Under the pieces are notes generated by a model that saw only the letters and a program-made list of their open reading frames with translations, was not told where the DNA came from and made no database searches. Positions 1 through 64,000 of a stretch of 64,000 nucleotides of DNA are shown one piece after another. Numbering within the stretch: position 1 is the first letter of the stretch; every line of letters begins with the position of its first letter. The stretch comes from an uncultured Nitrososphaerota archaeon. GTDB lineage: Archaea > Thermoproteota > Methanomethylicia > Culexarchaeales > Culexmicrobiaceae. The translations under genes were made by a program, and so were the position numbers. The stretch is from contig CAZCCB010000001.1 in the NCBI GenBank assembly GCA_964497155.1, forward strand, positions 32,766-96,765. Reading direction: 5' to 3'.

Positions 1-35
1 GTAAATAAAATTATTTTGCTGTTCGGAGAATTATA

Positions 36-248
36 TTGGGGTTAGCTATGAATTTGAGTGATAGGTCTCCATTTACTACTGGATTTAAATTTTTAGGAAT
101 AGCACTTGATATAGCGATCTTCACTTTCATAGGGTATTATATCGGAAAGCAGATTGGATATGAGCTTTTAGGTGCTCTTTTAGGTGCATTATTTGGAACT
201 GCATTAACATGGTATTATTTATTTAAAATTGCTAGAAAACTTAGTTAA
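36..248 (+). CDS. small hydrophobic membrane protein (two predicted TM helices), function unknown
   Basis: 70-aa ORF, very hydrophobic with glycine-zipper-like GxxxG repeats (LGALLGALFG). Lies convergent to the ATPase I gene. No recognisable family. Confidence 0.35.
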   Translation: MGLAMNLSDRSPFTTGFKFLGIALDIAIFTFIGYYIGKQIGYELLGALLGALFGTALTWYYLFKIARKLS

Positions 249-274
249 TAAAGAAATGGAATGAGAAATAATAA

Positions 275-1867
275 TTATAATGATATTAGGGTGAAGGGTT
301 TAAATTCGTATCCTTCTCCTTTATAGAATTTTAGGAACCATTCAACCCAGTGAAGCCTTAATGTATGCATGAATGATAGTAATGATTCAAGCATTAATAT
401 TAGTAAGTTAAATCCGATGAATGCTCCAATAAATGCTATAGTTGATCCTGCAAAGTTAAATGGTAGTTTTGCAAATATTGTGTGCGCCATGTTTAATGCT
501 AGTATTCGGCTATAGGATACTGTATTTGATATTGATGCTAAGAATGATTCTAATGTTGAACCAAATCCCTCGGATGCTCCCTCAATTAAAATTCGTAACA
601 CTAGCATTACTATGAATGGAATTATTATAAATGGGATCATAATGTCCATTCTAAATATTACTTCAAATATTCTTGATCTATATGTTATGAATAGGTATGC
701 ACCACTACCATATAGCCAAAGCCATGTTCCCGGTCCTGCAATTGCATGTTTAAATTCTTTATTTGAAATTTTGTTTATTAAGTCCAGTATTATTCCTAAT
801 GTTATGTGAGCTATTGCTATGAATATGCATATTTTTAATAGATACATAGGTTCATGGTAGGGGCTAAACCATAATGGTCCATGTTCTTTTCCAAGTGCAT
901 GTAGAATTGGTTTAAATAGCATTTCAAACCATTCTTCACTTCCAAAGAATTCTCCATAAAGTATACCGAAAATTATGCTTGAAATTCCGCATAGTAATAG
1001 TAATGGTGAACCTTGAACTATATAGTTCAACATTTCTCCGAATTGCACTCCCTTCATTTTATAGTGAAGTGCTAGTAATGCTACTAATGTTACTATTAAT
1101 CCATGACCCACATCTCCGAACATGAATCCAAATATTATTGGGAATGAAAATACCATTATTGGTGTTGGATCTATTTCTTCATATGATGGTACTCCAATAG
1201 CTTTGGTTAATGCCCCGAAGGATGTTAGTATTCCTTTATATTCAATTAGTGTTGGTGGATGATCATGATGTCCTGGTTCGACTATTTCCATTACGAATTT
1301 ATCTTGAGTGGATTTCTTGAGGATTTCAATTAATTTGCTATAATACTTTTTAGGTATCCATCCAGTTATTACATTGAATGTTTCTCCGCATTTTCCAATT
1401 ATGGATTTTGCTTCTTCAAGTTTTTTATACTTTAAGGTTACTCCAAGCCATAAAGCTAATTTATCTTTAACTTCACTAGCTATTTCACTTAGTCTCTTTC
1501 TTAATAATTCTATTTTTTCAGTTTCACCTTTTTCTTCAAGTTTTGAAATTGCAAATCTTATGTTATTAACTTCCTCCTCTATTTTGCTAAGTTCCTCTTC
1601 CACTTTACTTATATCTTCCTTACCAACTTTGGGCGATATTTTTAAGTTTAGATTTAAGGCTAATTCCTCTATTCTAGTTGCAAGGCTTGTATATTTGTAG
1701 TAAGCGTCTGATAACCCCATTGGTTTAACTATTTCCTTTAATTCTTCATCATCCTCTACATTAGATAAATGGAGTATTTCAACTTCGCCTAAAGCTATTA
1801 ATATATTATTTAAATATTCTCTCGGTATTAGTATCCGTACTTTAAACATTGGTTCAGATTTAAACAC
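275..1867 (-). CDS. atpI: A/V-type ATP synthase subunit I (a-subunit, 116 kDa family)
   Basis: N-terminal soluble coiled-coil domain followed by a C-terminal polytopic membrane domain. The conserved Arg-containing helix (LRLHWVEWF) is typical of V/A-ATPase a-subunits. A GGAGG Shine-Dalgarno-like motif sits just upstream of the GTG start. Confidence 0.75.
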   Translation of the reverse strand: MFKSEPMFKVRILIPREYLNNILIALGEVEILHLSNVEDDEELKEIVKPMGLSDAYYKYTSLATRIEELALNLNLKISPKVGKEDISKVEEELSKIEEEVNNIRFAISKLEEKGETEKIELLRKRLSEIASEVKDKLALWLGVTLKYKKLEEAKSIIGKCGETFNVITGWIPKKYYSKLIEILKKSTQDKFVMEIVEPGHHDHPPTLIEYKGILTSFGALTKAIGVPSYEEIDPTPIMVFSFPIIFGFMFGDVGHGLIVTLVALLALHYKMKGVQFGEMLNYIVQGSPLLLLCGISSIIFGILYGEFFGSEEWFEMLFKPILHALGKEHGPLWFSPYHEPMYLLKICIFIAIAHITLGIILDLINKISNKEFKHAIAGPGTWLWLYGSGAYLFITYRSRIFEVIFRMDIMIPFIIIPFIVMLVLRILIEGASEGFGSTLESFLASISNTVSYSRILALNMAHTIFAKLPFNFAGSTIAFIGAFIGFNLLILMLESLLSFMHTLRLHWVEWFLKFYKGEGYEFKPFTLISL

Positions 1868-2066
1868 TCTGCCCCCTCCGCTGTTTCCTCATTTAAGCTA
1901 AGTGATTTTTAGTTGAACACTTTATATAACTTTTGAAGATGCTGTCGATGAGGGATATTTTCAAGTTTCTTTCAAAAATTATGGTGTGTAATCGTTACTT
2001 TTTTATATTCTACGCTATCCGTATCATTACGAGTTAACTATTACATAGTGATGCTGGTGGTGTATC

Positions 2067-4148
2067 ATGTATCCATATGCAGCTTGGTTATGTTGGGTAG
2101 TTCCAATTATTGGTGCAGTATTAACTCCAATAGTAGCTAAGTTAAGTGAGAAAGCTAGGGATTACTTTGCAGTATTCATATCATTTATAGCTGCAATCAT
2201 GGCTACATTATTAATACCATACGGGCTTTCAGGTGAATTTGAAATTCCAGGGGTTGGTAGAGTACCATTACCAGCTGATTGGAGAATTGATTGGATTAAA
2301 ATTTATGGAGTTAAAATTGATGCTGGAGTTCTAGTTGATCCATTAAGCATTTTCATGGCCAATGTAGTTGCTTGGATTTCCTTCTTAATTATGGTTTATA
2401 GTTTAGGATACATGCATGGTGAGGAAGGACTTACAAGGTACTGGTTCTTCATGAATTTCTTCATTGGAAATATGCTACTACTAGTAATGTCGGATAATAT
2501 ACTTCAATTGCTCTTTGGATGGGAAGGAGTAGGCTTATGCAGTTATGCATTAATTGGTTTTTGGTATCATGATGAACGTAAGAGATGGGTTGGTAATATA
2601 CCGCCTTCACATGCTGGAATGAAGGCTTTCATAATGACTAGAGCTGGCGATGTAGCATTAATGATTTCAGCCTTCATAATATTCACTCAGGCTGGAACAT
2701 TTAATTTCTTGGAGCTTCAACATCATTATGAATGGATAGTTGAATTGGCTAAACTTGGACTAGTTGTTCCAGTGGCAATAATGTTCTTTGGAGGTCCAGT
2801 TGGTAAGTCAGCTCAGTTTCCATTGCATGAATGGCTTCCAGAGGCAATGGCGGGTCCAACATCTGTTTCAGCACTTATACATGCAGCCACAATGGTTAAG
2901 GCTGGAGTTTACCTAACTGCCAGAGTATTTCCAATATTTACTGAGAGTTTCAGATTAGCTTCAGAACACTTAGCTGATACTATGACTAGAAGCCTAATTT
3001 TATCTGCTCAAAATCAATTCTTTAATGTAGTTGCTTGGATTGGTGCATTTACAGCTTTCCTAGCTGCTACTCAAGCTATGGTTGCTAGGGAATTAAAGAA
3101 GGTACTTGCATATTCAACTGTCTCACAAATAGGTTACATGATGTTAGCTTTAGGCGTAGGTGGATTAGCAGGAGAATATGCAGCTGAGGGATATGTTGCC
3201 GGATTATTCCACTTAATGAGTCATGCAATTTTTAAGGCACTACTCTTCATGGCAGCAGGTGCAGTCTTACATGCATGTGAAACAACGGATATGTTTAATA
3301 TGGGTGGAATTAGAAGGGAAATGCCCATAACATTTTGGTGTATGGTTATAGGTGCACTTTCACTTTCAGGTATACCTCCACTGAGTGGATTTTGGAGTAA
3401 AGAGGCAATATTTACTGCATGCTTAATATCAGGTCAATATGCTTTATTGGCATTAGCAGCAATAACAGCTGCAATAACATTCTTCTATAGCTTAAGATTA
3501 ATTGGAGTAACATTTCTAGGTGAGAAGAGCCATCATTTAAAGGAGCTTGAAGAGGAGGGTCATCATATTCATGAAGCACCAGCGGTAATGTGGGTCTCAT
3601 ATGGAATATTAGCTGCAGCAACAATTGGAATTGGAGTGATAGGTCCAATATTTGAACATGGATTACATAGTTTTCTAGAATTATCACTTCATTCACATCA
3701 TATGCAAGAATTATTGGCTTCCGCAATATCATTTGAAGCTGAAGCAGTAGATATATCAATTAAAATGACAACTTCAATGATCACTGCTTTAATGCTACTA
3801 TTAGGTGGAATACCCGGCTATTACCTATATATTGCTAGAAGAGTTGATCCCAAAGCTATAGTTGATAAGTATGGATTAAAGCCGCTATATAATTTCCTAT
3901 GGAATAGATGGTACATAAATCCAACTTACTATAAAGTGCTAGTTTATGGAGTAATAGATTTCAGTAGAGCATTATTCAAGCATTTTGAAGTTAAAGTCGT
4001 TGACGGCTTTAACTATGCACTTGCAAAGGCTACAGTAGCATTTTCAAATGGATTTAGAAGAATTCAAACAGGAATACTTCCATATAATATGCTTGGAATT
4101 GCAATAGGAATTCTACTATTAGCCGCACTCATATTATTAGGAATTTAA
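2067..4148 (+). CDS. nuoL: NADH-quinone oxidoreductase subunit L-like (NuoL/MrpA antiporter family)
   Basis: Contains the motif LLFGWEGVGLCSYALIGFWY (the NuoL LFxxWExxGxxSYLLIG signature). Polytopic membrane protein of 693 aa with a long C-terminal extension consistent with the NuoL transverse helix. Confidence 0.8.
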   Translation: MYPYAAWLCWVVPIIGAVLTPIVAKLSEKARDYFAVFISFIAAIMATLLIPYGLSGEFEIPGVGRVPLPADWRIDWIKIYGVKIDAGVLVDPLSIFMANVVAWISFLIMVYSLGYMHGEEGLTRYWFFMNFFIGNMLLLVMSDNILQLLFGWEGVGLCSYALIGFWYHDERKRWVGNIPPSHAGMKAFIMTRAGDVALMISAFIIFTQAGTFNFLELQHHYEWIVELAKLGLVVPVAIMFFGGPVGKSAQFPLHEWLPEAMAGPTSVSALIHAATMVKAGVYLTARVFPIFTESFRLASEHLADTMTRSLILSAQNQFFNVVAWIGAFTAFLAATQAMVARELKKVLAYSTVSQIGYMMLALGVGGLAGEYAAEGYVAGLFHLMSHAIFKALLFMAAGAVLHACETTDMFNMGGIRREMPITFWCMVIGALSLSGIPPLSGFWSKEAIFTACLISGQYALLALAAITAAITFFYSLRLIGVTFLGEKSHHLKELEEEGHHIHEAPAVMWVSYGILAAATIGIGVIGPIFEHGLHSFLELSLHSHHMQELLASAISFEAEAVDISIKMTTSMITALMLLLGGIPGYYLYIARRVDPKAIVDKYGLKPLYNFLWNRWYINPTYYKVLVYGVIDFSRALFKHFEVKVVDGFNYALAKATVAFSNGFRRIQTGILPYNMLGIAIGILLLAALILLGI

Positions 4149-4210
4149 TCTTTTTCTTTACAATTAATTTTACGTACAATTTAAATAATTGATTTCATCT
4201 AATTAGCTAG

Positions 4211-4639
4211 GTGAATTTAATGCCAATTGCAATTAAGGTTAGAGATGTTATGGATAAAAATGTATTCCTCGTTGAAGCTAATGAACCAGTAATGAAAGCA
4301 TTACAAACAATGATTGAGAAAGGTGTTTGGTCAGTAGTAATTACCGATAAAGGATTACCAGTAGGTGTAATTACTGAGAGAGACATTTTACGTAGATGTA
4401 TAGTTAAGGGTCTAGATATCAATAAATGCACCTGTAAAGAAATAATGTCAAGCCCATTAATAACAATAGGTCCAGACCAACCATTAGGTGATGCATGGAC
4501 AATAATGACTGAGAAGAAAATAAGAAGAGTGTATGTCGTAGAGAAAGGGAAAATTATTGGAAGAGTAACACAAACAACTCTATTCAATAAACTTTTAGAA
4601 TTAGTATTAGCATTAAGCTCAATCAAATATACATTGTAG
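4211..4639 (+). CDS. CBS-domain pair protein
   Basis: Two CBS-like segments (VMDKNVFLVEANEPVMKALQTM..., GVITERDILRR..., ...VYVVEKGKIIGRVTQTTL). Confidence 0.65.
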   Translation: MNLMPIAIKVRDVMDKNVFLVEANEPVMKALQTMIEKGVWSVVITDKGLPVGVITERDILRRCIVKGLDINKCTCKEIMSSPLITIGPDQPLGDAWTIMTEKKIRRVYVVEKGKIIGRVTQTTLFNKLLELVLALSSIKYTL

Positions 4640-4711
4640 AAGTGTCGCCCCGCTGACCGAAGCTGGATCATCGATATAAATGTAATCTCACCAGCTTGCG
4701 AGAGCGGGGCG
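4640..4711 (-). ncRNA. candidate archaeal H/ACA guide sRNA (single hairpin)
   Basis: GC-rich island in an AT-rich intergenic region. Minus strand reads 5'-CGCCCCGC/TCTCGC/AAGCTGG-[24-nt apical loop starting UGA and ending GAUGAU, K-loop-like]-CCAGCUU/CGGUCA/GCGGGGCG-ACA-CU-3'. It has an 8-bp lower stem, a 6+6-nt internal loop (pseudouridylation pocket), a 7-bp upper stem and an ACA box immediately 3' of the stem. Confidence 0.5.
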
Positions 4712-4767
4712 GGCTCAGACTACCTACCAATCATCACTATTCAGAGTCGCCTGAGCTCCTCACAGCC
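4712..4767 (-). ncRNA. candidate box C/D sRNA (2'-O-methylation guide)
   Basis: Minus strand reads 5'-GGC-UGUGAGGA(C box, 6/7)-GCUCAGGCGACU(12 nt)-CUGA(D')-AUA-GUGAUGA(C', perfect)-UUGGUAGGUAGU(12 nt)-CUGA(D)-GCC-3'. It has a terminal GGC/GCC stem and canonical 12-nt guide spacings. It is about 56 nt long, GC-rich and intergenic. Confidence 0.65.
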
Positions 4768-4843
4768 AATCTATAATCCATAAAATTCAAATTTATTTTT
4801 GTTTAAATATCACCCTAAACTAAAATTATATGGAGGTTTATAA

Positions 4844-6220
4844 TTGGAAATTAAATATGAATTATTAAATGCAGTTGAAAGTAATTTTAATGAATTAATA
4901 GAGTTATTTCAATCAATAATCAAGATAGATACATCAAATCCACCTGGAAATGAAGTCAAATTAGCAGAACATCTCTATAATGTTTTATCGAGAGAGGGAA
5001 TAAATTGCGAAATAATTGAATCAAGCCCTAATAGAGGTAATATTATTGCAAAAATTAATGGTGAGAGCAATAAGAGACTAATGTATCTCTCACATTTAGA
5101 TGTAGTTCCAGCCCAAAATCCAGAATTATGGAAATATCCACCATTCTCAGGATACATTGAAGGCAATTGGATTTATGGTAGAGGTGCTATTGACTGTAAA
5201 AGCATGGTTGCATCAATGCTCTACTCCCTCATAATATTAAAGAGATTAAATATTAAACCAAAATTTACCTTAATATTTGCCTCAACTGCTGATGAAGAAA
5301 TGGGTGGAAGAGTGGGGTTAGGATGGCTAATTGAACATTATCCTGAAAAGGTTAAGGCTGAATACGTAATTAATGAAGGTGGAGGTCTACCATTAAAATT
5401 AAAGGAGAAACATTTAGTCTACTTAGTTGATGTGGCTGAGAAAGGTGCATGCTGGATTAAGGTTAAGTTTAAAGGAAGAAGTGGACATGCATCAATACCT
5501 CAATTTAAGGATAATGCACTAATTAGACTTGGAGAAGCAATAATAAGGATTTCTAAATTTAGAGTTCCACCATACTATGTTGAAGCTGTAAAGATCCTTA
5601 TTGAGGAACTCTTAATTCTTCAACTTGGATTTAAGGGGAAGTTAATTTCAAAATTAATTATGAGCCCGATTGGAGAATTAATTCTATCAAGAATGGAGAA
5701 AAATCAACCTGAATTCACTTCATTTTTAAAGGCAATTACTAGAATGACTATGACTCCAACCATAGTTAAGGGTGGAGTTAAAGAAAATGTAATTCCAAGT
5801 GAATGCGAATTAACCATTGACTGCAGAATTCTACCTGGCCAGGATGAAAAATATGTTATTAAGATGATCAATAAGGTATTAAGTGGAATTAGTGGTTATG
5901 AAGTTCATATTAAAACTTGTTCTCAAGCATCAAGTTCACCCATAAATAAGTTCTTTCTCAACTCAATTGAATCGACAATGAAAACTATAATTCCAAATTA
6001 TAATGTTAAATTAGCTCCATATATACTTCCAGCATCTTCAGATAGTAGATATTTAAGAAGGCTTGGAGCAATAGTTTATGGTTTCGCACCATTAAATCCA
6101 GAAATTGATTATAGGGAAATTATGGGATTAGCTCATGGAGTCAATGAAAGAATTGATATTGAAAGCTTAAAAGTAATGTGTAAGTTCTTTACACTACTTC
6201 CATGTAAAATTGGTGCATAA
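4844..6220 (+). CDS. M20 family metallopeptidase (ArgE/DapE/CPG2-like deacylase)
   Basis: Metal-ligand motifs of the M20 family are present: SHLDVVP, GRGAIDCKS and ADEEMGG. 458 aa with a dimerisation-domain-sized insert. Confidence 0.7.
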   Translation: MEIKYELLNAVESNFNELIELFQSIIKIDTSNPPGNEVKLAEHLYNVLSREGINCEIIESSPNRGNIIAKINGESNKRLMYLSHLDVVPAQNPELWKYPPFSGYIEGNWIYGRGAIDCKSMVASMLYSLIILKRLNIKPKFTLIFASTADEEMGGRVGLGWLIEHYPEKVKAEYVINEGGGLPLKLKEKHLVYLVDVAEKGACWIKVKFKGRSGHASIPQFKDNALIRLGEAIIRISKFRVPPYYVEAVKILIEELLILQLGFKGKLISKLIMSPIGELILSRMEKNQPEFTSFLKAITRMTMTPTIVKGGVKENVIPSECELTIDCRILPGQDEKYVIKMINKVLSGISGYEVHIKTCSQASSSPINKFFLNSIESTMKTIIPNYNVKLAPYILPASSDSRYLRRLGAIVYGFAPLNPEIDYREIMGLAHGVNERIDIESLKVMCKFFTLLPCKIGA

Positions 6221-7259
6221 AATGATAAAAATTGATGGGTCAATTGGAAGCGGTAGTGGAACTATATTACGCCTATCATTAGCATTCTCAGCTATTCTCA
6301 ATGAGGAACTCCACATATTTAATATTAGAGCTAAGAGAAGTCCATCAGGATTGAGACCTCAACACCTCAAAGCAGTTTTAACTGCAGCTAAAATCTGTAA
6401 TGCTAAAGTTAAAAATGCAAAAGTTGGAGCAAAAGAATTATGGTTCAAACCTAATGGAATCAGAGGTGGAAAATTTAAAATTGAAATTGGAACTGCTGGA
6501 AGCATTCCAATGCTATTTTTAACAGTGCTTCCAATATCAATTTTCGCTGATAAACCAGTTGAAATTCAAGTATCCAAAGGTGGAACTGATGTTCATAGAT
6601 CTCCAACAATAAATTACCTTAAGTATATTCTACTACCGGTCTTAAGATTAATGAATATTCATGCCGAAATTGAAGTTAGAAAATATGGTTATTATCCTAA
6701 AGGTATGGGAGAAGCTATTCTAAAAGTCAATCCAACTAAAAGTATTAAGAGTATAGATTTTTCTAATAGAGGTAAAATTCTAAGTATAAATGGAATTTCA
6801 ATTTGCACTTTCCTTAAGGATCGTAGAGTAGCTGAACGTCAAGCTAAATCGGCAATTAATTATTTAAAATCTAAAGGGATTGAATGTAGTCAAATAAAGA
6901 TACACTATGATTTTTCCAATCCACTTCAAAAGGGAAGCTCAATAGTATTATGGGCTGAAACTGAATGTAAATCTAGAATTGGTGCAGATGCTATCGGAGC
7001 CATTCGCAAGCCCAGTGAAGTCGTTGGTAGAGAGGCTGCTGAAAAACTCTTAATTGAACTAAATTCTAAAGCCTCAATTGATACACATTTAGCTGACATG
7101 TTAATTCCATACATGGCATTTGCGAAAAATTCTTCAATCTATACTGTTAGGTCAATTACTGAGCACATATCAACTAATATTAGGCTGTGTGAATCAATAT
7201 TAGGTGTAGAGTTCAAGGTAAAAAGAATCGGTAAAATTTACAGAGTAGAGCGAAGATAA
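6210..7259 (+). CDS. rtcA: RNA 3'-terminal phosphate cyclase
   Basis: N-terminal IDGSIGSGSGTILRLSLAFSAI matches the RtcA signature. HLADMLIPYMAFA lies near the C-terminus. The likely true start is the ATG at 6222, two nt after the upstream stop. Confidence 0.8.
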   Translation: MVHKMIKIDGSIGSGSGTILRLSLAFSAILNEELHIFNIRAKRSPSGLRPQHLKAVLTAAKICNAKVKNAKVGAKELWFKPNGIRGGKFKIEIGTAGSIPMLFLTVLPISIFADKPVEIQVSKGGTDVHRSPTINYLKYILLPVLRLMNIHAEIEVRKYGYYPKGMGEAILKVNPTKSIKSIDFSNRGKILSINGISICTFLKDRRVAERQAKSAINYLKSKGIECSQIKIHYDFSNPLQKGSSIVLWAETECKSRIGADAIGAIRKPSEVVGREAAEKLLIELNSKASIDTHLADMLIPYMAFAKNSSIYTVRSITEHISTNIRLCESILGVEFKVKRIGKIYRVERR

Positions 7260-7261
7260 CG

Positions 7262-8698
7262 GTGAAAGCAATGTTCAAAGTAAGAATTCGAGGAATATAT
7301 GCTACTGCATTAACCAAATTATTACTTGATGAGGGATTTGAAATAGTTCAGCCATCATATGTTATTGAAGAGAGATTTCATTTAAATTCAAATGATCTAT
7401 CAAAACCATTGGATATAGACATATTTGATAGAAGTGATAGACAGGGAGTATATGCTTTATGCTTAAATAATGCTGATAATGCATTAAAATCTGTTCTTCA
7501 AGAAAAATTACTTGATGTCATAATTAGAAAGTGGAAAGTTCAAGTTGGAGGGGTATATAAGGGTTTAATTAAACATGTAGATTTATCTGGTAAAACTGCA
7601 TTTGTCCAGCTAACTAATGATGTTATAGGCTTACTTTATGCATCAAAACCTATTCCTAAGGATTGTAGAGAAATAGTAGTTCAAGTTGAAAGGAAAAATT
7701 TTGGGAGTAAATGTCCAATATTAACCGATCAAATTAAATTAGCAGGAAAATATGCAGTATTAATACCTCAAAATCAAATTAAGATTAGTAGTAAAATTAA
7801 GGATTTAGATAAAAGAAATTATCTATTAAAATTAGGTTTAAAATTTAAACCAGAAAATTGGGGAATTATTTGGAGAACTGCTGCAGCCAATGCTTCAGAA
7901 GATGAACTTAAACAGGAAATAGAATCTTTACTTGAAAAGCTAGATAAAATTTATAAGTCAATTAATGAAGTTGAAGCTCCCTCATTAATACTTAATGGAC
8001 AAACATTATTAAATATAGAATTTCCATATATTTCAAAGAAAACTTTAGATGAAATTAGAAGTAAAGTTGTTCCAACAATTCCTGGACATCACTTCTATAA
8101 AGCATTTAGCTCTGAATTATCAAGTTCAGTTGATATGGCTGAATCATTACTCAGTAAAGGTTTTTCAATTAATGATGTTTATAAGAAATTTATGGAAGAA
8201 TTTTGCTTGCATTTACCATGTAAAGGTGAATTAATACAAATTAAGCATGTAAAGCTTAGCGGTAGGGAAATTAATCTAGGGAAAGCATTAATTGAATACT
8301 TTAATGAGAAAACTGGTGAAATAAAGTTAAAGAGAATAATTCATAGTAAAGGATTTTATAATGGAATTAATGTTGAAAAGAATCCGGGAGATTACGCTAT
8401 AACTGAAACTAAAATTGGTGAGTGGTATTTAAAGACAACCTATTATTCAAATAACGGTGAATCTAAGGGAGTATATATAAACATTAACACCCCCATAGAA
8501 CTTTACTCAACATGCATAAGATATGTTGATTTAGAAATTGATGTATGCATTACTCGTGAAGGTAAAGTTCTGATATTAGATGAAGATAAGCTTATGAAGT
8601 CCTATGAATTAGAATTAATTTCAGATAAATTATTGAATAAGGTTAAGTCGGTTGTGAATCATATTTTAAATGAGATTGTTCCTAAAATTTCTCTCTAA
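7262..8698 (+). CDS. FAU-1-like ribonuclease (archaeal RNase E/G-like, DUF402 family)
   Basis: N-terminus MFKVRIRGIYATALTKLLLDEGFEIVQPS resembles archaeal FAU-1/RNase E-like proteins. About 478 aa. Confidence 0.55.
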   Translation: MKAMFKVRIRGIYATALTKLLLDEGFEIVQPSYVIEERFHLNSNDLSKPLDIDIFDRSDRQGVYALCLNNADNALKSVLQEKLLDVIIRKWKVQVGGVYKGLIKHVDLSGKTAFVQLTNDVIGLLYASKPIPKDCREIVVQVERKNFGSKCPILTDQIKLAGKYAVLIPQNQIKISSKIKDLDKRNYLLKLGLKFKPENWGIIWRTAAANASEDELKQEIESLLEKLDKIYKSINEVEAPSLILNGQTLLNIEFPYISKKTLDEIRSKVVPTIPGHHFYKAFSSELSSSVDMAESLLSKGFSINDVYKKFMEEFCLHLPCKGELIQIKHVKLSGREINLGKALIEYFNEKTGEIKLKRIIHSKGFYNGINVEKNPGDYAITETKIGEWYLKTTYYSNNGESKGVYININTPIELYSTCIRYVDLEIDVCITREGKVLILDEDKLMKSYELELISDKLLNKVKSVVNHILNEIVPKISL

Positions 8699-8780
8699 CC
8701 ATTTAAAATTATCATTAAATTAGGCATAAATGTTTTATATGGTTGATATAGACTGCCATATGCAATAGCTTTACACTAGA

Positions 8781-10280
8781 GTGTGGTGGGCGTTCATGGC
8801 AGTAGAAAATGCGCTTCTACAAATAATAGTTATTCCATTAATTTTCGTTCCAATAGTATACATTATAAGTAAGTGGACTGGATGGAGAACTGGTTGGATT
8901 GCATTTATACCATTAGCATATATTTCAATGCTTGTAATCTACTTAGTTGATTACGTTGCTAAGAATGGTGAAGTACTAGGTGTCTGGCCATTAGCTCCAT
9001 CAGCTGGATTATACTTCATTTTACTTGCAGATGGACTTAGTATGCCAGTAATATTAACTATAGCGATCTTATGCACTGTAATTTCAATATATTCAATGCC
9101 ATATATGGAACATAAGATAGGTAAGGAGGGAATTGGTCATGGAGCATATTATGCATTATATCTACTCTATGCTGTTGGAATGCTTGGAACAGCAATGTCC
9201 GCTAATTTAATTCAATTCTACTTCTTCTGGGAATTAATGCTAATTCCTTCATGGGCATTAATAAATATTTGGGGTTATGGTGAAAGAGAAAAAATTGCAT
9301 TAAAGTATTTCATTTACACTCATATCGGTGCATTATCACTACTCGCAGGTATATTAGCCGTATATGCTGCATATGGAACATTCGATTTAACTGAATTACT
9401 AGTTGCAGTGAAATATTATAAGCCAATAGAGTTTTTAAGATGGGTTGCATTTGCAATGTTCCTTGGATTTGCAGTTAAAATGGCAATTGTACCATTACAT
9501 ACGTGGCTTCCAGATGCACATGCAGAAGCACCAACACCAATAAGTGCATTATTATCACCTGCAATGATAGGTTTAGGAGGATATGCATTAGTAAGATTAG
9601 TCTACACATTATTCCCAGAAGTTCTAAGTGAATTTACTCTTGCACTTAGCGTTCTAGCATTAATAACTATGATTTATGGTGGAGTAATGGCATTAGCTCA
9701 AGATGATATTAAACGGTTATTAGCATATTCAAGTATATCTCAAATGGGCTATCTATTATTTGGAATTGCAAGTAACTATCCACAAGGAATTGCAGGTTCA
9801 ATATTCCATTACGTCAGTCATGGAACTTGTAAAGCTATACTCTTCATGATGGCTGGAGCAATAATACTTGAAACACATGGAATAAGAAGTATAAGTAAGC
9901 TTGGAGGACTTGCAGGTAAAATGCCACTTACAGCTACATGTACATTAATAGGATTCTTAGGAATAGCTGGAACTCCACCATTAAATGGATTTCAAAGCGA
10001 ATGGCTAATATTTACAGGTGCATTTGCAGGTGCAATTAATGCTCATGATACAATTAGAATTATAATTTCAGCATTAGCATTAATAGGAACAGTATTAACT
10101 GCAGGCTATGTTTTATGGGCTATGAGAAGAATATTCTTTGGACCGCTACCTGAACATTTAAATGAGGTTCACGAAGCACCATTAACGGTAACTATTCCAA
10201 TGTTCATACTTGCCTTCGTTACTGTAATACTTGGAATTTATCCAAAACCGATAGTAGACTTATTATCATTAGTGCTTTAA
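8781..10280 (+). CDS. nuoM: NADH-quinone oxidoreductase subunit M/N-like (complex I antiporter-like subunit)
   Basis: 14-TM protein with NuoM/NuoN family motifs (FYFFWELMLIPSWALI, HTWLPDAHAEAPTPISALL). GTG start; an internal ATG at 8796 is an alternative. Confidence 0.75.
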   Translation: MWWAFMAVENALLQIIVIPLIFVPIVYIISKWTGWRTGWIAFIPLAYISMLVIYLVDYVAKNGEVLGVWPLAPSAGLYFILLADGLSMPVILTIAILCTVISIYSMPYMEHKIGKEGIGHGAYYALYLLYAVGMLGTAMSANLIQFYFFWELMLIPSWALINIWGYGEREKIALKYFIYTHIGALSLLAGILAVYAAYGTFDLTELLVAVKYYKPIEFLRWVAFAMFLGFAVKMAIVPLHTWLPDAHAEAPTPISALLSPAMIGLGGYALVRLVYTLFPEVLSEFTLALSVLALITMIYGGVMALAQDDIKRLLAYSSISQMGYLLFGIASNYPQGIAGSIFHYVSHGTCKAILFMMAGAIILETHGIRSISKLGGLAGKMPLTATCTLIGFLGIAGTPPLNGFQSEWLIFTGAFAGAINAHDTIRIIISALALIGTVLTAGYVLWAMRRIFFGPLPEHLNEVHEAPLTVTIPMFILAFVTVILGIYPKPIVDLLSLVL

Positions 10281-10297
10281 TTAACCATTATTATTTT

Positions 10298-10807
10298 TTA
10301 ATGCATTTTAAATGTTAACGGTTTAATTGTAAGTAAATTTAAATTTGCACCTGCACTCATTAAGTTCTTTAATGTCCATACAGTAGCTATACCAGTAATT
10401 TCACCTTTATCCTTATATAAGGATCTCCATTTTAACATTGAAAGCTTACTTCTACTCTTATAAGTTATTTTTTCAACTCCATCAACTCTAATAATATCAA
10501 CAATTTCTCCATTCCTAATTTCAAAGCTTCCTAAAATTTCTCTTCTAGATGCATGAACCTTGATTCTCCCCTCAATTTCTGGGAAAACATTTCTACTACT
10601 AAAATATTCGTCTATTATTGATGGCATATTCCTCGCAATAGCTATTAAAAGAAATTTCCTAAAGATATTTAACGGTAATACTCCATCAATTTTATAAAGT
10701 ATTTCACGTTTAATTCTCTCAATATCTCTTTCTTCAAGACATTTTGGACAAATTATATTTGAACTCTCCTTTCCACAATAAATACATTTATAAGTAGTCT
10801 TCTCCAC
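10298..10807 (-). CDS. hypothetical protein with N-terminal C4 zinc ribbon
   Basis: CIYCGK...CPKC zinc-ribbon at the N-terminus. The rest has no family I can assign. Confidence 0.4.
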   Translation of the reverse strand: MEKTTYKCIYCGKESSNIICPKCLEERDIERIKREILYKIDGVLPLNIFRKFLLIAIARNMPSIIDEYFSSRNVFPEIEGRIKVHASRREILGSFEIRNGEIVDIIRVDGVEKITYKSRSKLSMLKWRSLYKDKGEITGIATVWTLKNLMSAGANLNLLTIKPLTFKMH

Positions 10808-10844
10808 TTAATGCTCTCCCTCCAAAGTGCTATTTGAATTCTAT

Positions 10845-11222
10845 TTAATTACTAGATCTATCCACATAATATTTAGTATATTTTTTAGGTTTCAATTTTT
10901 CTACAATAAAATCAAATGCAGCCTCAGCATCAGTATTACCGCAAGTATAAACATCAACAGTTGCATAACCATATTTTGGCCATGCATGAATTGCTATATG
11001 AGATTCCATTACAATTGCTATTGCAGCGACATAATCATTAACTGCATAAGCTTCAACTGAGCATAACTTCGCCCCTGCAATTTTAACAGCTTCAATAACA
11101 ATTTCCTCTAAATACTCTGGACTACTTAGTAGTTCCTCTATACATCCGTAAAGGCTCCCATATACGTGGTGTCCTATCGCCCTCCCGACCTGAATTTGGG
11201 TGTACATCTCATCTAGTCTCAT
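10845..11222 (-). CDS. speH: pyruvoyl-dependent S-adenosylmethionine decarboxylase family proenzyme (SpeH-type; could be the crenarchaeal arginine decarboxylase paralog)
   Basis: Motif VMESHIAIHAWPKYGYATVDVYTCG matches the AdoMetDC self-cleavage site (ESH) and active-site region. About 125 aa. Confidence 0.75.
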   Translation of the reverse strand: MRLDEMYTQIQVGRAIGHHVYGSLYGCIEELLSSPEYLEEIVIEAVKIAGAKLCSVEAYAVNDYVAAIAIVMESHIAIHAWPKYGYATVDVYTCGNTDAEAAFDFIVEKLKPKKYTKYYVDRSSN

Positions 11223-11427
11223 TAAGAACCCTAGTTTAACTTAAAAAGCTTTCTATTCAGAAATTTTTCAATTTAACCCAAAAATAGCAGAGAAAAATAA
11301 TTTTAATCTGCTAAATTCAAACTTTTTTTGACTCAAACTTTTTTCTACTAACTAAAATTGAAAATTCCAGCTAAGAGCTGTTTTCTCTCAATTAAAACTG
11401 CTCTTTTCTCCCAGATTTTTCCTAAAA

Positions 11428-11964
11428 CTATTCTCTACTGAAATTTTTCGAAATTTCTGTCTTCTTTATTTTTCTTTTCCCAAAAAGAATTAACGTAAAG
11501 TAAAATGATACGAGATAAATGATTCCTGAGCTTAAGCTTAATTCTCTATATTTCTGATAGTTGATTGGAATTATTGATTGCCCACACACGTATATTGAGA
11601 GATCATTAACTAAATTTATCATTAATAATGTAAATATTATTAATGGATATAAATAGGATACTACTTCAAGTTTATTACAATTAATTAAATTAGCAATTAT
11701 TATTGAGATCATCCATACAAGGCAATATAATGATGAGTAGAAAATATTTACTAGAAATGATAAGGCTATAATTTTAGGGGGGTCAAGATTAAAAATCCAT
11801 TTTATAGCCTCATTTTCTTCATATATTGTTCCATTATAAAAGCCAGCTATGGTAACTATGGAGTTCATAGTCAATATTATGAAAAACATGATCCATAACT
11901 TGATTAGGAATTTCTTTTTAATTGTAATTATTTCGATTACTGTTGAGTTTAAATAGTGTTTCAC
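11428..11964 (-). CDS. hypothetical polytopic membrane protein
   Basis: Multiple hydrophobic helices and no recognisable motif. Confidence 0.4.
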   Translation of the reverse strand: MKHYLNSTVIEIITIKKKFLIKLWIMFFIILTMNSIVTIAGFYNGTIYEENEAIKWIFNLDPPKIIALSFLVNIFYSSLYCLVWMISIIIANLINCNKLEVVSYLYPLIIFTLLMINLVNDLSIYVCGQSIIPINYQKYRELSLSSGIIYLVSFYFTLILFGKRKIKKTEISKNFSRE

Positions 11965-12193
11965 ATATTAAGATTAAGGGATATTATCATTAAAGCTTTA
12001 TTGAAAATTAGTCATATCATAAGCTATCTACTTGATGCATTAATTAAATTTAATCTATATCCATTTAGCATTAAGATTCTAATTGATGTTATTAGCTTTT
12101 CATTAATACTATTAATAATTACTTTTTTACTATCCCTTTATCCACCATGGTAAGTATTTTATCTAAATAAGCTTTATCTTTAATTGATCCTAA

Positions 12194-13579
12194 ATGGTTA
12201 AATTAAAACTCTTTGGCACTTCAGGAGTTAGAGGTGAGATAAATATTAATTTAACTCCTGAATTAGCAGTTAAGCTATCACTTGCATTTTCAAATTTTCT
12301 TGGAAATTTTGGAACTATTGCTATTGGTAGGGATGTTCGTATTCAATCAAAAGTTTTGGCTAAAGCTTGTATTTCAGGAGCCATTTCTGGTGGATTGAAT
12401 GTAATTAATGTTGGAGTGGTGCCTACTCCAGCGTTACTCCATATTGTTAAAGAGCTTAAGCTTAATGGTGCAATAATGGTTACTGCAAGCCATATCCCAC
12501 CAAAATATGCAGGAATACTTTTCTTCCTAGGAGATACTGCCGAGTTAACTCCAGATGAACATAAAATTTTGGAGAGAATGATTCTTGAGAATAAGTTTAA
12601 GCATTGTTCTTGGAGTGAAATTGGAAAGGTGGAATATTTTGATGGGAGTTTAGATATTTATTTAAAGGCTATTATTAGGCAGGTTAATGTTAGAAAGATT
12701 AGGAGTTTTGGTGCTAAAGTTTTAATTGACCCTTCAAATAGTGCTCAATCATTATTCCTAGTTGAAATTGCAAATGAATTTGGTTGTAAAATATTCACTC
12801 TAAATGATTTTCCATGCGAATATTTTCCTGGTAGGGGGCCTGATCTACATCCAAGAACATTAAAATTTACTTCAAATTACTGTAAGACTTTAAATGTTGA
12901 TTTCGGTATTGCAACCGATGGTGATGGAGATAGATGCTTATTCATTGATAGTAATGGTAAAGTCTTATGGGGTGATACTTCTGGCTGTATATTTGCATTT
13001 AGAGAATTATCACGTTTAAAGGGAGGAATTATAGTATGCCCAGTAAATACTTCTAATTTAATTTTCCACGTAGCTAAGCTATGTAATGGTAGTGTTCATT
13101 TAACGAAGGTTGGACCGCCAGCCATTATTGGGGCAGTGAAAAAATTGGGTAATGTTATTTTTGCATTTGAAGAATCTGGGAAATATATTTGGCCGGATAA
13201 TGTACTTTATGGTGATCCAGCATTAGCTCTAGGGAAAATGATCGAAATCCTATCTGAGAGATCAGTTTCATTAAGCAATCTTGTTAGCAGTTTTCCTAAG
13301 TACTATAGAGTTAAAGTTGCTGTTGATTGCCCAGAGAATATTAAGCTTAAAGTTTTAAATGAAGTTAAGAAAAGGATAAATGAATTGAATCCAGTTAAGA
13401 TTATTGATATTGATGGACTAAAGCTTATATTTAAAGATGATAGCTGGTTGTTATTTAGACCATCCGGAACTGAACCAGTATTTAGAGTTTTTAGTGAGAG
13501 TAAGGATAAAATATTGGCTGAAAAGCTAGCTAATCTCGGTGTTAAATTGATTAAAAATATAGTTAGTAAATTTATCTAA
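12194..13579 (+). CDS. phosphohexomutase (phosphoglucomutase/phosphomannomutase/GlmM family)
   Basis: N-terminal GTSGVRG. Active-site serine loop VTASHIPPKYAG. Metal-binding loop GIATDGDGDRC. Confidence 0.8.
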   Translation: MVKLKLFGTSGVRGEININLTPELAVKLSLAFSNFLGNFGTIAIGRDVRIQSKVLAKACISGAISGGLNVINVGVVPTPALLHIVKELKLNGAIMVTASHIPPKYAGILFFLGDTAELTPDEHKILERMILENKFKHCSWSEIGKVEYFDGSLDIYLKAIIRQVNVRKIRSFGAKVLIDPSNSAQSLFLVEIANEFGCKIFTLNDFPCEYFPGRGPDLHPRTLKFTSNYCKTLNVDFGIATDGDGDRCLFIDSNGKVLWGDTSGCIFAFRELSRLKGGIIVCPVNTSNLIFHVAKLCNGSVHLTKVGPPAIIGAVKKLGNVIFAFEESGKYIWPDNVLYGDPALALGKMIEILSERSVSLSNLVSSFPKYYRVKVAVDCPENIKLKVLNEVKKRINELNPVKIIDIDGLKLIFKDDSWLLFRPSGTEPVFRVFSESKDKILAEKLANLGVKLIKNIVSKFI

Positions 13580-14351
13580 ATAGATCTTTTTCTTCAGGAT
13601 AAATTAATTCTTCATGACTTCCTTCTCCTCTAGGGTATTCGTATCCCCTAATAATGACTACTGGAATTCCATTAGATTTACCCATAGCTAATTCAGCTGC
13701 AGCTGCAAGTTCATCTGCAATTGCCATTTGAGTTACTCTTAAAGTATATCCGAACATATCTTGCTCTCCTCTATAATCTCTTATAGGTTTCATACCTGCA
13801 ATTCCAATTGCAAAATTTACATGTCCAGCTCTCCAAGCTCTACCAAATGTATCTGATATTATTACTGCAACATCGACACCCTTTAACTCCTTAATTCTAT
13901 TCCTAATTTTTCTAGCTGATTCATCTGGATCTTCAGGTAAAAGTGAAACTACATCTTTCCTTCCAGCTACATTTGATCTATCAATACCTGCATTAGCACA
14001 TACAAATCCATGTTTAGTTTCAACTATAATATGTCGAAATTTCATTTTAACAATCTTATTACTTTCCCTCAAAATTAATTCAACAAGTCTTGGATCCTTA
14101 TTCATTAATAATCCTATTCTTTCAGCAAATTTTGATGGTTCAACTTCATTTAAATTTACAATTCTACCTTCAGCTTTTGCTACAATTTTACTTGCAATTA
14201 CAATTATATCTCCATCATGTATGCCGACTCCTTGCTTATCCGCTGCTTCACATATTATTTTCCCTAAATCATCCCCTTCTTTAATTAATGGTATTCCTCT
14301 TACTCCAATAATCTTAATTTCCTCAATATTCCTCTTCAAATTCTCCACCAC
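13572..14351 (-). CDS. cofE: CofE-like protein (F420-0:gamma-glutamyl ligase family)
   Basis: IIGVRGIPLIKEGDDLGKII...DGDIIVIASKIVAKAEGR and ...DTFGRAWRAGHVNFAIGIAG match the CofE fold family. Confidence 0.6.
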   Translation of the reverse strand: MVENLKRNIEEIKIIGVRGIPLIKEGDDLGKIICEAADKQGVGIHDGDIIVIASKIVAKAEGRIVNLNEVEPSKFAERIGLLMNKDPRLVELILRESNKIVKMKFRHIIVETKHGFVCANAGIDRSNVAGRKDVVSLLPEDPDESARKIRNRIKELKGVDVAVIISDTFGRAWRAGHVNFAIGIAGMKPIRDYRGEQDMFGYTLRVTQMAIADELAAAAELAMGKSNGIPVVIIRGYEYPRGEGSHEELIYPEEKDLFR

Positions 14352-15924
14352 TCATTAATCTATTAACGATTAATAGTAGAATTATTATTAAAGTTAGCAT
14401 GGTTAGTGTTATTGCATGGCTAGCTATAAATTCTGCAATTGAAGCTTTAATCAATGCTCCCCTAAAATCTCCCTTCTGAACTCTTTCTTCAGCTTCTTTA
14501 ACCAATCTTCTCGCTATTAAAATCCATGGCTGAGCCATTTTATTTTGATGATTTAATAATTTCTTAACATTATCAATTTTACTATATACGCTGTAAATGT
14601 CTATTATATCAAAGTTCCATTGCTTAAATCTACTTACTAGATCTTCACCTGCAGTTAGACTTAAATAGTAAACTAGAATGTCTGTTGAAGTAATATTTTT
14701 AAATCCTCTTATCCTATTAAAGAATTTTTCATAAAATTTTAATCCTCCATATAGTTTACCTAATTCCTTTATAACAGTATATGATGCTGCATAATAAAAT
14801 ATGACATCCTTACCAAGTTCACCTGGCTTCCAATTTTGAATGAATCCATAATTGTTTCCAACTATTGTTTTAGCAATTTTTTCAATTCTTTCCCTCCTAA
14901 CTTCAGCTCCAGTCCATCCGGCTTTCAATGTAACTTCAAAGCTTATATATTCTGCTAATCCTTCATGAAACCATAATAATTCTGGAGATATTCCAGCTGC
15001 CCATACGAAGTGATGTACTAATTCATGAATTGCAATTTGCTCCCAATATCCAAGTGCAGTTCTAACATAAAATAAATTCAATTTTATTTCACCTAAATGT
15101 GTACCATTGAATGGTACATATCCTCCAATCCATAAATCTTCAAGTGTTGGTGCATAAAATTCAACATTAACATTGGTTAAATTAACTGCAAAAATTCTAG
15201 TTAAATTTTGATACACCTTTTCATAGGCTAAAATCAATCTTTCAGCTAAATCATAGTATCTCCATGGAGTTTTAACACTAAATATTCCTCTATTAATTAC
15301 TGTTATATTTGGTGGATTAATTGTTGTATATTCAATTGCTATTCTAGCAATATTGTTATGTAATATAAATGTTACATTATGAAATCCTTCATATTGCTTA
15401 ATTTCAAATGGTTTCGGTTCCATTTTATTTGAATCTAATTTAGCTGTTTTGGGGAATAGTATGTAAACTGTGCAATTGTCATTCGAGCTAAATCCTATTT
15501 GAGGTGTAAAGAAGAAGCATTTAGGCTCAACAATTATTGATCCATAATTCATTTCATAATTAATTTTCATTTCAAATTCATTGCTACAAGTATAGTTAAA
15601 TGTAAAGTTATTATAAAATATGAATTTTTCACCATTTCTAAGATATGCATCTTTTTCCTTTGAATTAGTAATATTTCCTTTTAAAACTTCCAGCTTCCAT
15701 TCCGTAAAGTTTTTAGGTACTAATATCCATGAACTTCCTCTTCTTAATTTTGAATGATATATTATTTCAACCTTTAATTTACCATTATTGTCAACTTTCA
15801 TTATGTAATAATAAGTTCCATGTTTATTTCTAAATGACATTGTTGGAATGCTTATAATCGCGTTTATAAATATCATTATTGTAATGAAAGTTATTGCATA
15901 TAATGCCTTATGATGATTTTTCAT
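14323..15924 (-). CDS. membrane-anchored extracellular zinc metallopeptidase-like glycoprotein (HExxH)
   Basis: N-terminal TM/signal segment, HELVHH zinc-binding motif, about 11 N-x-S/T sequons and a C-terminal TM anchor. Overlaps the downstream CofE-like gene by 29 nt. Confidence 0.45.
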   Translation of the reverse strand: MKNHHKALYAITFITIMIFINAIISIPTMSFRNKHGTYYYIMKVDNNGKLKVEIIYHSKLRRGSSWILVPKNFTEWKLEVLKGNITNSKEKDAYLRNGEKFIFYNNFTFNYTCSNEFEMKINYEMNYGSIIVEPKCFFFTPQIGFSSNDNCTVYILFPKTAKLDSNKMEPKPFEIKQYEGFHNVTFILHNNIARIAIEYTTINPPNITVINRGIFSVKTPWRYYDLAERLILAYEKVYQNLTRIFAVNLTNVNVEFYAPTLEDLWIGGYVPFNGTHLGEIKLNLFYVRTALGYWEQIAIHELVHHFVWAAGISPELLWFHEGLAEYISFEVTLKAGWTGAEVRRERIEKIAKTIVGNNYGFIQNWKPGELGKDVIFYYAASYTVIKELGKLYGGLKFYEKFFNRIRGFKNITSTDILVYYLSLTAGEDLVSRFKQWNFDIIDIYSVYSKIDNVKKLLNHQNKMAQPWILIARRLVKEAEERVQKGDFRGALIKASIAEFIASHAITLTMLTLIIILLLIVNRLMSGGEFEEEY

Positions 15925-16723
15925 TATGATCCCTCTTCAATTTCTTTCTTGCAAATACAATGTAACCAGTATGTCCAACCATTAATGTTTCAGGTCTTGT
16001 TTCACCTGGAACTACTTTAAAGTTTCTAACAATGCATTCAATACATTCAATTGCAGTGAAATTATTTTCCTTCAATGCTCTCACCGTTTTGATTACCTGT
16101 TCAATTGTTGGACTATAACTTACAAATATTCCCCAATCTGCTAATGCATTATAAGCATGAGGGACAACTTCCCATGGAGTTGCCATATCAAGTATTACTA
16201 CATCAACATTCCTTTCATCAATACCCTTAGTTATATCCTTCAATTTAAATTCAACATAATCCATTAATCCAACTCTCTCCAAATTCCTTTTTGCAATTTC
16301 AAGAACATCCTCACGTATTTCATAGCTATAGACTTTACCATTAGGTCTAACATAAAAGGCTAATGCACTTGTTAATGCTCCACTACCAGTTCCAGCTTCA
16401 ACAACCCTACTTCCCGGACCAATACCCGAATACATTACTATTAAAGCTAAATCTTTAGGATAAATTATTTGGGTCTTCCTAGCAAATTTAAATATAAAAT
16501 CTCTTAAAATTGGCTTTAAAATTGTAAATTTAACTCCCATATGACTCTCAATTTCATCTCCAAATCTCCTACCAATGAGATCATCAAGCTTAATATATCC
16601 CTTATGTGTGTGAAGAACATTTCCAGACTTAACTTTAACTAAGTAGGTTCTACGCTTATTTAAATATAAAAGTACATAGTCTCCTTCATTGACAGTTTGA
16701 TTCAACTTCTTCACCATATGCAT
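15908..16723 (-). CDS. trmI: tRNA (adenine-N1)-methyltransferase TrmI (Gcd14 family)
   Basis: SAM-binding motif VVEAGTGSGALTSALAFYVRPNGKVYSYEIRED. Size and layout fit TrmI. Confidence 0.75.
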   Translation of the reverse strand: MHMVKKLNQTVNEGDYVLLYLNKRRTYLVKVKSGNVLHTHKGYIKLDDLIGRRFGDEIESHMGVKFTILKPILRDFIFKFARKTQIIYPKDLALIVMYSGIGPGSRVVEAGTGSGALTSALAFYVRPNGKVYSYEIREDVLEIAKRNLERVGLMDYVEFKLKDITKGIDERNVDVVILDMATPWEVVPHAYNALADWGIFVSYSPTIEQVIKTVRALKENNFTAIECIECIVRNFKVVPGETRPETLMVGHTGYIVFARKKLKRDHNEKSS

Positions 16724-16799
16724 TTAACCTAAATACTCTAATCTATATATCCCTATTTCACTTAACTTTATTACACCGAATTTGTAATGTTAATTTGAC

Positions 16800-17870
16800 A
16801 TGAAAATCGAAGAATTACTTAAATATCCAACTGTTAGAGAAGCTAAGCTTTATAGGAAAGTTAGGAATGATGTTGTTGAATGTAATTTATGTGAACGTAA
16901 ATGTATAATCCCAGTTAATAATACTGGTTATTGTAAGACTAGAATTAATATTAATGGTAAACTTTATACTTTAACTTATGGAGATTTAAGTGCAATTGAA
17001 AGTAGGCCAATTGAAATTAAACCATTCTATCATTTCTGGCCCGGTTCATCAGCATTAACATTTTCAACCTGGAGCTGTAATTTCTATTGTTTATGGTGTC
17101 AAAATTGGCATTTAAGTAAACAGGCTCCGGATCCTCGAACCACTAAATATATTGCACCTGAAAAAATTATTAGATATGCATTAAAGTTTGGTGATGAAGG
17201 TTTATGTGTAAGTTTTAATGAACCATTAATGTTATTTGAATATTCAATTGACTGCTTTAAGTTTGCAGTTAAAGAGAATTTGTATAACACTTATGTTAGT
17301 AATGGTTATATGAGTTTAGAAGCACTTAAAATGCTTAAGAATGCTGGTTTGCATGGATTAAAAATTGATGTTAAGGGTGATGAGGAAGTTTATCAGAAAT
17401 ATTGTGGTGGTGTTCATGTAAATTATGTTTGGAGAAATGCTAGAGAAGCTAAGAAGCTTGGTATTCATGTAGAAATTGTTAATTTAATAGTTACTGATGT
17501 TAATGATGATGAAGAATGCATTAGATGGATTATAGAGCAGCACTTAAAAAATGTTGGTCCTAATACTCCAATACACTTCACAAGATATTATCCAGCATTT
17601 AAATTCTATAATCCTCCAACTAAAATTGAGAAGCTTGAATTTGCATATGACCTAGCCAGACGAATGGGTGTAAATTATCCATATATTGGTAATGTTCCCG
17701 GGCATCCATATGAACATACATATTGCCATAATTGCGGGAAGGTAGTAATTAAGAGATATGGATATAGAATTATTGATTATAAATTAGATGAGAGGAAAAG
17801 ATGTCCATATTGTGGAACTGAAATTCCAATTACTGGAAAATATATTAGGAAGCCTTCTCCAATCTTTTAA
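16800..17870 (+). CDS. AmmeMemoRadiSam-system radical SAM enzyme (PflA-like activase family)
   Basis: N-terminal Cys cluster CNLCERKCIIPVNNTGYC. Radical SAM motif CNFYCLWC (CxxxCxxC). C-terminal CHNCG...CPYCG zinc ribbon. Confidence 0.6.
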   Translation: MKIEELLKYPTVREAKLYRKVRNDVVECNLCERKCIIPVNNTGYCKTRININGKLYTLTYGDLSAIESRPIEIKPFYHFWPGSSALTFSTWSCNFYCLWCQNWHLSKQAPDPRTTKYIAPEKIIRYALKFGDEGLCVSFNEPLMLFEYSIDCFKFAVKENLYNTYVSNGYMSLEALKMLKNAGLHGLKIDVKGDEEVYQKYCGGVHVNYVWRNAREAKKLGIHVEIVNLIVTDVNDDEECIRWIIEQHLKNVGPNTPIHFTRYYPAFKFYNPPTKIEKLEFAYDLARRMGVNYPYIGNVPGHPYEHTYCHNCGKVVIKRYGYRIIDYKLDERKRCPYCGTEIPITGKYIRKPSPIF

Positions 17871-18060
17871 TTATTAAATCAACTTTACTGGAAATTTCAT
17901 TTACCTTTTTAATTAATTCATTAATCTTCTTCTCCTGCTCAGATAATTTCCTAGTAATATGCATTAATAATTTAAGCATATCACCAGTCCAATGAGGTTC
18001 ATAAAGTAATGGTTCAACAGGTGTTAATGGAGGTTCAGATATACGTTTAAATTCATCCAA
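17845..18060 (-). CDS. small coiled-coil hypothetical protein
   Basis: 71-aa ORF convergent with the radical SAM gene, overlapping it by 26 nt. Coiled-coil C-terminus. Could be spurious. Confidence 0.25.
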   Translation of the reverse strand: MDEFKRISEPPLTPVEPLLYEPHWTGDMLKLLMHITRKLSEQEKKINELIKKVNEISSKVDLIIKRLEKAS

Positions 18061-18124
18061 AACTTAATCCCCTCCAACTGTAATCCATATAGATGATCAT
18101 GAATTTAAATATATGGTAAAACAT

Positions 18125-18847
18125 TTAGTCAATAATTTTTAATTCAACAATTTCGCCGCCACAAAACTTAACAGTATATTCACCAGCCATTTCAGCAGTC
18201 TTAATTAAATTTTTCCTGGATATTCCAGGTACTCCGCAAGTAATTATTAAAATATTTTTAGTTTCATTTGTAATTTTAGTTAATTCTGAATCTCTATGAG
18301 GATAGAGATTAATAATTTTTTCACGATCAGCAATCACTGGCTGTTTAGTAATTCTCCTCTTCTTATCACCAATACCCCAAAACTCCTCTCCTTCTTTAGA
18401 CCATCTTAAGATTATTGGTTCAACAATTTTATTGTAATCATATGCTCCAATTGAAATTTGAGTTAAAATTGAGACTATATTGTATACATCAACTGCACAA
18501 TTAATTCTAGGCAAGCCTTTTCCACGTAAAATTCTTCTAATCAAAGCTTCAGCTGAAGGTCTCTGCTTAGTAGGATCAATTTTAACTCTCCAATAAAAGT
18601 CTCTATAAGCCCTAATTATAGGCATGTCCTTTAAAGTTTTTAAATTAAAATTATTTCTCACCCAATTTTCCACACGTTTAATTTCACTTAAAAGTTCACT
18701 ACAATAATTCATTGAATTAACATTTCTTATTAAAGCCGCACCAAGATATAAATTCTCAAATTTAGCCTTAATATCACTGCTAATCTCAATTAATACCATA
18801 TATAGCACCAAATATTTTAAGCTAAAAATAGAATTAAAACTTAACAC
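18125..18847 (-). CDS. B3/B4 tRNA-binding-domain-like protein
   Basis: About 240 aa; N-terminal IEISSDIKAKFENLYLGAALIRNV resembles stand-alone B3/4 domain proteins. Confidence 0.4.
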   Translation of the reverse strand: MLSFNSIFSLKYLVLYMVLIEISSDIKAKFENLYLGAALIRNVNSMNYCSELLSEIKRVENWVRNNFNLKTLKDMPIIRAYRDFYWRVKIDPTKQRPSAEALIRRILRGKGLPRINCAVDVYNIVSILTQISIGAYDYNKIVEPIILRWSKEGEEFWGIGDKKRRITKQPVIADREKIINLYPHRDSELTKITNETKNILIITCGVPGISRKNLIKTAEMAGEYTVKFCGGEIVELKIID

Positions 18848-18914
18848 TTAAAATTCTAAGCATTCAAGAATTCTTTCAATTCTACTTAACCTATTCACAT
18901 GATTAGGTAATCGT

Positions 18915-18976
18915 GGGGCTCAGTTCTGGCGTCATTCTTCATCAAAATTGGTAATACCAGCCCTCTTCATCGCCCC
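18915..18976 (-). ncRNA. possible box C/D sRNA (non-canonical boxes)
   Basis: GC-rich 62-nt intergenic island. Minus strand reads GGGGC-g-AUGAAGA-(12 nt)-CCAA-UUUUG-AUGAAGA-(12 nt)-CUGA-GCCCC. It has a 5-bp terminal stem, two identical AUGAAGA C/C'-like boxes with 12-nt spacers and a canonical D box. Confidence 0.35.
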
Positions 18977-19037
18977 GATAAATAGTGTAATATTCAAATT
19001 TAAACTTAACTAATTAATTCATTTGAGGTGAAAATTA

Positions 19038-19343
19038 TTGAATTATATGGTTGAAATTATAGTTAAAGAGGTTAGGGGTTATTGTGCATGTAATTATAAG
19101 ATTGGAGATAAATTTGTAATTGAAAGATTTTACATTAAGTCAAATCAGCAATCAAAAATTTGCATTCATGCACTTTCATCAATGCTAACATTACTTTCAA
19201 AATTTCTAGCAGGAGTTTCAGCAAAAGATTTGGGTATAGGTGAAGTTGATGACATAGGTTATTTGCAATGTCCAGATCCCGGAAAACCATATACTAAAGG
19301 TGGAACAGTAATTTTTGAGTTAAGGAGAATTAAATTGAATTAA
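19038..19343 (+). CDS. small conserved protein, TIGR04076-like
   Basis: 101 aa with CxC...C...CPDPG pattern and C-terminal GGTVIFELRRI, reminiscent of the TIGR04076 family. Confidence 0.35.
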   Translation: MNYMVEIIVKEVRGYCACNYKIGDKFVIERFYIKSNQQSKICIHALSSMLTLLSKFLAGVSAKDLGIGEVDDIGYLQCPDPGKPYTKGGTVIFELRRIKLN

Positions 19344-19356
19344 AGGAGTGTCATAA

Positions 19357-19794
19357 TTGAAATATATTCTAATGTCAATTAAACCAGTATTTGCAAATGA
19401 AATTTTAAATGGAAGAAAGAAATTTGAAGTTAGAGCTAAAATTGGAGGGATTTCAAGTGGAGATAAGATAATCATTTATGCATCAAGTCCAGTAAGGGCA
19501 ATTATAGGTGAATTTACTGCTGGGAAAATCATTATTGGTAGTGGTGAGGAAATTTGGAATTATTTAATTTCAAATAATTATGGAATAACTAGTCTCGATG
19601 AACCATACATTAAACCTAAACGAAGAGTTATGGCAATTGAAGTTAAAAATCCAATAAGGTATGGTAATCCAATAACCTTAAATGAAATAAGAATGCATAT
19701 TCCAAAATTTATGCCACCAATGAGTTATCAAGAACTTAAGGGTGAACTTTTAAAGATAATTATGAAATTAATTAAAGAAAAATATTTGAATTAA
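19357..19794 (+). CDS. ASCH/PUA-like domain protein
   Basis: MKYILMSIKPVFANEILNGRKKFEVR matches the ASCH domain N-terminal consensus. Confidence 0.5.
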   Translation: MKYILMSIKPVFANEILNGRKKFEVRAKIGGISSGDKIIIYASSPVRAIIGEFTAGKIIIGSGEEIWNYLISNNYGITSLDEPYIKPKRRVMAIEVKNPIRYGNPITLNEIRMHIPKFMPPMSYQELKGELLKIIMKLIKEKYLN

Positions 19795-19859
19795 ATGTTT
19801 AACTATTCGAACTATTGTTCAAAACTTTAGTATTTTATATTTGAACTCCAATTTGTTAA

Positions 19860-21860
19860 GTGGTGAATGAATTGGAGGGTAAATTAAGGATAGCTGTAAT
19901 TACGCTACTAATGATTTCAATACTAATTGGAACAATATTCTTCATTAAACCAAGCAAACCAGAAGAGAAAATTCTCATCGAACAAATATCGATCGGAACA
20001 TTTAAATCAATAGATGAAATAGAAAGTTATATTAAATCTACAACTCAAGCATATGGAATAATGCCATCAATAATGCCATTTTATGGTGGTTTCGCTATAA
20101 CTGAAGAATTTAAAGGTGCACCAGTACCAATGGCTCCAGCTAGAGGTGAAGTTGGAGGATTAAAATATTCTAAAACTAATGTTCAAGTTGAAGGTGTTGA
20201 TGAGGCAGATATCGTGAAAACTAATGGTGAATACATTTTCTTAGCATCAAACAATGAATTATATATTATTAAGGCTTATCCACCCTCAGAATTAAAAATA
20301 ATTTCAAAAATGAAATTGAATAACTTTACTAGGATTGCTGGATTATTCATAACTCAAAATAGACTAATATTGCTATGCGAATCATTCATGAGGCATATAT
20401 GGGTTTTTTATGAAAATAGGACTAGTGAGACACAGATAGTTAAGGTTAGAATGATTACACCGAACACGACTACATACATGTATGATATATCTAATCCTAA
20501 AAATCCAAAGTTAATTAATTATGTTAATGTAACTGGAAGATATGTAACTTCAAGATTAATTGACAATTACATCTACGTAATAGTTTCACAGCCATCAATT
20601 ATTGGAGATAAAGTATTCTTACCAATAATTAATGGAAAACAGGTTTCACCATCAAATATAAAGTATTTTGGAGCAGATATTGGATATAGTTTCACGACAA
20701 TTTTAGCCATTAATACTGAAAATGGTGAATATAATGAGGAAGTATTCTTAACCGGATATTCAAGCCACATATATGTTTCATTAAAAAATCTCTATATACT
20801 CTCGAGAAGATGGATTAAACCAATTAAAATTATGAATAAAGCATTATCAGTAATAATGCCATTATTACCAAATGAGATTAAAAGCCAAATTGAAAAGATA
20901 AATAAAATGAATATAACTTTAATGGAGAAATATTATAAGATAGGAGATGTAATTAGCAATTGGATCAATAAATTACCAAAGGAGAAGAGAAAGAAATTCA
21001 TTGAGGAAATTCGGAGAAAAACATTTGAATTAATGAAAAAATTATGGAGAGAAGAAACTGCAATTTATAAGTTTAGACTTAATGGATTAAATATAACTGC
21101 AATAGCCATTGGAACTGTTCCAGGCTATGTTTTAGATCAATTTTCAATGGATGAATATAATGGATACTTTAGAATTGCAACAACTATTACAAAGCATTAT
21201 CCTAAATTTGAAACATCAAATAACGTATACATACTAGATGAAAATCTAAATATTACAGGTAAAGTTGAAGATTTAGCTATTGGAGAAAGAATTTATGCTG
21301 CAAGATATATGGGAAATATAATGTTCCTAGTAACATTTAGAAGAATTGATCCATTATTCGGAATTGACTTATCAGATCCAAGAAATCCGAAAGTAATTGG
21401 ATATCTAAAAATTCCAGGATATTCAGAATATCTCCATCCATATAAAGATAAGTATTTAATTGGAATTGGAATGGATGCTGATGAAACTGGAAGAATTAAG
21501 GGAATGAAAGTATCATTATTTGATATTTCGAATTTAAAGAACATAAAGGAAATTTCATCATTAAGCATTGGAAATGGATATGCATGGTCGCCAATATTAT
21601 CAGATCACAAAGCTTTCATGATTAATTTAGAGAAGAATTACTTTGCAATACCAGTAATGAGTAAGGTTAGCGAAAGCGGAGTATACATCATAGACATTAT
21701 TGGAGAAAAATTATCATTAAGAGGAATAATTCCCCATATTAATGCTCAAAGATCACTTTATATTGAAGACTACATTTACACGTTTTCATTCGATGAAGTT
21801 AAAGTTGTAAATGAAAATCTAGAAATGGTAAATCAAATTTCGCTGGAATCACTTAAATAA
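19860..21860 (+). CDS. secreted/membrane-anchored extracellular glycoprotein, beta-rich (possible beta-propeller)
   Basis: N-terminal TM/signal (ITLLMISILIGTIFFI) and many N-x-S/T sequons. Predicted start is GTG. Confidence 0.45.
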   Translation: MVNELEGKLRIAVITLLMISILIGTIFFIKPSKPEEKILIEQISIGTFKSIDEIESYIKSTTQAYGIMPSIMPFYGGFAITEEFKGAPVPMAPARGEVGGLKYSKTNVQVEGVDEADIVKTNGEYIFLASNNELYIIKAYPPSELKIISKMKLNNFTRIAGLFITQNRLILLCESFMRHIWVFYENRTSETQIVKVRMITPNTTTYMYDISNPKNPKLINYVNVTGRYVTSRLIDNYIYVIVSQPSIIGDKVFLPIINGKQVSPSNIKYFGADIGYSFTTILAINTENGEYNEEVFLTGYSSHIYVSLKNLYILSRRWIKPIKIMNKALSVIMPLLPNEIKSQIEKINKMNITLMEKYYKIGDVISNWINKLPKEKRKKFIEEIRRKTFELMKKLWREETAIYKFRLNGLNITAIAIGTVPGYVLDQFSMDEYNGYFRIATTITKHYPKFETSNNVYILDENLNITGKVEDLAIGERIYAARYMGNIMFLVTFRRIDPLFGIDLSDPRNPKVIGYLKIPGYSEYLHPYKDKYLIGIGMDADETGRIKGMKVSLFDISNLKNIKEISSLSIGNGYAWSPILSDHKAFMINLEKNYFAIPVMSKVSESGVYIIDIIGEKLSLRGIIPHINAQRSLYIEDYIYTFSFDEVKVVNENLEMVNQISLESLK

Positions 21861-21934
21861 TTTACAAAAACTCATTCCTTTTTTATGGCTAATTTAATAT
21901 ACTTTTAATGCTAATTAGGTTGAGGGTGAATTAA

Positions 21935-22732
21935 TTGAGATTTAAGGAGTTTATGGAGAAATCATCAATTGAACATGATAGTAGAATTGTTCTGGCTCTT
22001 GATCTTTCAGCTTTACCTAAAGACTTAGACTCAAATAGGTTGAAGAATAAGGCTATTAAAATTTTAAAGGATGTTAGTCCACATATATGTGCAGTTAAAA
22101 TTAATATGCAACTTCTTCTTCCACTTGGACTTTACACTGGTATTAAGGAGATTATTGATTTAGCTCATAATCTTGATTTACCAATAATTATGGATTGTAA
22201 ATTGAGTGATGTCGGTCATACTAATGCTTGGGCTACTAAACATTATTTTGAAGCTGGATTTGATGCATTGATAGTTAATCCATTGGTTGGATGGGAGCAG
22301 GGTATGGAGCCAGTATTTAATGTTGCAAATGAATATGATGGTAAAGGCGTAATTTTACTCGTATATACTTCTCATAAGGCTGCACCTGAAAGTTATGAAT
22401 TAAATGTGGTTGATCCATTAACTAATGAAGTTAAACCATTATTCATGATTTTTGCTGAGAGAGCATTGAAATGGAATGCTGATGGAATAGTTGTTGGTGC
22501 AACTTATCCTGAGAAAGTGAAGACTATTGCCGAATTTTTGAAGGGTAGGATTCCAATTTATTCTCCTGGAATTGGAGTTCAGGGCGGTAAGATTGAGAAT
22601 TGCCTTAAGGCTGGAACCAAATATTTCATTATTGGTAGATCAATATTTCAAGCTAATAATCCTGCTAAGACTGCTGAGAAAATTAAGTTAATGATTAAGT
22701 CCTATGAAAGCAAAGTTACCTATGAATCCTAG
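21935..22732 (+). CDS. pyrF: orotidine-5'-phosphate decarboxylase family protein (PyrF-like; KGPDC/HPS superfamily not excluded)
   Basis: IVLALDL near the N-terminus and MDCKLSDVGHTNA matching the DxKxxDIxxT active-site motif. Confidence 0.5.
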   Translation: MRFKEFMEKSSIEHDSRIVLALDLSALPKDLDSNRLKNKAIKILKDVSPHICAVKINMQLLLPLGLYTGIKEIIDLAHNLDLPIIMDCKLSDVGHTNAWATKHYFEAGFDALIVNPLVGWEQGMEPVFNVANEYDGKGVILLVYTSHKAAPESYELNVVDPLTNEVKPLFMIFAERALKWNADGIVVGATYPEKVKTIAEFLKGRIPIYSPGIGVQGGKIENCLKAGTKYFIIGRSIFQANNPAKTAEKIKLMIKSYESKVTYES

Positions 22733-23672
22733 TTATTATACCAAAACCTCTAGTTCTTCCCTCTCTAAATACAAACCAATCTCCTTCAGATACGTATTCA
22801 GGTTTATAACAGAATTCTAAGTCTACGTATGCTACATCACCTGTTCTTAATGGTTCCCTGGACATCCAAGTAAATTTTGCTGCCTGTCTAATGGTATATA
22901 TGTGTAGTACTGCTTGATATCCGCGCTTAATTGTTGTTGGATGGTGAAGTATTGTTACTCTAGCTCTAAATGATTTCACTGCTCTTGGAGTTAAACTTTT
23001 ATCTAAAATACACATTCCCTTTTCAACTTCATCATAATCTAGATTTCTTAGTGCTAGACATGCTTCTTGACCTGCAATTGCTCTATCAACACTAACTCTA
23101 TTTACATGAATTGACCTTACTTTTACAAGTCTAAAGCTTCCATCCCTAAATGGTCCAAGTTGTAAATAATCATCTACTTCAACTTCGCCTTGAAGAACGA
23201 GGCCGCTAACAACTGTTCCTACACCTCTAACATTAAATTTCTCTTCAACATACATTTTGAATGGTTTCCTAACCCTCTCTTCCCATCGAAGTCTTGGTGG
23301 TAGAATATTTAGAAATAATTTAAGCATATCTAATCCTTCGCCAGTAGTATTTGAGACTAGAAATATTGGGGTAATTCTTCCACTAGCCATATTTCTGGCA
23401 GCTACAACTACATCATCGATATCATTTATTATCATCGGAATCTTATTTATTCCCGGTCTTTTTAGAATATATTGAATTTCACGTATAACTCTATTTAAAA
23501 CTTCTTTGGGAGTCATATCAATTTTAGTTATTACTATGAATACTGGAATTTTAAGTACAACTGTTATTCCTAAATGTTCCTTTGCAGTTCCAATCATACC
23601 TGCATTCGCAGCTACGCATAGCATTACATAGTCTGGTACTCTTCCAGTCACCCCTTTAAGTGTAGTTCTCAA
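22716..23672 (-). CDS. GTPBP1-like translational GTPase, C-terminal fragment
   Basis: Contains VITKIDM (NKxD-like G4) and EF-Tu-like domain II/III. Upstream in the same frame it reads ...FVDLGGHERY (G3 DxxGH) before a stop. Its frame differs from the N-terminal fragment. Confidence 0.6.
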   Translation of the reverse strand: MRTTLKGVTGRVPDYVMLCVAANAGMIGTAKEHLGITVVLKIPVFIVITKIDMTPKEVLNRVIREIQYILKRPGINKIPMIINDIDDVVVAARNMASGRITPIFLVSNTTGEGLDMLKLFLNILPPRLRWEERVRKPFKMYVEEKFNVRGVGTVVSGLVLQGEVEVDDYLQLGPFRDGSFRLVKVRSIHVNRVSVDRAIAGQEACLALRNLDYDEVEKGMCILDKSLTPRAVKSFRARVTILHHPTTIKRGYQAVLHIYTIRQAAKFTWMSREPLRTGDVAYVDLEFCYKPEYVSEGDWFVFREGRTRGFGIITRIHR

Positions 23673-23794
23673 ATAGCGTTCATGTCCACCTAAATCTACG
23701 AAGCATATTACTTTGGAGCTATTTAGAAATACCTCAGCTTCATCTAATGGTGAGGCTAAATTATAATTTACAATATTTCCAGTTTCATCGAATC

Positions 23795-24304
23795 CTAATA
23801 GGTGACTTGAAATTTATGATCATGTAGAAATCTAACTTCTTTGCTTCTCGCTAGTCCATTCCCATCATCAAGTTCACCTGAACATAAAACTCCAATAACT
23901 GTTGATTTTCCACTATCAACATTACCTAAAACTGGGATCATAAGGTAGATTGGGAAATCTTCTCTAACCATTCTAATAAGAAGTTCAGCTACAATTCCCT
24001 TCTTCCCTCTACCCTTCCTTAGAATGGTTACTTTTGCACCTATTTTTCGGGCGGCCTCATTAATCCATTTTAAACTTTCCTTCAATTCATATTCATTTAA
24101 ACCTATTAATTGCCCATCATCGCTAACTCCAATTTCATAAATGGCTTCTCCGCCGCCCTCCCTTAATCTATAGCGCATTTGAGTTGCTAATCTTTCAATT
24201 CTATCTTCATTTGGATTAATGATCTTTAACTTATATTCTACATTACCCTCCTCTTTCTCCCTATCCATTTTCTCCCAATTAATCCAAATTGACATTAAAC
24301 TCAC
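23795..24304 (-). CDS. GTPBP1-like translational GTPase, N-terminal fragment
   Basis: Contains the P-loop GNVDSGKST and ends ...RFLHDHKFQVTY* where homologs continue into the switch region. Confidence 0.6.
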   Translation of the reverse strand: MSLMSIWINWEKMDREKEEGNVEYKLKIINPNEDRIERLATQMRYRLREGGGEAIYEIGVSDDGQLIGLNEYELKESLKWINEAARKIGAKVTILRKGRGKKGIVAELLIRMVREDFPIYLMIPVLGNVDSGKSTVIGVLCSGELDDGNGLARSKEVRFLHDHKFQVTY

Positions 24305-24367
24305 ACGCTTAATTCTATAGTTTATCTATGATTAATTTCACCTAAAATTAAAATATATCTTTCATTA

Positions 24368-24970
24368 ATGATTGTGTGGTGCTATAAATTGTCTAATAGA
24401 ATGATATTTTCAGGTAAAATTACATGTTACTATGAACTATTCGATAGAGATGCTTCAAAATATGAAGAGTTAGTTAGAAAAGCGATTATGAATGCATGGA
24501 AATTTAATGGTGAAGTTGAAGGTAAAATGACTTTCAAGGAGGGATTAATTTCAAATATAAAGATATGTACCGATTTCTCCATTAATAGAGCTATTTCTCA
24601 ATTTAACTTCTCAAATGTAAGAGAATTAAGCAATGTTGCTAAGCTGCTTAAATCAATACTTAAAAATGCTTCTCTATGTAACATTTTCATGAATATTAAT
24701 GGATTAACTGAAAAAGATTTGATTGAAATTGAGAATAGAATTAAGAAATTAAAATTTAGAGGCTTAATTGAAGATCCATCAACACACTCATTTAGATGTG
24801 ATATCATATTAAAGGACTTCTCCTATAGCTTTGCCATTTATGGCGAAATGTTTTCAGCTGATATTATTGCTAGATTTAGAGATGAAAGCGAAGTTAATAT
24901 GCTGTTTAACTCCATTAAATCTATAATTAAGCCCTCAGTAATTAATAGGCTATTTAAGGGAATAAAATAG
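24368..24970 (+). CDS. hypothetical protein
   Basis: 200-aa ORF with no recognisable motif. The start is uncertain; an internal Met at MIFSGK is an alternative. Confidence 0.35.
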   Translation: MIVWCYKLSNRMIFSGKITCYYELFDRDASKYEELVRKAIMNAWKFNGEVEGKMTFKEGLISNIKICTDFSINRAISQFNFSNVRELSNVAKLLKSILKNASLCNIFMNINGLTEKDLIEIENRIKKLKFRGLIEDPSTHSFRCDIILKDFSYSFAIYGEMFSADIIARFRDESEVNMLFNSIKSIIKPSVINRLFKGIK

Positions 24971-24971
24971 A

Positions 24972-25433
24972 TTACATCATTCTCCTATAAGATTTCCATA
25001 ACCTTATAACTTTAGGTATTAAATTCTTAATTGAATATCCAGCTCTAACATTTACTCCTGGACATGATTTATCAATGTAAACATATAGTGTTTCTCCATG
25101 ATAATTAACTTTGGCCGTTGAAGGCTTAATGTTCGGTAATGGCTTTTTAGAAACATGAAATGGATAGATCTTACAACATCCAGGTCTCTCCAAGTATATT
25201 TGGCAATAGGCTATTGGTCCTTCATATTTTAAGAAGATGCATGTATCATCAGGTTTTTTTATTAAGTAAAATTTTCCACCAGCTTGAATAACTACTGGTC
25301 CATATTTTCTCGTTAAATGTAATGCTTCAATAAATTTTAATGGAATGGCAAATGCTTTACAGCAATATCCACATCTAATGCATCTCCATAATTCAGCATC
25401 TCTCCAACCAATATAATTATGTCCCCTGATCAT
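24972..25433 (-). CDS. YkgJ-family (CxxCxxCC) putative Fe-S/zinc-binding protein
   Basis: CIRCGYCCKAF motif and further conserved Cys typical of PF03692-like proteins. Confidence 0.6.
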   Translation of the reverse strand: MIRGHNYIGWRDAELWRCIRCGYCCKAFAIPLKFIEALHLTRKYGPVVIQAGGKFYLIKKPDDTCIFLKYEGPIAYCQIYLERPGCCKIYPFHVSKKPLPNIKPSTAKVNYHGETLYVYIDKSCPGVNVRAGYSIKNLIPKVIRLWKSYRRMM

Positions 25434-25485
25434 CCCTATACTTCTCCAAACGCCATTTAACTAACTTTTACCTTAAATTTTACGG

Positions 25486-25935
25486 GTGAAATTTATGGAA
25501 TTGAGTAATGTGAGTTTAGGTAAACTTAATAGAATAAGTTTAAGCGAAATCGTAAAGCAATTAAAATCTTCTTCAAAGAATGTGGGTTGCATAATTCTAT
25601 TTATTGGAATTGTTAGAGAAGAAGCTGCCTTAGGCGGTAAGGTTAATCATTTATTTTATGAAGCATATGAATCAATGGCCATTAAGAAGATGCAGGATTT
25701 AATTAATAATGTAGTCAATAGAGAAAATGTTTTTTCTGCATGTATACATCATGAACTGGGTAAGGTTAAAGTTGGGGAATTAACCATGATTGTTGGGGTT
25801 GCAGCTAAACATAGAGCTGATGGATTTAAAGCTATTCAGTGGCTTATTGATAAAGTTAAGAGTGAAGTACCCATATGGAAAAAGGAAGTAACAGATAAAG
25901 GTGATTATTGGGTTCATGAAATTAAGAAGAATTAA
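25486..25935 (+). CDS. moaE: molybdopterin synthase catalytic subunit MoaE
   Basis: VGVAAKHRADGFKAIQWLIDKVKSEVPIWKKE matches the MoaE signature. 149 aa. Confidence 0.75.
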   Translation: MKFMELSNVSLGKLNRISLSEIVKQLKSSSKNVGCIILFIGIVREEAALGGKVNHLFYEAYESMAIKKMQDLINNVVNRENVFSACIHHELGKVKVGELTMIVGVAAKHRADGFKAIQWLIDKVKSEVPIWKKEVTDKGDYWVHEIKKN

Positions 25936-25989
25936 ACCATTAGTCTTATTAGCTAAATTTTAGATTAACTTAATATCGGGGTTGATTTT

Positions 25990-26898
25990 ATGTCTAAAGA
26001 CTTAGCTTCAATTATTGAGAAGGCTTCAACTCTACTTCTAAAAGCTGCAACAACAATTCTCCCACCAGATGTTAAAGAGGCATTAATTAAAGCTAGAGAT
26101 ATTGAAGACAATCCATTAGCGAAATCGCAATTAAATGCCATATTAAAGAACTGTGAAATAGCTGAGAAAGAAGGTAAACCTATTTGTCAAGATACTGGAC
26201 TGATAATATTTTACTTAAAAGTTGGAGAGAACTTTCCAATTAAAGGCAAGTTAAGTGAAGTCTTAAGTAAAGCAACAATTAATGCTACACGTGAAGTTCC
26301 ACTTAGACCAAATGCAGTTGACGTATTAACTAAAGTTAATAGTGGAGATAATACTGGAAGATATATTCCGTGGATTGAATGGGAAATAGTTCCTGACAGT
26401 GATATATTAGAGATTACTGCTTTTCCAAAAGGCGGTGGCAGTGAAGCTCCATGTATAGCTAAAGTATTCTCTCCAGCTCAGGGATTAAGATATGTTAAGA
26501 AATTGGTTGTAGATACTGTTGCTGATTGGGGTGCTAAACCATGCCCACCAATAGTTATTGGAGTTGGAATTGGAGGCACAATTGATATTGCAATGAAATT
26601 AGCTAAAAAATGTCTATTAAGACCAATTGGAACTAGACATGAAAATCCAGAGATTGCTAAATTGGAGGAAGAGTTACTTGAATTAGTTAATTCACTTGGA
26701 ATTGGACCTCACGGTGTTGGTGGTAAGACAACAGCATTAGCAGTAAATATTGATTATGCACATAGACATCCAGCAACTTATGCAACTGGATTAGCATTTA
26801 ACTGTTGGGCTGCAAGGAGATCTACAATGAAAGTTCACCCTAATGGTGAGGTTGAATTTGTTACTCATAAGATTTTGAATGAAATTTGGAGGAGGTGA
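25990..26898 (+). CDS. fumA: class I fumarate hydratase (Fe-S hydro-lyase), alpha subunit
   Basis: [10 protein letters not shown] motif of the tartrate/fumarate Fe-S hydro-lyase alpha subunit, followed by the beta-subunit gene. Confidence 0.8.
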
Positions 26899-27508
26899 AT
26901 TTATGGCTGAATATTATCTTAAAACTCCATTGAGTGAAGAGGACGTTAGGAAGCTACGTGTTGGAGATATAGTCTACCTTTCAGGATTAATTGTTACTGC
27001 AAGGGATGCTGCTCATTCAAGAGCATTAGAATTACTCAATAAGGGGGAGAAATTACCCATAGACTTGAAAGGTTTAGCTGTATATCATTGCGGCCCAGTA
27101 GTTCAGAAGAAGGATGATAAATGGATTATAGTTGCAGCTGGCCCAACAACCAGTGCTAGAATGGAGACATATGAAGCTGAATTCATTGAGAAAACTGGAG
27201 TTAGAATGATTATTGGTAAGGGTGGAATGGGATCTAAAACTGCAGAAGCATGTAAGAAGTTCGGTGCAGTTTATGCAATGTTTACTGGTGGTGCAGCTGT
27301 ACTCGCAAGTGGAGCTATGAAGGAAGTAGTTGGAGTTGAATGGTTAGATTTAGGTGTTCCAGAGGCACTTTGGATTATTAAAGTTGAAAATTTCGGTCCA
27401 CTAATGATTACAATAGATTCAACTGGAGAAAACTTCTATGAGAAGAAAGCTGAAGAGATTAAGAAACGATTAAAGGAGATTGTCTATCCGAAAATTGGAC
27501 TTACTTAA
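26879..27508 (+). CDS. fumB: class I fumarate hydratase, beta subunit
   Basis: GDIVYLSGLIVTARDAAHSR matches the beta-subunit N-terminal signature. The likely true start is MAEYY at 26903. Confidence 0.8.
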   Translation: MKFGGGEFMAEYYLKTPLSEEDVRKLRVGDIVYLSGLIVTARDAAHSRALELLNKGEKLPIDLKGLAVYHCGPVVQKKDDKWIIVAAGPTTSARMETYEAEFIEKTGVRMIIGKGGMGSKTAEACKKFGAVYAMFTGGAAVLASGAMKEVVGVEWLDLGVPEALWIIKVENFGPLMITIDSTGENFYEKKAEEIKKRLKEIVYPKIGLT

Positions 27509-27521
27509 CATTTTCATTTCT

Positions 27522-28028
27522 CTATTTTATATTTTCATTTTGATAAATACCATTGTAAAGTTTATGCGGTTTACTCTCCATTCTAACGAATATTAATTGC
27601 ATTAATCTAGCATTTCTCTCTAAATATACTCCATTAGGATTAAATACTACAAGTAAACTTTCACTTCTACCCCTATATCCTGGATCCCAAAGTGCAGAAA
27701 AAACCATGACTCCACTTCTAAGTAATGATGATCTAGGTATTCCAATTGCGATCATATTCTCTGGTACATGAACTACTTCATTAAATCTAACCTTATAAGC
27801 TCCCTTAGACAAAAAGACCTTACCTTCACTATCAAATTCAATTTTCCTACATTTTGAAATCTTTCTTTTCTCATTTGTAAGATCAATATATCCGGGATCA
27901 ATAAATTCCTCTACATCCCTTAATGTAAGCTCAATACCTGCGGGTTGAACTTGATGTTCAATTGAAATTAAATTGCTAATTGCTTTCATCTTCAAAATTT
28001 CAATTCCAGGAATTGCCATATTTTTCAC
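27522..28028 (-). CDS. dcd: dCTP deaminase/dUTPase family protein
   Basis: GIPRSSLLRSGVMV...WDPGYRGRSESLLVVFN...RLMQLIF matches the Dcd/Dut beta-barrel motifs. Confidence 0.7.
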   Translation of the reverse strand: MKNMAIPGIEILKMKAISNLISIEHQVQPAGIELTLRDVEEFIDPGYIDLTNEKRKISKCRKIEFDSEGKVFLSKGAYKVRFNEVVHVPENMIAIGIPRSSLLRSGVMVFSALWDPGYRGRSESLLVVFNPNGVYLERNARLMQLIFVRMESKPHKLYNGIYQNENIK

Positions 28029-28083
28029 CTAATTATTCCATAAATGGTTTCCCTAATTAACTACTATTCTAACGTTAACTGTT

Positions 28084-30900
28084 TTACTCCCAAAATGGTC
28101 TTGTTCTCAAATATTCTTTCTCAGCTTCAAGTAAATCTAAATAAAATTCATCTTCATCTTCATGATATTTCCTAAGTATTCTGGCTGCAACTGTAGGTCC
28201 AATACCTCTAGCTGAAAGTGCAATAATGGCTTTCTTACCATAAGTCATAACTAATCCAACAGTTTTCCTAAGTTTCTCAAATTCCTCCATTTCACTTCTA
28301 CTTAACCTTCTTCTTTTCTTCCATTTCTTCAATATTTTGATTAAATTAGTTTTGCTTGGATGAGCCGCACCAATAGCTTTAGCACCGCATTTTGGGCATC
28401 TAATTTCATTTGGAATATACTTGATTTTTCTAATTGTATGCCAATTTCCACAGTAAACACATATCAGTAATACTTCCTTATCAAGTAGTCTAGCTTTCAT
28501 AATTTCAGTTAATGTTGCCAATGCTTTTTTGGGAGGGATTAAATCGTATGGTAATGCTACATTAAGTATATAGTATGCCAGTGTCGAGACTCCCTCTTTA
28601 ATAGATCCATCGTAAATTTCCACTTTAACTTCTCTATTCCTTATTTTCTCAAGATAGTTAAATAATCTATTGATATCGAAGTAGTCATGTAATGTTTCAT
28701 TAATGGCTTCTTCTTCAACGGGAGTTCCTTCAAGTAACCTTAATATTCTATTAATCTTACTTAATGGAGCTTCTTTAGATAATATTCCAAATCTTTTAGC
28801 TACATGATATAATTTCCATTTAAAAATTTCACTTGATTTTATTGCTTCATTAATTTCTCTCATCGTATTACATAGTTGCATTAATAGTTTTGATATTGAA
28901 TGAGCCTTAATTGCCTTAGGTAGGCTTATTAATACTCTATATGGGTCACTAAATACTCTAACGCTAGTTTTTAATCTCTTAGTTAGTTCATAGCCTAATA
29001 ATACTGCCAACGCCTTATTTACTCTAGTTCCAAGGCATGAATGAATTACAATTATATTTCCCAATCCCTCAATAACAACTCTATTATTTGTTGGTAATGG
29101 TATTCCGCATGAAATATGTTCTCCCAATTCCTTTAAGGCTTTATTTAATGCCCTACTAGTTAATGGATATGTTTCCGCTTTAATGGATCCATTAATTAAT
29201 TTCTCTCTTAATTCACCCACTTCTTGAGCAATTTCATATGGAACTGGAATTAATTCTCCAATCCAAGCTGGTATCGCTCCAATTTCATCTTCAACCTGAA
29301 CTACATAAACTCTGCAATCTCCTTCTGATATTGTAATAGTTTTCCACGTTCTTCCAGCTAATATGAATGGCTCCTTTTTAAATCCATGAATTGCAATAAA
29401 TTCTTCATCAAGACTTCCAATAGGTTTTCTTGAGGCAATGTCTATTACAATAAACTTCTTAATATCTGGAATTACCGATAAATTTTCGTAATAGTATTTC
29501 CATGAACCTCTTCTACATTTAACGATTTTACTTTCATTATTAACTTCAAATTTTAAAATTTTAATTTCAGCTAGTAATGATGCAACTTTCTCTAAATCAT
29601 TAATAGTTAAATTTCTATACGGATAGGCTCTTCTAAATACTTTCAATGCATAATTTAAATCTAATTTTCTTAAATCCATAGTTAATCCTACAAGTTGATG
29701 AGCTAAAACATCAAGTGACCTTTCATATATTTCAGTTTTCTCCAAATTTTTTTCAAGAGCTCTTCTTGCAATCACAGCTGATTCTAAAATATCATCAACA
29801 TTCGAGGCTAAAATTAACCCTCTAGATACTTCCCATAATTTATGTCCAGCTCTACCAATTCTCTGAATCATTTTTGTTACCTGTCTAGGGGACATATATT
29901 GAATAACATAATTTGCTGTTCCAATATCAAGCCCCAATTCTAATGACGATGTACAAACAAGCAGATTTAGCATTCCTTTCTTAAACATTTTTTCAGCTTC
30001 AATTCTCTCTTCTTTAGATAATGATCCATGATGAACCTTAATTTTTAAATTTGAATCTAAAAGTTTTAGTCTTGAAGCTAATGCTTCAGCCATCTCCCTA
30101 GTATTTGTAAATAGTAATGTTGGACCTTCTCTATTAGCGATTCTAATTATATATTTTAGCTTACTTATTGCTGATGATGAAATTTCAAATTTTTCAGCTA
30201 AAGTTTCATTTCCCTCTTCCTCTGCTACATCAACTATTATTTCAAATTTCTTTTCAGCTGAGACATTAATTATTTGAACATCACGATTTGTTCCAACCAA
30301 AAATTTACCGACAATTTCGGGTGAACCAATAGTTGCAGATAAGCCTATTCGTTGAAATTCCCTCTTAGTAATTTCCCTTAATCTTTCTAAGGCTAATGCT
30401 AATTGTACTCCTCTTTTATCCGAAGCTAATTCATGAATTTCATCTATAATAATCCATTTAATATTACGTAAATGTCCCCTTAACACTCTACCCGGAAGAA
30501 TTGCCTGTAAAGTTTCAGGTGTAGTTATTAGTATTTGTGGGGGCTTAATTGCCTGCAATCTTCTTATTCTTTGAGGTGTATCTCCATGCCTAATGGAGAC
30601 ATTAATATTTAATTCACTGGCTATTTTAACCATCCTTCTAAAAACATCCCTATTTAATGCTCTAAGTGGAGTTATATATAATGCGTAAATTCCCCCTTCA
30701 ATTTCCCTTTCAATAATTTTATTGAATATTGGAAATAATGCGGCTTCAGTTTTACCTGAACCAGTAGGTGCAATTAGAAGGACATTAAATCCTGCTAATA
30801 TATATGGAATACCCTTTTCCTGAGCTATTGTAGGCTTATCATATCCATACTTCCTAATTACACTCCTTAATTTCTGATTTAATTTTTCGAAAACATTCAT
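28084..30900 (-). CDS. lhr: Lhr-like large DEAD/DEAH-box ATP-dependent helicase with C-terminal zinc ribbon
   Basis: Walker A IAPTGSGKTEAA, motif II DEIHEL and a SAT-like motif. It is 938 aa long, with C-terminal CVYCGNW...CPKCG. Confidence 0.7.
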   Translation of the reverse strand: MNVFEKLNQKLRSVIRKYGYDKPTIAQEKGIPYILAGFNVLLIAPTGSGKTEAALFPIFNKIIEREIEGGIYALYITPLRALNRDVFRRMVKIASELNINVSIRHGDTPQRIRRLQAIKPPQILITTPETLQAILPGRVLRGHLRNIKWIIIDEIHELASDKRGVQLALALERLREITKREFQRIGLSATIGSPEIVGKFLVGTNRDVQIINVSAEKKFEIIVDVAEEEGNETLAEKFEISSSAISKLKYIIRIANREGPTLLFTNTREMAEALASRLKLLDSNLKIKVHHGSLSKEERIEAEKMFKKGMLNLLVCTSSLELGLDIGTANYVIQYMSPRQVTKMIQRIGRAGHKLWEVSRGLILASNVDDILESAVIARRALEKNLEKTEIYERSLDVLAHQLVGLTMDLRKLDLNYALKVFRRAYPYRNLTINDLEKVASLLAEIKILKFEVNNESKIVKCRRGSWKYYYENLSVIPDIKKFIVIDIASRKPIGSLDEEFIAIHGFKKEPFILAGRTWKTITISEGDCRVYVVQVEDEIGAIPAWIGELIPVPYEIAQEVGELREKLINGSIKAETYPLTSRALNKALKELGEHISCGIPLPTNNRVVIEGLGNIIVIHSCLGTRVNKALAVLLGYELTKRLKTSVRVFSDPYRVLISLPKAIKAHSISKLLMQLCNTMREINEAIKSSEIFKWKLYHVAKRFGILSKEAPLSKINRILRLLEGTPVEEEAINETLHDYFDINRLFNYLEKIRNREVKVEIYDGSIKEGVSTLAYYILNVALPYDLIPPKKALATLTEIMKARLLDKEVLLICVYCGNWHTIRKIKYIPNEIRCPKCGAKAIGAAHPSKTNLIKILKKWKKRRRLSRSEMEEFEKLRKTVGLVMTYGKKAIIALSARGIGPTVAARILRKYHEDEDEFYLDLLEAEKEYLRTRPFWE

Positions 30901-30902
30901 TC

Positions 30903-31091
30903 CTAAATCTTCCTCAAAAACTTCATTCTCTCCCTATGCATTCTAAGTTCTTTTCTTAAGAAATCCCTTAAAGCCATTCTTATAATTTCACTTCTAGATG
31001 GATAAACCTTAATTTTAACTAATTCATCCATTATTTCAATATATGTCTCTGGTAATCTGACGCTTATGACCTTCAATTCACCATGCACCAA
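30903..31091 (-). CDS. ribbon-helix-helix (CopG/Arc/MetJ-like) DNA-binding protein
   Basis: ISVRLPETYIEIMDELVK...SRSEIIRMALRDFL is a typical RHH fold pattern. It is immediately upstream of, and likely co-transcribed with, the helicase. Confidence 0.6.
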   Translation of the reverse strand: MVHGELKVISVRLPETYIEIMDELVKIKVYPSRSEIIRMALRDFLRKELRMHRERMKFLRKI

Positions 31092-31178
31092 AATAAAACT
31101 ATATTATCGCCTAATTAATCTAATCTTCGGTTTAGTTTCATGAAATTTAAATTACTAAAACCAAATAATTTAATCTAG

Positions 31179-31958
31179 GTGAAGTATTTGGGAAAAATTT
31201 CGGTATCTAGAGTTAAAACTGGTATCCCAATTCTCGATAAGGCATTACCATTAGGTATTCCTAGAAATAATATGATTATGATTTTAGGTGAAGGTGGAAC
31301 AGGTAAATCAGTATTCATATTACAATTAATGTATGAAAGATTGAGGAGAAATGAACCATGTATTTTCATGTGTTTTGATGATGCACCAATAGCTATTGAG
31401 CAAAATGCAATGGGTTTCAATTGGAATTTAAGAGAATATGCGGATAAAGGATTATTAAGATTTATTGATTGCTATTCATTTAGAATGAAGCCGGATAAAA
31501 CTAGAATTCCCAAACATATAGTTTACATTGATAATCCAAGAGATTTACATCAATTAACACAAAGATTCACCGGTCTTATGGATGAAATGAATATGAATAA
31601 TGCCGGAGCTGTTTTCATAGATTCATTAACAGAATTAATGTCAATAACTGAATCTGCAATTGCATTAGAAACAATTAAGACTTGGAGAGCTGAAGCAGCT
31701 AAGGAAAGATTAGTAACTGTATTTGCAACATTTCATTTCGGAATTAAACCATTTGATGATTTAGAGCAAATACTTGAATATGTAGTTGATGGAATCATAG
31801 ATTTAAGATATGACCCTACGTTAATGCAAAAGGGTATTTTAATTAAACAATTTAGAGTTAGAAAGATGAAAGGAGCTCCACATCAAACAACATGGTTTAC
31901 ATTTACAGTTACAAATAATGGAATAGAAGAATTAACAATTAAATATGAGAAATCATAA
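31179..31958 (+). CDS. KaiC-like RecA-superfamily ATPase (single domain; FlaH/RadA-paralog-like)
   Basis: GIPILDKALPLGIPRNNMIMILGEGGTGKS Walker A in a KaiC/RadA-paralog context. 259 aa. Confidence 0.65.
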   Translation: MKYLGKISVSRVKTGIPILDKALPLGIPRNNMIMILGEGGTGKSVFILQLMYERLRRNEPCIFMCFDDAPIAIEQNAMGFNWNLREYADKGLLRFIDCYSFRMKPDKTRIPKHIVYIDNPRDLHQLTQRFTGLMDEMNMNNAGAVFIDSLTELMSITESAIALETIKTWRAEAAKERLVTVFATFHFGIKPFDDLEQILEYVVDGIIDLRYDPTLMQKGILIKQFRVRKMKGAPHQTTWFTFTVTNNGIEELTIKYEKS

Positions 31959-31961
31959 TTT

Positions 31962-32720
31962 CTAATATCTCACGGCATCTTTCCATAAATAGTTAAAGTA
32001 TATTCTTGCAAGCTTAACTAATTCACTATGATTAGACCATATTGCAATCAAGCTATTATCTTCTCCACCAAGTATAATTAATGCTTCCCGCTCATCAATA
32101 ATTAATCCTCCACCAAACATTTTCTCCCTAAACCTAACTTCAATTCCATAATTAACCAAGTCATTAAAACTTTCTCTTTGATCAATATTAACTAAAACTT
32201 TAATACTAATTCCTTTAAGGGCATAACTGAATAATCTATCTCTAATTAATCCATATATTAATTTAGATTTAAATGGAATTGCAACCTCAATTTCACTATT
32301 AACTCTATCTAAACTTTTTAAAACCCTATTTATAATTGAAGTAGCACCTCTCAAAATAATTACTTCAGGTTTTTCTTGAACGTAAATTCTATCATAAATT
32401 GGTTGAAGTTCATCAATCAAATTTCTCCCTAATTCACTAAATTCTCTTTCAATTTTACTCAATGATTTCTTTATACTTTCAATTGGAGGTTTTGCAAAAT
32501 ATTTTTTAGGCTTTCCTCCTTCAACATTAATCCAACCCTTCTCTCTAAGTTTAGATAATGCTTCATAAATTTTCGAATATGGTATCATCGCAATAGCACT
32601 TAATTCATTTGCAGTTAATGGTCCATATTCAATAAGTGCAATGTATGCTTTCGCCTCATAATTGCTTAAACCTAATTTTCTAAGTTTAATTAGAATTTCA
32701 TTTGAACTCATACAAATCAC
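31962..32720 (-). CDS. TrmB-family transcriptional regulator
   Basis: N-terminal wHTH LGLSNYEAKAYIALIEYGPLTANELSAIAMIPYSKIYEALSKLREKGWI is the classic TrmB signature. Confidence 0.8.
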   Translation of the reverse strand: MICMSSNEILIKLRKLGLSNYEAKAYIALIEYGPLTANELSAIAMIPYSKIYEALSKLREKGWINVEGGKPKKYFAKPPIESIKKSLSKIEREFSELGRNLIDELQPIYDRIYVQEKPEVIILRGATSIINRVLKSLDRVNSEIEVAIPFKSKLIYGLIRDRLFSYALKGISIKVLVNIDQRESFNDLVNYGIEVRFREKMFGGGLIIDEREALIILGGEDNSLIAIWSNHSELVKLARIYFNYLWKDAVRY

Positions 32721-32799
32721 CGGATGAATTGTTGGATTAACTTGAAATATACTTAGTTAAGTTAAATTTATAATGCTTACTATTAAAGGGTGATGCAAA

Positions 32800-35742
32800 T
32801 TGCAGGTGCTAAGAAAAACTAAAAGTTTATGCCCTAAATGTCTAAAAGTTATTGATGCAGAAGTATTCGTTGATGATAATAATGTTGTTAAAATAAGAAA
32901 AACATGTCCAGATCATGGTTATTTTGAAGACACCTATACTTTTTCAGATTATGAACTATATAAATGGGCCGAAAAATACGCTCACGATGGAAATGGAATT
33001 GAAAATCCATTAACAAAGGAAGTTAATGGATGCCCATTCGACTGCGGAATATGTCCAAATCATAAATCACATACAGTACTAGCCATAATTGATGTCACAA
33101 ATAGGTGCAATATGAAGTGCCCAGTATGTGTATCTGGGGACGAAATATTATTAGTCAAAAATTCACGTGAAGGTAAGTTTTTAACCTTAGAAGAAATTGC
33201 TACTTATGCTTTTAATACGATAAAGCCGATACCTCTATGTCCAAATGTCGACTATGTAAATGTTTTCCATCTCTCCATAATGGTTCCCATAGTAGAGGCA
33301 AATGGGAGAATTAAGTGGTCAAGGATAGTGAAAATTTACCGCAAAAGAAATGTTCCAAAACTACTGGAAATAGAAACCAATAGTGGTCGACGAATAAAGG
33401 TGACACATGATCATCCACTAATAATATTTAGGAATAATTGTATGCAAAAAATTCTTGCTAGAGAGTTAAAATTAGGAGATTACGTTTGCATAGCAGGTAA
33501 AATAGACTTAGGAGAGAGGAAACAAGTTAAAGAACTCGATATTCTCAAGCTTTTAGAGAAAGCCCCCTTGGAAGAACTTAATCAGGTTTATGTTAGAAAT
33601 CTCGGTTCATACTTAAAGTGGCTGAGGAGAAGTGTAGGAACTTACAAGAGAATTAGTGAAATTGCTGGGATAAATGTTTGGAATTATTGGTGGAGCACTA
33701 AAGGTTACATGCCATTAATTCACTTCTACAAATTAATTAGGAAATTTGGTTTACCATTAGAGTTTAAAAGAGAAATTAGGATAGGTGTGAAAGGCAAGAG
33801 ATATAATCTACCTGCGATACTACCAATAACAAGGGATTTTGCCCGCTTCCTAGCTCTATTTGTAGCTGAGGGTCACTTAGAGTATGTCCCTAAGCAAGCT
33901 TATAACGTAGTTATAACTGCAAAAGACGTTGAAGAAGTGCTTTCAATTCTTAAAAGGATAGGGCTTGACGCAAAAGTAGTGGATTACTCTAAGTATGGGA
34001 AAAGGCATAAAACTCCTCAAATAAAGGTATCAAATAAAATTTTAACCTTAGTTTTCCTCTATGGATTAAAGCTTGGGAGAACTGCAAGTGAAAAAAGATT
34101 GCCAAGCTTCACTCCATCATTGCCGATGGATATCATAAAGACAATTCTCTCCGAGTTATTTGACAGAGATGGATCAGTAACTCGAACTTCACGTCGTACT
34201 TGTGTAATCTATAAAACGACATCACGAATTCTTCTACAGCAACTACAATACCTGCTATCCATTTTCGGAATTTTCTCAAGAACTTACACTTCTTATTCCT
34301 CAAATAATCCGTTGGCAAAGCATGACGCCTATGAACTACAAATATCAACTAAGCCAGAGATCGAAAAACTCTTACGCTTGCTATGTAGTGAATCGAAAAC
34401 TGTCAAGAAGCTTAGAAAGCTACTCCCAAGTAAAGGTAAAACGACTTTTGAAAAACAGAGCGATATTATCTTAGATCGCGTGAAAAATATTAGGGAAATT
34501 GAGAATCTATCCAATACCGTCTACGATCTAGAAGTTCAACACTCCTCACATAACTTCCTCGTTGGAACAATTTTCGTTGGAAATTGCTTCGCTAATGCTG
34601 CAACTACAGGGTACGTATATGAGCCTTCATTAGAGCAAATTAGGAAAATGCTGATCACACTTAGATCAATAAAGCCAGTACCACCACCAGCAATACAGTT
34701 TAGCGGTGGAGAGCCAACTGTACGTAAGGACTTACCTGAAATAGTTAGGATGGCTAAGGAGGTTGGATTTGATCATGTTGAAGTTGATACTAATGGATTA
34801 GTTTTAGCTGAAAATATTGACTATTACAAAGCACTCCTAGATGCTGGAATGAGCACTATCTATTTGCAATTTGATGGATTAACTGACGATATTTACATTA
34901 AACTTAGAGGAATGCCATTAATGAAGAAGAAACTTAAGGTAATTGAAAATGCTAGAAAACTTGGTCATGAAAGTATAGTATTAGTAGTAACTTTAAGTAA
35001 AGGTGTAAATGATCATCAAATGGGAGACATAATTAAATTCGCAATGGAAAATTCAGATGTAATTAGATGTGTAAATGTTCAACCAATATCATTTAGTGGC
35101 AGAGCAACTCAACTTGAAAGACAACAATTACGAATTAATACGAGTGACTTTATGAAGCTAGTTGAAGAACAAACTAATGGATTAATAACTAGATGGGATT
35201 TCAGACCAGTACCATCAGTAGTCCCAATATCGAGAGCTGTAGGAGCACTTAAAGGAAAACGATATGTAGAATTTACTACAAGTCCCTTCTGTGGAGTAGC
35301 AACATTCTTAGTTAAAACAGATAAGGGTGAATGGGTTCCAATAACTAGGCTAGCTGATGTAGATAAATTCTTCAATGCAATGGAGAAAATTTATGAAGAT
35401 GCAATTAGAGGGAGAAAAGCTAGAGCATATATGAGAGCTATAGCAGCATTAAGGTACGTTAAATTTGGATTATTAAAAGATCTTGTATGGCCAGTAATTA
35501 AAGAGGGAAGCTATAAGGCGCTGGGAAGATTCATGAGAAGAGTAATTATGATCGGATGCATGCACTTCATGGATGTATGGAACTTCGATTTACAAAGAGT
35601 ACAAAGATGCGTAATACACTATGCACTTCCAGATGGAACTGTTAGACCATTCTGTTCACATAACAATATACATAGAGAACTAATAGAGAAAAAATTCAGC
35701 ATACCCTATGAAGAATGGCGAAGAATGGCAACATCTAAATAA
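32800..35742 (+). CDS. intein-containing radical SAM protein, COG1964-like; probable tetraether lipid synthase (Tes/GDGT-MAS) homolog
   Basis: N-terminal rubredoxin-like Cys pairs (CPKC...CPDHG) and CPFDCGICPNH. Radical SAM motif CNMKCPV-C is interrupted after CPV by an intein. After the intein the extein resumes CFANAAT...QFSGGEPT...VDTNG. The spliced product would be about 494 aa. Confidence 0.6.
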   Translation: MQVLRKTKSLCPKCLKVIDAEVFVDDNNVVKIRKTCPDHGYFEDTYTFSDYELYKWAEKYAHDGNGIENPLTKEVNGCPFDCGICPNHKSHTVLAIIDVTNRCNMKCPVCVSGDEILLVKNSREGKFLTLEEIATYAFNTIKPIPLCPNVDYVNVFHLSIMVPIVEANGRIKWSRIVKIYRKRNVPKLLEIETNSGRRIKVTHDHPLIIFRNNCMQKILARELKLGDYVCIAGKIDLGERKQVKELDILKLLEKAPLEELNQVYVRNLGSYLKWLRRSVGTYKRISEIAGINVWNYWWSTKGYMPLIHFYKLIRKFGLPLEFKREIRIGVKGKRYNLPAILPITRDFARFLALFVAEGHLEYVPKQAYNVVITAKDVEEVLSILKRIGLDAKVVDYSKYGKRHKTPQIKVSNKILTLVFLYGLKLGRTASEKRLPSFTPSLPMDIIKTILSELFDRDGSVTRTSRRTCVIYKTTSRILLQQLQYLLSIFGIFSRTYTSYSSNNPLAKHDAYELQISTKPEIEKLLRLLCSESKTVKKLRKLLPSKGKTTFEKQSDIILDRVKNIREIENLSNTVYDLEVQHSSHNFLVGTIFVGNCFANAATTGYVYEPSLEQIRKMLITLRSIKPVPPPAIQFSGGEPTVRKDLPEIVRMAKEVGFDHVEVDTNGLVLAENIDYYKALLDAGMSTIYLQFDGLTDDIYIKLRGMPLMKKKLKVIENARKLGHESIVLVVTLSKGVNDHQMGDIIKFAMENSDVIRCVNVQPISFSGRATQLERQQLRINTSDFMKLVEEQTNGLITRWDFRPVPSVVPISRAVGALKGKRYVEFTTSPFCGVATFLVKTDKGEWVPITRLADVDKFFNAMEKIYEDAIRGRKARAYMRAIAALRYVKFGLLKDLVWPVIKEGSYKALGRFMRRVIMIGCMHFMDVWNFDLQRVQRCVIHYALPDGTVRPFCSHNNIHRELIEKKFSIPYEEWRRMATSK
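33127..34584 (+). mobile_element. intein with LAGLIDADG homing endonuclease domain
   Basis: Block A CVSGDEILLVKN at the start. Two LAGLIDADG motifs (LALFVAEGHL, LSELFDRDGSV). Block F VYDLEVQHSSHNFLV and block G GTIFVGN followed by extein Cys+1. 486 aa, inserted in frame. Confidence 0.8.
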
Positions 35743-36196
35743 TAATCTCCTTCAATTTTATTCGGGGGCAATTTTGGTAACCGAAATTAGAGAATTTAAA
35801 TCTGTAAATGAACTCATAGACCACATAAATCATGAAATTAATAACATTACAGTAACAATAGAAAGCTATATGAAGAAAATTAATGAAATTAAAGATAAAA
35901 TTGAGAAGCTAAATAAAATATCAGATTATTTAACTAAAGTTTTAGGTAAAAGACCTGAAACAATTTCTCCTCAAGAAGTTAATTTTATGGGGCTAAAAAT
36001 TATAATAAATCCATCTCTCAAACATGAATTAGAAGTTTTTGAAGATATAATTAAAAAGTTAAATGATAAATTAATAGCACTACAAAAAATAAGAAAAGCA
36101 ATTGAATCTCTAGGATTAAGTGAATATGAAGAATTAGAATTAAAAGTTGTCATTATTGATGAATTACCCGTAAAATTAATGATTAAATTGGAGTGA
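35708..36196 (+). CDS. coiled-coil hypothetical protein at the head of the pilus-like locus
   Basis: 162-aa ORF overlapping the 3' end of the radical SAM gene by 35 nt and strongly alpha-helical/coiled-coil. The true start may be the internal Met MKKINEI. Confidence 0.35.
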   Translation: MKNGEEWQHLNNNLLQFYSGAILVTEIREFKSVNELIDHINHEINNITVTIESYMKKINEIKDKIEKLNKISDYLTKVLGKRPETISPQEVNFMGLKIIINPSLKHELEVFEDIIKKLNDKLIALQKIRKAIESLGLSEYEELELKVVIIDELPVKLMIKLE

Positions 36197-36213
36197 TAAT
36201 ATATGATACTTGA

Positions 36214-38019
36214 GTGGTGTTTAAATTGGGCTTCTCAGATTTTGCCTATAAATATTTCTTCGGTATTGGTAGAATCATACTTAAACTTCGTTCTTCACTT
36301 CCAGATGAAATTAGAAAAGCTGGAATGAATATTCACTATGAAGTTTATGCTTCGATAATTGGTTTCGTAATCTTTGTTCTACTAATTATTTTTTCTTCCT
36401 CTATCTCATTAATAGTTTACATTTACATAATGTATTTCAATTTCATACCATTAAATAAAGTTATATTATTAAGCTTAATGTTTACGGTGATATTAGTTCT
36501 CGTAATTTCAATAAGCACTATTTATCCTAAACTACTCGCAGCTAATAGAGTTTCTGCATATGATCAAGAAATTCCATATGCTGTGGCATATCTAAGTATA
36601 ATGACCTCTGGAGGTATGTCCCCCTATATTGCTATTGAGAGATTGGGTTTTGCTAAAATAGTCTTTAAAAAGTTTTCCCAGCTTGCAATGAGATTTACAG
36701 TTATGGTTAGAGCTATTGGATGGGATCCATTAACTGCACTCGAAGATATTGCACATAGAAATCCAAGCGGACTTTTCCATGATTTGGTTATGGGTTTCAT
36801 TGCAACATTAAGAGCTGGAGGTGATATTGCGGATTACTTAAATAAGAAGTCTAGAGATTTATTCAATATTCTCATTAATAAAATTAAGTCAGCTGGAGAA
36901 AGAATGAGCGTTATACTCGAATCATATTTAGCTGTAGCTTTCATATTGCTATTAACTCTAAACGCAATATATCTCGTAAGCTTATCAATTTCAGGACTAA
37001 GCTTACCTGGAATGAATGAAGCAACATTGTTTATCTCGTCATATATACTATTACCCTTCATGTCTGGATTAATGCTCTATTTATCAGATATAGTTCAGTA
37101 TAAGGAGCCTGGAATTGAATTAAGTCCATATAAAGTCTATTTAATGGTATCAATACCTATAATGATAATTCTAACACTATTCTTTGTTGCACCTTCCTTC
37201 TTGCCATTTAACCATCCAATAATCAGATATACAATGTATCTTTATGAACCATTGAAGATAATATTAAGTAAATTTAATATAAATGAAATTTATGTTCCTG
37301 GAATTGGTTTAAGTATTTCATTAGCAATCTCAACTATTCCTGCAGCAATTTCTGAACATGTTGTATGTGGAAAGCAGCGTAAAATTGCTAATGGAATAAT
37401 TAGATTTCTGAGGGATCTTGTTGAAATTAGAAAGACGGGACTATCACCTGAGAAATGCATAATTTCTCTTTCTAAAAGAGATTATGGAGTTTTCTCTAAG
37501 TATTTAAGGGAGATGGCTGTTCAAATTTCACTTGGATTTTCACTATCTAAAATTTATTCCAGAATTATTAGAAAAATTAAAGCTTGGAGAGCAAGAGTTT
37601 TCTTATACATTTTAACTGAGGCTATTGAAGTTGGCGGAGGTACTCCTGAAACATTAGAGAATATTGCTCATTTCGCGGAGCTTACTCAAGAATTGGAGCG
37701 TGAAAGAGCTTCAGCAATTAAAACTTTAATTATAATCCCATATTTAGGTGCAATAGTTATTGTTAGTTCAATAATTCTATTAACCTCATTTATGGCTACA
37801 CTTGCTACTGGTGTTTCAGCATATGTTATTGCTGCAAAAATGGTTATTCCAGCGGCAATAATTAATGTTTACTTTATGGGTCTAGTTGCTGGTAAAATAT
37901 CTACAGGTACTGTTTCAGCAGGCTTTAAGCATGCATCCTTACTATGTCTAATTTCACTATTAACTATGTTTTCATCACCATATTTAGCAACTATGATGAG
38001 GGGGATAACTGGTGGTTAA
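36214..38019 (+). CDS. TadC/FlaJ-like polytopic membrane protein of a type IV filament system (two T2SS-F domains)
   Basis: 601 aa with two repeats resembling T2SS protein F domains (AYDQEIPYAVAYLSIMTSGGMSPYIAIERL; ...ILTEAIEVGGGTPETLENIAHFAE), each followed by TM helices. Confidence 0.7.
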   Translation: MVFKLGFSDFAYKYFFGIGRIILKLRSSLPDEIRKAGMNIHYEVYASIIGFVIFVLLIIFSSSISLIVYIYIMYFNFIPLNKVILLSLMFTVILVLVISISTIYPKLLAANRVSAYDQEIPYAVAYLSIMTSGGMSPYIAIERLGFAKIVFKKFSQLAMRFTVMVRAIGWDPLTALEDIAHRNPSGLFHDLVMGFIATLRAGGDIADYLNKKSRDLFNILINKIKSAGERMSVILESYLAVAFILLLTLNAIYLVSLSISGLSLPGMNEATLFISSYILLPFMSGLMLYLSDIVQYKEPGIELSPYKVYLMVSIPIMIILTLFFVAPSFLPFNHPIIRYTMYLYEPLKIILSKFNINEIYVPGIGLSISLAISTIPAAISEHVVCGKQRKIANGIIRFLRDLVEIRKTGLSPEKCIISLSKRDYGVFSKYLREMAVQISLGFSLSKIYSRIIRKIKAWRARVFLYILTEAIEVGGGTPETLENIAHFAELTQELERERASAIKTLIIIPYLGAIVIVSSIILLTSFMATLATGVSAYVIAAKMVIPAAIINVYFMGLVAGKISTGTVSAGFKHASLLCLISLLTMFSSPYLATMMRGITGG

Positions 38020-38797
38020 GAAATTAATTGTTGGGCAAGCAGACGTTATTTCAATAGTTATTTTAACGTCGATCATTATCATATTAGCTATTTCAGTCTT
38101 AAATTATGCTGTTTTTTCACTTGAAAAAGCCGCTCAACAAGCTGAATTTGAAAAAGTCAAGAACATTTTAAGGGAAATGGCATTTTATACAGTTGATTCA
38201 GTAATTAATGGAATTAATTATGAAATATCATTTCCAACTAGAACTACTAGACTTAACTTCATAACTTCAAAATACAAGTTGAGATTAGAAATTTACGGTT
38301 TATCTAAGAAACCAATTGAACGTATTGTTGATGATGAAATTATTGAAGTAATATGCTTGGGTGGAGAATTTGTTTCTCCTTATGAGGAAGTTATTGTTGG
38401 TTTAAGAGGTAGAGTTGCATTTATTAATGATATTTATACAACGCCATTAGTTGTGGTAAATTATAATGAATTTTTCGGTAGAACAGCAGTATCACTAAAT
38501 TTTTCAAGACTATTAATTCAAGACTATAAATTCTCTAATAATATGATTTTAGATTTAACTTATATCGATATTTCATGGACTTCAAAGGGAGAGGTAAGTC
38601 TAGGTAAAATTAGCATTATTTACATTGGGTCAAGTAATGATGTAATTTATGAGGAATATGTAAAGAAACCCATTAAAGTCATGTTAAAACTATATTTGGA
38701 TTCTAAGTTGCTTGATGAAACCGTTATTGAAGTTAATGGGAAAACCTATTTTACTATTAGACTCGTAACTCATAAAGTTCAATATATATTGAGGTGA
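38012..38797 (+). CDS. pilin-like protein with N-terminal class III-type signal peptide (putative minor pilin/assembly protein)
   Basis: N-terminus MVKKLIVGQADVISIVILTSIIIILAISV: a basic residue, G-Q, then a hydrophobic helix. The rest is beta-rich. The start overlaps the TadC-like stop. Confidence 0.45.
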   Translation: MVKKLIVGQADVISIVILTSIIIILAISVLNYAVFSLEKAAQQAEFEKVKNILREMAFYTVDSVINGINYEISFPTRTTRLNFITSKYKLRLEIYGLSKKPIERIVDDEIIEVICLGGEFVSPYEEVIVGLRGRVAFINDIYTTPLVVVNYNEFFGRTAVSLNFSRLLIQDYKFSNNMILDLTYIDISWTSKGEVSLGKISIIYIGSSNDVIYEEYVKKPIKVMLKLYLDSKLLDETVIEVNGKTYFTIRLVTHKVQYILR

Positions 38798-38801
38798 TTT
38801 C

Positions 38802-39272
38802 ATGCCGAAATCGCCAGTAACAACAATTATTGGATTAACAATGCTATCAATAATATTCATGATAATACTTCAATATTCAATAACCTTAACTCTAACCTAT
38901 GAGGAGAGAATTGCTGAAAAAGAATTGAAAGTCATTGCAAATAGTATTGTAAGTCAAATAATGGATGCATTAACTCTAGCTGAAAACCTAAATGAAAATG
39001 GAGAAGTCCAAGTTAAATTAGAAATACCTGAGGAATGCAGTTTAGGTCATTATGAAATAACATTAACTAATCAAGATAATACTCCAGTAATTATATTAAA
39101 ACCGATTACTAGACCAATACCTAAAATAACTTTGGAACTCCTAATTTCTAAGAGGAAAGTTTCAATAACAACTACAGTTGTTTATAGTGGAGCTAAATGG
39201 AATTACATTAAAGTCAGAAATGTAAATGGAATATTCCATGTTCAATTAGTCCATATTGGTGGTGAAACTTGA
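38802..39272 (+). CDS. pilin-like protein with N-terminal hydrophobic helix
   Basis: MPKSPVTTIIGLTMLSIIFMIILQYS N-terminal helix, then a beta-rich domain of about 130 aa. Translationally coupled to its neighbours. Confidence 0.4.
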   Translation: MPKSPVTTIIGLTMLSIIFMIILQYSITLTLTYEERIAEKELKVIANSIVSQIMDALTLAENLNENGEVQVKLEIPEECSLGHYEITLTNQDNTPVIILKPITRPIPKITLELLISKRKVSITTTVVYSGAKWNYIKVRNVNGIFHVQLVHIGGET

Positions 39273-40342
39273 AGGAACCAATCGAATTTTCAATAGCTTC
39301 AATGACAATAATACTCATATTACTATTAACTGTAAATCTATTAAACTTAATATATAGTGTGGAATTTAAAGTCAATATTAAAGCTAAATCTCTAATGAAT
39401 AAATTAGAATTAACAATAGGATCACCATCAAATTGGGATGAATCAATAATTTTAGGAGGCAAAATAGTAGATTTTGGATTAAGCTCATTAAATGGATTAT
39501 CATTAGATAAGGATAAAGTTAACTTAATAACATATAATTATATTGGTTCAATAAAATTTTTACGTAAAAATCCATTATACATAGATCCATTAGCCTTTAA
39601 AAAACTATTAAATATTAAGAATAAAGAGTTTAGATTGGATTTTAAACCAGCATTAAATATTACAATTAAAGTTTCTAGAATTAAGCTAAAGTATAGAATT
39701 GAGGTTAAAATATATGATTTAAATGGAAAAGATTTAACTTCAAAAGCTTCAATTACATATCTAATAGTTTATAGTTATCGTTTAGAAACTAAATATGCCA
39801 TCTATATTAATGGGCCACCATCTATAAGTGTTAGCGGATCAATCAGAGCTTTAGCTGTAATTGCAAATGTCAATGGAATAAAATCAATAGCATATTGGCT
39901 CTATAAGTTCATTCCATTTGGAATTATAATAGGTTCATACATAATTTCTCCTATTCCGCTTTCTTTAGCTGAGGGAACATTGCTCTTTTGCGAATATATG
40001 GGTAAAGACTTTAAGTGTAATGTGAAGTTAAGATTTATAGACCGTATTGGTGAAATCTTCATTTATAAGTTTTATAATGATAATTGGAGTAAAGTAGTTA
40101 GTCATAATATTGATGATAAGGTTGTAATGCTAATTGTAAATACAATTAGATTTAAAGTATTACTCTCAATTTTCCTTGCATATTCAGCTCCAATATACTA
40201 TGATAATAATTTCTCAGGTTTGCCAAAATTAAGTTATGGGAATCTCAATCTACCAGTCGAGTATTCAGTCGAGAGAAGATTTGTATTAATTGGAGAAATG
40301 AATTATGAAATTAAGCTTTACTTATGGAGGATTGAGAAATGA
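39269..40342 (+). CDS. pilin-like/pilus-associated protein with N-terminal hydrophobic helix
   Basis: MKEPIEFSIASMTIILILLLTVNLL N-terminus, then a beta-rich domain. 4-nt overlap (ATGA) with the upstream gene. Confidence 0.4.
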   Translation: MKEPIEFSIASMTIILILLLTVNLLNLIYSVEFKVNIKAKSLMNKLELTIGSPSNWDESIILGGKIVDFGLSSLNGLSLDKDKVNLITYNYIGSIKFLRKNPLYIDPLAFKKLLNIKNKEFRLDFKPALNITIKVSRIKLKYRIEVKIYDLNGKDLTSKASITYLIVYSYRLETKYAIYINGPPSISVSGSIRALAVIANVNGIKSIAYWLYKFIPFGIIIGSYIISPIPLSLAEGTLLFCEYMGKDFKCNVKLRFIDRIGEIFIYKFYNDNWSKVVSHNIDDKVVMLIVNTIRFKVLLSIFLAYSAPIYYDNNFSGLPKLSYGNLNLPVEYSVERRFVLIGEMNYEIKLYLWRIEK

Positions 40343-40737
40343 GAAGAGGACAAATATTCCTAGTCAGTGCATTTGCTGCAGTAATTATCGTATTAATGTT
40401 TATTTCAGTAGCAATGCAAATTGGAGAATTAACTACAATTAGAACTGAAAATAGGAAATTAATTGATAATGGCTTACTTGCTATTCAAGCAATTATCAAG
40501 TCAGGAGCTATAGAAAAGCTAATTGAAGATAGAGATGATATTCCAATTAGAAATTTAATGGAAACGCTATTGCCTTCAAACACTTACTATTCTTTAACAT
40601 TAACTTGTGATTCCAATAAAATTGAAATTTACAATAAACCTAATTTTGAACCTAAAGTAACAATTAAATATATTTATACTAGTGTTGATTTAAAAACAAT
40701 TTTCACAATAACTTTGAGATTATCGATTGGTGGTTGA
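40339..40737 (+). CDS. pilin-like protein with canonical class III signal peptide
   Basis: MRRGQIFLVSAFAAVIIVLMFISVAM has the (K/R)G|Q prepilin peptidase motif. 132 aa. Confidence 0.55.
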   Translation: MRRGQIFLVSAFAAVIIVLMFISVAMQIGELTTIRTENRKLIDNGLLAIQAIIKSGAIEKLIEDRDDIPIRNLMETLLPSNTYYSLTLTCDSNKIEIYNKPNFEPKVTIKYIYTSVDLKTIFTITLRLSIGG

Positions 40738-41455
40738 ATTGAAAGGTCAATTTACAATATTATCTGCAGTAACATTAATGATTGCTATAATAACAATTTC
40801 AATAATAATTGCCAATGCAAATTTGAGATTGAGAAGGTATCAGGAATATTCATTACCACCAATTATAATTAATATTCTTCAAGATTATTCAAGAATGTTA
40901 TCAGCATCACTTTCTAAGGCTACTAATGAAGCGTACTCAGTAATTTATCTTAAGAGAGGAAATATTAATTATGCAGTTAAGAAAGCTGAAGATATTTCAA
41001 AGAATTTCGTTGATAAATGGATTAAATCATTTATTGATGCTTATGCTGGATTGGGAGTAAATCTCAATGTTAAAGTTAAGTTAGATTTAAGGTGGAGTAA
41101 GGGTACTTCATGGGCTTCTATATTAACTGGAGAATTAATTGTAGAAATTCCATCAATTGGCTTTAAATTAAATAGAATTATTAAGCAAGCTGGCATATCA
41201 ATTGAAAGAGTTTTTATTAGTAAGATTGGAAAACAGTACTATTTGCATGTTGTTGGGATAAGTTTGGATGAGGGGAGAGGTATTCCACTCAAAATTGAAA
41301 AATTAATTATTGATGGTAGAGAAGTTAATTTTTATCATTACTATCTTGGTGGTGGATTAAATAGGTATCTAATTAAAGTGCGTGAAATTCATAGATATGT
41401 TGAGGGTTATTTTGAATATAACAATATAATTATTCGAGTTTACCTGGAAATTTAA
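40727..41455 (+). CDS. pilin-like protein with canonical class III signal peptide
   Basis: MVVELKGQFTILSAVTLMIAIITISIIIANA has the KG|Q motif followed by a hydrophobic helix. Confidence 0.55.
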   Translation: MVVELKGQFTILSAVTLMIAIITISIIIANANLRLRRYQEYSLPPIIINILQDYSRMLSASLSKATNEAYSVIYLKRGNINYAVKKAEDISKNFVDKWIKSFIDAYAGLGVNLNVKVKLDLRWSKGTSWASILTGELIVEIPSIGFKLNRIIKQAGISIERVFISKIGKQYYLHVVGISLDEGRGIPLKIEKLIIDGREVNFYHYYLGGGLNRYLIKVREIHRYVEGYFEYNNIIIRVYLEI

Positions 41456-42588
41456 GTTTTAACTTCAACTTCAAATGGAATTCTCAATCTCAATTCTGCT
41501 AATATCCATCTAGCTTCATCAATTAATTTCTTCTTAACGGCTTTTACATTTGGACGTCTAAAGCTGAATCCTTTCTTCCTAATTTTTACCTTAAATCTTA
41601 TGATATCATCTGATGCATCAACATTTAAATCTTCAAGTTCATATCCGAGAACATCTAAGACTTCCAGAAAATATTCATTAGCCTTAGCTATAATTTTATC
41701 AATTTTTTCCTCAATTTCTTTTCTCTTAATTTTCTCCTCTACTTTTTCTTCAGTTATGGGTGCTTTTGTAATTATTTTTCCCTTTAATTCCTCTTCCAAT
41801 CTTAAAATTGGTATCTTTATTTTTGCTTCTTCAAGTACTTTTATTGGGTCAATTTCAACTTCGTAGATTAAAATTTCAAATGAACCATATCCAGTTAGAG
41901 CTCTAGGATTAAGCATTATTTTTAGGGCTTCAATTCCAGTGATAGTGCTGCCATCAGCTTTATAGATTACTGCAGCTAATACTTCTCTATTTCTAATTAG
42001 AATTTCAAGACTTCTCCATATTTCCGATTCACTAATTGTAGCTATAATGTATCTTGTAGAATTGGTACTAGCTTCAATTTCATTGGCTATTACTGAAGAT
42101 AAGTTAGTCATATTTATTGCCATTTGAGCTCTAACATCTAAGTGAACGCTATTTACTATAAATAATGTTTTAATGGGAATTATGGCTGCAAGTCTAACAC
42201 TATACTCTTCAATTTTATTATGAATATTAATTGGAATTTTCTTTTCCCCTAACAATTTTATTTTAGCTGTTGGGACAATATCTAAATCACTATCTATTTC
42301 ATCTACTGTAAGTTCATAAACTTCAATAAATCCAACAGCTTCCCTAAGAATTTCATTGAGCTCATTCCAAGCGGCATCACCTTCTAGGTGAGCATCATTT
42401 CTTAATAGAGCTAGAACGGGACTACCTTCTTTAAAATCAACATAAACTTCATAGCTTCTACCACTAGATATTATTAAGCCTTGAATTCTAACATTGGCCT
42501 TATTATTCCTAATATCCTCTATTAAATCTGATAGAGATTCCTCAGCTAAATTAATCATATCTACTAGTTTACCTCTACTTTTAAGCAA
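41452..42588 (-). CDS. hypothetical soluble protein co-transcribed downstream of the pilus ATPase (UpsX/accessory-like position)
   Basis: 378 aa with no TM segment and a charged coiled-coil stretch (EEKVEEKIKRKEIEEKIDKI). Lies 79 nt downstream of the ATPase gene on the same strand. Confidence 0.4.
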   Translation of the reverse strand: MLKSRGKLVDMINLAEESLSDLIEDIRNNKANVRIQGLIISSGRSYEVYVDFKEGSPVLALLRNDAHLEGDAAWNELNEILREAVGFIEVYELTVDEIDSDLDIVPTAKIKLLGEKKIPINIHNKIEEYSVRLAAIIPIKTLFIVNSVHLDVRAQMAINMTNLSSVIANEIEASTNSTRYIIATISESEIWRSLEILIRNREVLAAVIYKADGSTITGIEALKIMLNPRALTGYGSFEILIYEVEIDPIKVLEEAKIKIPILRLEEELKGKIITKAPITEEKVEEKIKRKEIEEKIDKIIAKANEYFLEVLDVLGYELEDLNVDASDDIIRFKVKIRKKGFSFRRPNVKAVKKKLIDEARWILAELRLRIPFEVEVKT

Positions 42589-42667
42589 TTATGTATTAAC
42601 CTCCAATTATTCTCACGTCTATCATATGTCAAATCTAATATATAAAGCATTTAAAAGTGACGCAAAA

Positions 42668-44254
42668 TTATTTAACATAAATTTTACTTAACTTGCTAGT
42701 CCCTTTTACAACCATTTCATAAATACTTTTTGGATCATAGTAATATTTGAAAATATATTTGCTTACCTCCCATGGATCATAAATCTGTCTCTCCTTAAGC
42801 CATCTTAAAACTTCAGCTCTCCTAAATATTTCATTCTTTAATTCGGTAATAGTTCTACCAGTCTTCATACTAATTTCCTTTAAAAGAATTGAATTATCTA
42901 AATTTACTTCATGAACATCCTTAACTGGATTCCATTTAGAAATAATTCTATAATCATTATAATCAGCTATTTCCTGAACAATACTAACTCTCCTAGCAAC
43001 TTTTACTTTACCTTCACTAACTCTAGTAATGACTCTTTGAATATGCATGAAGATATTCATTAATTTAATATATGGTGGTGGAATATTCATTGGAGGTGAA
43101 GTTAATCTCTTAATTGCATAATCAAGGGTTTCAGCATGAATGGTTGATAATCCTCCATGTCCTGTTGCCATTGCCTGAAATAATACGTATGCTTCTTCAC
43201 CTCTAACTTCACCGACAATTAAGTAGTCTGGTCTATATCTTAAGCTTAATTTAACTAAATCGAAGAGTTCAATTTCACCAGCCTTAACACCAATAGTATA
43301 TACTGGTCTAACTGTGAGTTGAACCCAATTTTCATGAGGTAAATTTAATTCCGGCGTATCTTCAACAGTAACTATTTTCATTCCAGGCTTAATAAATAGG
43401 CTTAAAGCATTGAGAAGAGTGGTTTTACCTGCACCAGTCCCACCTGCAATCATTAATGTCCTACCATATTCAAGCATAAGCCAAATATAAGCTGCAATAA
43501 GTTCATTAATAACACCAGTTGCAATAAGTTCAACTGGTGAAAATGGCTTCTCCCTAAACTTTCTAATAGTAAATGTTGGACCCATAGGACTAATTTCAGT
43601 ACCAAATGTAGCTGCAAATCTATGCTTTCCGGGAAGCATTGCATCGAGGACGGGGTAAGCCAAACTAATATGCTTACCAGCCATATGAGCTAATTTCAAT
43701 ATAAATTCATTTAAAGTAGTTAAATCCCTAAAAACGATATTTGTAGGAATGCTTTCATAACGTCTATGCCAAACATAGATAGGCTTACCAACACCATCAC
43801 AACTAATATCCTCAATATATGGATCACGCATTAAAGGCTCAATAGGACCATAACCAAGTAAGTCACGTTCAATATAATAGAAAATCTTAGCTCTCCTAGC
43901 ACCAACCAAACCTAATTTACCACGATATTTTTCAGATAAACGTCTTAATTCACTGAAAATATAGCTCCTAAAATCTTCAAAAACTTCAGCTGGCTGAAGC
44001 TCCTCAATAAGTAATTCAACAAGCTTATCAAAAACCTCCCTTTCTTCATCACTCAACTTATATTCATCAACATAGTAAAGTAAGCTTCCCTCCTTAAGAA
44101 ACCTAATAATATCAACTCTAACAAATGGTTCATAAACCCAATAGCTCTCTATAACTTCAAATTCTCCTTCTAAAGGTAAATATTCGATATTACTCCAATC
44201 CATACCAATTTTACTTTCATATCTACTTTTACTGGCTTTAATCACATATTTCAC
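42668..44254 (-). CDS. type IV filament assembly ATPase (FlaI/TadA/GspE-VirB11 family)
   Basis: Walker A IAGGTGAGKTTLLNALSLFI and Walker B/Asp box (VTVEDTPEL). His box region and conserved N-terminal domain are present. 528 aa. Confidence 0.8.
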   Translation of the reverse strand: MKYVIKASKSRYESKIGMDWSNIEYLPLEGEFEVIESYWVYEPFVRVDIIRFLKEGSLLYYVDEYKLSDEEREVFDKLVELLIEELQPAEVFEDFRSYIFSELRRLSEKYRGKLGLVGARRAKIFYYIERDLLGYGPIEPLMRDPYIEDISCDGVGKPIYVWHRRYESIPTNIVFRDLTTLNEFILKLAHMAGKHISLAYPVLDAMLPGKHRFAATFGTEISPMGPTFTIRKFREKPFSPVELIATGVINELIAAYIWLMLEYGRTLMIAGGTGAGKTTLLNALSLFIKPGMKIVTVEDTPELNLPHENWVQLTVRPVYTIGVKAGEIELFDLVKLSLRYRPDYLIVGEVRGEEAYVLFQAMATGHGGLSTIHAETLDYAIKRLTSPPMNIPPPYIKLMNIFMHIQRVITRVSEGKVKVARRVSIVQEIADYNDYRIISKWNPVKDVHEVNLDNSILLKEISMKTGRTITELKNEIFRRAEVLRWLKERQIYDPWEVSKYIFKYYYDPKSIYEMVVKGTSKLSKIYVK

Positions 44255-44337
44255 CCATAAACAAAATAGTAAACGAATATAAATAATTTAACATCAAAAA
44301 ATTATACTTTAAAAAAATTTATAAGGAAGCAATACAA

Positions 44338-44901
44338 ATGTTCGACGGTGGGAGAATGAATAGGAGAGGAGTCTCTCCTGTAATAGCTACAGTAATAATA
44401 GTAGCAGTAGCAATTGCAATAACAGTTGCAGTAGCATTCTGGATGACAGGTATAATAGGAACATTTACCCGCCATGAAGAATTAAAATTAACAGGATACG
44501 TATTACAGGCAAATACTGATTTAGAGAGATCAGGCGATGGAAAGAATGATTGGGCATTAATAATTAAAGTAAAGAATACTGGAACAACAGATGCAACCCT
44601 AACAGAATTAATGATAAATGGAAAACCATTCAGTACATATTCATACTCATACGATTGCAATCAAGGAAAACTAAAATCAACATACATTCCAGGACTACCA
44701 TCAGGTTCAGGAGTATATAAGGTAGAGAAAGATTCAGATTGGAAGCCTGGAACAAACACCATAAGAGTATCATCAGGAACAGAAGTAACCCTAATAATAC
44801 CAATCACAACTAGAGATGGATTCACTCCTGGAACAAGTATTGAAGTTAAAGTTGTATCTGCATCCGGAATCGAATATCCAAAGACATTGGTTCTCCCATA
44901 A
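44338..44901 (+). CDS. pilin (candidate major subunit) with class III signal peptide
   Basis: MFDGGRMNRRGVSPVIATVIIVAVAIAITVAVAFW has RRG followed by an archaellin/pilin-type hydrophobic N-terminal helix. The mature part is beta-rich and Thr/Ser-rich. The true start may be the second Met. Confidence 0.65.
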   Translation: MFDGGRMNRRGVSPVIATVIIVAVAIAITVAVAFWMTGIIGTFTRHEELKLTGYVLQANTDLERSGDGKNDWALIIKVKNTGTTDATLTELMINGKPFSTYSYSYDCNQGKLKSTYIPGLPSGSGVYKVEKDSDWKPGTNTIRVSSGTEVTLIIPITTRDGFTPGTSIEVKVVSASGIEYPKTLVLP

Positions 44902-44945
44902 ACAAGTTTGGTAATTGAAGTAGCTTCTGACATCACTTAAGCTCC

Positions 44946-44982
44946 CACCTTTTTTGCATATCACATAAAACAATGTGCAAAA
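44946..44982. terminator. T-run plus imperfect palindrome downstream of the pilin gene (possible terminator/operator)
   Basis: TTTTTTGCATAT-cacataaaaca-ATGTGCAAAAAAAA. This is a 6-bp stem flanked by a T-run on the 5' side and an A-run on the 3' side, 45 nt after the pilin stop. Confidence 0.3.
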
Positions 44983-45217
44983 AAAAGGAATAAATTATAG
45001 TAAATTTTCAATATAAAATGCTAGTAAATGCAATTTTTAGGAAAAATTTATATATTTCTTTTTCATATTTTTGCATGAGAATAATTTGTAAGAATATATT
45101 GGAAATCTCTAAGGTAGCTGTGTCACTATTTTTTATTTTTTACAAAAGAGCTCCATTGTATTTTTTGAAAATTCTTAAGAAAGCTTATATAACATTTGTT
45201 TAACAAGAACATCCGAT

Positions 45218-45412
45218 ATGCCAACCAAGAGTAGTGCCCGTAAATCGCAGGTAATTGCGGTTAGAGTAACTCCTAAGATAAAGGAAATTATAGTACAAGT
45301 AGCTAGAAGTGAGGGTCTAGACGTATCGGAGTGGATTAGACATTTAATTGTTAGTGAATTAAGAAGAAGAGGTATATTATCCCCATTACCGACAATCACT
45401 GAAATTAGGTAA
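45218..45412 (+). CDS. ribbon-helix-helix-like small DNA-binding protein
   Basis: VIAVRVTPKIKEIIVQVARSEGLDVSEWIRHLIVSELRR shows a beta-strand plus two helices pattern typical of RHH/CopG proteins. Directly upstream of a KaiC-like ATPase. Confidence 0.5.
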   Translation: MPTKSSARKSQVIAVRVTPKIKEIIVQVARSEGLDVSEWIRHLIVSELRRRGILSPLPTITEIR

Positions 45413-45436
45413 ATGAATTAGGGGAGGGTAATAGTA

Positions 45437-46561
45437 TTGTATGAGAATACAGAGCGAGTATTAACAGGTATTCCAGAATTTGATAGATTGGTTGGAGGAG
45501 GATTTCCGAAGGGAAGCATAATATTATTGGCTGGAGATCCTGGTGCTGGTAAAACAATTTTCTCGGCAACTTTTCTATATAAGGGTGCTACCGAATTTAA
45601 TGAGCCAGGAGTATACGTATGCTTTGCTGAAGATAGGGAAACTTTCCTTAACAATATGAGTAAGCTCGGCATGGATTTTAAGAGATTAATGTGGGAGAGA
45701 AAAATTGATGTCCTAGATTTATCTATTGGAACAGAATTTGAAGTCCAGACAATTTTAAATAAAATACTTAATAGCCTAAATAGTTTAAAGGCTAAGAGAC
45801 TTGTAATAGATTCAATAACAGCAATACTAGTTTCACTGAAAAGCGAAGTTGAGAGAAGATATCTTGCAAGGCTATTATATAAAATTATTAAACGTGTAAA
45901 TTGTACTGCAATCCTAATTGCAGATAAACCATGGAGGCAAAATATTATTGGTTCAGAAATACTTGAATTTGTTTCAGATGGAATAATTATAATGGAAACA
46001 TATTATGATGCCAGCAATTTTCTTAGAAGGAGAATTCAAATTTTAAAGATGAGAGGAACTGGGCATTCATTAGAAGCTCATGAATATGTTATAACCAGTA
46101 GTGGAATAAAATTTCTATTAAAAGTTGAAGAGGCATACCAATATGTCTTAAAAAAGGAGTCAATTCATAAAATATTGGAACCATTAGTTAATGAGGGATG
46201 GCAATATAAGGCTCCAGCTAAAATAACTGGTAGAAGTGGATTAAAACATGAATTTACATTAGCATTATGGAATCCTGGAAATCCATCAAAGGAAGATTCT
46301 CCAGATGTCATTGTAGACGTTTACATATCATCAACTGAAAGAGAAATAAATGAAATTCCAATATTAAAAACATTTACAAAAGAATTTGATATAAGAAATA
46401 ACAATAAGGAGATTGGAAAATATATCATAGCTGTCCCATCAGTAAATAGCTTTGGAAAATCATTATCGAAACAATTCAACATAAAAATTCTAGAGGCCAA
46501 TTCAGTGAAATATGTTGAATCAAAGTTAAGGGAAATCGCTAACGAACTAATATTTCACTAA
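45437..46561 (+). CDS. KaiC-like RecA-superfamily ATPase with C-terminal extension
   Basis: GIPEFDRLVGGGFPKGSIILLAGDPGAGKTIFSATF Walker A. 374 aa, with the KaiC/RadA-paralog domain followed by a domain of about 130 aa. Confidence 0.65.
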   Translation: MYENTERVLTGIPEFDRLVGGGFPKGSIILLAGDPGAGKTIFSATFLYKGATEFNEPGVYVCFAEDRETFLNNMSKLGMDFKRLMWERKIDVLDLSIGTEFEVQTILNKILNSLNSLKAKRLVIDSITAILVSLKSEVERRYLARLLYKIIKRVNCTAILIADKPWRQNIIGSEILEFVSDGIIIMETYYDASNFLRRRIQILKMRGTGHSLEAHEYVITSSGIKFLLKVEEAYQYVLKKESIHKILEPLVNEGWQYKAPAKITGRSGLKHEFTLALWNPGNPSKEDSPDVIVDVYISSTEREINEIPILKTFTKEFDIRNNNKEIGKYIIAVPSVNSFGKSLSKQFNIKILEANSVKYVESKLREIANELIFH

Positions 46562-46711
46562 TACTTCAAAATTAAACAAATGAACTATAGTGATGAAGTA
46601 GAATAATCTATTTGCTAATGCTTATTAATCATTGCTAATTTATGGAAATATTTAAATGAATTAAGCTAATTTTTTGCATATTACAGCAATTTATCGAAAA
46701 ATTTTATATAT

Positions 46712-47134
46712 TTGAATTTCCATCTTTTTGTAGGTGATTATATGTTAAACACTAGGAAGCTTAAACGAATATTACTAGTATTTCTAATTGCTTTAGCTAT
46801 TGCTAATGCCCATCCATCTGCCCTAGCATTAAGTTTCAACATGCCGAAAATTAAGATTAAAGAAATTAGCTATGAAGACGATCTTACATGCGTAACCTTA
46901 TTGATCAAGTATAAAGGTGAAAAGCAATATGTAACAGTTGAAACTTCAAGTTTAACTCCAATAGTAACCGTAGATTACGATTTAGAAAATCATGTAGTTA
47001 AAGTATATGTACTGCCAAATCTAGGTGGAGAATTGATTGAAGTTGCTAATTTCCAAATTGGAGATTGGACAGTAATAATTTATGTTGATCCTCCAGGTGG
47101 AACTGAAGGTCCAATTGGCAGTGGAGACGATTAA
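46712..47134 (+). CDS. small secreted protein (signal peptide), function unknown
   Basis: N-terminal KLKRILLVFLIALAIANAHPSALA signal peptide-like segment. 140 aa, beta-rich. Confidence 0.4.
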   Translation: MNFHLFVGDYMLNTRKLKRILLVFLIALAIANAHPSALALSFNMPKIKIKEISYEDDLTCVTLLIKYKGEKQYVTVETSSLTPIVTVDYDLENHVVKVYVLPNLGGELIEVANFQIGDWTVIIYVDPPGGTEGPIGSGDD

Positions 47135-47173
47135 ACCAGTAACTCTACTTTAACTTTATTTGGAGGTAAATTA

Positions 47174-48244
47174 ATGTCATTAGATGAAGTAGATTACAAA
47201 ATACTTACTGCCCTAAGTAAAAATCCCCTAGGGAGAATTAATGAATTAAGTAAGCAGGCTGAAGTTAGCGATAAAACTTTTAGACAGAGATTTTCAAAGT
47301 TAATTGAAAATAAAATTTTTCTTGGAGTTTCAGCTCAAATATGCTATCCAACATTGAGTTTAGATCCAATATTAATTTTCGCTAATGCTAAATTTAGGAA
47401 TATAGGTATTCTTGAGGATATGTGCGATTTACATCCATATACTAGATATAGAATTAGATGTTTAGGTGCTGTTAATGGTTTAATAATGTTCTTTGCAGTT
47501 CCAACTGGTTCATACTCCTTATTATTCGAGCTCTTAGATGAACTATGTGATAGAGGTTTAATAATTAATTATACTTATAGCATACCCATTGGTAAATGGA
47601 TATGTGTGGAGCATGATTTCTCATATTATGATGTTGAAAATGATAGTTGGAGTTTTAATTGGGCTGATTGGGAAGATTACTTGAGTTCAATGAACCCCCC
47701 GCCTAAAATAGAAGAGTGCCCTCCATCAATTCTCCATAAAATGGATGATAGGGATATGCTAATCTTAAGATACTTAACTATCAACGCAAGGGTTAAGCTT
47801 AAATATTTATCTAGGAAATGTAATGTTCCAATTTATCATTTAAGTAGGAGAATTAAATTTTATAGGAGAAGTGGAGTTATAGATTCTTTTAGAGTAATAA
47901 TTTCTAGTAAAGCTTCAAGACTATTTGATTTATTTCATTTTAAATGTAAATGTTCAGTTAAAGTTACAGCTAAATTTGCTAAGGCAATATTAAAAATACC
48001 TTTTCAAGCAACATTAATACCATTAACTGATGGATTCATGCTTCAAATATTTCTCCCACCATCAAATATCTCTTCAATTGGAGAAATACTTCAAAAATAT
48101 TGTGATGATGTCCAATTTATTTGGGGTGATTATAAATCTAGTAAGAGATATTGGTTTTATCATGAACCATTCGTTAATGGTAAATGGCTTTCATCTAGAG
48201 AGTATATGGTTGACAATGTGCTTAAAGAATTATTTATGGAATAA
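47174..48244 (+). CDS. transcriptional regulator with two tandem Lrp/AsnC-type wHTH domains
   Basis: First HTH is DYKILTALSKNPLGRINELSKQAEVSDKTFRQRFSKL. The second is DRDMLILRYLTINARVKLKYLSRKCNVPIYHLSRRIKFYRRSGVI. Confidence 0.5.
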   Translation: MSLDEVDYKILTALSKNPLGRINELSKQAEVSDKTFRQRFSKLIENKIFLGVSAQICYPTLSLDPILIFANAKFRNIGILEDMCDLHPYTRYRIRCLGAVNGLIMFFAVPTGSYSLLFELLDELCDRGLIINYTYSIPIGKWICVEHDFSYYDVENDSWSFNWADWEDYLSSMNPPPKIEECPPSILHKMDDRDMLILRYLTINARVKLKYLSRKCNVPIYHLSRRIKFYRRSGVIDSFRVIISSKASRLFDLFHFKCKCSVKVTAKFAKAILKIPFQATLIPLTDGFMLQIFLPPSNISSIGEILQKYCDDVQFIWGDYKSSKRYWFYHEPFVNGKWLSSREYMVDNVLKELFME

Positions 48245-48333
48245 TTTGAATTAACATAGAATTAACTAAATAAGTTTTATCGAGTGAATAATATTAAATA
48301 TTTCAAGTCTACTTAATCTGTTCAGGTGATTTA

Positions 48334-49506
48334 ATGGATAGCGTCTTCCTTAAATGCAGTTTTTGCGGAGAAATTTATTCTTATCCACATATAATTAATA
48401 CTTGCCCAAAATGCGGTGGAGCATTATTATTTCAATATAATCTAGATGAGATTAAGCAAATCTTAATTAGGGAAATGCTTGAAGATAGAATTAATAGTTA
48501 TTGGAAATATCTTGAATTACTACCAATTACCTCTCTAAATAATGCAGTTTCATTAGGAGAAGTATTTACTCCAGTAATCGAGCTCCCTGAAAAAATAACC
48601 TTCAACTTCAAACATATATATGCCAAAAATGATGGTTTTCTTCCAACATTAACATTTAAGGCTAGAGGTATGAGTATAGCTGTTTCATGTCTAAAAGAAC
48701 TTAAAGTAAAGAAGGTAGTTATTCCAAGTGCAGGTAATGCAGCAGCTGCTCTAGCTGCATATGGTGCTAAAGCTAATATGGAAGTTCACGTATATATGCC
48801 CAGTAATGCTCCAAGTAGCACTATTAAAGAATGCATGTTTATGGGTGCAAATGTACACTTAATTGATGGAAATATTAATGATGCAGCTAAAAAGGTTAGT
48901 GAAGTTAAGGATAAATATGGCTGGTTTGATTTATCAACTAATAAGCAACCATATAGATTTGAAGGATATAAAGCAATGGCATTTGAATTGGCTGAACAAT
49001 TTAATTGGAAGCCACCGGAAGCAATAATTTTCCCCACAGGTGGTGGTGAGGGAGTAATTGGATTATGGAAGGGATTTAAAGAATTAAGTGAACTTGGATG
49101 GCTTGAATCTGAAATTCCAAGACTAATAATTGTTCAATCAAATGGATGTGCACCATTAGTAAAAGCTTTCAAGGAGAATAAAGATGAAGTTGAGGAGACA
49201 TGGATAAATCCAGAAACAATAGCAGCTGGACTTAAAGTTCCAAAACCATATGCAAGCTACCTAATTTTAAGGGCTGTTAGGGAGACAAATGGATATGCAG
49301 TTTCAGTTAGTGATCATGAAATATTAAATTCAATGAAGCAATTAGCGAGAAATGGCCTATTTATATGTCCAGAGGCAGCTGCAACTCATGCAGCATTACC
49401 ACATCTATATGAGCAAGGTGTTCTAGACCATGAAGATAGAGTACTACTATATTTTACTGGTAATGGCTTAAAGTATTTGGACATAATAGATAAATATTTT
49501 CATTAA
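48334..49506 (+). CDS. thrC: threonine synthase
   Basis: N-terminal zinc ribbon (CSFCGEIY...CPKCGGALLFQY). PLP-lysine motif TFKARG. Layout of the tryptophan-synthase-beta-like fold. Confidence 0.7.
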   Translation: MDSVFLKCSFCGEIYSYPHIINTCPKCGGALLFQYNLDEIKQILIREMLEDRINSYWKYLELLPITSLNNAVSLGEVFTPVIELPEKITFNFKHIYAKNDGFLPTLTFKARGMSIAVSCLKELKVKKVVIPSAGNAAAALAAYGAKANMEVHVYMPSNAPSSTIKECMFMGANVHLIDGNINDAAKKVSEVKDKYGWFDLSTNKQPYRFEGYKAMAFELAEQFNWKPPEAIIFPTGGGEGVIGLWKGFKELSELGWLESEIPRLIIVQSNGCAPLVKAFKENKDEVEETWINPETIAAGLKVPKPYASYLILRAVRETNGYAVSVSDHEILNSMKQLARNGLFICPEAAATHAALPHLYEQGVLDHEDRVLLYFTGNGLKYLDIIDKYFH

Positions 49507-49508
49507 TC

Positions 49509-50087
49509 TTACTTACTCATGAGGAAGTATATTAATCCTTTAAATGATAATACAATACTAATAACAGCTATAACTAAACATAGTAAACTCATTATATTAA
49601 AGTAGCTTGGTTTTAAATAATACTTAACTTCAATATCTAAATCGATAATTTGATTATTAGTGGAATTTAATGCTAAAACAATTTTCGATAAAAATGATGA
49701 TAACCTAATTGTTCCAGTGCTAATGTTATTGGTAAAATTTAATCGTTTCAATTTAAAACTAATATTCTCTTCACTGAAAAATATTAAGAAAACATTTAAT
49801 CTTGAATTATTTCTTAATCTTACTTTATAATCTAGCTTGATGACATAGCCATTAGGTATATTGGTAATGTTATGATATTTTAACTTCTCATTTACTATTA
49901 AATTATTAAATTCATATTTCTCAGTAATATCGTAACTATAAATTATTAAGGTAATGGATAAAATTAGTGAGATAAAAAGTAGGGTTATACCAATCTTAAG
50001 ATAGGTTCTTGATGCTCTCTTAATTTGATACTTTAAATTGTTTTCTATATAATCTACTTTATTTAATGTACATCCAACAAGATACAT
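49509..50087 (-). CDS. hypothetical membrane-anchored extracellular protein
   Basis: N-terminal TM segment, several N-x-S/T sequons and a C-terminal TM segment. Confidence 0.35.
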   Translation of the reverse strand: MYLVGCTLNKVDYIENNLKYQIKRASRTYLKIGITLLFISLILSITLIIYSYDITEKYEFNNLIVNEKLKYHNITNIPNGYVIKLDYKVRLRNNSRLNVFLIFFSEENISFKLKRLNFTNNISTGTIRLSSFLSKIVLALNSTNNQIIDLDIEVKYYLKPSYFNIMSLLCLVIAVISIVLSFKGLIYFLMSK

Positions 50088-51078
50088 AGTGATTATCCTC
50101 TACTTCAGTTAATGGTGGCTCTTTTGTTTTGCATAGTTTCTTTATTTTTTCTGGCGCATTATCGTACACTACACATCTATTAATAAATCTGCATCCACTC
50201 GGTATATTTATTGGGCTTGGAATTTCACCCTTAATTGGTACTTCTCTCATCTTTAATCTATTACTTGGATCTGGCTCTGGTACTGCTGCTATTAAAGCTT
50301 TAGTATATGGATGTATTGGATTATCAGCTATTTCATCTGCACTACTTAATTCAACTATTTTTCCAAGATACATTACGGCTATTCTATCGCAGAAGTATCT
50401 TGCAGTGCTTAAGTCATGTGTAATGTATAGATATGTTAGGTTTCTCTTCAATTGTAAATCTCTTAATAGTTGGAGTATTTCAGCTCTAATTGATAAGTCT
50501 AACATTGATACTGGTTCGTCTGCAACTATAAATTCTGGATTTAATGCTAATGCACGTGCAATACATACTCTTTGTCTCTGTCCACCGCTAAGTTGATGTG
50601 GGAATCTCCATAGAAATTCCTCTATTGGTGTTAATTTTACTTCTTCAAGTAATTTACTTACAATTTCAATTTTCTCTTCAAATGATCCAATTTTATGGAT
50701 AGTTAATGGTTCAGATATTACTTCGAATACTGTGAATCTTGGATTCATTGCTGCATATGGGTCTTGGGATATCATGCTTGTCTTCCTTCTAAATTCGATT
50801 AATTGCTTTTCCGGTGTCATAGTGATATCCTTATTTTCAAAAATTATTCTTCCATCAGTTGGTTTTAATAATCTTAATAATAGTCTTCCAGTTGTAGTTT
50901 TTCCACATCCAGATTCACCTACTAAGCAGAATGTTTCTCCCCTAAAAATATTAAACGATATTCCATCTACAGCTCTTACATAGAGCTTTTCTTTTTTAAA
51001 TATTGATAGTAAACCTGTTTTTATTGGAAACCATTTCTTCAAGTTTTCAGCTTTAACTATTACTTCACGATTAGTCAT
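50059..51078 (-). CDS. oligopeptide/dipeptide ABC transporter ATP-binding protein (OppF/DppF type)
   Basis: Walker A GESGCGKTTTGRLL, signature LSGGQRQRVCIARAL, Walker B IVADEP and the C-terminal oligopeptide-transporter extension. Confidence 0.85.
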   Translation of the reverse strand: MTNREVIVKAENLKKWFPIKTGLLSIFKKEKLYVRAVDGISFNIFRGETFCLVGESGCGKTTTGRLLLRLLKPTDGRIIFENKDITMTPEKQLIEFRRKTSMISQDPYAAMNPRFTVFEVISEPLTIHKIGSFEEKIEIVSKLLEEVKLTPIEEFLWRFPHQLSGGQRQRVCIARALALNPEFIVADEPVSMLDLSIRAEILQLLRDLQLKRNLTYLYITHDLSTARYFCDRIAVMYLGKIVELSSADEIADNPIHPYTKALIAAVPEPDPSNRLKMREVPIKGEIPSPINIPSGCRFINRCVVYDNAPEKIKKLCKTKEPPLTEVEDNHYVSCWMYIK

Positions 51079-51082
51079 TTAA

Positions 51083-52069
51083 TCACCTCTTAGCATAAAT
51101 CCAGCATGCAACCTTATGCTCGGGTTCAACTTCTATTAATGGTGGTTCTTCAATATCACATAATCCCTTAAAGTTACTTTTCTCTTTGAATATCGGGCAT
51201 CTTGGATGAAATCTACATCCTGGTGGTGGACTTATTAAATTTGGTGGGGCTCCTGGAATGAATTCGAGCTTATCTACTTTTACATGTAGCCTTGGCACTG
51301 CTCTTAATAGTTTTTGCGTATATGGATGTTTTGGTGTTAAATAAATTTGTTCTGATGTTCCATATTCAACTATTTTCCCAGCATACATTATTGCCACTTT
51401 ATCAACTACTTCTGATAGTACGCTTAAATCATGCGTTATTAGTATTAGACCCATTCCCTCTCTCTGTGTAAGATTTTTCAGTAAATTAATTATTTGTGCT
51501 TGTACTACTACATCTAATGCTGTTGTTGGTTCATCTGCAATTACTAGTTTCGGCTTTAATATTAATGCCATTGCTATTACTGCTCTCTGCTTCATTCCTC
51601 CACTTAATTCATGTGGATATCTATCAACTATATGTTCTGGTAATCCAACTAATTTTAATGCTTCAACCACGTATTTTCTAGCTTCTTTATAGGTCATGTT
51701 TTTATGATATACTAATGGTTCTGATAATTGTCTCCCAACCGTTAATACTGGATTTAATGAATTCATTGCTCCTTGAAATACCATTGAAACTTTAATCCAT
51801 CTATAATGTCTCCTCAACCATGATTCCGGCTTATTCGCTACATTCTCTCCTTCAAATAATATTTCTCCTCCAACTATTTTTCCTGGTCTCGGTATACATG
51901 TTAATATTGAGTAGCCGAGAGTACTTTTTCCACATCCAGATTCTCCAGCAAGTCCAAGTGATTCTCCCTGACTAAGCCTTATCGATACATTATCAACTGC
52001 CTTTACTATTCTTCTTTCATCTAATATGAAGTATGTTTTTAATTCTCTTACTTCAAGTAATTCTTTCAT
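51083..52069 (-). CDS. oligopeptide/dipeptide ABC transporter ATP-binding protein (OppD/DppD type)
   Basis: GESGCGKSTLG, LSGGMKQRAVIAMAL, LVIADEPTTALD and the C-terminal extension. Confidence 0.85.
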   Translation of the reverse strand: MKELLEVRELKTYFILDERRIVKAVDNVSIRLSQGESLGLAGESGCGKSTLGYSILTCIPRPGKIVGGEILFEGENVANKPESWLRRHYRWIKVSMVFQGAMNSLNPVLTVGRQLSEPLVYHKNMTYKEARKYVVEALKLVGLPEHIVDRYPHELSGGMKQRAVIAMALILKPKLVIADEPTTALDVVVQAQIINLLKNLTQREGMGLILITHDLSVLSEVVDKVAIMYAGKIVEYGTSEQIYLTPKHPYTQKLLRAVPRLHVKVDKLEFIPGAPPNLISPPPGCRFHPRCPIFKEKSNFKGLCDIEEPPLIEVEPEHKVACWIYAKR

Positions 52070-52078
52070 TCTCTCACC

Positions 52079-53515
52079 TCAGTATTTAAGTTTTGGATTT
52101 AGTATTTTATCGACTGCAACTCCTATCATTGCGAACGAGAGTCCAACTAGGGCTATTAGTATTCCTGGAGGAATTACCCACCACCAATATCCACAGAGTG
52201 CTGCTCCATGGATTGATGCATCGTGAAGTATTTGGCCCCATGTTGGTAGTGTTGGATCTCCAAGTCCAAGATAACTTAATCCAGCTTCCGTTAATATGTA
52301 GCCAGGTACTCCTATTACCATTAAGTAGAATGAGTATGGTAGTACTTGCGGTAGTATGTGTCTTAGTATTATCCATCTCGTTGATGCTCCAGCTACTCTA
52401 GCCATTTCAATGTATGGTGCTTCTCTAATTTGAAATACCATTGCTCTAATTGTTTTTATTCCTCCAGTCCATGTTAATGCAACTAATATTCCTATAATTA
52501 TTATTAGTTTTGGACCGAAAATCATTGCACATAATATCAATACTGGTAGTACTGGTATGCTTGAAACTATATCAACTATTCTCTGCATTACTTCATCTAC
52601 ATATCCACCATAATATGCACTTATAACTGCATATATTACTCCCACAATTGTTGTTAGAAATGAGGTGACAATTCCTATTAATAGTGCTATTGGAAATCCC
52701 CAAAGCAGCCCGAGGAATAAGTCTCTCCTATAACTATCTGTTCCCATTAATCCATATGCATTTGCATATAATGTTAATTTTACTTTACTTATTTTAACTT
52801 CACCTTCAAATGTTGATGTCCTAATTATTAGGACATATGATCCTTTAAGAGGCTTAGCTTTCGCTGGTGTCCACATATCCTGCGATTCCTCTCCAAATAA
52901 TATGCATAAGTTGTTTACAATATCTGGACTTACGTTTAATTTGAAGTGATTTACGAGGATATGCGATATTTCTGATTCTCTCCTAATGAATAAGCTTATT
53001 ATTGTTCTATTTGCTCTTTCAGTTATGCTTTCAGTTTTATCGTATATTGTTATTTTATGTTTATCTGGTCTATGGATTATTATTGTTATTCTAATTATAT
53101 TAGTTCCTTTAGGTATTATTTCTACATTTAATTTTGCATCAGTTGGAAACGTATTTGCATCATAATGGAAGGCAATGATTGCTTCTTTTTTCCCCTCTGG
53201 AAATGTTTTGGTTACTACTGTATGTGGAAATATTGGTTGACCAGTTAATTTTAACCACCATTCTGGTGGAACGAGTTCTGGATAATCGCTCCATTCTCCT
53301 GGGCTTCGCCATTTTTTTGGGAATTCTGCTGGTATTATTGTATTAGTAACTACTAGTATTGATATTATTATGAAGATTATTAGCATTATTAGTCCGCACA
53401 TTCCCAACTTACTGTGTTTAAAGTCATCCCAAAACATTCTTAATTTAATCCATCTAGTTTTCCTGTATAATTTCATGTATCTCTCAAATTTATTACTCAT
53501 ATCTTCACCTCGCAA
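52079..53515 (-). CDS. oligopeptide/dipeptide ABC transporter permease (OppC/DppC type) with large N-terminal extracytoplasmic domain
   Basis: Binding-protein-dependent transport inner membrane component pattern in the C-terminal half. A domain of about 200 aa follows the first TM helix, as in archaeal DppC. Confidence 0.8.
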   Translation of the reverse strand: MRGEDMSNKFERYMKLYRKTRWIKLRMFWDDFKHSKLGMCGLIMLIIFIIISILVVTNTIIPAEFPKKWRSPGEWSDYPELVPPEWWLKLTGQPIFPHTVVTKTFPEGKKEAIIAFHYDANTFPTDAKLNVEIIPKGTNIIRITIIIHRPDKHKITIYDKTESITERANRTIISLFIRRESEISHILVNHFKLNVSPDIVNNLCILFGEESQDMWTPAKAKPLKGSYVLIIRTSTFEGEVKISKVKLTLYANAYGLMGTDSYRRDLFLGLLWGFPIALLIGIVTSFLTTIVGVIYAVISAYYGGYVDEVMQRIVDIVSSIPVLPVLILCAMIFGPKLIIIIGILVALTWTGGIKTIRAMVFQIREAPYIEMARVAGASTRWIILRHILPQVLPYSFYLMVIGVPGYILTEAGLSYLGLGDPTLPTWGQILHDASIHGAALCGYWWWVIPPGILIALVGLSFAMIGVAVDKILNPKLKY

Positions 53516-54611
53516 CTCCAGCTGTAATTCTAACTCTTGGATCTAAAATTCCATATAGAATATCTAGTACTGCTAATGTAATTAAGTAGACTAGTAGTGA
53601 TAGGTAAACTAGTCCTAAAACTACTGGAGTATCATTTCCAGCTATTGCCTCCCAGAAGAGCAATCCCATTCCAGGCCACATGAATACTGTTTCAGTTATT
53701 ATTGCTCCACCAAATATGCTTCCAGTTATACTTAACAATACTATCGTAATTATTGGTGGTGCAGCTGCTCTTAAAACATGCTTATAAATTACATCTCTTT
53801 CAGGTAATCCTTTAGCCCTAGCTACAAATACGAAGTCTTCAGTCATTGTTGTTAATACAATATTCCTCATTAAGTATACTTCTGCTCCTAAACTTACTAA
53901 AATAACTGTTAATAATGGTAATGACATGTAGTAGAAGACATTAGTTAAATATTGTAATATTTCTATTGGATTTGTTAATGGAGGAAATCTCGCAACTACA
54001 GCTTTAATTTCAACTGGTGGTGGAAATAAATGTAAATAGTAGACAAAGAGTAGCACAAATATCATTGCAAGCCACCACATTGGAAGGCTATTTCCAATTA
54101 ATGCGTAAATTATGAACGATACATCCATTATTGATCCAGGTTTCCTAGCACATGCTAATCCAATTATTAATCCTAATACTACTAGAATAATAGTTGAAGT
54201 TGTGAATAATAATACTGAGAATGGTATTCTCTCAAAAATTATGTCTGCAATATTTCTTGTCCCCATAAATGATCTAATCATATGTGATCTTCCCAGTCTG
54301 AAAATTAGCATGTCAAATACTCTTTTAGGAAGCCTTTCATACCATGGTTTATCTAGTCCTTCACGTTTCATAATTATTCTTAACTGATCATTAATCCATT
54401 CTTCTGGAGTAATACCCTTAGCTCTTAATTTTTGAATTAGTTTTGGATCGCTTCTAAGCCTTGCATTTAATGTTTCCCTCCACATATTTATTAATGCTTG
54501 ATCTGCTATTGGAGCCATAGCTGCATATGTTAATGACAATACTATTAGTAATACTAAAATGTAATTAACTATTCTAGTTGCAACATACTTTTTTATGCCG
54601 CTCAAATTCAC
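53505..54611 (-). CDS. oligopeptide/dipeptide ABC transporter permease (OppB/DppB type)
   Basis: Six-TM permease with a conserved EAA-like loop region. Overlaps the downstream permease gene. Confidence 0.8.
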   Translation of the reverse strand: MNLSGIKKYVATRIVNYILVLLIVLSLTYAAMAPIADQALINMWRETLNARLRSDPKLIQKLRAKGITPEEWINDQLRIIMKREGLDKPWYERLPKRVFDMLIFRLGRSHMIRSFMGTRNIADIIFERIPFSVLLFTTSTIILVVLGLIIGLACARKPGSIMDVSFIIYALIGNSLPMWWLAMIFVLLFVYYLHLFPPPVEIKAVVARFPPLTNPIEILQYLTNVFYYMSLPLLTVILVSLGAEVYLMRNIVLTTMTEDFVFVARAKGLPERDVIYKHVLRAAAPPIITIVLLSITGSIFGGAIITETVFMWPGMGLLFWEAIAGNDTPVVLGLVYLSLLVYLITLAVLDILYGILDPRVRITAGVAR

Positions 54612-54788
54612 ACCTTACCCTTCAACCATAATTTAATTTAGATAATTACTCCCTTCTTAAAGGAATAGTAAGTGGAATATAAAATTATTGTAGTTTACTA
54701 AGTAGATTAACTTAAACTTTTGCTCTAATCTTTAATAATATTTATAAGTATTAAATACATATGCTCTTAATAGCGAGGTATTGATATT

Positions 54789-57506
54789 ATGTTTAGGTGT
54801 AGAAAGTTCATATTAACAGTACTATTGCTATTCACATTAGCTCTCGCTATTACCTCAACAATTAACGTTACTGCCAAACCAGAGAAGAAAGGTCCAAGAG
54901 CAGAAAAATTAATTTTCGTGGAATATGGTACTAATTGGGAAGCAGCATTATTGGATGTTGCTGAAGGTAAAGCTGCAACTTTCGTTTGGGGTGCATCTAA
55001 GGAGGCATATGAGAAGTATAAGGATGATCCTAGAGTAAAATTCTTCCTAGCCCCATCAGGTATACACAGCTTCATACTAAATCCAACCTATAATGAATCT
55101 GATCCAACTAAGTTCAATCCATTTGCAATTAAAAAGATAAGATATGCAATGAATTTCCTATTTGATAGAGAATGGTATGTAAGCCAAGTTTTAGGTGGAC
55201 TTGGAAAACCAATGTATACTGCTTTAAGCGAATTCGATCCAGACTTCCTAGTAGTTCTCCCCTCAATATTAAAGCATAACATTAAGTTTGATGAGGATTA
55301 TGCATTAAAGCTAATTGAAGAGGGAATGAAAGAGGCTAATGAAACTGCACCATGGACTGGAAAAATAAAGAAAATTGAAGGAAAATGGTATTATAATGGT
55401 GAGCCAGTTAAAATTATAGGTGCAATTAGAAGTGATGATCCAAGAAGGAAAACTATGGGAGAATACTTTGCAAATCAACTTGAAAAAGCTGGATTTACGG
55501 TTGAGCGTAAATATGGTACATTTAGAGAATTAATACCAGTAATTTATCTTAGTGATCCTAGAAAGCTTGAATGGCACTTCTATACTGAGGGTTGGGGTGG
55601 AGGCTTCTCAAGATATAGTGATTGGGATCCAATATTCTTCTATACAACTGCCTATTGGCAATGGCAATTTGGTACACCATCAGGATTTAATGGAAGCCTA
55701 GTTAAAGTGAAGTATCTAGGTAAATTGATGACTCTAGATGATGTTGCAAAGATTTTAGGAGATGGTAAGTATAAGAATGTTGATGAAAGAAATGAAGCTA
55801 TGAGAGTAATATGCGATGTCGGTATATCATCGTCGGTAAGAATATTTGTAGCCAAATTGGCTGAAGCATACTTCGTAAATTCAAAGGTTTCTAAACCAGT
55901 AGTACATTTTGGTTATGGTACTGGAAATAGATGGTTCTTCCTAACAGCAAGCATGGAGGGAACAGATACACTTACAATTGCAATGGTTCACGTAACCGAA
56001 ACTGAACCATGGAATTGGGCTAATGATGACTGGTATACACATATAATTTGGCAGGCAACATATGAAGCTGGAATTTCAAGACATCCACATAATGGTAAAG
56101 TATTACCAGTATGTGCTTCATATAAAGTTGAAACTAAGGGACCAGAGGGAACCTATACTGTGCCCGATACAGCCCTATTATGGGATCCATATCAGAATAA
56201 ATGGGTTTCACCATCAGAATTATCAGATGACTTCCTAACTAACTTCTACGATTCAGACTTAAATGTAGCTAAGTCGATGGCTAAGAAGGCTAAAAGTAAG
56301 GTAACATTTACATATAAGTTCCCAACATTCCATGATGGAAGTAAAGAGAGCTTAGCAGACATATTCTACAGCCTATACTTTAATTGGCAATGGGCAGTTA
56401 GAGTTAATGATACGGACCCAACTTATGATGAATCTCAATCACCAAGTCTATTAAGCTTCATGAGCATGATTAGAGGAATTGAAGTAATTAATGACAATAC
56501 ATTGGTAGTCTACATTGATTATTGGCACTTTGATCCAGATGAAATAGCAGATATGGCGTCAATATTTACTGGAGAACCATGGCACTTATTATGGGCTCAA
56601 GAACAATTAGTAATTTCAGGTGCATATAGCTGGACAGCTGAGGAAATTGCTCCAAGAATAGATTTAAGAAATGCTGATCACGCAAACTCCATAAAGACAT
56701 TCTTAAGTGAAGCAGCTGAAACCGGAAAAGTTCCAAGATGCTTAAAGCTACTTGAAACAAAAGGAGTAGTTTCATTAGATGATGCAGTTAGTAGATATAA
56801 TAATGCAATTAGCTTCATAGATAAGTATGGACATGCAATTATAGGAAATGGACCATACTATGTAACTAAAGTAGATTTCGTAGCAATGAGAATGGAATTA
56901 GAGGCTTGGAGGGATCCAGGATATCCATGGGAAGTTGGTCATTGGGATGAACTTGCTGAATTAAAGAAGGCAGATATAGTTAAAGTGGATGTACCTGAAG
57001 CAGCAATGCTCGGCATTTCATTTGAATCAACAATCGATATTACTGGAACAACAAGCGATGAACTAGAAATTGTATCAGCACTAGTTGTTGATTCTGAGGG
57101 CAACATAATATACCCAACATCTGAATATGAAGTAGTGGATAAAGATACGATTAAAATACCAATGAAAATTGAAAAAACAGGACTATTCAGCTTAAGAGTT
57201 GCAGTAGCATCAACGGATGTAATAATACCATCCGTAAAGGAGGTGCCATTAAAAGTAGTTGAAGTTGAACCATATGTAAAGTCATTAGAAAAAGAGTTAA
57301 GTAGTGCTAAAGATGAAATTGTAAGTTTACAGGCAGATATTGCTAAACTTCAATCAGAAATGGAGAAAATTAAAGTTGAACGCTATGAAGCTGGTAAGAG
57401 TGAGGGCTACTCATCTGGAATGACTACTGGAGCAGTTATAGGATTAATAGTAGGACTAGTTATTGGAGCAGTAGTGGTTAAATTTGCATTAAAACCTAAG
57501 AGCTAA
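54789..57506 (+). CDS. family-5 extracellular solute-binding protein (OppA-like), membrane-anchored by C-terminal TM helix
   Basis: N-terminal signal peptide, SBP-family-5-like core and many sequons. C-terminal coiled coil (LQADIAKLQSEMEKIK), then a Ser/Thr/Gly-rich linker and a TM helix (GAVIGLIVGLVIGAVVV). Confidence 0.7.
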   Translation: MFRCRKFILTVLLLFTLALAITSTINVTAKPEKKGPRAEKLIFVEYGTNWEAALLDVAEGKAATFVWGASKEAYEKYKDDPRVKFFLAPSGIHSFILNPTYNESDPTKFNPFAIKKIRYAMNFLFDREWYVSQVLGGLGKPMYTALSEFDPDFLVVLPSILKHNIKFDEDYALKLIEEGMKEANETAPWTGKIKKIEGKWYYNGEPVKIIGAIRSDDPRRKTMGEYFANQLEKAGFTVERKYGTFRELIPVIYLSDPRKLEWHFYTEGWGGGFSRYSDWDPIFFYTTAYWQWQFGTPSGFNGSLVKVKYLGKLMTLDDVAKILGDGKYKNVDERNEAMRVICDVGISSSVRIFVAKLAEAYFVNSKVSKPVVHFGYGTGNRWFFLTASMEGTDTLTIAMVHVTETEPWNWANDDWYTHIIWQATYEAGISRHPHNGKVLPVCASYKVETKGPEGTYTVPDTALLWDPYQNKWVSPSELSDDFLTNFYDSDLNVAKSMAKKAKSKVTFTYKFPTFHDGSKESLADIFYSLYFNWQWAVRVNDTDPTYDESQSPSLLSFMSMIRGIEVINDNTLVVYIDYWHFDPDEIADMASIFTGEPWHLLWAQEQLVISGAYSWTAEEIAPRIDLRNADHANSIKTFLSEAAETGKVPRCLKLLETKGVVSLDDAVSRYNNAISFIDKYGHAIIGNGPYYVTKVDFVAMRMELEAWRDPGYPWEVGHWDELAELKKADIVKVDVPEAAMLGISFESTIDITGTTSDELEIVSALVVDSEGNIIYPTSEYEVVDKDTIKIPMKIEKTGLFSLRVAVASTDVIIPSVKEVPLKVVEVEPYVKSLEKELSSAKDEIVSLQADIAKLQSEMEKIKVERYEAGKSEGYSSGMTTGAVIGLIVGLVIGAVVVKFALKPKS

Positions 57507-57520
57507 CTTATCTTTTTTAT

Positions 57521-58261
57521 TTAATATTTTCTTAAAAGTTTACCATAGCCATTTATAGGTTCATTATAACCCACAAATCTAAGCATATTCCATAATGTAG
57601 CAGTATTACTCGATATTACTGGTTTACCTATTTTATTCTCAAGTTTCTCTACGATTTCAATCGTTCTAAAATTAGTGCAACTAATAAATATTGCATCTAC
57701 ATTTGGATAATAGGCTTTTAAAGCTAAATTATATGCAACTTCAGGTTTAAGACTTCCAATTTTAACATTGTCTTTAATTCCTAAACCAATAATTCTTATA
57801 ACTTCAAATCCATTTTCCTCGAGAAATCTTTTTTCAAGAACATTTAATTCCTCAATATATGGAGTTGCAATTACTATTTTCTTGGCATTTAACACTTTCA
57901 AGGCTCTTAAAATGGAATTTGCAGTTGCAACTGCAGGTATTCCTGTTTTTTCTTTAATTTTCTCTTCAATTTCAGATGCATGTTTAGCTCCTTTAATTAA
58001 ACTTCCAGTTGTACATCCATAAGCTATAATATCCACTTTTGCATCTGCAAGCTTAATTGCCTCATTAATTGCCTCCTTCTCCATTTCAGCTAAACTTTCA
58101 GCCGTAACTTTTCTCAATCGCATTCTAGCAGTATGAATAGATGCATTTCTAGGCTTCATTCTATTAAATTCTATCTCCATAGTTGTATTTGATGATGGAA
58201 CTATAATTCCAAGCTTAATCCATTTACTCATAAACTTCACCCTAAATACAGTTTTAAACAA
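57521..58261 (-). CDS. Asp/Glu/hydantoin racemase superfamily protein (maleate isomerase/arylmalonate decarboxylase-like)
   Basis: LGIIVPSSNTTMEIEF N-terminal motif and a second catalytic Cys region (FISCTNFRT). Confidence 0.55.
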   Translation of the reverse strand: MFKTVFRVKFMSKWIKLGIIVPSSNTTMEIEFNRMKPRNASIHTARMRLRKVTAESLAEMEKEAINEAIKLADAKVDIIAYGCTTGSLIKGAKHASEIEEKIKEKTGIPAVATANSILRALKVLNAKKIVIATPYIEELNVLEKRFLEENGFEVIRIIGLGIKDNVKIGSLKPEVAYNLALKAYYPNVDAIFISCTNFRTIEIVEKLENKIGKPVISSNTATLWNMLRFVGYNEPINGYGKLLRKY

Positions 58262-58291
58262 TTATAATTTAATGTATTATGGTGAACTATA

Positions 58292-58930
58292 ATGAGTGAA
58301 GTTGGTAAATGTGCATATTGTGAGGTATTAGCTTGTTATAAAGGTGACTTTAAAAATTTACCAATTTTCTGTCCAATGAGGAAGTTTATAAATATAATTG
58401 AAGAATCTCGGAGAAAATATCTTGATAATCAAAATTTGAGGAAATTAGCTGTTAATGCTTCTATGATTGAAGGTGAAGGTTATATGAAGTGGCCAAGGTT
58501 AAAAGAGATTATTGAATATGCGAAGAAGCTTGGAATAAAGAGGATTGGAATTGCTTTTTGCATTGGATTAAGACGTGAGGCTAGAATGGTTTCTCAAGCA
58601 CTTGAAAATGCTGGCTTTAAAGTTCACTCTGTTTGTTGTAAAATTGGTGGGATAAATAAGGGTGATATTGGTGTTCCAAGAAAATATTGGCTTTCAAATA
58701 GGGATTTTGAAGCTATATGTAATCCAATTGGTCAAGCACTTGTTTTAAATGCTATTGGAACAGAGCTAAACATTGTTGTTGGCTTATGTGTTGGTCATGA
58801 TTCATTATTTTATATGCATTCTAAGGCTCCAGTAGTAACTTTAATTGCTAAAGATAGAGTTACTGGACATAATCCAGTTGCAGTAATTTATTCATCATAC
58901 TATTGGAGTCAATTTGGAATTAGAGTATAA
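58292..58930 (+). CDS. DUF1847-like metal-binding protein
   Basis: N-terminal CAYCEVLACYKGDFKNLPIFCP Cys pattern. 212 aa. Confidence 0.45.
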   Translation: MSEVGKCAYCEVLACYKGDFKNLPIFCPMRKFINIIEESRRKYLDNQNLRKLAVNASMIEGEGYMKWPRLKEIIEYAKKLGIKRIGIAFCIGLRREARMVSQALENAGFKVHSVCCKIGGINKGDIGVPRKYWLSNRDFEAICNPIGQALVLNAIGTELNIVVGLCVGHDSLFYMHSKAPVVTLIAKDRVTGHNPVAVIYSSYYWSQFGIRV

Positions 58931-59278
58931 CTACTCTATGTATTCTAAATCCTTAATTCTTCTCAATGTCTTTCCCTTCAACTTTACTCTTAACTCATCC
59001 TTCTCAGCTTCCTCTTCAATGCTCCTAATCTTCCTACGCTCCCTCCTTAAATTAAGTCCACATGTTCCATCTGGAAGTAATGCTCTCTTTTCACAGAATG
59101 CGTATTGGCATGCTGGTCCTTGACATAAATCTCCAGCCCAATTACATAATGCTATTAATCCTCTCTCTAATGGATTTCCTCTCCTACGATGTCTTTGAAA
59201 TGGTCTTCTACCTTTAACTATTAATGCTCTCTTAGCGCATCTAAAGAATTTACAAGTAGGATTACATTTTTGGAGCAA
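58931..59278 (-). CDS. Cys-rich, highly basic small protein
   Basis: 115 aa with 10 Cys and Arg/Lys-rich segments. Convergent with and abutting the DUF1847 gene. No family assigned. Confidence 0.3.
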   Translation of the reverse strand: MLQKCNPTCKFFRCAKRALIVKGRRPFQRHRRRGNPLERGLIALCNWAGDLCQGPACQYAFCEKRALLPDGTCGLNLRRERRKIRSIEEEAEKDELRVKLKGKTLRRIKDLEYIE

Positions 59279-59358
59279 AACTATCCCCCAGAACAGAATA
59301 CTCTACATTGTTTCTCTCCTAAACGATTATCCTATCATTTCTACTTGGATTTATCCTT

Positions 59359-60291
59359 TTATGTTTTACGCATTTTAGCAATTAGCCAATAATATACATC
59401 TTCTAGGTCTATACTTGAAATTTGAAATGTAATTATTTCATCTTTCAATTTAAGCAGCTCAGAAGTTAATTCTAATACTTCATTTTCATTTCTTAAATAG
59501 AATCTTATTAGACTTCCAAACCTCTGATATGGGTATTCTAGCTCTAATATTTTCTTAATTGATTTTGATGTTTTCGGCATTACCTCTACGTCAAATTTAT
59601 ATGGATAATTTGAGAGCAATTCTTTAACTGAACCCAGAGCTGCTACTTTACCTTTAGTTAATAGTAATACTTTCTTACAAAATCTTTCTAAAGTTTCCAT
59701 CTCCTTATCAACCATTATTAAAGTTGATTCTTCAGCTACTTTCTCTACAGCTTTAGCGAAAACTTCCTTAATTTTAGGTTCAAGTGCACCGAAAACTTCA
59801 TCTAATAAAAGAACTTTTGGCTTCTTAATTAGTCCAATAGATAATTTTAGTACTGCTACTTGAACATCAGATAGAACTTCAATTCTCTTATCATAAACAT
59901 CATCAACTATGTCGGCTGTTTCCAATAATTCCTCAACATCCTCATCAATTTTCTTCCCAGTAACTCTAGTAAAGTATCTTAATATTTCTCTAACAGTTAA
60001 TTTTTTATTAAATTGAATTTGAGGTGATAGGTAGCATGTAAGCCCTCTAACTGCTTCATTCTTCTTTCTACAGCTAAATCCATAGACATATACATCTCCT
60101 TCATCTGGCAAGTATATGCCTGAAATTAATTTTAATAATGTAGTTTTTCCAGATGGACTTGGACCCATAACAGCTAAATGCTCTCCCTCACTTAATGTGA
60201 AATTAACTTTTTCTAATACAGTAATCTGTTTCTTTGTAAGGGGATTTAATGTAAATCTTTTAGTTAAATTAACTACTTTAACAGCTTCCAT
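59359..60291 (-). CDS. ABC transporter ATP-binding protein (ABC-2 exporter type)
   Basis: Walker A GPSPSGKTT, Q-loop and a signature-like LSDVQVAVLKLSIGL. Walker B LLLDEVFGALEP. Confidence 0.7.
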   Translation of the reverse strand: MEAVKVVNLTKRFTLNPLTKKQITVLEKVNFTLSEGEHLAVMGPSPSGKTTLLKLISGIYLPDEGDVYVYGFSCRKKNEAVRGLTCYLSPQIQFNKKLTVREILRYFTRVTGKKIDEDVEELLETADIVDDVYDKRIEVLSDVQVAVLKLSIGLIKKPKVLLLDEVFGALEPKIKEVFAKAVEKVAEESTLIMVDKEMETLERFCKKVLLLTKGKVAALGSVKELLSNYPYKFDVEVMPKTSKSIKKILELEYPYQRFGSLIRFYLRNENEVLELTSELLKLKDEIITFQISSIDLEDVYYWLIAKMRKT

Positions 60292-60302
60292 AATTCTCCT
60301 CC

Positions 60303-61148
60303 CTAATATTGCTCAATTGTACCCCATTTCTGAGACATTTTAGTTATTAGAATTAATGTTCCAAATGAAATTACTAGAAATATTCCTAAGCTAACAATCA
60401 TTTTCATAATTCCGCTCCCAAGTGTAGTATATATTGCAGTTACACTTTTCCTAGGATACCCTAATATTAGTAAATCTCTAATTATCTGTAATCCAATAGT
60501 ATATGGTATAATGCTTAATATTGGCCATAATATTTTGGGAAATAATTCTATTGGGAAATAAAATCCAACTCCAAACATTAATGTTTCCATTATCGAAACT
60601 GGAAGCATTCCAATTCTCTTGAAAATTAATATCATGCTATTTATGATAGCTGATAATCCTAATATAAATAGCCATGAACATCCGAAGCATAATAATATTA
60701 GTGGAATGTATTTTAATTGAATATTTAAAGCTCCAATTAAATGAAGTACTGGTATTCCAAATAATGATGCCAGTATTCCATATCTAATTGTTGAAGCTAA
60801 CGCCCTACCTAAAATTATTAATGGTACTGAAACATTACTTTCAAGTAATAAGGTTAAACTTCCAGTTGATGCCTCTTCTCTTAAAACTCTAGTACAATCA
60901 TCATAAATTTTAGTCATCATAACCCTAACATAAGTTCCAACAAGCATGAATTTCTCAAACTCATATCCCTGTGGAAGAACTCCTCCTCTAGCCTGCATAA
61001 AGAATCCCATAATTCCATATCCAATAAAATTTCCAGCAATGATGGCTGCATCCATTAAATATTGAAATTTATATTTAGTATCAAGTCTAAAATAGCGCTC
61101 GGCAGTAGCTAATGTTATTCTTAGTCCTTCAAGAATTTCCTCTAGCAC
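60303..61148 (-). CDS. ABC-2 type transporter permease
   Basis: Six-TM membrane protein immediately upstream of, and co-oriented with, the ABC ATPase. Confidence 0.6.
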   Translation of the reverse strand: MLEEILEGLRITLATAERYFRLDTKYKFQYLMDAAIIAGNFIGYGIMGFFMQARGGVLPQGYEFEKFMLVGTYVRVMMTKIYDDCTRVLREEASTGSLTLLLESNVSVPLIILGRALASTIRYGILASLFGIPVLHLIGALNIQLKYIPLILLCFGCSWLFILGLSAIINSMILIFKRIGMLPVSIMETLMFGVGFYFPIELFPKILWPILSIIPYTIGLQIIRDLLILGYPRKSVTAIYTTLGSGIMKMIVSLGIFLVISFGTLILITKMSQKWGTIEQY

Positions 61149-61203
61149 GAAATAACATATTTCTGTTAGATGTATAAAATTATTATGGAGGGGTTAAATA
61201 GTA

Positions 61204-62130
61204 ATGGAAATTATTCATCTGATAATTCAGCAATTAATAGCGGTGAGATTAACCCAATTAATTGCATGGTTAATCATAATACTGATAATAATAGCATTAA
61301 TTGCATCTGCAATTAGAGTTGTTAGAGAATATGAAAGAGTTGTAGTATTCAGACTTGGAAGATGCATTGGAGCTAAGGGTCCGGGAATAGTTTTCATCGT
61401 ACCATTTATTGATAGACCAGTAAAAATTGATTTGAGAGAGCGTTATCTCGAAGTTCCGCATCAAACATGCATTACTAAGGATAATGCTCCAGTTGACATA
61501 GACTTCCTAATCTATTATAAAGTGATTGATCCAATTAAAAGTGTACTTCAAGTACAAAACTTCGAGGGAGCTGCGGTTGGAATTGCAACAACAACATTAA
61601 GAGCAGTTGTTGGAGATATCCTATTAGATGATGTTTTAGCTAAGAGAGAGGAAATTAATAATATTTTAAGAGTAAAACTTGATGAAGTAACTGAGAGGTG
61701 GGGTGTAAAAGTAACTAGTGTCGAAATTAGAGAAATCACTCCTCCACGTGATGTTCAAGAAGCTATGATTAAACAAATGGCTGCTGAAAGAACTAAGAGG
61801 GCAATGATACTTGAAGCTGAAGGTAAACGTGAATCATCAATTAGAGTTGCTGAAGGTGAACGTCAAGCAGCAATATTGAAGGCTGAAGGTGAGAGAAAAG
61901 CTGCAATACTAAGGGCTGAGGGTTATGCTCAGGCATTAGAGACTATTTATAAGGCAGCTAGTAAACTTGACTATAAAACTATGGCATTACAGTATCTTGA
62001 AGCACTTAAAGCTTTAGGTCAAAGTCCAGCAACCAAATTCATATTGCCTATGGAATTCACAGAATTAATTAAGCCAGTAAGGTCATTTCTAGGATTAACT
62101 GCTGAAGAGAAGGAGAGTGAAGGTAAATGA
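61204..62130 (+). CDS. SPFH/band-7 (stomatin/prohibitin-like) protein
   Basis: N-terminal TM helix followed by an SPFH core (EYERVVVFRLGRCIGAKGPGIVFIVPFIDRPVKIDLRE) and a C-terminal coiled coil with AEGE repeats. Confidence 0.8.
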   Translation: MEIIHLIIQQLIAVRLTQLIAWLIIILIIIALIASAIRVVREYERVVVFRLGRCIGAKGPGIVFIVPFIDRPVKIDLRERYLEVPHQTCITKDNAPVDIDFLIYYKVIDPIKSVLQVQNFEGAAVGIATTTLRAVVGDILLDDVLAKREEINNILRVKLDEVTERWGVKVTSVEIREITPPRDVQEAMIKQMAAERTKRAMILEAEGKRESSIRVAEGERQAAILKAEGERKAAILRAEGYAQALETIYKAASKLDYKTMALQYLEALKALGQSPATKFILPMEFTELIKPVRSFLGLTAEEKESEGK

Positions 62131-62321
62131 GTGAATTTGAAGAAGAACAGGAAGCCATTGAGGAGAAGAGTAGATTTAATCAGTGGTTAATGATTTTTGG
62201 AGCAGGATGGATAACCTTCCTATTATCAATATATGTTCCAGAAAACTCTAGATTGCCATTTATAATTGTAGGTGCAGCACTAATGTTTTTCTCAATGCTA
62301 GCTATGGTTAGAAAATGGTAG
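62127..62321 (+). CDS. small membrane protein, probable stomatin operon partner (short NfeD-like)
   Basis: 64 aa, two TM helices, 4-nt overlap with the stomatin gene. Confidence 0.4.
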   Translation: MSEFEEEQEAIEEKSRFNQWLMIFGAGWITFLLSIYVPENSRLPFIIVGAALMFFSMLAMVRKW

Positions 62322-63098
62322 TTAACCTCTAAATACCTTTATTTCTTTACCATTCTCAATAGCTACTACTTCAACATACTCGGATATCCCTGATGTATAA
62401 ATTTTTTTGCTAAGAACATGATCGATTTGAAATATTCCCGCAGGATTATCCATGTAAACTAGTATTTTAACTGGCCTTTCATCACCCCTAACTATTTCAA
62501 CTTTCCTAATGGCGAGTGCAGATAATGAGTGAATATCAACTTTACCTAAATCATATGGTATTCTAGCTCTCCCCTCAGCCATGTCCGTTCCATCAGCAAC
62601 TTTAACTACTCCAGCTTCAATACTTAAACAATTAACATTTTCATCATGAGCGTAAATGCAATGTAAAATTTCACACTTCACTTTGATTAAAATTTCCTTC
62701 GAATCGTAGATTCTAGATAATAAGTCATCTAGAATAGAGTTTACTAAGTAACATCCATGAAGGTTATGCTGTACTCTATGAATTGCATTTCCAATATCAT
62801 GTAGATATGCACCACACATTGTAATTAATTTCGCATCTTCAATAGATAACCCATGTTCAGAAACAGCATTAGGAGTAACTTCTTCAGAGATAATATTTAA
62901 TATTTCAAGTGCACTGCCAGCAGTTATTCTTGAATGTACAACTCCATGATCATTATATTTTAACCTAGTCACAGCCATAATGTTAGCCATTTTAAGATAG
63001 GATTGAACTTCACTATTTCTCTCAAGCAAGAAGAACATTCTCCTAAGTTTCCTAGTATTAAGATGGGAATATATGAGTGATGGAGATACTATAACCAT
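62322..63098 (-). CDS. HD-domain phosphohydrolase
   Basis: H...H(V/S)...YLHDIGNAIH...D metal-binding pattern characteristic of the HD superfamily. Confidence 0.55.
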   Translation of the reverse strand: MVIVSPSLIYSHLNTRKLRRMFFLLERNSEVQSYLKMANIMAVTRLKYNDHGVVHSRITAGSALEILNIISEEVTPNAVSEHGLSIEDAKLITMCGAYLHDIGNAIHRVQHNLHGCYLVNSILDDLLSRIYDSKEILIKVKCEILHCIYAHDENVNCLSIEAGVVKVADGTDMAEGRARIPYDLGKVDIHSLSALAIRKVEIVRGDERPVKILVYMDNPAGIFQIDHVLSKKIYTSGISEYVEVVAIENGKEIKVFRG

Positions 63099-63184
63099 AA
63101 TTTCACCTAAGCGTTAAAACTTATAAACGATACTTGTAATAATTTTGTCGATAAATTAACTATAATAATTTATGAGGTGTAATT

Positions 63185-63676
63185 ATGGTGAAGCTCTTAT
63201 GGGCTCCATGGAGACTTGAATATGTAAGATCTCCGCATAAATATAGGGGTTGCTTTCTATGTGATTATCCCAAAATGAATAGGGATGATGAATACTATAT
63301 TTTAAAGCGTGGTGAGCATTGCTATATAATTATGAATGCATATCCATATAATAATGGCCATTTAATGGTTGCACCTTATAGACATGTAATTTATCCATAT
63401 GAATTAAATAAAGATGAATTAATTGAATTAAATGAATTTGCTAATTTATCAATTAAGGTTTTGAAGAGGACATTTAATCCAGATGGATTTAATATTGGAA
63501 TTAATATTGGTAAAGCTGCTGGAGCTGGTGCTGAGCATTTACATGTACATATTGTTCCAAGATGGAATGGAGATACCAATTTTATGCCAGTTCTAGCTGA
63601 AGTTAAAGTCATACCACAACATATTAAACAGACATATTTTGAACTTAAAAAAGCTTTAAATGAATTAAAAGATTAG
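63185..63676 (+). CDS. HIT (histidine triad) family nucleotide hydrolase/transferase
   Basis: GAGAEHLHVHIVPR histidine triad motif. N-terminal CFLC zinc-binding pair. Confidence 0.8.
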   Translation: MVKLLWAPWRLEYVRSPHKYRGCFLCDYPKMNRDDEYYILKRGEHCYIIMNAYPYNNGHLMVAPYRHVIYPYELNKDELIELNEFANLSIKVLKRTFNPDGFNIGINIGKAAGAGAEHLHVHIVPRWNGDTNFMPVLAEVKVIPQHIKQTYFELKKALNELKD

Positions 63677-63684
63677 AATTGAAG

Positions 63685-64000
63685 TTATAAGCCTCTCTTG
63701 TATCCTATTTTCCTCAAAAATTCCATTCTTTCCTTGATTTCCTCATCTCCTTCAACGCCTTTAGTCTTGTATCCATCAATTACCCCTAATATACCCCTGC
63801 CTTGATCTGTTTCAGCAATTATTACTTGAACTGGATTTGCAGTTGCACAATATATGTTGACTACTTCTGGTGTAGCTTTAACTCTATCTAAAACATTTAT
63901 TGGATACGCATTTTTCATTACTATTATGAAGCAATGTCCAGCTGAAAGTTTAAGTGCATTTTCAATTGCAATTTTCCTTAATTCCTCGTCATTACCATCA
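63685..64000 (-). CDS. adenosine-specific kinase-like (DUF/PF04008-like) protein, 5'-truncated by window edge
   Basis: The frame stays open upstream of the listed Met to the window end (...[56 protein letters not shown]). Confidence 0.45.

What the first reader, a model, noticed from the sequence alone, without database searches (positions are those of the whole stretch)
32800..35742. Intein inserted exactly in the CxxxCxxC radical SAM motif of a putative tetraether-lipid-synthase-like enzyme
The 980-aa ORF reads ...VTNRCNMKCPV-[CVSGDEILLVKN...486 aa...VQHSSHNFLVGTIFVGN]-CFANAATTGYV... The insert has intein blocks A, F and G and two LAGLIDADG motifs (LALFVAEGHL, LSELFDRDGSV). Its first Cys occupies the third cluster-ligand position of the radical SAM motif, so the motif (CNMKCPVC) is only restored after splicing by the +1 Cys. 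Before the intein the host has rubredoxin-like CPKC/CPDHG pairs and a CPFDCGICP cluster. After it the host has the GGEPT and DTNG motifs. This architecture recalls the COG1964 radical SAM enzymes to which archaeal GDGT/MAS tetraether synthase (Tes) belongs. I do not recall an intein in this enzyme family.
Basis: partly seen in the sequence, partly recalled or inferred. Interest (0 to 1): 0.75.

Follow-up and report, generated by a model that had tools for sequence, protein, structure and literature searches.

The report
Homing intein splitting tetraether lipid synthase
The gene for the archaeal enzyme that makes membrane-spanning tetraether lipids (Tes) is interrupted, inside its iron-sulfur binding motif, by a self-splicing mobile intein; this is real but ordinary, because NCBI already annotates intein-containing Tes with a related intein at the same site.

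Summary
ORF 32800-35742 (+) encodes a 980-aa precursor. A 486-aa insert (33127-34584) lies between V109 and the third Cys of CNMKCPV|C. The insert has every class-1 intein hallmark except the penultimate His, which is Gly. It also has a two-motif LAGLIDADG endonuclease core.

The spliced 494-aa extein is a bona fide Tes/GDGT-MAS. It scores 620 bits on NCBIfam NF045702 (cutoff 450) and E=4e-153 against PDB 7TOL, with all metal ligands aligned.

A syntenic metagenome locus (L004) carries a 91%-identical Tes with no intein. The only gap in the DNA alignment is the 1458-bp intein.

The "no intein known in this family" part is wrong. NCBIfam NF045703 is "tetraether lipid synthase Tes, intein-containing". 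Its Thermococcus member WP_297487288.1 has a homologous intein at the identical site. Related inteins occupy the same CX3CX2|C position in other radical SAM families. Tes homologues carry inteins at three further sites, each immediately before a conserved Cys.

Verdict: a new member (Culexarchaeia-like lineage) of a known kind. A Cys-3/Cys1 redox-trap role, as reported for the P. abyssi MoaA intein, is possible but untested.

The parts
32800..35742 (+). Tes precursor gene (980 aa including the intein; TTG start; stop at 35740-35742)
   Evidence: ORF list; 592.6 bits on NF045702 even when unspliced. A 99% identical allele lies on an independent ENA contig, L003.
32767..32794 (+). Likely archaeal promoter and ribosome-binding signals: TATA-like TTTATAA (32767-32773) and SD-like GGGTGAT (32788-32794) ahead of the TTG start
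   Evidence: Read directly from the sequence. Inference only; no archaeal promoter model was run.
32800..33126 (+). N-extein, aa 1-109. It holds the rubredoxin-like CX2C...CX2H (C11, C14, C36, H39; 32830-32916), the [4Fe-4S]N motif CPFDCGIC (33031-33054), and the first two radical-SAM ligands C103 and C107 (CNMKCPV, 33106-33126)
   Evidence: Pfam Zn_ribbon_HMPTM 60 bits. Gapless alignment to 7TOL. Ligand assignments in MJ0619 come from PMC9433317: C9x2C12x20C33x2H36; C73/C77/C80; Cys102/Cys105.
33127..34584 (+). Intein, 486 aa (precursor aa 110-595)
   Evidence: PF14890 69.3 bits (cutoff 35.8), TIGR01445 37.4 bits (cutoff 24.5), and 196 bits to positions 156-603 of NF045703. Absent from the syntenic locus L004.
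33127..33162 (+). Intein block A; Cys1 (33127-33129) is the N-terminal splicing nucleophile
   Evidence: C1 is invariant in 4 site-a Tes inteins. TIGR01445 intein_Nterm matches residues 1-99.
33400..33417 (+). Intein block B, VTHDHP (T93-x-x-H96 of the intein)
   Evidence: T93, D95 and H96 are invariant in alignment A1. This region aligns to the Pho RadA and PI-PkoII HINT regions.
33850..33879 (+). LAGLIDADG motif 1 (LALFVAEGHL; catalytic-position Glu248 of the intein)
   Evidence: A243, L244, F245, E248 and G249 are invariant. Aligns to the PI-PkoII motif LLGYYVSEGY.
34147..34179 (+). LAGLIDADG motif 2 (LSELFDRDGSV; catalytic-position Asp348 of the intein)
   Evidence: PF14528 56.6 bits (cutoff 22.5) over intein residues 340-417. 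R347, D348 and G349 are invariant.
34519..34584 (+). Intein blocks F and G (VYDLEVQHSSHNFLVGTIFVGN). Terminal Asn486 is at 34582-34584; the penultimate residue is Gly, not His
   Evidence: D467, H475 and N486 are invariant; the penultimate residue is G or S in all Tes site-a inteins.
34585..35742 (+). C-extein, aa 596-980. Cys+1 (34585-34587) is the third radical-SAM cluster ligand (equivalent to MJ0619 Cys105). Then GGEPT (34705-34719), DTNG (34786-34797), CGVATF (35290-35307), CMHFMD (35557-35574), RCVIHY (35605-35622) and PFCSHN (35647-35664)
   Evidence: Alignment to 7TOL. Radical_SAM Pfam 95 bits on the spliced protein. Coordinates.

Best explanation
This is a canonical class-1 intein carrying a LAGLIDADG homing endonuclease. 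It is inserted in the gene for tetraether lipid synthase (Tes/GDGT-MAS) of a Culexarchaeia-like archaeon, immediately before the codon for the third Cys of the radical-SAM CX3CX2C motif.

Splicing steps (inferred from established intein chemistry):
- The 980-aa precursor is translated.
- Intein Cys1 (C110) makes an N-S acyl shift at the V109-C110 bond.
- Cys+1 (C596) attacks the thioester to give the branched intermediate.
- Asn486 of the intein (N595) cyclises and releases the 486-aa intein.
- An S-N shift joins V109 to C596.

Splicing recreates CNMKCPVC. Only then can C103, C107 and the former C596 bind the [4Fe-4S] cluster that cleaves SAM, so Tes activity depends on splicing.

The excised intein's LAGLIDADG domain presumably cuts intein-free Tes alleles at the CPVC/FANA coding sequence and spreads by homing. 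This fits the patchy distribution among close relatives.

What is shown: the anatomy, the homologies, the precise presence/absence polymorphism, and purifying selection. What is inferred: actual splicing and endonuclease activity.
For: Extein:
- The spliced extein is Tes: NF045702 620.6 bits against a cutoff of 450.
- 7TOL GDGT-MAS gives E=4.3e-153. DVTNRCNMKCPVCFANA aligns without a gap to DVTNRCNLNCPICFANA, and all ligand motifs are conserved (ligands from PMC9433317).

Intein:
- Pfam PF14890 and PF14528 score above threshold, as does TIGR01445.
- PI-PkoII gives E=1e-18 by sequence.
- The AF2 endonuclease core has pLDDT of about 80-90. Foldseek finds PI-PkoII at E=1.7e-15, then TliVMA, PI-SceI and PI-PfuI. 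I-DmoI has TM 0.67-0.70.
- Catalytic residues C1, T93/H96, E248, D348, D467, H475 and N486 are invariant in four alleles.

Presence/absence:
- Intein-free Tes alleles at 91, 88, 84, 80 and 77% identity all have an intact CNM(R/K)CP(V/I)CFANA.
- The 91% allele lies in the same Lhr-RHH-KaiC-TrmB-Tes-T2SSF synteny.
- Its DNA aligns to window 28796-33128 and 34585-38266, leaving only the intein unmatched.

Selection between two intein-bearing genomes (window versus Ca. Culexmicrobium profundum L001):
- Extein omega is about 0.045, which implies the host enzyme is functional.
- Intein omega is about 0.13, and the endonuclease part about 0.16.

Same site elsewhere:
- Homologous inteins sit at this site in Thermococcus WP_297487288.1, in a Bathyarchaeota MAG and in Ca. 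C. profundum.
Against: - The penultimate intein residue is Gly (Ser in other Tes site-a alleles) instead of the usual His that assists Asn cyclisation. From my own knowledge, inteins without this His can still splice, but efficiency here is unknown.
- The HINT part of the AF2 model was low-confidence (pLDDT below 50 for residues 1-132 and 435-486), so the splicing fold rests on profile and sequence evidence only.
- dS is saturated (about 2), so the omega values are rough.
- No protein-level evidence of splicing or DNA cleavage is available.
- A second, intein-free Tes copy elsewhere in the genome cannot be excluded. None is in this window.
Confidence: 0.9

Rival explanations
1. Regulatory (conditional) intein. 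Cys107 (position -3) and intein Cys1 form a CPVC pair, and the precursor still displays a pseudo-CX3CX2C. Under oxidising conditions a Cys-3/Cys1 disulfide would block the first splicing step. Alternatively, premature metal or cluster binding to Cys1 would do the same. Either way, the oxygen-sensitive Tes would mature only under reducing, iron-sulfur-replete conditions. This adds to the best explanation rather than excluding it.
For: - The junction C(-3)-P-V|C1 can be read directly from the sequence.
- The P. abyssi MoaA intein has a native Cys-3/Cys1 disulfide that controls splicing of an oxygen-labile enzyme (PMC3922620; PMC10663303).
- Related inteins recur at the same CX3CX2|C position in at least three radical SAM families.
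- Relatives come from anoxic hydrothermal sediments of Guaymas Basin.
Against: - Any intein inserted at this position inherits Cys-3 automatically, because that residue is a cluster ligand. The pair therefore needs no selective explanation.
- Inteins generally home into conserved active sites.
- Very close relatives do well without the intein.
- The exact MoaA insertion position could not be verified, because Callahan 2011 is not held.
Confidence: 0.2
2. A domesticated or immobile intein. The splicing function is retained, but the endonuclease no longer homes, and the intein persists only by vertical descent with occasional precise loss.
For: Intein divergence tracks extein divergence across alleles: 64/86, 47/54 and 45/55% identity. 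This fits long co-inheritance. Only two GTDB species representatives carry a close relative of this allele.
Against: - Both LAGLIDADG acidic residues and the surrounding motif residues are invariant.
- Omega of the endonuclease part is about 0.16, not near 1.
- The 91%-identical allele lacks the intein, while the more distant 86% allele has it.
- Homologous inteins at the same site occur in Thermoproteota-related lineages and in Thermococcus, which implies horizontal spread.
Confidence: 0.25
3. A splicing-dead insert. The gene is an inactivated Tes, effectively a pseudogene, and tetraether synthesis is lost or supplied by another copy.
For: The penultimate His is replaced by Gly. No direct evidence of splicing exists.
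Against: - The extein is under strong purifying selection between two intein-bearing genomes (omega about 0.045).
- The 2940-nt reading frame is intact in three independent contigs.
- All nucleophiles and block B/F residues are invariant.
- Thermococcus site-a inteins also lack the His (Ser) and are kept in RefSeq genomes.
Confidence: 0.04
4. A host-family-specific inserted domain or an assembly chimera, not an intein.
For: None found.
Against: - Curated intein and LAGLIDADG models hit above threshold.
- Of the Tes-family hits retrieved have the motif uninterrupted.
- Independent contigs from different samples carry the same insert.
- The insert is precisely absent from the syntenic allele.
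Confidence: 0.01

Closest known systems
Thermococcus sp. 'tetraether lipid synthase Tes, intein-containing' (RefSeq WP_297487288.1; NCBIfam NF045703)
   Same: - The host enzyme is the same.
- The insertion point is identical: CX3CX2|C...N|CF.
- The intein is homologous (32% identity, E=2e-58; the window intein scores 196 bits on the model's intein segment).
- It has a LAGLIDADG endonuclease.
- It also lacks the penultimate His (Ser).
   Different: - The window protein scores only 614.6 bits against a cutoff of 1700, so it falls outside that narrow model.
- The exteins are 39% identical.
- The intein is 486 aa rather than 453 aa.
- The host is a Culexarchaeia-like lineage (Thermoproteati) rather than Thermococcus.
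- The penultimate residue is Gly.
Pyrococcus abyssi MoaA intein (Callahan et al. 2011, cited in PMC3922620 and PMC10663303)
   Same: It is an intein in an oxygen-labile radical SAM enzyme with a native Cys-3/Cys1 pair at the N-junction. The window has the same C-x-x|C1 geometry (CPV|C).
   Different: - The host enzyme is different (MoaA versus Tes).
- Redox control was shown experimentally for MoaA and has not been tested here.
- I could not verify from the held literature that the MoaA site is the same CX3CX2|C position. That rests on inference from the motif.
PI-PkoII (Thermococcus kodakarensis Pol intein-2 homing endonuclease, PDB 2CW7)
   Same: It is the best solved-structure relative of the intein. 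The sequence match is E=1e-18 over both the HINT and endonuclease parts, and Foldseek gives E=1.7e-15. Both are two-motif LAGLIDADG inteins.
   Different: The host is a DNA polymerase. Identity is only about 20%. PI-PkoII has the usual penultimate His-Asn (my own knowledge).
Methanocaldococcus jannaschii GDGT-MAS / Tes (MJ0619, PDB 7TOL/7TOM; PMC9433317)
   Same: The spliced extein aligns end to end at 513.8 bits. It keeps the rubredoxin CX2C..CX2H, the [4Fe-4S]N CX3CX2C, the RS CX3CX2C, and the Met439/Tyr459 equivalents in CMHFMD and IHY.
   Different: MJ0619 has no intein, and the paper does not mention inteins (0 occurrences).

Membership tests
Intein (class 1, HINT splicing domain) | Cys/Ser nucleophile at intein position 1 | tested here: met
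   Cys1 (33127-33129) is invariant in 4 alleles.
Intein (class 1, HINT splicing domain) | Block B T-x-x-H | tested here: met
   VTHDHP; T93 and H96 are invariant.
Intein (class 1, HINT splicing domain) | C-terminal Asn followed by Cys/Ser/Thr at +1 | tested here: met
   ...FVGN|CFANA; N486 is invariant, and Cys+1 is the third RS ligand.
Intein (class 1, HINT splicing domain) | Penultimate His in block G (common but not universal) | tested here: not met
   Gly in the window, P0001 and P0002. Ser in P0003, P0004, P0161 and P0162. Inteins lacking this His are known to splice (my own knowledge), so this lowers certainty about efficiency, not membership.
Intein (class 1, HINT splicing domain) | Match to curated HINT/intein profiles above threshold | tested here: met
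   PF14890 69.3 bits against 35.8. TIGR01445 37.4 bits against 24.5. TIGR01443 (C-terminal) scores 13.6 bits, below its 15.6 cutoff.
Intein (class 1, HINT splicing domain) | HINT fold | tested here: inconclusive
   The AF2 model is low-confidence in the HINT parts. Sequence alignments to solved HINT domains (Pho RadA intein E=5e-9, MJ0781 KlbA) support it.
Intein (class 1, HINT splicing domain) | In-frame insert that is precisely absent from orthologues, with extein continuity restored on removal | tested here: met
   L004 is a syntenic allele lacking exactly 33127-34584. The spliced protein aligns without a gap to 7TOL.
Intein (class 1, HINT splicing domain) | Protein splicing demonstrated | not testable with these tools
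   Needs expression followed by MS or western blot.
LAGLIDADG homing endonuclease (two-motif, intein-borne) | Two LAGLIDADG motifs, each with a conserved acidic residue | tested here: met
   LALFVAEGHL (E248) and LSELFDRDGSV (D348) are invariant.
LAGLIDADG homing endonuclease (two-motif, intein-borne) | Profile and fold match | tested here: met
   PF14528 56.6 bits against 22.5. The AF2 core has pLDDT of about 80-90. Foldseek finds PI-PkoII, TliVMA, PI-SceI and PI-PfuI, and I-DmoI at TM 0.67-0.70.
LAGLIDADG homing endonuclease (two-motif, intein-borne) | Cleavage of the intein-free allele | not testable with these tools
   The candidate target is the L004 sequence around ...TGTCCAGTG|TGCTTTGCGAAT....
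Tetraether lipid synthase Tes / GDGT-MAS (NCBIfam NF045702 equivalog) | Score at or above the curated cutoff (450 bits) | tested here: met
   620.6 bits for the spliced extein and 592.6 bits for the precursor.
Tetraether lipid synthase Tes / GDGT-MAS (NCBIfam NF045702 equivalog) | Four metal sites: rubredoxin CX2C..CX2H, [4Fe-4S]N CX3CX2C(+His), RS CX3CX2C, and a C-terminal cluster with the labile Met | tested here: met
   C11/C14/C36/H39; C78/C82/C85; C103/C107/C596 (contiguous only after splicing); CMHFMD, RCVIHY and PFC. The C-terminal cluster Cys ligands are not named in the paper text, so that part rests on alignment only.
Tetraether lipid synthase Tes / GDGT-MAS (NCBIfam NF045702 equivalog) | Biphytanyl C-C bond-forming activity | not testable with these tools
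   Needs an enzyme assay or lipid analysis.
NCBIfam NF045703 'Tes, intein-containing' (exception model) | Score at or above 1700 bits | tested here: not met
   614.6 bits, whereas Thermococcus P0161 scores 2080.8. The window protein is therefore not a member of that narrow model, although it shares the insertion site and a homologous intein.

The most novel reading that the evidence does not exclude
Tes may be an intein hotspot in which every insertion uses a conserved Cys as the +1 nucleophile. For sites a-c that Cys is a metal-cluster ligand; for site d the ligand status is unverified. The CX3CX2|C intein seen here, with its built-in Cys-3/Cys1 (CPV|C) pair, would act as a post-translational redox or Fe-S-availability switch. 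It would gate tetraether membrane-lipid synthesis in anaerobic thermophiles, as reported for the P. abyssi MoaA intein.
Probability: 0.15. Interest if true: 0.6.

Novelty: new member of a known kind. Interest (0 to 1): 0.3.

Why it matters
For annotation, the gene should be called an intein-containing Tes. The closest database entry (P0002, Ca. Culexmicrobium) is labelled only "radical SAM protein". The window protein scores 614.6 bits on NCBI's intein-containing Tes model, well below its 1700-bit cutoff, so that model would not name it.

Unrecognised inteins can distort surveys that use Tes as a marker of GDGT producers, for example through length filters or split HMM hits.

Biologically, the locus is a clean natural pair of intein-plus and intein-minus alleles in the same synteny. 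That makes it suitable for testing homing, and for testing whether splicing at a radical-SAM cluster ligand depends on redox state.

The existence of an intein here is not a new principle.

Tried and rejected
1. The word-indexed homologue search with intein profile A1 returned only one weak helicase-intein hit. I replaced it with the exhaustive HMMER search.

2. AF2 on the intein with a 4-sequence alignment gave confident structure only for the endonuclease core.

3. Window versus the 99% allele L003: the intein showed lower dS (0.012) than the extein (0.054; Fisher p=0.005), which could suggest recent homing. I rejected this because 20 of the 34 differences lie in one 72-nt patch (gene nt 2290-2361). 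The contrast therefore reflects a local recombination or assembly patch.

4. Callahan et al. 2011 (PMC3087850) is not held, so the exact MoaA insertion position was not verified.

5. Literature searches combining intein with tetraether, GDGT or radical SAM found no paper describing a Tes intein. The GDGT-MAS and Culexarchaeia papers do not mention inteins.

6. The window has no tRNA, no Rfam family, no second Tes and no second related intein.

7. The sigma-70 promoter scan was uninformative for an archaeon.

8. The extein-only search list omitted P0001 and P0002, so it cannot be used to estimate how often Tes carries an intein.
Full report
**Observation**

The start is preceded by a TATA-like TTTATAA (32767-32773) and an SD-like GGGTGAT (32788-32794).

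Translating and splitting the ORF places a 486-aa insert at aa 110-595, which is DNA 33127-34584. The junctions are DVTNRCNMKCPV|CVSGDEILLVKN and HNFLVGTIFVGN|CFANAATTGY.

**What the two halves are**

After removing the insert, the 494-aa product behaves as follows:
- It scores 620.6 bits on the NCBIfam equivalog model NF045702, "tetraether lipid synthase Tes" (cutoff 450).
- It scores 513.8 bits (E=4.3e-153) against the crystal-structure sequence of M. jannaschii GDGT-MAS, 7TOL. The alignment covers residues 5-490.
- Across the junction the alignment has no gap: DVTNRCNMKCPVCFANA versus DVTNRCNLNCPICFANA.

The structure paper gives the metal sites of MJ0619: a rubredoxin site C9x2C12x20C33x2H36, the N-terminal [4Fe-4S] cluster on C73/C77/C80 plus a His, and the RS cluster on a CX3CX2C motif that includes Cys102 and Cys105 (PMC9433317). 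The matching residues here are C11/C14/C36/H39, C78/C82/C85, and C103/C107/C596. The Cys that follows the intein is therefore the equivalent of Cys105, the third ligand of the SAM-cleaving cluster. The equivalents of Met439 and Tyr459 (CMHFMD, IHY) are also conserved.

The insert itself gives these matches:
- Pfam Intein_splicing, 69.3 bits against a cutoff of 35.8.
- Pfam LAGLIDADG_3, 56.6 bits against a cutoff of 22.5.
- TIGR01445 (intein N-terminal region), 37.4 bits against a cutoff of 24.5.
- The intein endonuclease PI-PkoII, E=1e-18, over both the splicing and endonuclease parts.

An AlphaFold model built from four alleles was confident only for the endonuclease core (residues ~133-430, pLDDT ~80-90). 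That core finds PI-PkoII, the Tli VMA intein, PI-SceI, PI-PfuI and free LAGLIDADG enzymes such as I-DmoI (TM 0.67-0.70).

In an alignment of four Tes inteins at this site, the following residues are invariant:
- Cys1.
- Block B T93-x-x-H96.
- The two LAGLIDADG acidic residues, E248 and D348.
- Block F D467 and H475.
- The terminal N486.

The one departure from the textbook pattern is the penultimate residue. It is Gly here and Ser in more distant alleles, never His.

**It is an insertion, not a host domain**

A search with the spliced extein found intein-free Tes proteins at 91, 88, 84, 80 and 77% identity. All have an uninterrupted CNM(R/K)CP(V/I)CFANA.

The 91% allele (P0039) lies on a 45.8-kb metagenome contig (L004) with the same gene order as the window: Lhr helicase, RHH, KaiC-like ATPase, TrmB regulator, Tes, a small ORF, and a T2SSF-type membrane protein. 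BLASTN aligns window 28796-33128 to L004 2-4329, and window 34585-38266 to L004 4328-8016, at about 72% identity. The only unmatched block is the 1458-bp intein.

Intein-bearing alleles exist on independent contigs:
- A 99% allele, L003.
- Ca. Culexmicrobium profundum GB-1867-035, L001. Its intein is 64% and its extein 86% identical to the window's, and the synteny is the same.
- A Guaymas Bathyarchaeota MAG, L002.
- Two further metagenome proteins.

The nearest intein-free allele (91%) is closer to the window's extein than the nearest intein-bearing species (86%). The element's distribution is therefore patchy, as expected for a mobile intein.

**Function of the parts**

Between the window and L001, both of which carry the intein, Nei-Gojobori estimates give these omega values:

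| Region | omega |
|---|---|
| Extein | about 0.045 |
| Whole intein | about 0.13 |
| Endonuclease segment | about 0.16 |

dS is saturated, so these values are approximate. They still argue that Tes is functional in intein-bearing genomes, which implies that splicing works. They also argue that the endonuclease is not decaying neutrally.

The most likely mechanism is the standard four-step class-1 pathway: an N-S shift at Cys110, trans-thioesterification to Cys596, cyclisation of Asn595, and an S-N shift. This recreates CNMKCPVC, after which the RS cluster can assemble. These steps are inferred from intein chemistry and were not observed.

**Comparison with what is known**

- NCBIfam contains an exception model, NF045703, "tetraether lipid synthase Tes, intein-containing". 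The window intein alone scores 196 bits on model positions 156-603, and the C-extein begins at model position 611. This indicates the same site.
- The exhaustive HMMER search with the intein profile recovered P0161. P0161 scores 2080.8 bits on NF045703 against a cutoff of 1700. It is RefSeq WP_297487288.1, [quoted passage not shown].
- The P0161 junctions are CNLACWY|CLPKDEE and VLISN|CFFYAKEG. Its intein is 32% identical to the window intein (E=2e-58).
- The window protein scores 614.6 bits on NF045703, so it is not a member of that narrow model. It is a divergent member of the same kind.

The same search shows related inteins at the identical CX3CX2|C position of other radical SAM families:
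- An HpnJ-like B12-binding enzyme, P0170: GCPARCVY|C...HN|CDYP.
- Proteins with FSGCxxRCV(Y/F)|C; P0183 and P0256 read ...HN|CQN(W/Y)DIS at the C-terminal junction, while the C-junction of P0185 was not determined reliably.

The reviews held describe the P. abyssi MoaA intein, whose native Cys-3/Cys1 disulfide blocks splicing of an oxygen-labile enzyme until conditions are reducing (PMC3922620; PMC10663303). The window junction has the same geometry, C107-P-V|C110. A redox-trap role is therefore a reasonable hypothesis. However, any intein at this position inherits Cys-3 automatically, and nothing here tests the idea.

No paper in the searchable library mentions an intein in Tes. The prior knowledge is at the level of database curation rather than publication.

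**Extra observation**

Tes homologues retrieved here carry inteins at four sites, and at each site a conserved Cys is the +1 residue:

| Site | Position | Role of the +1 Cys | Proteins |
|---|---|---|---|
| a | CX3CX2\|C | third RS ligand | this window and relatives |
| b | DVTNR\|C | first RS ligand | P0005-7, P0010 |
| c | CPxDCGI\|C | third ligand of the N-terminal cluster | P0008 |
| d | HPH\|CG(V/M)AT | ligand status unverified | second intein of P0010 |

**Verdict**

The identification of both the intein and Tes is correct, but the novelty claim is not. This is a new, divergent member, from a Culexarchaeia-like lineage, of an already catalogued kind. The clean pair of plus and minus alleles in the same synteny is useful for testing homing or redox-dependent splicing. 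Interest is modest.

Noticed in passing
P0005, P0006, P0007, P0008, P0010 (metagenome Tes homologues): Tes carries inteins at three further sites besides the one in the window. They lie before the first RS Cys (DVTNR|C...VSN|CNLRCPIC), before the third Cys of the N-terminal cluster motif (CPYDCGI|C...VGN|CPNHKSH), and before the conserved Cys of HPH|CG(V/M)AT. P0010 (Bathyarchaeia, 1415 aa) has two inteins. In every case the +1 nucleophile is a conserved Cys.
   Followed up: partly
P0170, P0183, P0185, P0256: Inteins related to the window intein sit at the identical CX3CX2|C position of other radical SAM families: an HpnJ-like B12-binding rSAM, and proteins with FSGCxxRCV(Y/F)|C (P0183 and P0256 read ...HN|CQN(W/Y)DIS at the C-junction). 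This motif position is therefore a recurrent intein site across the superfamily. The best non-Tes relatives overall are inteins in proteins that look like anaerobic ribonucleotide reductase (NrdD): P0159, P0160 and P0163. I assigned that host by eye from the sequences, not by a profile search.
   Followed up: partly
window 35089-35160 (gene nt 2290-2361) versus L003: Twenty of the 34 nucleotide differences between the window and the 99%-identical allele on ENA contig L003 cluster in this 72-nt stretch of the C-extein. This suggests a short recombination patch or a strain mix in one assembly.
   Followed up: no
window 35708-41455: Immediately downstream of Tes lies a 162-aa ORF (35708-36196) that overlaps the Tes 3' end by 35 nt. 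It is followed by a T2SSF (FlaJ/TadC-like) membrane protein (36214-38019) and several small ORFs with no Pfam hit or a sub-threshold DUF7266 hit (25.4 bits against a cutoff of 27.6). This may be an archaeal type IV pilus-like cluster. The same order is seen in L004.
   Followed up: no
window 28084-32720: The upstream neighbours are an Lhr-type DEAD helicase (28084-30900, -), a 62-aa ORF whose L004 counterpart has a Pfam RHH_1 hit (30903-31091, -), a KaiC-like ATPase (31179-31958, +) and a TrmB-family regulator (31962-32720, -) that is divergent from Tes. The order is conserved in L001 and L004. The TrmB gene could regulate Tes, but this was not examined.
   Followed up: no
window 1-64000: No tRNA genes and no Rfam family at gathering threshold were found in 64 kb of a ~30% G+C archaeal sequence.
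   Followed up: no
P0162 (1139 aa, ENA metagenome): This is another site-a intein-containing Tes. It has an unusual C-terminal tail rich in Cys and Gly (...GGCCGGSEKS...SGCCGGSSSGGSKGGCGC) that the other homologues lack.
   Followed up: no
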